Below are positions 1 through 64,000 of a stretch of DNA of 64,000 bases, in pieces (the stretch's first letter is position 1; the number at the start of each line of letters is the position of its first letter). The translations under genes were made by a program, and so were the position numbers. Under the pieces are notes generated by a model. That model had not been told where the DNA came from. It searched no databases and was given only the letters and a program-made list of their open reading frames with translations. This DNA comes from Zygnema circumcarinatum SAG 698-1b (lineage: Eukaryota; Plantae; Zygnematophyceae), in contig CM074814.1 in assembly GCA_037447605.1 (NCBI GenBank), positions 434,001-498,000 on the forward strand, written 5' to 3'.

Positions 1-1117
1 GGAGCCGCCATGGAGGAGGATATCATTCCTCTCTTGAGGGCTGCTTTGGAGAAGGAGGTTGGGCTGATTGGGCTTACTCTCACCTTTGAGGAGAATCAGG
101 TGATTGGAAATTTCGGACCTTGAAAGCTTGAAAATTGAAGTTGTGGAATAGAGTGTGTTGATGGGATAATGGGGGGGGGGGGTCGATTCTGCGAAAAAAC
201 GGTGGAAAAAATGTTGTTTTTTAGGTAGAGTGAACCTGGACCGAACTTAGGGGGATGTTCATTGCTTGCCATGGGCGTGCAAGATTGACACGCCTTGATA
301 TGGGAAGAACGAGAAGCATGGATAGGGATTTGTTCTGTTAGCAGGGGAGAAAAAATTAGGTGAAGGATAGGGGGAATTGCTATGCTGTAAGGAATTGGGT
401 TGTGCCCGTATTGACGTTCCTTTGCATCTTTTGAAGCCAATCTCACCGGAGGTTGTGTGTGTGGTGCCTGCAGTTGCGCGGAAGCTTCCTGAAGGACGGA
501 GTTCCGTATGCCTTTTGGTGTTATTTCCCGGATGGCAAATTGGAAGGTACATGCGTGAAAACTGAGGATCTCGTTCTCCTTCTTCCCCCCCAACTTCCCC
601 TCACAAGCACTTCCTTCCGCCTCTCTCCCTCTCCCTCCCCCGCCTCCTCTCACAAGCACTGTCCTCCCCCTCTCTCGCTCCTCCTCGCTGTCCCACTCAC
701 TAACACTGCCATCTCTCTCTCGCCTCCTCTTCTCCCTCTACCTCCCCCACTTCCTCTCACAAGCACTGCCCTCTTCCTCTCTTGCCTCCCCCTCTCCCTC
801 TACCCCCCCCCCCCCTCCTCTCACAAACACTTCCCTCCTCACTTGCCCCTCCCTCTTCCTCCGTCTCCCTCCCTCTCCCTCTCTTCCAAACACTTCCTGC
901 ACCCCCCCCTTCCCTGCACTTCTCTAATTCTTTCCTCTTTTTTCTTCTTTCCTCTCCTTCCCCTGCAGGGGCCCGTGGATTCTCCCTCGCCACTCACGGA
1001 GGCGAACCGAGCACTGTAGAGCCCTTCCTTATCGATGAGAAAAGGATCCTTCCAGACCTTCTCGTGTTCTGGGTTCAGAAGAGGCTCTTCGCCCAGAAGC
1101 TTCTCTCTCTCAACTGA
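1..1117 (+). CDS. ndhV: 3' part of NDH complex subunit V (DUF2996 family), chloroplast
   Basis: Exons <1-99, 474-546 and 969-1117 join by GT-AG introns in frame to give ..EEDIIPLLRAALEKE..LRGSFLKDGVPYAFWCYFPDGKLEGARGFSLATHGGEPSTVEPFLIDEKRILPDLLVFWVQKRLFAQKLL. This matches the DUF2996/NdhV C-terminal pattern (GFS..G..PST.E.FLIDE....DLLV....RL..QK.L). Confidence 0.8.
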
Positions 1118-2375
1118 GTCTCCATGTCAGTCAGTCAGTAGCAGCGGAAAATTCTGCCTACTGGCTTCTTCATAGAAATGGGGATGGGGAAAGGGAACTT
1201 GCTGAAATTTCTAAAGTTATTGAACGTAGGATAGGGCAACCAACTGCTGTAGGATAGGAAGTATCTATCTCCAATGGGAACCACTCAATGGATCAGTGAC
1301 TTTGTTTTGTAGAGGGCAAAAAAATGTAGATGCAAGGTCGTAATTTAACGTGTGGAAAAATACCTGCAAGGAATGTTAACGGAGAATACTTTGGGATTTA
1401 GTGAATTTTAGCGCTGAAATTCCTTACTAGGTGACATGTATGCTAATCCGAACATTCAAACATTTTGGTTGAGGTATAAAAAGGATCGCGTTCTTTTGCC
1501 CTTTTACTTGTATGGTCGTTCTTGTTATCGAGGATATGCAAGCAAAAGCAAAAACTTAAAGTCAGGCTCTGCCTCAAGCAGGTGGTTTGGCTTTTCCTAC
1601 ATATTGCATGCCACCCACTCCACATCTACAGATGCAGTCCATGCTTTGTTGTCTACAGCGTTGAAACTCCTTTTTAGACCTTAGCACGCTTTGTTAAACG
1701 TTGAATGACTAGCCTTCGAAGACATCCAAGATCGAAACAAGCGGTGCGTATAAATGTTTAAAAAACAGAGTGGACACGGACACATCTGTTCAAGGTTGCA
1801 AACTTTTGAATTCTTTAAGCGCTTTACAGTTCGCCTCTGGCGGCAATTTCCGGCTTGGGGAGCAAATCAAGAAAAAACCGCTAACAAATTATAGAAACAG
1901 AAACGCTTCTATTTTCCCAAAATTCCCTCAAATTGACTAACAAACACTGATATCTTACAGTATTTACAATTGCACTGCACACGAAAATGCAAAGCATCTG
2001 CTTACATTATTAGACGACCCAGATCCCGAAAAAAAAAAAAAAAAAAATCCCGAAGAACCCATTAGCAATTTCAGGCGCAGCATGTCGTCCTGCGACCCTT
2101 CAGGTCAACGTTTCAAAGTAAACACTTCGAGAGCGTTTTCGAATCGGCGATGCACGTCCCAACAAGAGCCGCGTGACATGTGTCACACGGAGGGCGCTCC
2201 GACGCTTGTCATGTTTCCGCACGTCATTGAGTTCAAGAACAATGTCATCATCCCCATAGCCATCATCATCATCATCCATCCCCTTCTGCTTCTTATGAAT
2301 CTCCTCACTCGCCTTCAAAGCGGCTTGAGGCTGCCATGCAATCGAAACAGAGAAAGGCTTGATCAGCTGTAGGAC

Positions 2376-5300
2376 TCAGCAAGCATGCATCACAGACTGT
2401 AGATTGCAACTCAGTTTAGTACCCCAAACTCTCGCCCTCTCTCCCTCTCCTCCCCCTCTCCCCCTCTCCTCCCTCTCTCCCTCTCCTCCCTCTCCTCGCT
2501 CCCTCGCTCCCTCTCTCCCTCTCTCCCTCTCGCCTTCCTCGCTCCCTCCCTCGCTCCCTCTCTCCCTCCCTCTCTCCCTCTCTCCCTCTCTCCCTCTCTC
2601 CCTCTCTCCGTCTCACCCCCCCTCCCTCTCTCCCTCACTCTTCTTTATCATCTCAAAATCCTCTTCGCACAATGGAGGGAGGGGGGCGGGAGAGGGAGGG
2701 AGAGGGAAGGAAGGAGGGAGAAGGGGAAATGATGAAATAACTCACAGATGCCTCCGGACTTTGCAATAATTCCTTTCTCGGCTTCCACATGATGATGGTC
2801 TCATCGCTACTTCCGGACCATACTCCACTCCCATTCGGAGCCAACGCGAGAGTGCGAACCCAATGACTGTGTCCCTTCAAAACTGCCACACACTTTCCTT
2901 CCTCCCAAGGACCCTTCCAAGCCCTAATGGTCTGGTCATGACCTGCAGACCAAAGGACCCCATCTTCATCCAAAGCAAGAGCTCTAATGCAGTTGGTATG
3001 CCCCTCCATTACAGAAATAAGTTTCCCTTCAAGAGTCCAACACATCACCTTCTCTTCTCCTCCACCCGACCACACATAGTCCTTTGCAATTAGGGCCCTA
3101 GATGACCCCGGATGACCCACTATTGTCCTTATACAAGACCTGTTTTTCCAACATTTTATGTCTCCATCTGCAGCAGCCGACCAAATTTGGCCCTTGATGT
3201 CTTCACAAAGAGCATGAATTGGGGCTTTATGACCCGCTTTTCCTGTTGGAGAAATCCAAGTGTTTGTTATTGAATACCCATCTGAGACCCACTCTTTGAT
3301 CACATTGTCATCTCCTCCCGAAAAGCAGCATCCTTCAGAAACCACTAGTAGAGTTGTTATAGCATGTCTGTGAGCGTTCGCATGTATGACTAAAGTTTCA
3401 TTGGAATGGTGATCGATCAACATCATTTTGCCATCTATGCAGGCCACCCAAAGCCATCCCTTTTTATCGAAAGCGAGAGATTTTATGGTTTCATGCTCCT
3501 CTCCCAATGTGAATATACACTCTTCTCCTCTCCATCGAGAGAGATTTCGGCCCCCTGTCCAGACAGTTCCGTCAGAGCCCACCGCTAAACTGAACACAGG
3601 GAAATGGCAACTGATTTCCATGGCTGCCTCCATGGAAAGAAGATGCTCCTCCGGATCAACCTGTGCAGAATTTTTACAAACTTTTAGATTATAGAAACAA
3701 ATTTCAACGTCCAAAGGAAGCGATTAGAGAGCACGGACACGAAATTTCGTGATTTAAACTAATCTGCAAAACATGCATTATAATTATGCAAACATAGCAA
3801 GGAAGAAAAACAGAAATTGCAGCATAAATAGTACGAAAAAGAGTTAAAGCTTACCTTTTCCTGCTTGAAAAGACCTGCCTTTGCCTCTTCTTTCAGTCTG
3901 AGCTCCATTCTCAGTTTCTCCATCTCGTCATGGAGAGTCTCTATCAACTGCTCCTGCTTGTCCATTGCATTTTTTTGGGCCAAATAAAGCGTAGCAAAGA
4001 ACCCAACTTGCGTCGGAATTCGCGTGTTCCGAATTGCATGCTCCGTCTTCTCTTTTGAGAGCTTCAAAGGGTCCAAATTCTCACATAGAAGGAGCCGGTC
4101 CTTCTCATCCACTCCCTTATCTCTTTCCAAAAAGGCATCAATCGCATCATACATTCTATTGCAGGTTGCTCGAGCTGAACTTGGAAAAGCTTCAACTAAT
4201 CTCTGAAAATCATGAATTTGAATAGTTTCCGATTCAGTACTTGCCCAAAGGAGATAGCTGTCCACCAAATCTCCTACAGAGAGATTCTCTTCTGAAGGAA
4301 ATTTGCTCTTTTCCTGCTTCAAGAAAGTTGAATATTGTCTTATGATAGAGAGTACAGTCTCCGCTTCCAACACCTTCAAGTCATCTAAAGACATCCTATG
4401 CAAGTCTTTTGTTAAACATGTCTCCAGTTCAGCTTCATAGGAGTCGAGTTTTAGGACATGGCAGAGCTTCAATAGAGTCACTTTGTAAGCAAGAGTAGGA
4501 ATCTGTCCCATTAATCCTTTGAATTTGTCTCCAGAAAGATCCGCCGCGCTTACTAGGTATTCCACAATTGCTTGAATATTGCATCTTCTGAAATCTTCAA
4601 TGAGGGAACTTTCCTTTCCTTTGAGTTCATTGGGCTCTATTTGAAGGAGCCACATATGGTTTTTCGCAGCAAGGGCATTCCCTGCAACTACAAAAGCCAA
4701 TTTTCTGGTTTGAAATTCGTGCAGAACGCCTTGTAAGAGACCCAAAGGCAAATCTATAAGCTTGTTGAATAAGAATACGGATTCTTCGACTTTTGAGGAA
4801 TCTTCTTGAAGCTGTGAGGCATGGTCTGAAAACAAGCAAAACAGGACCAGAAATGTTAGAAGATTAGAAAATTCCCAAAGAAAGAGAGACAGAAGAGGGA
4901 GAGGGAGAGAGCAGGGGAGTGCGGTAGATGAGGAAAGAAGGCGAGTGGGGAATGGAGAGGGGGAGAGGAGAGGGAGAGTGGAAAGAGCGAAAGGGTGTGG
5001 TGGGAGAGGTAGACTGAAGCAAACAGATGCAATAAAGAGAGAGAGTGAGAGAGAGAGGGAGAGAGGGAGAGAGGGAGAAAGAGGGAGAGCTACCTGCCAC
5101 AACTTCCTGGCACTTTTCCAGTACTTTAGCACTCGAATCATTCTCAAGCAGCGCAATTTCGGATCCTTGGAGTAAAGAGAGAGCATTCTTCCAATCGGAA
5201 TAAAAAAATTCTCTGAAAACCTTTTTGCAATACTCAATGAGGTTATTCGAAGACTGGTCCTCCGTCATTAAGAGATGCTCTGCTGACAGCAGCACCTGTA

Positions 5301-5985
5301 CGGCATTTTTGGCAGTAAGCGAGATGGGGACGTCATAGCAGAACTCCGTGACGATTTGAAAGGCCTCGGAGCCACCGGGAATGGAAACTTCAAGGACTAA
5401 ATCACTCTTATTTGGGTTTTTTTCCTTTTCGAATAATATCTGGAAATATTCACTGCGAGCGAAGAGGGGGAGCTTGTGAAGTTGGAACTTGCGGCCGTCG
5501 ATGATGATTGTCACGTCCGAGAGCAGGCCCGAGGAAAGGAGACGGGGGAGAGAGGAGAGAGAAGAGGGAGGGGAGGGAGGGGAGGGAGGGGAGGGAGGGG
5601 AGGGANNNNNNNNNNGGAGGGATGGGGGTGAGGAGAGGGAGAGGGAGGGGAGGGAGTGGATGGAGGTGTATGAGGGCAGGGAAGGAAGGGAGGGGAGAGA
5701 GGGGAGGGAGGGGAGTAAGCTGTGAGAGGGCTAGACGGGAAGGGGGGGGAGAGTGGGAAGGGAGTGGAGGGAGGGGAGGCAGGAGAGAGAGGGGAGAGGG
5801 GGTAGGGAGGGGATAGAGGGGAGAGAGGAGATGGGGGGTAGGGAAGGAAAGGAGGGAAGAAAGAGGCGTCCATTTAGGGTTTATTAGTGTCTTTGGATCT
5901 TTTCGAAGAAGAAGGAGATGTTTAAGAAAGCATGAACGGTCGGGTATGAATGCATTAAGAAAGGATTCTACCTGTATTCTTAAGC
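2376..5985 (-). CDS. NRL-family BTB/POZ-NPH3 protein with a C-terminal WD40 beta-propeller; start codon and last exon unresolved
   Basis: Probable micro-exon 5985-5972 (LKNTG). BTB exon 5528-5094 (LLSDVTIIIDGRKFQLHKLPLFARS..PGGSEAFQIVTEFCY); its acceptor reads CGG rather than CAG next to an N gap. NPH3 exon 4825-3855 (..CNRMYDAIDAFL..CENLDPLKLSKEKTEHAIRNTRIP, then a coiled coil). WD40 exon 3660-2746 (repeated GH..WSA..D motifs). Short last exon 2396-2376 if the canonical acceptor is used. Intron phases agree. Confidence 0.8.
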
Positions 5986-7074
5986 CTGAAAGATGAATGA
6001 CGACGCTTGGAAAGTACATATAGAAGGTAAAAAACAAAATCTGTAACTCTGAGTTTTAGTCCAAGTTCATTCATCCTTCCCTCTCCCACTAACGGAATCC
6101 AGAACTGAATACTCCTGCCGATTGTAGTATATAAAATGCAGAAGCAGAAACAATCCCCTCTCTCTCCTTCACTACTTCCTCATATCATCCCTTTAATTCA
6201 AGTCCTCCCCTTCCGCTTGTTGAAGTCCATAGGCAAGCCTTCCACAGCGCAAGCGGAGAGCTTGTATATTGAGCGAGTGGAGCAGTGCAGCCATGGCGGA
6301 GAACGAGGCAGAGAAAGAGAGAGAGAGAGAGCTCTTGACAGCTCCTTGAAAGACGTTCCATGGCGACTTCAAAGAAAGACGGACCGCTTTGGAACCCCCG
6401 GCGGCGATGGGAAGATCGCAGACTGCGCCATGCGTTCCATGCACGTTTCTCAGTTACTGTTCAGTTCGCAGTTCAGTTTGGCGGCGCACTGTAACGGTGA
6501 GATTGTGTCCGTAAAACGGAGATCGGAACTGAGCAAGTGCATAGAGCGGGGGTGTTCTTTGCGAGTTCTGTGTTGAATCCATGGGCAGTTTCACGGGAGA
6601 TGGAACAGGATACATAGCACAAGGCGGACCATTCAATGGGCTAACCATGTTTGGTCTTTGCCAATATGGTTGCAAACCATGGGCAATGGTTGGAAATAGG
6701 CGGCCAATCTGTGGTTGGTTTGGGTAACAAACTATTGGTTGGCAACCATTCCAATGGTTGATCCAATGGTCCAATCTTTGCTTGACCTTGGTAGGAAGTG
6801 TACAATGGCACTAGTATGGAACCAGGACCAGAACCATCGAGCTTATCTTTTTGAACGCGTTTTTAAGCAATTTCGCTCCCACTCAGACGAGAGGATGAAT
6901 TAGCATTGGTATCATGTATGGCAATGCCATGAAATGTGCATGTGCAACAACAACAACAACAACATGGAAAACCACGAGGAATTAACCGCTCCAAAGGACA
7001 TAAGGCCAATAGAACAACGTTGAGCTGAAGTTTGCTTCTTTCCAGTAAAAGGGCCAAAATTTTGATGTTCACTG

Positions 7075-7147
7075 CGCGCCAGACAGGGGTCGAACCTGCG
7101 ACCTCTTGCTTAGGAAGCAAACACTCTATCCACTGAGTTACAGGCGC
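7075..7147 (-). tRNA. tRNA-Arg (anticodon CCT)
   Basis: The reverse complement GCGCCTGTAACTCAGTGGATAGAGTGTTTGCTTCCTAAGCAAGAGGTCGCAGGTTCGACCCCTGTCTGGCGCG folds as a 73-nt cloverleaf with a CCT anticodon and TTCGA T-loop. Confidence 0.95.
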
Positions 7148-8118
7148 CTAATTTGAATTGTTTGCTCAAAAATACATTTAGTTGTTATTGTTCTTCGTAA
7201 AAACCATTAAAGCAATTTTTTTGCTTCTCAACTTAAATCGAGAACGGTATTCGGCACATTCCTTATCCAAGTCATTTCGACGGCGGACGGGTATTGCTTT
7301 CGAACGTAATTTCTCCTGATAGTGTCGAAAAGTGCGATGCGCCAAAAGGCGGAGCCCTGCACTGCTCGACTGTGCGCTGTGGGCTGTGCGCTCAATAGGT
7401 CCGGCCCAGGTCGAGGCCCTCTCACTCCTGCTCACTCTGACCCTGAGGTTGCTGCAGGGGTCGGCTTGCTCTGCAGGCAGGCAGGCAGGCAGGCAGGTAG
7501 GCGCGCCGGAATATGATGCAGGGTAAGAAGAAGAGGAAGAGGAGGATGCAGGATGTGCGTGGGATTGCACAGTGCATTTCCTGCATGACCTGTATTTCCT
7601 GCGCTTGTCCTTCTCATATTGATCACTTCACTCTCGCACCGCTCTGTTTGCATGACTTTGCCAAACTGTCTTGAATCGTATGCATCTCAACTCTCGCAAT
7701 TCAATTCGACTTGAGGACAGGACAGGCAGAGGAGTGCTACGCTTGCTTGCTTGCTGCTTTGCAGTCAGTCCGAATAACCCATTCGCATGCCTATCGCTTG
7801 GTCATAATGTGTGGTTTGAACGCATGATTGGGAGACTTTGTAGCTGCTCACTTTCGGCTTCCACATTGATATTCATATTTTCTAAGATGAATGAACTGCA
7901 ATGTGGTCTTGAGGAGAAGCACTTAGCTTTTTTATCTTGCAGCGTCAGGGAATTTCCTGCAATGGAATTTCTTTGCACTTTACTTAGGCTAAGTTTTATG
8001 GTTTTCAGGACGTTCTGACATTTACGGCAGGGCCTTTTCTTTCCATAACAGTTGAGGAAATGACTTTCTTTGATTTTTTTTCTTGTGTTGTTGAAATTGC
8101 TCTGCAGTTTCGGACAAC

Positions 8119-10228
8119 ATGGCGACAAAGGACCATCAAAGGACTCAACCATCGCCTGACAACGACTTTGTGGAGACAGTTCTCAAAGAATTTGAAGACA
8201 TTTTGAGATCTTTGGATCTCAAAGGGTGCAATCCTGATGCGACGGGCGTGAGTGACGAATGCGACAATGATCACAAAAAGTTAGCAGGCATGTTTTCCTG
8301 ATTCTTTTTCAACAAAATTTGTGTCAATGATCTTCTTCATATACTACATTTGTACCATTATCTTTTCTTTTCCATTCTTTTTATGTCATGATTCACAGTT
8401 TAAAAGGGCCATTTTAATTTGCTATGGTTGTAGACTGCTTGAGGCGTTTCGGCAGACTTTCCCAATTTCAGAAAGGACTGCACACACTATAACTGACAAT
8501 TCCAAGCCCATGCACAACCCTAAAATCTGACAATGCTCTGTCATGTTTGTTTCGAATGTGTGCTGCGAATGCAGATCTTTTGGAGCAGGAGCGGCTTCAA
8601 GATTCCGAATACATCCGAAGCACCTTAGTCCCACTCTTTGAGAGATTGGCTGAGCTCCGGATTGGGTCTCTCCGCGGCATTCTCACATGTGCCAAAGCTA
8701 AGCACCTCACATTTGTGAAAGCAGGGAATGCTTTGGCAGCTGATAACTACCAATGGCTGCTTAGTGATATCCTGAAGAATGTCAAGCGATTTCTATCATC
8801 AGAAATTGATCATGAGAAAAAGAGAGCGGAACGGTTACGAGATAACCTTGTGGCTATTCTCAGTTTCTTGGTGAAATCTCTAAATGTGGAAATTTCAGCG
8901 CCTTCTTTTGGTTCACCAACGCCAGCATATCTTGTAACGCTACTCAAAGCGTCCCTTGATCTCGACGCTGAAATTCAAAAAGAAATTTTAATGAATATTT
9001 TGAGCAAGCAGCTGTACAAGGTTAAGCTGCAGGACCTGCAGACGTTGGAGGGGTCGACCGTGCAGAATTTGTTCAGTCGATGCTCGGTTTCTTTGGCTAA
9101 TATAGAAACAGAGATTCCGGCTGATGTCAGAGCTAACGTCAGCACTGTGATTGAACTTTTGGATGGCTACCTTTATTCCATGGTCCTTCGAAATCCAAGT
9201 TTTCATTTGACGGCCCTTCTCAATCTGCTGGAAGCCTTTCCTGCCAAGGAGAGGCTGAATTGCGACAAGATCTATGAAGCGATCGACATTTTCTTGTGGA
9301 AAAACCCTGGAGTTACAGATGAAGTCCGTATCCACCTGTCGGCATATCTGGATCCATTCAAGCTATCAGTCTCAAAAACAGAAGATGCTGTGCAAAACCC
9401 AAGAATGATATTGCAGCCGAATTTCTTTACCACGCTTTATTTGGCACAGAAAAGGCGCATCAAGCAGCTTGAGTCACTTCATGATGTGGTGAGTGCAAGC
9501 AGACTCTGTTCAACAAATGGTATTGCTTGAAGTCGACATCTGAGAATTGAGGTACAAGAGGGACGATGTTGAGGGCACATCTTGTGGGCCTGGTTGAAAA
9601 AGGTGCTCGCGATTGTAATGGACAAGAATGAAATGAATCAATTGTATTGATTTCTCTCTACAAAATTGCATGTTCTTCCTCCCCTTCTGCTTCTACTTTT
9701 GAACGTGAGCACCCTCACTGTTCCCTCATCCATTATCAGACACTAACAGAATGAAAGCCCGTGGGTGTTGAGCAGGCAATTCTGTTATCGGGCCTTTCGA
9801 TTCTCCTCGTTGCCATCATGTTCCTGTTCCTTTTCTTCTGGATGCGCAATCCTGTTATCTCCAATGTGGCTCCAATGCCTTGTCCCACTCTTGAAGGCAT
9901 CGTCGCCGAAGTCAAACGTTCACTGCCTTCTCCTCCGATTTGCCCCACTGCCGATGACCTTCTGCATGAACTGGATGTTTCCTACATTCGTTCCTATTGT
10001 CCTTCCGTTGAAGAGGTGGTTGCTGAAGTGAAGCGCTCCCTTCCGCCTCCTCCCTCCCTTCAAGAGCTACTCATTGAGTTGGCGGGCACTTCATGGAACC
10101 AAGCTCAGCGCGACGTTGGGCCTCACGTGAAACGGTTCGCGAGAGATGCTGGTAAAACCTTTCGAGCTCTGCAAGCCAATGCGGCATCACTTTTGCGCAA
10201 ATGGGAATTGGAGGATGAGAAGAAGTGA
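8119..10228 (+). CDS. BTB-less NPH3-domain protein, copy 1, with a predicted transmembrane terminal exon (an unspliced isoform would stop at 9530)
   Basis: Exons 8119-8287 (GC donor, GCAG|GCATGT), 8575-9488 (NPH3 domain: PAYLVTLLKAS..LSKQLYKVKLQDL..CDKIYEAIDIFL..LDPFKLS) and 9758-10228 (TM helix AILLSGLSILLVAIMFLFLFFW). The donor GTG|GTGAGT at 9489 and the acceptor AAAG| at 9757 are both phase 0, giving about 517 aa. Confidence 0.7.
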
Positions 10229-12256
10229 GAGGGGGAAGAGAAGCGAGTAACGGTAGATACAGAAACCGTGACCCTTACTTTCCTCGGAGAGACCACTATG
10301 CTCCCTCCTATTGACTGCAGTTGACCACTTGTAAATTCGTTTGTAGCCTTGTACTTAGTGTAGCTGCATATCAAAATCTTTTCGGATGGTGTACAGGGGT
10401 TCTTTGTGAGGGAAGGCCTCAACCTTCCTTCGGACCAGTTTGTATAAAAGGCTAGAGGCCGTTTTTCAGAAGGGCAGAAGTGCGCTGTAGGAGGGACTAG
10501 TGAGTAGGGTCGCTTTCTGTAATGGAAACTAGAACTGAGACTGGTCGATGCTGCCGTGCTGGTACTGTCGGTAGGCGTGAACTGTGCAGTGAACAAATTT
10601 GGGAAGTAGTGACCAAATTTCGTCCATCTGTGTAGGCTGAGCAACCGGTCCTCTCCTCCGTTGGAGTTCCACTTGTCAATATCCTTCGAACTCTTTGAGA
10701 TTGATCTGTACATAATCAACAATACTTTTCGGCTTGCTTTTCATTTCAGTTTTTTGTTTTAAACCTTTCTGAGAGCATTTGCCTTCAGTCTGTGGAGGCC
10801 GTTTGATTTGTTGCAAAAGCCCCCAAGGATGAAGAACCCCTAGGATGCCTGCCTGCCTATCTGTCACGTCACGCATGACCTTCCTCACGCTGCCGTACAC
10901 CCCCGTCTCCAAATGCTTCAACTGTCAGCATGTGTGAAATTACATCAGCAAAGTTGAAACCACGCCAGCAAAGTTTGGATGAAATTGGAGGAAGTTGAAC
11001 CATGAAAGCGCACCCTTCGCAGGAAGGCGTCCATATTCTTCTTCGATGCGCGGTCGGCGGCGAACGCATCTTGGGTCGTAATGTTGTGCGCGACGCGAGT
11101 ACTGCGACTGCACAAGAGGCCGAACCACATTGTGACCCCTCGACCGACTCATGACTTTGGCCATGCACATTTGGTGGCATCATCGCCATGAGATCAATGC
11201 CATTTCAACTTCTTTCCACATCCTAATTGTAGATTATAGACTTCTAATCTGTGACTCCGCCGATTTCCGAGGCATGCAGTCCCTCGAGCTAGTCTTCCTC
11301 TCCACCGTCCGATCGGTCAGATCGCATGAGCATAGAACCGTCGCATCCGTGGATCGAGTTCGTGACATGACGTAACGTGACGTGACGTACGAAGGGACGC
11401 CCACCAAACAGGGGAAACGGCGGTCCGTATGATCCGTTACATGTCACAACCCATTCCGTACATTTTACAACCCATTTCGTACATTTCACATCCATTTCGT
11501 AACATGACACAGCATATTTCGTACATATAGTACATACAGTACTGTATGGTACAAATCGTGTACGGCACATCGAAATTTTGCAAGGAGTACCGTATCGGGG
11601 CGATGGATGGGGCATGGTCTCACAATGGCGATGATGCCATCAAATGTACATGGCCAACATCATCATCATCATCATGGGAAACCACGACGACGGCACAGAC
11701 CGCGGCATGAGGCCCTGCGAGAATGTTTCCATGCAGCTTTTTCCTTACAGAAGCTTTTTCCTTCCGCGGCAGAAGCGCCACCACGTTCCAAAGCCGCCGC
11801 GTCCTGCCCTGCATGCCACAACACACCGCAGGACGGCGCACACCGCGGCATGAGCCCCTGCACCTCTCTCGGGGGGCCGACGGCGCAGAAAGCGCCGTGC
11901 AGCCGTCCGATCGCCGCAGGCGCAATCGCAGCCGTCCAGTCCACTACAGGGTCGACTTCGCCACCCAATCGCCGGGTCGGAGACGTCGCCGGGCGAGCCT
12001 TGGCACAAAGAGGCGGCGAATGCTACAACGCTTCGAGCCCGCTCTCGAGAGGGCTGCTTGAACTCTGGCGCTTCGCAGCGAGACGCTTATCGAAAGAAGT
12101 ACATCGTAGGTTTGATTTTGTCGCAAATTCAAAGACCCAAATGTACTTGTTTTGAATAACAAGGATTGGGAAGCACCGGAGGGAGCGGCTTCTGCAACTT
12201 ATTTTCTCGCTCTGATGGAACCGCTCTGCTCTGCTCTGCAGGTTGCGGCTGGAGCC

Positions 12257-13632
12257 ATGGCGGCCAGGGGCCTGCAGGAGACTCAGCAAGCGTCGGACGA
12301 CGAATTTACGAAAGCAATCATCAAGGAATTCGTAGAAGTCACCAGACAAAAGCGTTGGGAAAGGGCAGCAGGCATGTTCATTTTTTCTTTTTTTCCAAAA
12401 AAAATTGTATGTATGATCCCCTTCTTAGCTTCAATTATTATTCTTTTATTTTTGTACCATTATATTTCCATTTTTATTCTTTGTGTGTCATGATTCGCAG
12501 ATTTACAGGACCTCTTCAATTTGCTATGGTTGTAACATGCTTAAAGCTTTTCGGCAAACTTTTGCTTTACGTTAACTTTGTCCTTCGCTAACCAATTCTG
12601 ACTAAGATTTAGGAATGATTCTCTCCGGAAGTTCACCATTGTACACTCATGGTATAGAGACTGGTGCCGTTCCTCCTGCCGCGAAAACAGGCTTTCACTG
12701 TCACCTCTAAGCCCTGTGCGCAAGCTAACAAAGCTCGGTCATGCTTGCATTGGATGTCTTTTGCGAATGCAGATATTTTGGCGCAGGAGCGCCTTCAGGA
12801 TTCCGAACACATCCGAAGCACCTTAGTGCCTCTCTTTAAAGAGAGATTGCTTTGTCTCGACGTTGAGGTCGTCTGCGACATTCTCAAATGTGCCAAAGCT
12901 AGGCACCTCACATTTGTGAAAGCAGGGAATACTTTGGCAGCTGATAACTACCAATGGCTGCTTTCACGGGAAATTTTACTAAATGGTCCAAGGACAACCA
13001 TGATCCTCACATTCTTGGTCGAATCTCTAAATCTTGAAATTTCGGCGTCTTATGTCAGTTCAGACTGTGTTCCAACGCCAGCATATCTTGTAACGCTACT
13101 CAAAGCGTCCCTTGATCACGATGCTGAAATTCCAAAAAAAAATTTAATGAATATTTTGAGCAAGCAGTTGTACAAGGTCAAGCTGCAGGACCTGCAGACG
13201 TTGAATAGTTTGACCGTGCAGAATTTGTTCAGTCGATTCTCGGTGGCTTTAGGCGAGCAAGAGTCAGAGACTTCGGCTGACGTAATCAGCACTGTGATTG
13301 AACTGCTGGACGACTACCTAAATTGGATGGTTTATCGAAACGAAAGCTGTAACGTACTGGACTTTCTCAAACTGCTGGAAGTCGTTCCTGCGAAGGAGAG
13401 GCTGAATTGCAACAAAATCTATGATGCAATCGACATTCTCTTGTGGAAAAACCCTGGAGTTAAAAATGATGACCGTGTTCGCTTGTCGGCATATCTGGAT
13501 CCGCTGAAGCTATCATTCGTTAAAGCGAAAGATGCCGTGCAAAACCAAAGAATGGTATTGCAGCCGGGTTTCGTTTCCTCGTTTCGTCTGATAATAAAGC
13601 GCATTAAGCATCTCGAGTCACTACGTAATTTG
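12257..13632 (+). CDS. BTB-less NPH3-domain protein, copy 2; 3' end unresolved
   Basis: Exon 12257-12371 (GC donor) and exon 12773-13632 are a clear paralogue of copy 1, ending at donor TTG|GTGAGC. The ORF also reads through in frame into copy 2b. Confidence 0.65.
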
Positions 13633-13794
13633 GTGAGCGCAAGCAGACTCCGTTCGAGGTTTTTATCGATAGCAGTATTTTGCTATTTCAGTTTTATAGG
13701 ACATTCGAAGGCACAAGTGAACTGTTTCCGAATGACATGGCATTTTATAACAGTTGGACTGTCTCCTTTTGCAACGCAGGCTTTGTCTGGCGTC

Positions 13795-14364
13795 ATGGCG
13801 GCCACAGACCACCAAGGGACTCAGCCAGCGTCTGGCAACGACTCTGTGGAGGCCCGTTTCAAGGAATTTCAACGAATAACAGATGATTTTTCCAGAGATT
13901 CATCATGTTTTTTTGACGGAGTTCTTTCTCCTTATGAAAGACTTTCTGGCGCCGACTTAATTAAAATGGCAACAGGCATGTTTTCTTTCCTTTTTTCGAA
14001 CAAATTCTGTGTCTATGATCACCTTCTTATGCGGCAATTGTCTTTATTTTTTCTTTTGCATTCTTTGTATGTCATGATTCACAGATTAGACGGTCCACTT
14101 TGATTTGCTGTGGTTATAAAATGCTTGAGGAATTTCGACAGTCTTTTTCACTTTTACGTTGCCTAGCTTGTCCTTGGTTGACCAAGTTTGACTAAACCAC
14201 TACTTTACCCTTCCCTTGTCCTTTTTCAACTCCTACCTATCTTAGGAACGGAAGATGTGCCAAATCCAGGAATGGTATTGCAGCCTGGTTTCCGTTCCGT
14301 GCTTGAGTCACTTCGTAATGTGGTGAGTGCAAGCAGACTTTGTTCAACGGGTGGTACTGCTTGA
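13795..14364 (+). pseudogene. Copy 2b: N-terminal exon plus only the last ~39 codons of the NPH3 exon (internal deletion)
   Basis: Exon 13795-13975 (MAATDHQGTQPASGNDSVEARFKEF.., GC donor) is homologous to the copy 1 first exon. The remnant 14246-14364 (TEDVPNPGMVLQPGF..LESLRNVVSASRLCSTGGTA*) follows an in-phase CTTAG acceptor. Confidence 0.55.
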
Positions 14365-14620
14365 AACCGGCATTTGAGGATGACGGTGCTGAGGGAACAT
14401 CTCCTGAGGCTGGGTCGAAAAGCATGCGAGAAATTGTAATGGAGAAAAATGAAACGAATCAAGTGTATTGATCTCTCTCTGTTGCAATGTCTCCTTGTCC
14501 TGTCATTTCGGATATCTAGAATTCATATGATATTCACATTCATTTGGTAAACAGGTGAGCGGCTGCCTTGCCTTCTCGCTTTGGAGGAACCACTCTGCTC
14601 TGCAAGCTGCGACTGGTTCT

Positions 14621-17039
14621 ATGGAGGCAGTTTTGAAGGAATTTGAAGATATAACAAAGCCTTTGGTTTGCAATCCAAATCAGATTTTAACAGAAAACGA
14701 TTGTCACACCGAAAAGTACGAAAAGGCAGCAGGCATGTATTTTTTTTTCTGTTTTCTCAACGAAATTGTGTTTGATCTCCTTCTCATGCTACAATTTTAG
14801 CATTATCTTTTCTTTACCATTCTTTGTATGTCAGGATTCTTAGATGAGCGGGACGTCTCTAATTTCTTATGGTTGTAAAATGCTTGCGGCGTTTTGGCAG
14901 AACTTTTCACCTTTACTCTACCTTCAGCTTGTCCTTGGTGAACCGATTCTGACTAACCTACTACTTTGCCCATCCCCTTTTCCTTCTTCAACTAAGTTCG
15001 AATAATATTCAGCAATGACTCTCTCCCTGAAGTTCACTATTGCACACTCATGATATGGAGACTGTTGCTATTACTGGTGCCACAAAAAACGCTTTCAGTG
15101 ACAGATGTAAGCGCAACCCTATAAGCTAACAATGCTTTGTCATGTTTGTTTTTGAATGTCTGCTGCGAATGCAGATATTTTAGCGCAGGAGCTGCTTCAA
15201 AATTCCGAATATATCCGAAGCACATTATTGCCTCTCTTTGAGAGACTGATTTCTCTCGAAGTTGAGGCTGTCTGCGGCATTCTCGAATGTGTCAAAGCTA
15301 GGCACGTCACATTTGTGAAAGCAGGTAATGCCTTGGCAGCCGATAACTACCAATGGCTGCTTTCAGATATCCTAAAGGATGGCTACCGAACAAGGAAAGC
15401 CATGATCCTCACATTCTTGGTGGAATCGCTAAATCTGGAAAGTTCAGCGTCTTCTTTTCGTTCAGAATGTGTTCCAACGTCAGCATATCTTGTAACGCTA
15501 CTCAAAGCGTCCCTTGATCTCGACGCAAAATTCCAAAAGAAATTTTAATGAATATTTTGAGCAAGCAGCTGTACAAGGTCAAGTTGCAGGACCTGCAGAC
15601 GTTGAATAGTTTGACCGTGCAGAATTTGTTTAGTCGATGCTCGGTCGCTTTAGGCAAGCAAGAGCCAGTGACTTTGGCTGACGTCATCAGCACTGTGATT
15701 GAACTGTTGGACGACTACCTAAATTGGATAGTTCATCGAAACGAAAGTTGTAACGTAAGGGTCTTTCTCAAACTGCTCGAAGCCGTTCCTGCGAAGGAGA
15801 GGCTGAATTGCGACAAAATTTATGAAGCAATCGACATTCTCCTGTTGAAACAGCCTGGAGTTCGAAGTGATTTCCGTATCCGCTTGTGTGCATATCTGGA
15901 TCCATTCAAGCTATCAGTCTCAAAAGCGGAAGATGCCGTGCAAAACCGAAGAATGGTATTGCAGCTGAGTTTCTTTTCCTCGCTATATTTGACAAAAAGG
16001 CAAGCAGAGCAGCCCAAGCAAGCAAACAAGCAAGCAGCAAGCAGGCAGCTCGAGTCACTTCATAATATGGTGAGTGCAAGCAGACTTTGTTCAACAGATG
16101 GGATTGCTTGAAGTCGACATTTGAGGATGATACATGAGGGACGATGTTGAGGAGACATCTCCTGGGGTTGGGTCGAAAAGCATGCGCGCGAATGCAATGG
16201 AGAATAATGAAATGAATGAATTGTACTGATCTCTCTATTTATTTGAAAATGCGAAATGATTCGTGGTGTGTGTTTTCTAGTTACTGCTTGCTAAGTCCTG
16301 AGTGATGACGAATAAGCAAGGCGTGAGATTTTCCGTTATCTGTCATTTTATGAGCTGTCGACGTATGTTGCTTTAGTACAGATGGCAGTAAAATGGAACC
16401 CCTACTCTCGAGAGTAGGATTGCTTCTATAAATACCATGATAGTATTAATCTTGTAGCAGATATGTGGTGTCAGGCACCTCTCACTCGTTGCCCTCCTCG
16501 CCTTCCCGCTCTCTCTCCTCCTCTCTCTCACCCTGCCTCTCTCCACAACGCGACTTCCTTTCTCTTATATTGTCTCGTCCCTCCATCAATTTCCTGCCCT
16601 CCCTCCCCTTCTGCTTCTACTTCTAATTTTGAGATCTCTGTCTTCTATCCATAATTAGAAACTAACAGAATGAAAGACCGTGGGTGTTGAGCAGGCAATT
16701 TGGCTATCGGGTCTTTTTCTTCTCCTCGTTTCCATCCTGTTCCTGTGCCGTTCTCTTTGGATGTGTGAAAATGCCGGAGCCCCCCTGCATGAACTGTATG
16801 ATTCCTTCACCCGTTCCCACTATCCCTCCGCTGAAGAAATAGTCGCTGAAGTGAAGAGCTCCCTTCCCCCTCTTCCCTCTCTTCAAGTCCAACTCGCTGA
16901 GATGACGGGCATTACTTGGGACGAAGTTCGGCCCCACGTGAAACGGTTCGCGCTTGATGCTGTCAAAACCTTTCGAGCTCTGCAAGCCGAAGCGGCCGCT
17001 GTATGGGGTAACTTGCAAGAGGAGAATGAAAAGAAGTGA
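14621..17039 (+). pseudogene. BTB-less NPH3-TM copy 3 with a 1-nt frameshift (pseudogene or assembly error)
   Basis: Exons 14621-14732 (GC donor), 15175-16069 and 16677-17039 mirror copy 1. GACGCAAAATTCC at ~15527 is one base short of the paralogues' GAYGCTGAAATTC, giving TAA at 15546-15548, and homology resumes in the next frame (ORF 15548..16111). Confidence 0.6.
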
Positions 17040-17312
17040 AAGGGGGAGAGGAGCTTGTAATGGTAGATACGACGGCCATGACCATGACGACCTTACTGTT
17101 CTATGAGTGGCTGAGAGAGGTGAAGTGGAGGTGAGCTGCTCTGCAGATTAGCTCTTGTATCTATGTAGATGTACGAGCCGGACGGAATGTATACGGACGG
17201 TACGATCGATTTGTGTGGGACTTGGTATGGGATAAACATAGATTGGAGAAAAAAAGAAGGGTAGTGATATTTCCACCCCTTTTTTGGATCCAAACACCCC
17301 TTCCCGGTCGGG

Positions 17313-18622
17313 CAGATTTCAAAAAGGATTAAAAACGAAAAATATTTTTTTCACACCTTTTTGGAATCGATACCCATCTTCCATCGGCACATTTTATTTT
17401 TGCGAAACAAGGAAATAATCCGTCACCCCATTTTGAATATCTCGCCCATTTTGAATATTTCGCTTACTGTCTAATCACGTTATAGTGACATTGTTCTTAT
17501 GAACAGCATGGATATATTGACTTTTTTTCCGAGAACGGAATTACACCATTGCAGATCCTGCGCCAGTAGTGATTGTTACTATATATTCAAAATGTCGATA
17601 TTATTCACCCATGTATTGGAATATGCGTTACAAATATATTACGATCGTATACATTATCGATTAATATCGTTAGATATCGATTTGTTCGTACATATCAATT
17701 TGTCCGTACACATGCTCACTAGGGTTCGTACATATCTACTCACGTGACGACTGCTCAAAAGTACAATGTACGGTATCAAAGTCAAAAACATATGTAATAA
17801 CATTGTTACTATAAATGTGAAATGACAAACGGGTCATTACCGATATAGTGACACAAATGTGTGGGGACCGACACAGTCACTATAACGTGATTAAACTGTA
17901 CTTGAATTTCTTTTCACGCGTGCGGTTTTTTTTCACGCGTGCGGTCAATCGCAGCCGTCGATTCCCTCGCAGATCGCAACACGGCAGATCACTATTTGCT
18001 CTGCAGCCGGGCTCGGTCACAGCGAATGGCAAGTGCCCACGTATCCCGCCAAACTCGTCTCAAAAAGTTTGTTCGTACATGTGTCGTACGGTCGCAACTT
18101 TGAGGAACCCAATATTTCGTACATTTCGAGTTTGGACCAATCAACGTTTTCCACGTCAAAAAATTAACACGTGGTAGATGTTTATTGGCTGAGAGTTGAC
18201 AATGCACGAGATCTCGGACCGAGGGACGCGCGCACTCGCTCGTGCGATCCGGCTTTGGCGGGACTCGTGGGCGCTTTCCATTCGCTAAGATCGAGCCCGG
18301 CTGCAGATCGAACGGTGATCTGCAGTGGTGCGATCTGCGAGGGAAATCGACAGCTGCGATTGACACGCACGTGTGAAGGACGGACACCCGCGAACGATCT
18401 CGTGGCGGACGGATCTTCCGCTCCGAGCGGATTCGGGCAGGCAGATATTTCTTTCCCTCAAAAAAAAAATTCAGGAAGGCGGGATACAGTATTCAAAATG
18501 CGGTGACGGGGTATCATTTTCCTTGGTTAGCAAAAATAAATCAGCCGACGGAAGAAGGTGGGTATCGATTCCAAAAAGGTGTGAAAAAAGCATTTTCCGT
18601 TTTTAATCCCTTTTGAAATCTG
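17313..18622. mobile_element. Nested inverted-repeat (foldback/MITE-like) insertion
   Basis: Outer imperfect inverted arms at 17313-17447 and 18478-18622, and inner arms at 17932-18053 and 18254-18377. No transposase and no clear target-site duplication. The paralogous 3' flank of copy 1 (about 10300-10450) lacks the block. Confidence 0.6.
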
Positions 18623-18639
18623 AGCGCCTTGGGTGGGAG

Positions 18640-19030
18640 GGAGGGAGGGAGGACCGCGACCTTCCTTCGGACCACTTTGTATGGAAAGGTAGAGGCCGCT
18701 TTTCTGCAGGGCAGAAGTGCGCTGTAGGAGGGACTAGTGAGTAGGGTTGCTCTGTAACTGTAATGGGAACTAGAACTGAGACTGGTCCATGCTGCCGTGC
18801 TGGAACTGTTGGTACGCGTGAACTGAGCAGGGAGCAACGATAATCGTCCTTTTGTTTAGGCTGAGCAACCACCTGGAGTTCCACTGATGACAGTTTCCTA
18901 ACGAGCTCATCGAGGTTGTCCTGTACATAAATACCAACACCTTTTCGGCTTGTTTGTTCTTTCAGTGTTTTGTTTTTAAAAACTTTCCTCAGAGCATTTG
19001 ATAGTGTGCGGATACCGTTTGTCTTGTTGA
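18640..19030. repeat. Duplicate of 10410-10820 (3' flank of the NPH3-TM unit)
   Basis: Shares near-identical blocks such as CCTTCCTTCGGACCA..GGGCAGAAGTGCGCTGTAGGAGGGACTAGTGAGTAGGGT..GGAACTAGAACTGAGACTGGTC.ATGCTGCCGTGCTGG with 10420-10570. Confidence 0.85.
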
Positions 19031-19539
19031 CAAAAGCAACGGCTGTCCAATGCCCCCCCTATGTTTACGTGGAGGGGGGGTGGGGGGGACTACTAGGATG
19101 TCCTGTTCAGGAAGGGCATGTCAGCCAATCACGGAATTGCCATGTGTCTTATCGTCTCAATGTGTGTTACCAATGGCAAGCTTCATTCTTTTTGACGCTC
19201 TTACCTCCACAACGGCCAAAGCTAACGGCACTTCTGCCCAAGGCGAAGATGGCCCAACCATGGAAAACGGTAATGGTGGCACAGACCTATCTTAGAGGTA
19301 CTTTTTTCTTTTTCCAAAGTACAATTCCTGGGCAGATCTGTGTAGCCATCAGATACAGATTTTGCAGATCTGGAATCCCTTGGAAGAGAGACTTGGAGAA
19401 CGAAAAATATTGGCAGTGAATTAAAGTCAGTGCAAATTCGTCAGCAGTACCTGTACAGATTGAGACTTTCGTGACTGTTCCGTTAAAAAAAACCCTTCAA
19501 ACTACTAAAAACGCAAAAAACTCTACATGTCAGCTTGTC

Positions 19540-22500
19540 TCACAACGTGACCCTCGTTCTTTTGTACATTTCTCTCCGTTGATTTTCACAACGGGGGCAC
19601 ATGTACTCGCGTCCGTCGACCTTCACATAATCCTGCAAATAAAAATTGTTTTGAAACGTATAGTAAAAAAATATTACAATTGAATGATAAGGACGATAGG
19701 GCACGAGGATTGAGTGGCGGAGAGGGAGTGGGAGGGGAGGGGCAGAGCGAGTAGGAGGGGGAGAGAGAGAGGGCGAGTGAGGGAGAGAGCAAGAGAGAGG
19801 AGGGGAGAGGCGGACACTTAGAAGTTCCTTATACTCACCTTGAATGACCCAAGTCCCTCCCTCTTGTCGCACTCAAAGTGGGCCCATTCTTGGCAGGTTC
19901 CGCAGTTCACCCAGTCCCCTTCTGTGCCTCTGCTCTCCCTCCCGCGAAACAAGGAAGACAGAAATTGAAGAAGACAATTGTTATTTTCAAATGGGCTTTT
20001 TAAACTAATTATTGTTCTATTTTCTTTTCAATGTTTTCTGAATCTCTGCCAGAAAGAATAACCATCCCTCTCCCCGCCCGCCCTCTCACTCCCCGTTTTC
20101 CTCCCCACCTACGTCCTATCCCTCCCACTCTCGCTCCCCCTCTCTCCCTCTCCCTCCTCTTCCCCCCTCCTCCCTCGCCATCTCCCCGTCCCCCTCCCAA
20201 CCTCCCCCCTTTCCCAACCCTCTCCCAACCTGCCTCCCCCCTCTCCCTCCCCCTTTTTCCTCCCCCTCTCCCTCCTCTTCCCCCCCTCCCATCCCGTCTT
20301 CGTCCTCTCCCTCCCTCCCCTTCTCCCACACCCACTCCTCTCTCGCTCCCTCTCCCTCCCTATCTCCCCCTACCCCCTCACCCCCTTCCACTACCCCTCC
20401 CTCCCTCCCTCCCTCCTCTCCCTCACTCTGTTTCCTCTCTCGCGACGGAGCTGCCTCCGACCCGGCGCTCACCTCTTGCATATGACGCAGCACTCGGAGG
20501 CCACATCGTTGTGCGCGCGCTCGTACTCGAGGAGGTACACTTCGTAATGCTTCTTCAGCACCGCGCTCACCGCCTGCCCACAGCGTTCTTTTTAGTTCAG
20601 TTCAGTTCCGTTCAGTTCATTTGAATTGAGTTCAGTTGAGTTCAGTTACAATCACTAGTTCAGTTCAGTTCAATTCAGCTCAGTCCAGTTCAAGTTCAGT
20701 TCAGTTCAGTTGAGCTAAGAATATAGATACGAAGAAAATTGTAGAATCAGTTCCTCAATTGTAATGGATGCAAACTCTGATTCTCGAACCTCTCACACCA
20801 GCTTTCCACTGCCAACAGTCACAAGTCTCCCCCTCTCTCTCCCTCTTCCACTCTCCCACCCCGGCATCTCCTACCGTAGCTTTGTTAGAGCTTGTGTGGT
20901 TTCTCATTCTCGGAAAGATCTGGCCCTTCCAATTGATTCCGTTCCGAACCAAAAAGCCCCCTCGTGACACGACCTGAACGGAACAGAAACAGGACAGCCA
21001 CATGGAAACACACATGACGTGCATAGAACACAGTTTGCAACCGCAAACTGACCGAGAAACTTTAATCGTTTTGGACCTTCCGTGGGTATTCACAATTCGA
21101 CAATGTCGATTCCCCATGTTTGCAGAGAAAAAGAAAGTACTCCTCTCCCCCCTCTCTTCGTTTACTGAATTCCCTTCCCCACTTTTCTCGTCCCCACCTC
21201 TCCCTTTACTTTTCTAGTTTTACCTTTTTTTTCTTCAGCATACCTCACGGTAGAGATTGTAGAGGTCCAACCGGCTGCCATTAAAGTAGGCAGGGGGGAA
21301 ATTTTTGGCCCCGCCCGATGGAACAAGACGGTGACGATTATGTGATTGCAGGAAACGTATGAGGTCGAGGATGAACTCCTCCTGCGGAAGGGAGATGGGA
21401 GAGGGGGGAGGGGAGAGAGGGAGACGGGGGAGAAGGAGAAGGTAGAAAGGGAGAGAGGGAGAGGGGTAACAGAAAGAAGGGAGTGAGAGAGGGTTCGGGG
21501 AGAGAGAGAGGGAGAGAAGTGGGTGGAGAGAGAACGATGGGTGAACGAAGAGGAAGGGCAGGAAAAAGTCAGTTGAGGAGGTCAATTCGCATGTCAGATA
21601 CGTAGGTAATGGAGGATAGAATAACTCAATACCCTCTCTCAACCCATCTCTCCCTCCCTCCCCATCCTGCCCCTTCCCTCTTCCTCTCCCTCTCCCTCTC
21701 CCTCACCCCCTCTCCCTTCCTTTTCCCCCGCATCTGCCCCTCCACTCGTCAGGCCTCTCCCGTCCGTCTCTCCCAATCCACTCTCCCCTCCTTACGCCCC
21801 CTTCCATCATTAAGTACTGTTGAAACCTTGATAAAGTGAACAGGTTGGCAAAACCCTAAAGCTCACCTCTGAGCATGCTCGAATCGGTTTCCTGCTGCAG
21901 CCATGGAGCCCATACACAGTTTCATCTCCCAATCGAGATTTGCCACCCGGCATACTACTGTCCTCCCTCTCCCTACTTCCCCACTCTCTCGCTCCTCCCT
22001 CCTCTCTCCCCTCCGCTCTTCCGTCGGCTCCCCTCCCAATGCCCTCCTCCCCCTCCTTCAGCGCACTCCTTTGCCCCTTCCCTCTACCGCTCCCTGCATT
22101 TCCACCATGGCCTTCACTCTCACTTTCACTCTCACTCTCTCCCACGCTCAGAGCTCCCCTCTCTTCCACTACCTGCTCTGCTTCTCGCTTGTAGAGGTCC
22201 GTACGAGGGAACGGAATTGGCTGCATGTAAGCAGGTAAACGGGGCCGCATGGAACACTCGATTGGACTGCTCCCACTCTCTCTACCTCTCCTTCCCTCTC
22301 CCTTCCGCTCGTCATCTCTCCCTCCCTCTCTCCCACTCCCAAACTCTCTTCCCTCTCCAAAACTATGCCCTCCCTCCCTCCTCTCTCCACTTTCCCCAGA
22401 GCCCCCCCACACCCTCTTCTTTGTCATAGGGACGGGTCTCCACCAATCAGGAAGCGACACCTGTCGACATTCCGCTTCCTGAGGAGTTTCACGATCCGGA

Positions 22501-45627: not shown

Positions 45628-48600
45628 TCATCCAATCTCCCCAAAAAGCTCGCGGTCTGCAATTCTTCGAAACAGAAGGCGGAGTGACCAAAACCCGAAA
45701 AGAAAGGTCTGTGCGGCCCATTCCCATGCATTTTCTGGTTCCGTTTTCCGTGCAACAGCAAACGCAACTGCCGCCTCAAACGCATGGATCGCGACTGCAG
45801 TCCACCACACCATTTGGAGTCCCTCCATAGAAAAGAAAATTATAATCCCGAGCTCTCTCACTACTTCAAAGGGACCCATTAGGGGAGGGGGAAGATATGC
45901 TGAAAAAAAGGTCAAAAGGAGCCCAATTGGAATTAAAATCTGGGCAGCCAATCCCGGGCGAGATACAGATGTCCATTTTTTGGTCCTCCAACAAGCGACC
46001 ATTTGCCTCATCGCCTCCTTGGGCTCCACTATGGGAGAGAAGCCGAGCTCGCGGGAGGCTTTGGAGATGGAGAAGTAGTGGTTTGTGCCCATCTGGGGGG
46101 GAGGGCGAGAGGTTAGGGAGGAGAGAGGGGGAGGGTGGGCGGGAGGGGTGAGGGAGGGAGGGAGGGAGGAAGGGAGGGGGGGAGGGGGGGGAGGAAGGAG
46201 GGGAGGGAGGGAGGGGGAAGGGAGGGGGAAGAGATGGGGAAGGGAGGGGGAAGGGAGGGGGAAGAGATGGGGAGGGAGGGGGAAAGGGAGGTACAGGAAA
46301 GAAGGGAGGAGTGAGGAGGGAGGGAGGGGGGAAGGGAGGGGGGAAGGGAGGGGGGAAGGGAGGGAGGGAGGTACAGGAAAGAAGGGAGGAGTGAGGAGGG
46401 GGAGGGGGAAGGGAGGGGGAAGAGATGGGGAAGGGAGGGGGAAGGGAGGGGGAAGGGAGGGGGAAGGGAGGGGGAAGGAAGGGGGAAGGGAGGGAGGGAG
46501 GTACAGGAAAGAAGGGAGGAGTGAGAAAGGATGGAGGGGGGGATGAAGATCTTAAGGGGTTTGAGAGAAAATTACGAAACCAACAGGACGAAAACGGGAG
46601 AGATAGAGAGCAAGAGAGAGGGAGGGGAGAGAGCGAGAGAGAGTGGGACAGGGACCGGGACAGGGACAGGGAGAGGAGGGGAGAGGGAGAAGGAGAGAGA
46701 GGGAGTGAGAGAGAGAGAGAGGGAGGAAGTTTCTCTAATGCCTAACTGCCTTTCTCACCATGTACACATCCGCTGGGAGAAAGAGCGGCTCCGGAATCCA
46801 CCATTGGTCGAGCGATGGATAAAAAAATCGATAAATTCTGTCGATTATTTGGGCAAACTGTAACATGGTTTTTGTGGAAATTCGTCGCTCGGGAAATTGG
46901 AAATCATGAGCTTCAACGATGGGCTTCAAAAATTCAAAACTATTCACAGGGGCACCTGGAAAAGTTTCCCAAAAAAAAAAAATAGAGAGACGAGGATAAC
47001 GGATAGGATTTTAGGGTTTCTGGATTTTTGGTGTATGGAACTTGTGGGTTTTTTGGTTTTTAGGGTTTATAAGTTTGTAGGGTTTTAGGCTTTCTTGGGT
47101 TCAGGGAGATTTTTCACAATTCTTACCATCAGAGATGAAGTAGACTTGCCCAGCCGCTACTCCCCTCTCCCTCTCTTCCACGCCTTTCCCCCTCTCTCTC
47201 GCCTCTCCCTCGTCCTTCCCCTCTCCCTCTCTTACTCCCTCTCCCTCACTTCTACTCTCCCTCCGAGCCTCCCTCACTTCTCCCCTTGCCCCTTGATACT
47301 GATCTCCTTCCCCTCCCTCCACTCTTCTCTCCCTCTCTCTCCCCCCTCCTGAACCCAAACCCTCCACTTTCTCTGAGGGCAGGCCCATAACTGCCAAAAT
47401 TTCTGCGTGAACAAAATTTTCCACATGGAGCCAGTCCATCAAATCTTCTTCTTTTCCAAATTTTACGAAGAAAATTCCCCATTCGAAAATTTTCATAATT
47501 CGCGGAAAATACCGTTCCTCCCCCGGACCGTAAATTGCAGCGGGACGGAGGACACATGTGTGCATTCGTCCGTTTATCCTGCGTTAAAAAAAAAAAAAGC
47601 AGGGGCTCTGAATTGAATCTAATTTGAGAATTCAAGTGTAAGAAAAAAGGACAAGGACCTTTGGATACCTATTTTTAGAATATGTTTAAAAAATAGGTAT
47701 CAAAAAGTGCACCTTGATTACGAGTTATGAAATGTGAAAATTAGACATGGAAATAAGCTACCGAGGATGGAAAATTCGACAAATTTGAGACATCTAAACG
47801 TGCGGTAAACCGGGATGGCTATGGAGAGAGAGAGGAGACCCGGATAACTCGAGGGAGAGAGAGTATACGCGAATGTGTGGGAGAGAGAGGGAGGGAGAGA
47901 GGGAGGGAGAGAGAGAGGGAGAGAGAGAGTAGGAGAGAGGGCAATGAATAGAGAGGGCGAGAGAGGGCGAGAGGCGTGAGAGAGTGGGAGAGGGCGAGAG
48001 AGGGAGAGAGAGAGAGAGGGGGGGAGAGGGAGATCCATACCCATTTCTCCACCGCATCCCATTGTACTTCAAAACCACTTGTTCTGCGAGAGCTTTACTC
48101 CTCCCATATGCCTCCGCGGGACGCCCCCCCCCCCAATACCCCATTTTCTCGTCCCCATTCTCAATTTCTTGGCCCCCAAAAACGGTTCTATATGTGCTCG
48201 TAAATACAAACCGAGAAATTCCGAACTTGAGACTCTCTTCAAGGAGACAGACAGTTCCGTTGATGTTCACGGAATCTATGCTCGCAGTTTGGAGGGACTT
48301 CTTCCCCGAGGCTCCAACTGAGGCCACATGGAACACGCCGTCCGCTCCGTTGAGGGCAGTTGAGAGGTCCGTTGAACGGCGGATATCGCCTGGTTCAGAG
48401 GTTCAGTTTCACGGATTCAATCATCAGTTTAACGGATTCAATGATCAGTTTAACGGAGTCAATCATCAGTTTAACTGTTTCAATCATCAGTTTAATGGAT
48501 TCAATCATAATTTCTTAAATTTCTAAAAAAAAGTTGTGTTTGCGTTAGACCTTCGATGAGAACGATCCGAGGAATGGTTTGGAGCTCTTTTGCTTTCTCG

Positions 48601-49133
48601 ATTCGCCGATCGAAGCAGCGGACTTCTGCAGCTCCTCTGCAGTTTCAATTTAACGGAATCAGTTGAAAAAGACCACATAGGAACAGACCTCCCAAAACCC
48701 TAAAACCCTAAATCTCTAAAACCCAAAATCCAAAAAGCCCCAAATTCTAAAACTCGAAAAATCCAAGTTTTAAAAAAATGCGTTAAGAAGCCCATACCCT
48801 TCACAACTCCAAATTGTCTGCCACCCTCAAAACCTTAAACCCTAAAAGCTAAACCCTAAACCCAAATTTCCACCTTTACCAATTCTCTGCAAAGCTGCCT
48901 TACAAATTTCCAAAACACCAAAACCGACAAAAAAAAATTATTATCTTCCGAAACTCTAATACCCCAGACTTCAAAACCCGAAACCCTAACCATAAACCTT
49001 AATCTTAAACCCTAAGCCCTAATTTTCACCTTTCTATTAGTTCTCGGCAGAGCCGCCGCCCTTCATAGCCCGCCCCGCCAGTAACGACAAAAACAAAGCC
49101 CTCCACGCCTTCCGTGCTGACAAGTGTCACCAT
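45628..49133 (-). CDS. 3-beta-hydroxysteroid dehydrogenase/SDR42E1-like extended SDR (At2g33630-like) with a C-terminal membrane domain
   Basis: Rossmann motif VVTGGAGYEG, GADGVFHVAS, VNINGT, catalytic YGRSK, CVLRPAAIYGPGEER, DWLHVEN, AAGQVYFISDG, PLFLPADVYM|GTNHYFSISKASRELGF, and C-terminal AIHAFEAA..WAAQTFLFGFWSLRLL. Confidence 0.9.
48404..48508 (+). repeat. 21-bp minisatellite, 5 copies, intronic
   Basis: Unit CAGTTTAACGGATTCAATCAT with 1-3 substitutions per copy, head to tail with no spacers. Confidence 0.9.
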
Positions 49134-49289
49134 TTCGCTGGTCGCCCGCGCGGGGCGGCGGCTACATGCTCTCAGTATAACGGAATTAGCATTTACGGAA
49201 ATACGGATTAGCGTTAAAAACTGCGCATGGAACGGCGAGGAGAGGGAGGGCACCGAGGGAGAGCCGTATTCTGCACTGCCTCGCGCCGG

Positions 49290-49545
49290 TCTGCCACGTG
49301 GACAGCTCGAGCAGCTGCCACGTCGGATTGCATGGCACGTGGGAACACTGTTGAGGGGGCAGAGGAGATGCATGTGACCGTTTTAGACTCAGTAGAACGC
49401 AACGGGACGGAACTGAACTGCCGACAGCGAAACGAGAGACGTGGACGGTCGAATTTTTGGCGCGCTCAGTGGCTCAGATCTTCAGAGGATCTGTGTGGTC
49501 CACGTGGCGAGGTGCTGCCACGTGGCAGGACTCCACCACGTGGGC
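49290..49545. promoter_or_regulatory. G-box cluster in a divergent promoter
   Basis: Five CACGTG palindromes at 49295, 49336, 49501, 49519 and 49537, between the head-to-head SDR and nuclease-like genes. Confidence 0.5.
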
Positions 49546-50056
49546 ACTTCTTTTTCCCCCTCTCTCTTTTTCTCTCTCTCGCTCGCGCGCGCGCATTGGT
49601 AACTACGCTTTTCCATCAGTCTTTCCCCATCTTTCATTATCTTTCCCTTCCTCCCTCTACCTTTCTCCCTCCCTCACTCCCGTCCTCGCTTTCTCTTCCT
49701 CCGTCCTCTCTCCCTCCCTCCCTTCCTCCCGCCTCTCTCCCTTCCTCGCTCCTCTTGCCCTCCCTCTCTCGCTTCCTCCGCCCTCTATCCCTCCCCNNNN
49801 NNNNNNCCTCCCTCCCTCCCCTCGCCCTTTCTTCCTCGTTCCCTCCTCTCCGTTTCCTGAAAGGCCATCCCCATCAAATCCTGAAGCTCTGAGTACCCAA
49901 CACTTCCCTGAAATACTGAACCTGCTACTGAAGGAACCCTAAAAAGCTTTTAGTAGAAGTGAAACCCTTCAACCCTCATGCTCTCCTATCCTACGGACCC
50001 TAGCCCTGAACCCTAACCCATCCATTCAGCGCATTGCACATGCAGCAACTTATAAA

Positions 50057-53000
50057 ATGTGGGTTTCTTGCGCAAGCCCAAACATCACATTCACTTTCAG
50101 CTCCCCTTTATCTCCTCTCTCCTCCTTTACAACCTTCAAACTGACTCCTCACTCACAAATAGCCTCAAAAAAATTAGGGTTAGGGTTGGCATTAGGGTTC
50201 GGGCGACGGTTAGGGTTACAGTTGGATTGCATCTCCTTGAACTCTTCTTCCAATGAAAACTCGTTCCTTCCCCATTTTATTTACATTTCTCATTCTCCAA
50301 AAGCTAAATCTCTGAACCCTAAAAGTACAAACCCTAAATCTTCCTTTCTCAAATGCCTAAATCTTCAACCACTGAACCCGAATATCCCGCATTCCGAAAC
50401 CCCAATTTTTGAATCCCGTAACCCTAGTTTTGTTTGTAAATCTCAAGCCCTGAACCCCACCTCCTCGGATCCTCCTCTTTTTAATTCTTCAAACTCATTG
50501 AATTCAGTGGAACCCTTCGCTAGTTCCATGGATTCCCACAGTTCCGTAAATCCCCCAAATAACCCTAGTTCCTTTATGTTAGTTGATTCCGTTGATTCCG
50601 TTAAGTCGTCTAAGTCAGTTAATTCTGTTTCCGAGTGGCGGTTTCAACGCGGAAAGTCGGCACTTACGGAATACTTAGCGCGTCCAGGACATTGGGATAT
50701 TAGAAAATTCGAATTAAATGACTTTATTAACTTTTTGGATAAATTTATAAAAGAAAAAAGAGCCAGCGATGATCTTTTCCAACAGCGCGAATATATTTCG
50801 GAATTGGAAAATCGACATTTGGAGGAACTTAAAATTTTGACAGTAAGCAAGTTTTTGGAGGCTTTTGGACTTTCTATAATTTTCAGATTTTTCTTTCCTT
50901 GGGGACATCCGAGTTTCTTTAAGTTTTTCGGCTTGTATACCTTATATTTTTTTCTTTCAATTTTTTTTTATGATTTTTTTTCGTTTTTTTATGTGAACAG
51001 GCTGCAATGGTAGAAGCTCAAGAAGCGTTTGACAGCTGTCAAGAGAAGAAAGTTATCGAAGCTCTCGGGCAGGAAGTGAAAAAGACAAAACTCGCTCTAG
51101 AGGGGCTCAAAAAGTTTTTGAATGCTGCCCGTGGAGAGTCAAATTCCCAAAAAAATTACAAACCAGTCCCTGTGAAGCAAAACTTGGAGCCCCTTCATGG
51201 AGAAGGAACCGTACTCGATAAATTACATGATGCTGATTTAACAAAATTTCAGCAAAATGGTAAATTTCTGGAGAATGTGACCCCATGCAAGGACGAGGTT
51301 GCTGACGTCAGCGACCCACAGAAGATTTTGTGGGCCCCACTTAGCCCTCTCCGAAGCTCAATTACGAAAGCCAGCAGTGGAAAAAATTTCAATTCTGGAC
51401 CGGATCCTGCGACCCAAAATATTTCCGAATCTTTGGAATCAAGAGACGCCCGCTTGGAAAAAAAAAAAGGGCTGAAAGGCGAAAATTTTGAGACTCTTAT
51501 TACTGCCCCTTCTCTTATTGGAGAGGCTGATTCAGTTGGCTCTGTGTTAGAAATTGGAACGGAACGGAACGGAACGGATTCGCCTCACATGGAACCGCAA
51601 GTTCTGGAGCGATTGGAGAGAAAAATTGAGAGCGCAGAATTAAAGGTGGCGAGATTGAAGGTGGCGGGGCCGGAACTGGAGAGGCTCTATGAGGAGATCT
51701 GTAACGCAACGCCTGCATGGAAAGTCAGTTTGCTCTCCCTCTACTCTCCCTCTCTCTCTCTCTCCCCCTCTCTCTCTCCTGCTCCCTCTCCTTCTCCCGC
51801 GGCCGCACGTGCGCTATCTCTCTCTCTCGCTGTCCCTCCCTAATCCGCCTTCTTGCTCCCTCATCGGCTTCTCTCTCCCTCGCGTTCTCAATCTCCCTGT
51901 CCCACTCCCCCTCCCACTCCCCGTTCCTCCCTCTCCCTCAACCTCCCCTCCCCACCTCCCCCACTCCCACCTCCACTCTTCTCCTTCTCGCTCCCCCGTC
52001 CCCTCTCCCACCCTCCCTCGCCCCATCTCCCCCTCCCTCTCCCTCCCCGTCCCCACTCTCTCCTCTGTCTTATGCCACCTTCTCCCCCTCGGCCCAATCT
52101 TCCTCTCCCTCTCCCACATCCTCTCTTCCCTCATCACCTCCCTCACACTCTTCCTCGTCGTTTCCTTCTTCCTTTCTCGTTCCTCTCCGAATCCCACTCC
52201 GTCTCCTGTTCCTGTTCCTCCTCTTCCACGCCCTCCCCCAACCTGCCCTCTTCCTCTTGTGTCCTTTTTTCTCTCCATCTCCTCCCTCTCCCTCTCCCTC
52301 TCCCTCTCCCTCTCCCTCCCCTCGCTCTCCCCCACATTGTTTCGCAGGCCCTCCTCGAAGCGGAAGCTGCAAAAGCCGCTTTTGAAGAGAAAATAGGGCT
52401 GACGTCAGCAAAGTTGGAGCTTCAGTCATTGACAAAGAGACATGGTCGAAACGCGACTTCGAGTGGAAGGTGCGAACTGCTTTCAACCTAAAACCCTAAA
52501 GCCCTAAAATCCTAAATCACCCTAAAAACCCTAAAAACCCTAAAACACCCTAAACCCTAAATCCGAAAACCCTAAAACCCTAAAAATTCTAAAATCCGAA
52601 AAGCCCTCATTAATTCTTTTTTTTAAATGAACAAATGGTATCTTTTATGCTTTGAATCGTCAACCAATGATTTTGCAAAGGGCCTTAAACCCTACCTGTT
52701 CTGAAACGTTTAAACCTTCAACCTTCAACCTTTGACTTCTTTTTCAGAAAATTCGAAGATGTGTGCACCGACATGTTACGAGATGTGTTTGAGTCCAAAA
52801 AGAATTCAGACTCGAACAATGTCGCGGACGATGAAAGGGAGCGGACCGTGGTGAGTGCACACGTGGCGGAATGCTGCGATTTGATTGGCTGTCGTTTAGT
52901 GTGTACTCGTTCTGAAACTTCCTTCACCGAAAGATTCGGAACCACAGAAACCCCAAAAATCCTAAAACCACAAAACCTTAAAACCCAAAACCTTGAAACC

Positions 53001-54685
53001 CTAAAATCCTGAAACCGCAAAACCCTAAAACCCTAAACTCTAAACCCCAAAAACCTTAAAACCCTCAACCATTAAAACCCAAAACCCCAAATAACCTAAA
53101 ACCCCAAAACCCTTAATCCCCAAAACCGCAAAACCACAAATCCCTAGAACCCCAAGACTCTAAAACCCTGACCCTAACGCCTAAAACCCTAAAACCCCAA
53201 AACCCTAAAACCCTAAACCCTAAACCCGCTTGGTGCAGGTCCTGTCCAACGTGACGCTAGGAATGGCGGCGGGCGAAATCGATAAAATGGTGAAAGGAAA
53301 AAAAAATCGCATGTCAAGTTTAAACCCCAAGTGTGACCGCACTAGTGATGACGTAACGCTGACGGGACATGAGAAGGAAAAAAGGTTCTGGAACATGGAA
53401 CGTGTGTGGAACTGATAACGAACTGAAACGAAACGGAACGTAAGCGAAACGAAATTGTACGCATGGAACAGCGTTGACTTTTCGAGCGTTGACTTTTTTA
53501 GCATTGACTTTTTGTGCGTTGTTTGTCCGTTGCAGGTGGTCCGTCCGGGCGGGAGTTGTACGGACGAGGTGGAGGTTTTGGCGCTTCTGGAATGCAAACG
53601 GAACGTGAACGATATCGGGCCCAGTTTTCTTCGCTACCAGGTACAGGGCTTAATTTTTTTTATTTTAATTTTAAAAATCAAACGAAATTTCAGTTTGACT
53701 CTAATTACACCTGAAATGAATTACTCTTTCTAATTAATTCCATTTTTGTTGTGAAAATTAACCAAATGAAAAAACAACAACATCGGGAAACATGGGATGG
53801 CAGATGATGTTGGGTTGGCTGACGGGTGACGTGGCGAGCTACGACGCTGCCACGTGGCGCACGCGGACGTACGTCAGCGGCCACTTTGACCGGCGCGCGG
53901 TCCACGTGGAGGCCAACGGCCAACGCTACGCCGTCACACGGAACTCGTTCCGCCGTTTTCGCCGCGACCAGAAGAGCGGATACTTCCTCGAAAACCTCAT
54001 GTTTGCGGTGAATGTCACGGCTCCAGGTCAGGAAAAACTCTCTCTCTCTCTCTCGTTCTCTCCCTCACCCGCTCTCACTCTCACTCCCTCCCTCTCGCTC
54101 CCTTGCCCGCTCTTTTTTCCTCTCTCTACCTCTCTCACTATTCTCCCGCTCCCACTCTACCTCTCTGTCGCTTCCTCTCTCTCCCCTCTCCGTTCCTCTC
54201 CCTGTACCGCCGCCCTCTCCCTCTTCCTCTCCCTCGCACTCTTCCTGTCCTCCCTGCCTCTCCCCCTCTCCCTCTTTCTCCCCCTCTCCCTCTCCCTCTC
54301 CCTCTCCCTCTCCCTCTCCTCTCCCTCTCCCTCTCTCTCTCCCCTCTCCCTCTCCCTCTCCCCCTCTCCCTCTCCCTCCCTCTCCCTCCTCCCTCCCTCC
54401 CACCCTCCCTCCCTCCTCCCTCCCTCCTCTCCCTCCCTCCCTCCAGGCTCCGTCCTCTCCGGGCTGGACTCCAAGTCCCTGAGCATCCTGGCCCGCCAGC
54501 TGTCCTCCAGCGCCCCCCTCCGCCGCCACGTGTCCTCCCGCCGCGGCCCCGCCCTGCTCGCGCTGCACCGCCGCCTCGCGGGGGATGACGTGGCGGCCGC
54601 CGACGTGCTCCGCCTCCTACCAGCCCTCCGAGGCGCTCAAATGTTTTTGCTGCACTATATTAGGAATTGTATGAATTATAATTAG
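50057..54685 (+). CDS. Uncharacterised coiled-coil protein with a predicted PD-(D/E)xK nuclease-fold domain (about 780 aa)
   Basis: Exons 50057-50842, 51001-51723, 52348-52469, 52748-52850, 53239-53289, 53536-53640, 53804-54026 and 54447-54685, all GT-AG and phase-consistent. The spliced core reads SGRKFEDVCTDML..VLSNVTLGMAAGEIDKMVVRP..VLALLECKRNVNDIG. The start may instead be ATG 50528, and the 3' end is uncertain. Confidence 0.7.
52488..53225 (+). repeat. Degenerate AAACCCT (plant telomere-type) repeats in introns
   Basis: Runs of AAAACCCTAAA/AAAACCCCAAA at 52488-52600 and 52950-53225, with similar tracts at 48690-49020, 47000-47100 (opposite strand) and 61430-61515. Confidence 0.75.
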
Positions 54686-56870
54686 AAAATTAGGATTAGA
54701 AAATTAGAAAATTAGAAAATTAGAAAATTAGGATTAGGATTAGAAAATTAGAAAATTAGGATTAGAAAATTAGAAAATTAGAAAATTAGGATTAGGATTA
54801 GGATTAGAAAATTAGAAAATTAGAAAATTAGAAAATTAGGATTAGGATTAGAAAATTATAAATTATAAATTATAATTATAAAATTAGAAAATTAGAAAAT
54901 TATAATTAGAAAATTAGAAAATTAGAAAAATTAGAAAATTATAATTAGAAAATTATAATTAGAAAATTAGAAAATTAGGATTAGGATTAGAAAATTAGAA
55001 AATTATAAATTATAAATTATAATTAGAAAATTAGAAAATTAGAAAATTAGAAAATTAGAAAATTAGAAAATTAGAAAATTATAATTAGAAAATTAGGATT
55101 AGGATTAGGATTAGGATTAGAAAATTAGAAAATTAGAAAATTAGAAAATTAGGATTAGGATTAGAAAATTAGAAAATTAGAAAATTAGAAAATTAGGATT
55201 AGGATTAGGATTAGAAAATTAGAAAATTATAAATTATAAATTATAAATTATAAATTATAAATTATAAATTATAAATTATAAATTATAAATTATAAATTAT
55301 AATTATAATTATAAAATTAGAAAATTAGGATTAGGATTAGGATTAGGATTAGGATTAGGATTAGAAAATTAGAAAATTAGGATTAGGATTAGAAAATTAG
55401 AAAATTAGAAAATTAGAAAATTATAAATTATAAATTATAATTAGAAAATTAGAAAATTATAAATTATAATTATAAAATTAGAAAATTAGAAAATTAGAAA
55501 ATTAGAAAATTAGGATTAGGATTAGGATTAGAAAATTAGAAAATTAGGATTAGAAAATTAGAAAATTAGAAAATTAGAAAATTAAGAAAAATTAGAAAAT
55601 TAGAAAATTAGAAAATTAGAAAATTATAAATTATAATTATAAATTATAATTATAAATTATAAATTATAAATTATAAATTATAATTATAAAATTAGAAAAT
55701 TAGGATTAGGATTAGGATTAGGATTAGGATTAGGATTAGGATTAGGATTAGGATTAGGATTAGGATTAGGATTAGGATTAGGATTAGGATTAGGATTAGG
55801 ATTAGGATTAGGATTAGGATTAGGATTAGGATTAGGATTAGGATTAGGATTAGAAAATTAGAAAATTAGAAAATTAGAAAATTAGAAAATTAGAAAATTA
55901 TAATTAGAAAATTAGAAAATTAGGATTAGGATTAGGATTAGGATTAGGATTAGGATTAGAAAATTAGAAAATTAGGATTAGGATTAGGATTAGGATTAGG
56001 ATTAGGATTAGGATTAGGATTAGGATTAGGATTAGGATTAGGATTAGGATTAGGATTAGGATTAGGATTAGGATTAGGATTAGGATTAGGATTAGGATTA
56101 GGATTAGGATTAGGATTAGGATTAGGATTAGGATTAGGATTAGGATTAGGATTAGGATTAGGATTAGGATTAGGATTAGGATTAGGATTAGGATTAGAAA
56201 ATTAGAAAATTATAAATTATAATTATAAATTATAATTATAAATTATAATTATAATTATAAATTATAATTAGAAAATTAGAAAATTAGAAAATTAGAAAAT
56301 TATAAATTATAAATTATAATTATAATTATAATTATAAATTATAATTAGAAAATTAGAAAATTAGAAAATTAGAAAATTAGGATTAGGATTAGGATTAGGA
56401 TTAGGATTAGGATTAGGATTAGGATTAGGATTAGGATTAGAAAATTAGAAAATTAGAAAATTAGAAAATTAGAAAATTAGAAAATTAGAAAATTAGGATT
56501 AGGATTAGAAAATTAGAAAATTAGAAAATTAGGATTAGGATTAGGATTAGGATTAGGATTAGGATTAGGATTAGGATTAGGATTAGGATTAGGATTAGGA
56601 TTAGGATTAGGATTAGGATTAGGATTAGAAAATTAGAAAATTATAAATTATAATTATATTATATTATATTATATTATATTATATTATATTATATTATAGT
56701 ATATTATATTATATTATATTATATTATATTATATTAGGGTCTAGGCATAGGTCCAGGGCATAGGCTTAGGTCCAGGGTCTAGGGTCTAGGGCCTAGGATC
56801 TAGGGTCTAGGGCTAGGGGCTAGGGGCTAGGAGCTAGGGTTCAGGGTGTAGGGTGTACAGTCTAGGTTTT
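54665..56870 (+). repeat. Interstitial telomere-like mixed-unit satellite (TTAGGA, TTAGAAAA, TTATAAA, TTATAA), ending in TTATA and then degenerate (T/G)CTAGGG units
   Basis: Read directly from the sequence; the + strand has no C from about 54670 to 56735. Confidence 0.95.
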
Positions 56871-57110
56871 ATAGTAGGTTCTAGGGTCTTAAACTTGAAC
56901 ATTGTTAGGGAATCAGCAATACCCATACCCACAGAGGCCCTCCAAGCACCTTATTGCCAAAGCCTCAAAATGAATGTCTGCTTTTGGGCGGTGCTGGAAA
57001 GGAAGAAAAAAATTTGGAAGATCGAACGAGCGGCCATTCAATTCTCGATGCCCGGTCAGGGCCGTACGGTTAGGCAGAACGAAGGTGGCTTCAGCTAAGG
57101 CACTGAATGC

Positions 57111-57175
<65 letters not shown>

Positions 57176-57874
57176 GAGAGAGAGAGATTGAGATTGAGAT
57201 TGATTAAGATTCTGAGTTTCCAATTCTGTACTTGTACCAGTGGCTGCAATGTTGAAGTTGTACGCGTTTCCTTTCTTGCATGAATGCAAAAAAAAAAAAA
57301 GGTTGAGAATATGGATGAACTAAAGCTCTCTGCTACTCATACTTGCAAAGAACTTGTCCTTAAAATTACGTTGATAGAATAGTAAGGACAGGTGGTACAG
57401 GTCGAAGGTGAGACAAGGATGGATATAGAGATCGTTGAAACGCGCAAAACAGGAAAGCATGCAGGAGGACAATTCCAGTTGAATGTTCTCGAAGACGGAG
57501 CCGAGAAAGTGGGTGACCAAGTTGTGAATGTCTAGGATTTAGGGTTTTGCATATATTGCCTCTTGATGAAGGGTTAAGGGCTTGTAGGACTGCCATGTAG
57601 ATGCTCGTGCTTGCTCGTTTATTGCAGTAATGTACCTTTCTCTCTCCCCCTTTCTCTGTCCCTCCCTCTCTCTCTCCCTCTCTCTTTCTCTTCCGCTCCT
57701 CTTCTTCTTACCCCTCTCTCTCGCTCTCTTTCTCTCTTGCCCCCCCTCTCTCTCTCTCTCACTCTTTCTCTCTCCCTTCTCTCTCTTTCCCTCTCTCTTT
57801 CTCTCCCTCTCTCTATGTCTATGTGTTGTAGTTCCGTAAAATGGAAATATACACTTGGAACAGCCCACATTGAT

Positions 57875-64000: not shown

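Follow-up and report, generated by a model that had tools for sequence, protein, structure and literature searches.

The window, by which we mean the whole 64,000-nucleotide stretch of Zygnema circumcarinatum SAG 698-1b DNA analysed here, contains a tandem array of four NPH3-type copies, and only copy 1 is intact. With a probability that we put at roughly three in four, copy 1 is an expressed gene for a BTB-less NPH3-family protein that has a complete NPH3 domain, a predicted transmembrane helix and a conserved tail. It occupies positions 7513-10228 of the plus strand and consists of a leader exon plus three main coding exons that together code for a product of 518 aa, with a reading frame of 1,557 nt that is open and an in-frame stop 5' of the first ATG. 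The features of copy 1 are as follows.

7363..7522, plus strand: 5' exon (leader), from a contig match; the exon start is approximate
8108..8287, plus strand: exon 1, with an ATG at 8119 and an acidic N-terminal region; no BTB
8288..8574, plus strand: intron 1, GC-AG, 287 nt, from RNA contig joints
8575..9488, plus strand: exon 2, complete NPH3 domain (PF03000)
9489..9775, plus strand: intron 2, GT-AG, 287 nt, phase 0, from RNA contig joints
9776..9844, plus strand: exon 3, predicted transmembrane helix (Kyte-Doolittle), residues 369-391, AILLSGLSILLVAIMFLFLFFWM
9845..10228, plus strand: exon 3, rest of the coding part, 127-aa tail with the stop codon at 10226-10228
10229..10734, plus strand: 3' untranslated region, from contig ends

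The transcript evidence consists of RNA contigs from four public runs that belong to three studies. The automatic run type was 'RNA?' or '?', and the runs were taken as RNA on the basis of spliced joints and zero intergenic depth, which also rule out that the contigs stem from contaminating genomic DNA. Specifically, the intron 1 joint 8283^8571, with four ambiguous letters, corresponds to 8287|8575 (GC..AG) and is seen in all four runs; exon 1 thus has a phase-1 GC donor (AG|GCATGT) that is kept in every one of the four array copies. The intron 2 joint 9487^9775 (cut +1) corresponds to 9488^9776 with GT..AG ends, also in four runs. Depth at this joint is 103-207 relative to 3.5-7.2 for intron-retaining contigs, and overall, coverage of the spliced joints of copy 1 exceeds that of the intron-retaining contigs 15- to 60-fold across the four runs. 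The unspliced form has a stop codon at 9528-9530. In run X3 a single 2,082-nt contig covers the three coding exons and crosses the intron 2 joint with 255 letters on its shorter side. At the 3' end, the contigs of runs X1 and X2 terminate at 10733/10734, and from 10758 onwards the depth is 0. At the 5' end, contigs reaching 8107 extend at most 160 letters further and terminate in ...GGCAGGTAGGCGCGCCGGAATATGATGCAG, letters that equal the window sequence up to 7521/7522, where GTAAG comes next in the genome.

These contigs bear out the central claim of the initial annotation, which was that splicing joins a BTB-less NPH3 exon in frame to a terminal exon coding for helix and tail; for copy 1 this is seen in four runs. 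The sequence features on which that claim had been built are also present. The two hydrophobic ORFs (9761-10228 and 16680-17039) start at GTG with no ATG before the hydrophobic stretch, an in-frame TGA lies just 5' of each (9752-9754 and 16671-16673), the branch-point-like motif CTAACAGAATGAAAG is found at 9743-9757 and 16662-16676, and the phase-0 donors are GTG|GTGAGT (9489) and ATG|GTGAGT (16070). As for the predicted junction 9488^9758, its donor (9488|9489 GT) is the one in use and the frame is unchanged, but the acceptor was misplaced. The acceptor used is CAG 9773-9775, so that exon 3 starts at 9776 (9775|9776), and the branch-point-like CTAAC at 9743-9747 is 28 nt 5' of the AG actually used. 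Since splicing occurs 18 nt downstream of AG 9756-9757, the six predicted codons (PVGVEQ) are absent from the transcript.

The long exons had been read as NPH3 domains and profile searches agree. For copy 1 (8574-9488) the PF03000 score is 66.6 bits (E 3.6e-18), above the 27-bit gathering score, and the match takes in most of the profile (positions 4-255 of 258); the profile scores 56 bits in copy 2 and 52.8 bits in the back half of copy 4. P0002, a relative from a second organism that is described below, scores 76 bits. The BTB/POZ profile (PF00651) has no match in copy 1 at E up to 10 and none in P0002 at E up to 1, with the BTB-containing P0001 as a positive control scoring 25.1 bits. In copy 1 the region before the NPH3 exon is acidic and only 62 aa long, and a Pfam search of exon 1 gave zero matches. 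A hidden upstream BTB exon is ruled out by the identical leader exon found in all four runs, which has an in-frame TAG at 7498-7500 followed by the first in-frame ATG at 7513; as this stop precedes the first ATG, a BTB cannot be appended upstream. In-frame stops 5' of the start codon occur in both the copy 1 and P0002 transcripts. At its other end the NPH3 exon of copy 1 passes directly into the hydrophobic helix, and when the two proteins are aligned, copy 1 has nothing that corresponds to the coiled-coil stretch of P0001. In phototropin- and AGC-regulated NRLs the C-terminus carries a conserved RxS site for phosphorylation and 14-3-3 binding, whose serine is the third-last residue (PMC8531357). 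This site is absent from copy 1, which ends in ...RKWELEDEKK, and from P0002, which ends in ...LEERLTGD.

P0002 comes from Logan transcript contigs (SRR8128903, SRR8128904 and SRR8128907) of an organism other than the Zygnema source. It is 506 aa long and is encoded by one uninterrupted ORF on contigs of 1.9-2.4 kb that have in-frame stops upstream. Copy 1 and P0002 are collinear end to end (39% identity over 443 aa, E 1e-85), and they share a short N-terminus, the NPH3 domain, the transmembrane segment and a tail that bears three repeats as well as a CPS-EE-V-EVK-SLPPPP block. They differ in that the P0002 tail is shorter (99 aa), with the basic C-terminal helix segment largely missing. This relative, together with an exhaustive phmmer search with the transmembrane segment plus tail over 1.84 billion representatives, argues against the idea in the initial annotation that the terminal exon was captured by exon shuffling. 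The search returned P0002 and P0003, the latter a low-complexity repeat protein whose match was rejected as compositional, and no free-standing donor of transmembrane segment and tail was present among these representatives. Moreover, P0002 already has the NPH3-helix-tail order in another organism, indicating that the fusion is older than the local array. A word-indexed protein search gave P0001 or P0002 alone, whether the query was the NPH3 exon, the whole of P0002 or the region of its tail, although blanks in this index say little given its weakness at about 40% identity and its limited candidate length. An Atlas search with P0002 returned NPH3 clusters only, some of them without BTB. The presence of the design in only two organisms among everything searched counts against our main reading.

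Membrane insertion, the target membrane and topology are predictions that we base on hydropathy and flanking charges. The Kyte-Doolittle 19-residue maximum of the copy 1 helix is 2.86, relative to 1.49 for the next-best segment elsewhere in the protein, and P0002 peaks at 2.77 in the same place. Each protein has this single hydrophobic segment and none elsewhere by hydropathy. Identity within the segment is only 24%, and the preservation of a hydrophobic position at such low identity is a pattern typical of a membrane anchor. Flanking K+R residues number four on the N side and one on the C side in copy 1, as compared to four and three in P0002, where the charge bias is weak. Single-pass type II membrane proteins are marked by a lone hydrophobic stretch of about 20-25 residues, the lack of a signal peptide and a surplus of positive charge N-terminal to the stretch. 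The copy 1 tail consists of three CP[ST]-headed repeats, the block CPSVEEVVAEVKRSLPPPPSLQELL, which is conserved, and a basic helix at the C-terminus; it shares 40% identity with that of P0002. Searches for tail relatives gave no match among Pfam families, PDB sequences or the Atlas (nothing above 0.64 in the latter), and a PDB sequence search with the NPH3 exon also gave no match. The AlphaFold model of P0002 has an all-helical NPH3 domain (pLDDT about 75-92), a continuous helix at 359-407 that runs through the hydrophobic segment, and a tail of low confidence (pLDDT under 50); this, like the blank tail searches, weighs against our main reading. Alignment A3 was used for the model, A1 and A2, in which tail fragments were included and which MAFFT had misaligned, having been discarded. 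Foldseek comparison of this model with the PDB gave generic HEAT/armadillo-like helical-repeat matches (TM <=0.24) that are uninformative, and no similarity to solved GTPase folds.

It is highly improbable, in our judgement, that the transcript is real while its product is something other than an integral membrane protein, with the helix buried or oligomerising, or with the gene being fast-evolving, lineage-specific and of little function. Consistent with such a product, AlphaFold gives only a long helix, membrane context being beyond the model, the array copies are under relaxed constraint and the family is rare. It does not fit well, however, with an uncharged stretch of 23-25 residues and a mean hydropathy of 2.8-2.9 that occupies the same place in copy 1 and P0002 at 24% identity, nor with a tail that is as well kept as the NPH3 domain (40-44% for both).

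The gene next to copy 1 is of a different type, with the following coordinates.

3909..5487, minus strand: BTB-NPH3 neighbour, BTB 5098-5487 and NPH3 3909-4772, located by tblastn with the copy-1 model and P0001

This neighbour is arranged head to head with copy 1 and belongs to a different NPH3 orthogroup; BTB-NPH3 genes are also found elsewhere in the genome. The tree separates P0001 and the neighbour from P0002, copy 1 and copy 2 with support of 100/99. The neighbour, a BTB-NPH3(-coiled coil-WD40) gene, and P0001 resemble copy 1 in the NPH3 domain (36-37% identity). In contrast to copy 1, they have a BTB, lack a transmembrane helix (the P0001 hydropathy maximum is 1.63) and fall into a separate clade. 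Thus, judged by sequence comparison, the design of copy 1 and P0002 forms an orthogroup of its own, apart from the neighbouring BTB-NPH3 type.

The remaining array copies are located as follows.

12257..13632, plus strand: copy 2, exon 1 at 12257-12371, a GC-AG intron and exon 2 at 12773-13632
13795..14480, plus strand: copy 3, exon 1 at 13795-13975, intron 1 and the last ~65 nt of exon 2
14621..17039, plus strand: copy 4, exon 1 at 14621-14732, exon 2 at 15175-16069 and a putative transmembrane exon at 16695-17039

The initial annotation had described an array of genes, of which the local tandem amplification stands but the intactness does not, as one intact gene is accompanied by three degraded copies. 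Copy 2 is open in frame with 19 codons missing inside the NPH3 domain, and it retains the donor at 13633 without a transmembrane exon of its own. Copy 3 is a fragment in which the 14323 donor and the first part of intron 2 remain; its NPH3 domain is deleted and it also has no transmembrane exon of its own. Exon 2 of copy 4 has lost 1 nt between 15526 and 15527, and a premature TAA follows at 15546-15548, so that the assembled copy is not an intact gene. Compared with copy 1, its putative transmembrane exon is missing 96+12 nt of the tail. The dN/dS ratio among array copies is 0.5-0.6, indicating relaxed constraint across the array as a whole, a point that weighs against our main reading of copy 1. 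Copies 2-4 are decaying duplicates.

Very unlikely, in our view, is an arrangement where copies 2, 3 and 4 serve as NPH3 cassettes whose phase-0 donors at 13633, 14323 and 16070 are joined to one shared transmembrane exon at 16695. The 17-nt donor sequence GTGAG[TC]GCAAGCAGACT is kept in all four copies, copies 2 and 3 have no terminal exon of their own, and the open copy 2 is weakly transcribed, all of which such an arrangement would accommodate. However, copy 3 has lost its NPH3 domain, copy 4 is frameshifted, the copy 2 transcript (joint 12371|12773) is found in one of the four runs (X3) at a depth of 12 with no contig at the copy 2 donor, and the dN/dS values also argue against it. It is also quite unlikely that NPH3-transmembrane proteins are conserved algal receptor-like NRLs, in which a lumenal or outer repeat tail would sense a cue or partner and control the cytosolic NPH3 domain as a GTPase or trafficking scaffold, with the cassettes perhaps feeding a shared transmembrane exon and so varying the cytosolic module.

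Returning to copy 1 as a membrane-anchored NPH3 protein, its function as we infer it from sequence would be as follows. With no signal peptide and about 370 residues ahead of the only hydrophobic segment, the helix is expected to act as a type II signal anchor in the secretory pathway or at the cell surface; the NPH3 domain would then face the cytosol, and the tail would lie on the lumenal or outer side of the membrane. The proline run LPPPP, a motif more familiar on the cytosolic side, would count against this placement of the tail. The product would be a permanently anchored NPH3 platform, in which the fixed anchor may substitute for both the reversible lipid-binding amphipathic helix and the RxS/14-3-3 release switch. 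As BTB is absent, BTB-based CUL3 recruitment or dimerisation would be impossible for this product. NPH3 activity would be confined to one membrane; activities reported for the domain include RAB and VAMP72 binding, AGC-kinase scaffolding and GTP hydrolysis (the last in PMC11313873).

An anchored NPH3 domain without BTB could instead be a decoy or dominant negative that binds phototropin, AGC kinases or other NRLs and keeps these partners from CUL3-dependent turnover with no signalling of its own, in line with the sequestering of NRL partners that the initial annotation proposed. We regard this as unlikely. BTB is missing from both copy 1 and P0002, there are BTB-NPH3 genes next door and elsewhere in the genome, and angiosperm BTB-less NRLs have likewise been argued not to engage CUL3 (PMC9491448). 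Pairing of plant NRLs, however, occurs mainly through the BTB or C-terminal region (PMC12685104, PMC11313873), neither of which the copy 1 product has, and a decoy gives no role to the conserved far-side tail.

As an anchored platform, the copy 1 protein is a minimal form for probing how the NPH3 domain acts at a membrane. The biochemical role of this domain is debated, with proposals that it is a CUL3 adaptor module, an AGC-kinase scaffold or, more recently, a RAB/VAMP-binding GTPase. To our knowledge, every NRL studied so far alternates between membrane-bound and released states, and a BTB is present in nearly all of them. A natural, expressed and conserved protein that has NPH3 alone and is predicted to be membrane-fixed would indicate that the domain is useful without BTB, CUL3 or a light-driven release switch.

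Relative to known NRLs, the NPH3-transmembrane design is apparently an undescribed variant of a known family; our literature search turned up no integral-membrane NPH3 protein. The copy 1 signature stretches around ...ERLNCDKIYEAIDIFLWKNPGV... and ...LDPFKLS...EDAVQNPRMILQP... presumably resemble conserved NRL regions. Canonical NRLs (NPH3, RPT2, NCH1 and NPY/MAB4) have a BTB-NPH3-coiled coil structure, share the full-length NPH3 domain (PF03000) with copy 1 and act at the membrane surface, as is predicted for the copy 1 product. In contrast to these, copy 1 is without the BTB, the C-terminal coiled coil and the C-terminal RxS/14-3-3 site, and it has an additional conserved tail that is predicted to lie past the membrane. 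Canonical NRLs bind the plasma membrane peripherally and reversibly via a polybasic amphipathic helix (PMC8531446), and copy 1 has a predicted transmembrane helix in place of this reversible lipid anchor (PMC8531446, PMC8531357). The initial annotation knew of no integral-membrane, BTB-less form; BTB-less NRLs as such are already known, AtNRL4, AtNRL12 and LsNRL4 being angiosperm NRLs that lack BTB; among 78 land plants such forms were found in angiosperms only, and they were argued to be CUL3-independent (PMC9491448). The GTPase activity of the NPH3 domain also does not need BTB and has no defined sequence motif (PMC11313873). The BTB-less angiosperm NRLs are like copy 1 in having an NPH3 domain and no BTB, and unlike it in that a transmembrane segment is not reported for them and that LsNRL4 keeps the conserved C-terminal serine (PMC9491448). 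As copy 1 is from a different lineage and from an orthogroup of its own, its loss of BTB is most likely independent of the angiosperm loss, and BTB loss in the NPH3 family extends outside angiosperms.

As the initial annotation had it, the large exons in the array at 8119-17039 encode an NPH3 domain without a BTB domain. The domain is encoded by the large exon in each copy that still has one: 8574-9488 of copy 1 matches PF03000 at 66.6 bits, spanning positions 4-255 of the 258 in the profile, and the scores are 56 bits in copy 2 and 52.8 bits for the latter half in copy 4. PF00651 has no match in any of the exons, even with the E-value cutoff relaxed to 10. Also present are the two small ORFs at 9761-10228 and 16680-17039, both with a GTG start, an in-frame TGA just upstream and a hydrophobic stretch that no ATG precedes, as well as the branch-point/AG motif CTAACAGAATGAAAG at 9743-9757 and 16662-16676 and the predicted donors GTG|GTGAGT (9489) and ATG|GTGAGT (16070). 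The description of the region as an array of genes is right in that tblastn and self-blastn reveal four tandem, diverged plus strand copies, but only copy 1 is intact. These copies and the adjoining gene are as follows, P0001 being a BTB-NPH3 protein from the same sample as P0002, a 506-aa protein encoded by transcript contigs of another organism.

3909-4772 (NPH3) and 5098-5487 (BTB), minus strand: neighbouring BTB-NPH3 gene, head to head with copy 1, resembling P0001
7513-7522, 8108-8287, 8575-9488 and 9776-10228, plus strand: copy 1 gene model, 1,557 nt, open throughout, 518 aa
12257-12371 and 12773-13632, plus strand: copy 2, open in frame, ending at the conserved donor, without the TM exon
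13795-14480, plus strand: copy 3, in which exon 1 and intron 1 remain, along with the donor and the final ~65 nt of exon 2
14621-17039, plus strand: copy 4, with one nucleotide missing between 15526 and 15527, which leads to TAA at 15546-15548

Of the words sampled from 8100-10300, 84-90% are present in seven public runs with the same organism label; four of these runs, from three studies, were mapped on 8000-13900. All four exhibit both joints of copy 1, namely 8283^8571, which given four ambiguous letters equals 8287|8575 (GC-AG intron, phase 1), and 9487^9775 (cut +1), which equals 9488|9776 (GT-AG intron, phase 0). A single 2,082-nt contig in run X3 spans 8107-8283, 8571-9487 and 9775-10623 with zero mismatches. 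Although the tool only guessed the run type, we take these runs to be RNA because of the spliced joints, the word depth of spliced contigs (65-236) versus contigs retaining intron 2 (3.5-7.2), and the zero depth across 10758-11151. The junction predicted earlier, 9488^9758, thus had the correct donor, but the RNA contigs place the acceptor at the CAG at 9773-9775, which is 18 nt past the AG originally chosen and 28 nt past CTAAC. This shift keeps the frame, and translation enters the hydrophobic ORF at its sixth codon. The GC donor of intron 1, AG|GCATGT, occurs in all four copies (8288, 12372, 13976 and 14733) and is RNA-confirmed in copies 1 and 2. In three of the four runs the terminal exon, 9776-10734, has a word depth 1.6-2.2 times that of exons 1-2; a separate transcript beginning in intron 2 may account for this, but 3' bias is the probable cause.

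Contigs reaching 8107 carry up to 160 further letters that match window sequence ending at 7522, where GTAAG follows. In this leader exon a TAG at 7498-7500 and two ATGs, at 7513 and 7516, share the frame of the ATG at 8119, indicating that a BTB-coding exon cannot join upstream of copy 1. The leader (7363-7522) and the minus strand neighbour (3909-5487) bring two NPH3 orthogroups head to head, and a region of about 1-2 kb may serve both genes as a divergent promoter. Between copies 1 and 2 (11150-11190, 11615-11690) lie a short inverted repeat (…CATGGCCAA…GATGATGCCA…) and a CAT/His-codon microsatellite; unrelated RNA contigs accumulate in large numbers on 11615-11647, where depth reaches 297, marking this as a dispersed repeat. 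Elsewhere in the window, 39336-43610 is a 4.3-kb pyrimidine-only tract of about 600 degenerate CCCTCCC / CCCCCT units, with GC 0.77-0.81 and GC skew near -0.9 to -1.

The copy 1 protein is divided as follows.

Residues 1-62: acidic region, no family match
Residues 63-368: NPH3 exon, PF03000
Residues 369-391: hydrophobic helix AILLSGLSILLVAIMFLFLFFWM, Kyte-Doolittle mean of 2.86 over 19 residues, compared with 1.49 for the second-highest value in the protein
Residues 392-518: tail

The tail contains three CP[ST]-headed units, CPTLEGIVAEVKRSLPSPPI, CPTADDLLHELDVSYIRSY and CPSVEEVVAEVKRSLPPPPSLQELL, followed by a basic helix, PHVKRFARDAGKTFRALQANAASLLRKW, and has no relatives in Pfam, PDB or Atlas searches. 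There are 4 K+R in the 15 residues before the hydrophobic helix and 1 in the 15 after it. The sole hydrophobic segment comes after about 370 folded residues and the protein lacks a signal peptide, so a type II signal anchor would be expected, placing NPH3 at the cytosolic face and the tail across the membrane.

When 1.84 billion representatives were searched exhaustively by phmmer with the TM segment plus tail, P0002 was the one real match, and no free-standing relative that could have donated the tail was found. A single ORF, with in-frame stops preceding its ATG, encodes P0002 on transcript contigs of 1.9-2.4 kb from SRR8128903, SRR8128904 and SRR8128907. The protein has PF03000 (76 bits) without BTB, a hydropathy peak of 2.77 at residues 383-407, and a tail of three units plus the block CPSIEEIVSEVKKSLPPPPNLQTLL. 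Along its whole length the spliced copy 1 model is collinear with P0002 (39% identity over 443 aa, E 1e-85), with identities of 18% in the N-terminus, 44% in NPH3, 24% in the helix and 40% in the tail. This comparison indicates that the helix is conserved in hydrophobic character and not in sequence, and that the tail is conserved to the same degree as the NPH3 domain. An AlphaFold model of P0002 (six input sequences, mean pLDDT 69.6) predicts an all-helical domain, a single continuous helix, 359-407, running through the hydrophobic stretch, and a low-confidence tail; Foldseek with this model returned generic helical repeats only.

P0001 has BTB, NPH3 and a coiled coil, and its contig (L004) carries downstream WD40 ORF pieces in other frames. 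A maximum-likelihood tree of five NPH3 domains, with the copy 4 half omitted, separates P0001 and the neighbour from P0002, copy 1 and copy 2 with support of 100/99. This split, together with the design shared by P0002, indicates that the NPH3-TM type is a separate, older orthogroup that predates the split of the two organisms, and argues against its assembly by a recent local exon capture.

The remaining copies have decayed to differing extents. Copy 2 lacks 19 codons within the NPH3 domain that are present in both copy 1 and P0002, and its RNA was observed in one of the four runs only (depth 12). Intron 2 of copy 4 contains a 350-nt insertion, and the tail exon of this copy is missing 96+12 nt. 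The donor GTGAG[TC]GCAAGCAGACT is nevertheless kept in all four copies. Pairwise dS of 0.24-0.38 and dN/dS of 0.5-0.63 are consistent with relaxed constraint on the duplicates. A 479-codon ORF, 12664-14103, links copy 2 in frame to copy 3 exon 1 across the unspliced spacer, probably by chance.

In NRL proteins the BTB domain serves CUL3 recruitment and NRL pairing. The initial annotation treated a BTB-less integral-membrane form as not known before; BTB absence alone is not new, however, as AtNRL4, AtNRL12 and LsNRL4 lack it (among 78 land plants, in angiosperms only; PMC9491448) and NPH3-only protein clusters exist in Atlas. As for the membrane part, the literature searched yielded no description of an NPH3-domain protein with a transmembrane segment, judging by the titles and abstracts of the fifteen papers there that name both; in PMC12685104 'transmembrane' appears just in a cited title. 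Reported activities of the NPH3 domain are GTP hydrolysis, for which BTB is not needed, and binding of RABE1c, RABH1b and VAMP721/722 (PMC11313873); should they hold for the present protein, it would serve trafficking or polarity as an NPH3 module resident in a membrane. Arabidopsis NPH3 depends for membrane binding on an amphipathic helix at the C-terminal end with affinity for acidic lipids, and is released by phosphorylation of the RxS serine by phot1 and binding of 14-3-3 (PMC8531446, PMC8531357). In contrast to this reversible attachment, copy 1 and P0002 have a predicted fixed TM anchor, which may stand in for it. Both share PF03000 with canonical NRLs but lack the BTB, coiled coil and RxS end, and copy 1 is thus a PF03000 family member that fails three defining features of canonical NRL architecture.

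Follow-up and report, generated by a model that had tools for sequence, protein, structure and literature searches.

The window, the 64,000-nucleotide stretch of Zygnema circumcarinatum DNA analysed here, carries on its + strand (50057–54685) what is probably (about 0.7 in our estimate) a genuine and intact nuclear gene of a green alga. The gene belongs to an undescribed family combining a helical domain, a coiled-coil arm and a PD-(D/E)xK nuclease domain. The analysis below demonstrates its structure, its membership in this family, catalytic residues that do not vary and, on a bacterial homologue, the fold.

Exon structure of the window gene

The gene comprises eight exons (0–7), all on the + strand, separated by seven GT..AG introns, and encodes a protein of at most 783 aa. 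The predicted CDS of 2,352 nt keeps its frame intact across the eight exons down to a TAG stop, and all splice sites are canonical. An earlier note on this DNA had proposed five exons between 52348 and 54026. These are indeed AG/GT-bounded and join in frame, but the gene is larger, with two exons upstream and one downstream.

A family profile built from 66 homologues (alignment A1) was run against the complete six-frame set of 2,074 fragments from the window. At E < 1e-3 it gave six matches and no more; all of them lie on the + strand and follow the gene order, and the next-best fragment had E = 0.6. When the exon pieces were taken alone, profile coordinates were near-seamless at the junctions (190|193, 236|237 and 271|274). 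Such colinear motif-bearing exons are far beyond chance. As judged by sequence comparison, the window gene is a member of the family, colinear over its full length, with exons 0 to 7 following one another in profile order.

Exon 0, as modelled, extends from the first ATG at 50057 to 50842 and ends at a GTAAGC donor, its true start being uncertain. The N-terminal helical domain of the family (FxxFL..DxxFQQR) is matched only from ~50639 on (profile 5–68 at 50639–50836, E 4.7e-07). The 194 codons ahead of it are Ser/Pro/Asn-rich and in part a telomere-like repeat, further in-frame ATGs occur downstream of the first at 50529 and 50577, and an assembly gap is located ~250 nt upstream. Exon 1 (51001–51723) encodes the coiled-coil arm, ~130 aa longer than in bacterial members, as indicated by the profile (70–136 at 50998–51198), by tblastn with P0008 and P0004 and by the splice sites.

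In exon 2 (52348–52469), alignment places the end of the long helix entering the nuclease core (..EKIGLT...KRHGRNATSSG plus 2 nt of an Arg codon), with an invariant Gly at 52465–52467 and a profile match (150–191) at 52345–52470 (E 6.4e-06). The R codon of SSG-R|KFED is split over the exon 2/3 junction. Exon 3 (52748–52850) carries, by column comparison, helix alpha-1 with K-F-E followed by a variable acidic loop; its invariant catalytic Glu is located at 52755–52757 and FE aligns with profile 193–194 (exon span 193–210). This exon scored weakly by itself (E 0.15) because it is too short and divergent, and its placement was set by the neighbouring exons and the phase. Exon 4 (53239–53289) is a micro-exon of 51 nt, with strand beta-1 (VLSNVTL) and G-E-I-D at the start of beta-2, including the invariant Glu (53275–53277) and Asp (53281–53283); it falls within the profile match 218–242 at 53233–53307 (E 2.1e-04). 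Exon 5 (53536–53640) supplies, according to the alignment, the remainder of beta-2, a loop and beta-3 with E-C-K (Glu 53590–53592, Lys 53596–53598), then RNVNDIG opening helix alpha-2 (profile 237–271 at 53536–53640, E 3.1e-07).

Exon 6 (53804–54026) holds the most conserved block of the family, LGWLTGD..YD..RT..GHFDR..H....SFRRF, with invariant Gly (53879–53881), Phe (53885–53887), His (53903–53905) and Phe (53948–53950), and gave a profile match of E 1.1e-25 (271–339 at 53801–54010). The motifs read in the earlier note were all confirmed: ...SSG-R|KFED, VLSNVTLGMAAGEIDKM, VVRPGG...VLALLECKRN and MMLGWLTGD..YD..W..GHFDR. Exon 7 (54447–54685, stop TAG at 54683–54685) encodes the C-terminal helical subdomain and resembles the Chara C-terminus on comparison. 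It is divergent, yet ..DVLRL....A..FLL is retained with a weak profile match (344–398), and tblastn with the Mesotaenium protein covers 54446–54508; this exon is still part of the nuclease-domain region.

Read-through of any of the four introns between exons 2 and 6 meets a stop within 7–53 codons. Intron 7 (54027–54446, 420 nt, GT..AG), a CT-rich microsatellite, is open in frame, and its retention would add ~140 Ser/Leu/Pro-rich residues while leaving the frame unbroken. The introns carry plant-type telomere-like and CT repeats, like the rest of the window. A hint of transcription came from a sequencing run of unknown type, in which 0.41 of the words were present, near the exon share.

The protein family and its predicted fold

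Proteins of the family are ~400 aa long. A small helical domain at the N-terminus (motif FxxWL..FxQR) is followed by a long arm of antiparallel coiled coil and, at the C-terminus, by a domain of ~240 aa. A phmmer search with exon 6 against 1.84 billion proteins gave 98 matches at E <= 1e-3, and the five top clusters examined were all singletons. The 66 full-length members are 26–49% identical to the reference and share ten invariant columns (G, E; E, D; E, K; G, F, H, F), including the catalytic set, made up of the GxxFE glutamate, both acidic residues of ExD, and Glu and Lys of ExK. All ten residues are present in the window gene. The catalytic positions are thus intact, as the earlier note had held, with E, ExD and ExK invariant in the 66 homologues and all found in the alga.

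Homologue searches with P0004, a bacterial member, and with A1 yielded nothing beyond unnamed proteins from bacteria or metagenomes. None of the 66 domain sequences matched any Pfam model (hmmscan, E <= 10), nor did the window exons taken singly or 18 full-length homologues. Exon-by-exon searches of Pfam and of PDB sequences were empty because the exons are too short. Searches of NCBIfam and PADLOC, and a PDB profile search with A1, gave coiled-coil noise only, while the domain alignment A2 had no PDB match. ESM Atlas feature searches with exon 6 and P0004 returned weak matches only, and no description of the family was found in the literature. The protein family is described by no domain library. 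Since the PD-(D/E)xK superfamily includes families linkable by fold comparison only (PMC3424549), the lack of a sequence match to clan CL0236 does not exclude membership.

Structure prediction with AlphaFold was performed on the bacterial homologue P0004 (402-residue model) as a stand-in for the algal protein. Confidence was high for the whole protein (pLDDT 96.6, pTM 0.89) and for the domain alone (95.2 and 0.90). The model has only helices in its N-terminal half and, in line with the earlier note, coiled coils precede the nuclease domain. The domain model runs H2–36, E42–49, E58–65, E73–81 and H84–102, an alpha-beta-beta-beta-alpha core. None of the P0004 residues E185, E221, D223, E243 and K245 varies among the 66 members. 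In the model the long helix bears the first Glu, strand 2 begins with ExD, and strand 3 ends with ExK and leads into a helix. The window exons carry KFE, GEID and ECK at the aligned catalytic positions.

A wide structural search with the 402-residue model was dominated by coiled-coil matches, and for this reason the domain was folded alone. The domain model was then compared, unfiltered, with 48,161 PDB representatives. The top 50 were almost all PD-(D/E)xK nucleases (Z 6.4–3.9), among them NucS (2vld, Z 6.4), BsaWI (5.7), PaqCI (5.6) and AF1548 (5.6), as well as BpuSI, SfsA, SduA, BsoBI, SgrAI, Can1 and MunI. Rab GTPases appeared amid the Foldseek candidates; re-alignment lowered them to Z ~2.5 and left the nucleases on top. 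ESM Atlas neighbours included Mrr_cat, SduA_C, PDDEXK_4 and RE_BanI clusters. All structure scores were modest, none exceeding Z 6.4, and Foldseek with the whole model or the domain gave no match at E <= 1e-3 (all E > 0.03). Because of these values the modelled domain is considered distant from every solved nuclease.

Taken together, the models support a PD-(D/E)xK restriction-endonuclease fold for the C-terminal domain, the alpha/beta fold that the earlier note had predicted. Two findings that would contradict this assignment, another fold or lack of conservation of E/D/ExK among homologues, were both looked for and neither occurred.

Catalysis, substrate and cellular role are inferred, the mechanism from the way the superfamily works. 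The Glu of KFE in alpha-1, the Asp of G-E-I-D and the E-C-K residues Glu and Lys would coordinate one or two Mg2+ ions and activate a water molecule to cleave a phosphodiester bond of a nucleic acid, DNA being the likeliest. The invariant, family-specific GHFD..H..SF block may shape the substrate site, and the coiled-coil arm could mediate oligomerisation or regulation.

Relation to known nucleases

The best structural match is the C-terminal domain of NucS/EndoMS (2vld, Z 6.4, rmsd 3.9 A over 103 residues; 5gke, Z 5.8). It too has the alpha-beta-beta-beta-alpha core, and its strands 2 and 3 likewise bear D...ExK. Identity is only 12–14% and no sequence model joins the two. Only this domain of NucS aligns (chain residues 126–233), so the two-domain NucS architecture is not found here: NucS has an N-terminal DNA-binding/dimerisation beta-barrel, whereas the family has a helical domain and a coiled-coil arm. 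The family also has two features of its own, the GHFD/H/F block and the helical subdomain at the C-terminus.

The same fold is seen in the type II restriction enzymes BsaWI (4zsf), BsoBI (1dc1), PaqCI (8em1), BpuSI (3s1s), MunI (1d02) and SgrAI (7s8d), with Z 5.0–5.9 over 112–139 residues, scores too low to assign the protein to any such family. BsaWI was also the first Foldseek match for the full-length model. Unlike type II restriction systems, the eukaryotic family members are single spliced genes.

A likeness to Mrr, NERD and YraN proteins had been proposed in the earlier note. It stands for the fold and for the motif order, with helix Glu, strand 2 Asp and strand 3 ExK arranged as in Mrr_cat (PF04471), NERD (PF08378) and YraN/UPF0102 (PF02021), but not at the profile level, where the 66 members had no match to these models at E <= 10, so that the protein belongs to none of the three families. 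AF1548 (1y88) reached Z 5.6 with the domain model, an Mrr_cat cluster was an ESM Atlas structural neighbour (TM 0.61, normalised by that row) and a NERD-bearing cluster gave a weak language-model feature match (0.86). C-terminal additions make the family domain about double the length of Mrr_cat or YraN.

Among defence proteins, the PD-(D/E)xK effector domains of Shedu SduA (8ps4, Z 5.5) and Hachiman HamA (8vxy/8vx9, Z 4.8–5.0) were matched and an SduA_C cluster was among the ESM Atlas neighbours; no PADLOC model matches the family beyond coiled-coil noise. The plant-wide PD-(D/E)xK family DUF506 (PMC8583954) is likewise an uncharacterised family of photosynthetic eukaryotes. However, DUF506 has its own Pfam model, with no match here, and is widespread in land plants, in contrast to the algae and bacteria of the present family.

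Distribution and alternative explanations

Members were found in 52 bacterial species and in the green algae Chara, Mesotaenium, Pyramimonas and Prasinococcus; the bacterial phyla represented include Planctomycetota, Myxococcota and Gemmatimonadota, and in the searches made, the family was seen in algae and bacteria only. The 'eukaryotic' nuclease of the earlier note belongs to a mainly bacterial, not a eukaryote-specific, family. The window gene shares derived features with Chara and Mesotaenium, namely the micro-exon peptide LSNVTLGMA.GE.DKM, LGWLTG and GLDS, and with Chara also N- and C-terminal peculiarities. In Chara braunii, the 16-aa micro-exon peptide is near-identical, with unrelated sequence on both sides. 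Repeat-filled introns break up the core into micro-exons, and for this reason most or all of it is missing from the public gene models of Chara braunii and Mesotaenium endlicherianum. The Pyramimonas homologue comes from a transcriptome and has ankyrin repeats at its N-terminus.

With the same fold and a metal site, the protein might not cut DNA: its substrate could be RNA or a different phosphodiester, or the site could serve binding only, in a sensor or scaffold. Its structural neighbours are diverse (NucS, restriction enzymes, Can1/Can2/NucC effectors, cap-snatching endonucleases and tRNA-splicing endonuclease), no counterpart of the GHFD/H/F block could be mapped in known nucleases, and the membrane-anchored pentapeptide-repeat neighbour of 13 of the 52 loci is an atypical DNA-repair partner. 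We nevertheless regard this as unlikely: PD-(D/E)xK members without activity usually lose catalytic residues, and four canonical residues kept without exception in 66 diverged members usually mark an active hydrolytic site. Import of the nuclease into the chloroplast or mitochondrion, where it would act on organelle DNA, was suggested in the earlier note and is conceivable though doubtful. From ATG 50057, the first 60 residues include 15 Ser/Thr, 5 Lys/Arg and a single acidic residue, resembling a transit peptide. This composition is, however, that of a low-complexity, partly telomere-like stretch of 194 codons with an uncertain start codon and a nearby assembly gap; starts at 50529 or 50577 would leave no such extension, and Pyramimonas has ankyrin repeats instead.

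A decaying or silent relic of an old bacterial transfer, with residual motifs, would account for the absence of the protein from the searched collections (best exon 6 matches 54–58% identical, five singleton top clusters), the divergent last exon and the microsatellite-filled introns. It is quite improbable given the intact 2,352-nt frame over eight exons and seven canonical introns, the ten invariant residues all kept and the transcriptome origin of the Pyramimonas homologue; the derived features shared with the Chara and Mesotaenium orthologues imply long-term purifying selection. As for bacterial contamination or a very recent transfer, exon 6 is as similar to the closest bacterial-type proteins (53–58%) as to Mesotaenium and Chara (50–52%) and groups among the former in a short-alignment tree. 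This tree has 67 columns and no resolving power, and trees of single exons likewise have none for a common clade of the algal genes. In Chara, moreover, the micro-exon peptide forms a block by itself, and the terminal peculiarities are shared. Contamination is effectively refuted because of the intron structure, with seven spliceosomal-type introns bearing the same repeats as the rest of the window. An intact nuclear gene for a PD-(D/E)xK nuclease remains our preferred reading.

With this gene, the PD-(D/E)xK superfamily gains a well-defined family of 66 or more members, with ten invariant positions and a predicted structure of near-perfect quality, which had been missed by Pfam, NCBIfam and PADLOC and whose spread over large-genome bacteria and green algae is unusual. 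Since its core is split into micro-exons amid repeats, the gene would be invisible to domain-based surveys of algal DNA metabolism and defence. For nuclease specialists the advance is incremental; the family offers a clean target for biochemistry and opens the question of what streptophyte algae kept and land plants may have lost. Only very tentatively, a bacterial-type family (Planctomycetota, Myxococcota) might have entered the green lineage early, gained introns and been kept only in algae (prasinophytes and streptophyte algae) and not in land plants, with a role in organelle-genome maintenance or against viruses or transposons, and with a membrane-anchored pentapeptide-repeat partner in bacteria.

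Of the 52 bacterial loci, 13 have as upstream neighbour a gene for a pentapeptide-repeat protein whose C-terminus bears membrane segments; no other neighbour recurred across lineages in the 52 genome loci, and the window contains no pentapeptide-repeat gene. No methyltransferase adjoined the six metagenomic loci inspected by Pfam, and neither a helicase partner nor defence-island neighbours recurred across the loci examined. DUF2293 and MazG neighbours were lineage-local.

Structure of the gene and its sequence homology

Between 50 and 55 kb, the window contains short coding blocks separated by introns, a typical eukaryotic gene structure. They form a + strand gene of 8 exons and 7 GT..AG introns, with a CDS of 2,352 nt encoding 783 aa from the first ATG. 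The earlier note had described five small exons assembling a PD-(D/E)xK nuclease-type domain at 52348-54026. These exons, 2 to 6 in our numbering, are all bounded by AG/GT, join in frame, and their separate translations match the listed motifs exactly. Exon 2 (52348-52469) encodes ...SSG and part of an Arg codon split over the junction with exon 3 (52748-52850, R|KFED). The micro-exon 4 (53239-53289) encodes VLSNVTLGMAAGEIDKM, exon 5 (53536-53640) VVRPGG...VLALLECKRN, and exon 6 (53804-54026, 74 aa) MMLGWLTGD..YD..W..GHFDR. The span itself was too short: the gene extends by two exons upstream (exon 0, 50057-50842 and exon 1, 51001-51723) and by one downstream (exon 7, 54447-54685, with the stop codon TAG at 54683-54685).

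Exon 6 alone, used as query against 1.84 billion representative proteins, yielded 98 relatives with E <= 1e-3, the majority ~400 aa in length. In the protein collections, the protein encoded in the window itself was not encountered; the closest matches to exon 6 were only 54-58% identical and the top five clusters looked up were singletons. A profile built from 66 full-length family members (alignment A1) was run locally on the whole six-frame translation of the window, 2,074 fragments in all. Six fragments only reached E < 1e-3, all on the + strand and colinear with the profile: 50639-50836 (profile positions 5-68), 50998-51198 (70-136), 52345-52470 (150-191), 53233-53307 (218-242), 53536-53640 (237-271) and 53801-54010 (271-339). 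The seventh-ranked fragment had E = 0.6. Profile coordinates of the exon pieces are nearly contiguous at the splice junctions (190|193, 236|237 and 271|274), and the same colinear arrangement emerged when four homologues were compared with the region by tblastn. All these searches used single-exon queries or natural homologues, the exons being left unjoined. Contiguity at the junctions together with the tblastn colinearity thus validates the splice model, in which splicing is predicted from homology and splice-site logic. Of the sequencing runs listed, none is recorded as RNA; one, of unspecified type, contains 0.41 of the words, about the exon share of the stretch.

Invariant residues and predicted fold of the family

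Among the 66 members, identity to the reference ranges from 26 to 49% and ten columns are invariant. The window gene keeps 10 out of 10. In the numbering of P0004, a bacterial homologue of 402 residues, these are G181 and E185 of GxxFE (window positions 52465-52467 and 52755-52757), E221 and D223 of ExD (53275-53277 and 53281-53283), E243 and K245 of ExK (53590-53592 and 53596-53598), G285 and F287 of GHFD (53879-53881 and 53885-53887), H293 (53903-53905) and F307 (53948-53950). The catalytic residues are also kept in the core-covering homologues labelled eukaryotic (Pyramimonas, Clydonella).

Whole P0004 was modelled by AlphaFold2 with the family alignment (pLDDT 96.6, pTM 0.89). The model predicts a small N-terminal helical domain and a long antiparallel helical arm (helices 59-200), followed by strands 206-213, 222-229 and 237-245, a helix at 248-266, further strands and C-terminal helices. 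The invariant Glu lies within the long helix, ExD opens strand 2 and ExK closes strand 3; as modelled, this placement is the canonical PD-(D/E)xK arrangement. A structure search with the whole protein was overwhelmed by coiled coils, and the domain (residues 165-402) was therefore folded alone (pLDDT 95.2, pTM 0.90). Foldseek returned weak matches for this domain model. When it was aligned exhaustively to 48,161 PDB representatives, the top 50 were nearly all PD-(D/E)xK nucleases, headed by NucS (2vld, Z 6.4, rmsd 3.9 A over 103 aligned residues) and including BsaWI (Z 5.7), PaqCI, AF1548 and BpuSI (Z 5.6 each), SfsA and Shedu SduA (both Z 5.5), BsoBI (Z 5.4), SgrAI (Z 5.3) and Can1 (Z 5.2). 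Further down the list were MunI, PfoI, Bse634I, PspGI, NgoMIV, HamA, NucC, Cfr10I, FokI, McrC and EcoRI. Neighbours in the ESM Atlas belonged to Mrr_cat, SduA_C, PDDEXK_4 and RE_BanI clusters, with one Chlorophyta cluster. A likeness to Rab GTPases was rejected, as it scored Z ~2.5 after re-alignment of Foldseek's 1,000 candidates, with nucleases still on top.

The Z-scores are modest, and the case for a PD-(D/E)xK fold rests on the uniform match list and the invariant catalytic motif jointly rather than on any one match. Taken together, the catalytic residues kept in the window gene and the modelled fold of its homologue support the nuclease-type domain proposed in the earlier note. The domain does not belong to Mrr, NERD or YraN. 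Apart from coiled-coil noise, family members had no match in Pfam, NCBIfam or PADLOC, and searching PDB sequences with a profile returned nothing for the domain. Within the PD-(D/E)xK superfamily, the window domain stands for a separate branch that lacks annotation and is unusually distributed, over bacteria and green algae.

Distribution and genomic context

Relatives are encoded in 52 of 185,579 species genomes. The carriers are Planctomycetota (Planctomycetaceae, Pirellulaceae, Gemmataceae, Brocadiia and Candidatus Uabimicrobium), Myxococcota (Archangium, Cystobacter) and Gemmatimonadota, along with a few MAGs that bear the labels of other groups. One bacterial member of the family is Mal4_15510 of Maioricimonas rarisocia. 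Open reading frames flanking the 52 bacterial loci were clustered for recurrent neighbours. The sole neighbour found across lineages is a gene for a pentapeptide-repeat protein that has hydrophobic segments towards its C-terminus. It occurs in 13 of the 52 loci (L009-L016, L025, L033, L048, L056 and L057), on the strand of the family gene and directly upstream of it (at about 3400-4990 of each locus). The two genes may form a two-gene module, an association to be taken as a lead only. DUF2293 and MazG neighbours reflect local synteny. No pentapeptide-repeat gene was found within the 64-kb window.

Members with a eukaryotic source label come from Chara braunii (GBG86414.1), Mesotaenium endlicherianum (ME000243S03971), Pyramimonas parkeae (transcriptome), Pyramimonas sp. 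CCMP1952, Prasinococcus capsulatus and Clydonella (transcriptome), the last of which may be a contaminant. In the P. parkeae sequence, ankyrin repeats (about 280-400) are fused in front of the family module (~706-1191), an architecture not seen in bacteria. No land-plant protein occurred in the 30 of the 98 clusters for which the source was looked up; the other 68 are mostly ~400-aa bacterial-type proteins, the rest being shorter fragments.

The Chara gene model is chimeric: a hAT/DUF659 transposase interrupts it, and most catalytic exons are skipped. The model keeps the family N-terminus, the C-terminus and an isolated 16-aa peptide, LSNVTLGMAvGEvDKM, nearly identical to the product of micro-exon 4. 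Of the family region, the Mesotaenium model covers no more than the C-terminal third, preceded by a spurious repeat-derived N-terminus. The public Mesotaenium model thus has nothing of the catalytic core, and the public Chara model has just the micro-exon peptide. The window gene, Chara and Mesotaenium have derived features in common (LGWLTG and the GLDS stretch), indicating that the streptophyte genes are orthologues. Single-exon trees gave no resolution on the time of the gene's entry into the green lineage.

Proposed activity, N-terminus and surrounding DNA

The gene structure, family membership, residue invariance and fold of a homologue, all shown here, can be read in the light of the established chemistry of the PD-(D/E)xK superfamily (reviewed in PMC3424549). 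By analogy with this chemistry, the Glu of the helix, the Asp of ExD and both the Glu and the Lys of ExK would bind Mg2+ and activate a water molecule for cleavage of a phosphodiester bond in a nucleic acid, DNA being the most likely substrate. The substrate site is probably lined by the GHFD/H/F block, and the coiled-coil arm would probably serve in oligomerisation or regulation.

The algal protein may possibly be targeted to an organelle by its N-terminus, as the earlier note had suggested. With translation from ATG 50057, residues 1-60 would indeed be Ser/Thr-rich and acid-poor (15 Ser/Thr, 5 Lys/Arg and 1 acidic residue), a composition resembling that of a transit peptide. However, the 194 codons preceding the conserved region are of low complexity and in part translated telomere-like repeat, and in-frame alternative ATGs occur downstream at 50529 and 50577. 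The targeting idea is further weakened by an assembly gap (N run, 49798-49807) some 250 nt ahead of the first ATG, which leaves the promoter and 5' end incompletely assembled.

The introns are made up largely of CT microsatellites and of degenerate arrays of plant-type telomere-like repeats (CCCTAAA variants), with tracts at 51733-52323 (intron 2), 52487-52607 (intron 3), 52947-53227 (intron 4) and 54038-54444 (intron 7). Both repeat types also occur in nearby intergenic DNA (48680-49030 and 49550-49830). Intron 7 (54027-54446) is 420 nt long, divisible by 3 and without in-frame stop; its retention would add ~140 Ser/Leu/Pro-rich residues and would not truncate the protein. Between this gene and the upstream one, a ~24-nt unit (cagtttaacggattcaatcatcag-like) is repeated in tandem at 48390-48500. 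A several-kb tract at 38500-44000 is nearly all C and T, in degenerate (CCCCT)n-like units (GC 0.77-0.81, GC skew -0.87 to -0.96, AT skew -0.65 to -0.79); such extreme polypyrimidine/polypurine asymmetry could allow triplex or i-motif formation. The minus strand carries an uninterrupted ORF of 617 aa (61585-63438), whose C-terminal half contains several hydrophobic segments and which resembles a single-exon gene for a membrane protein.
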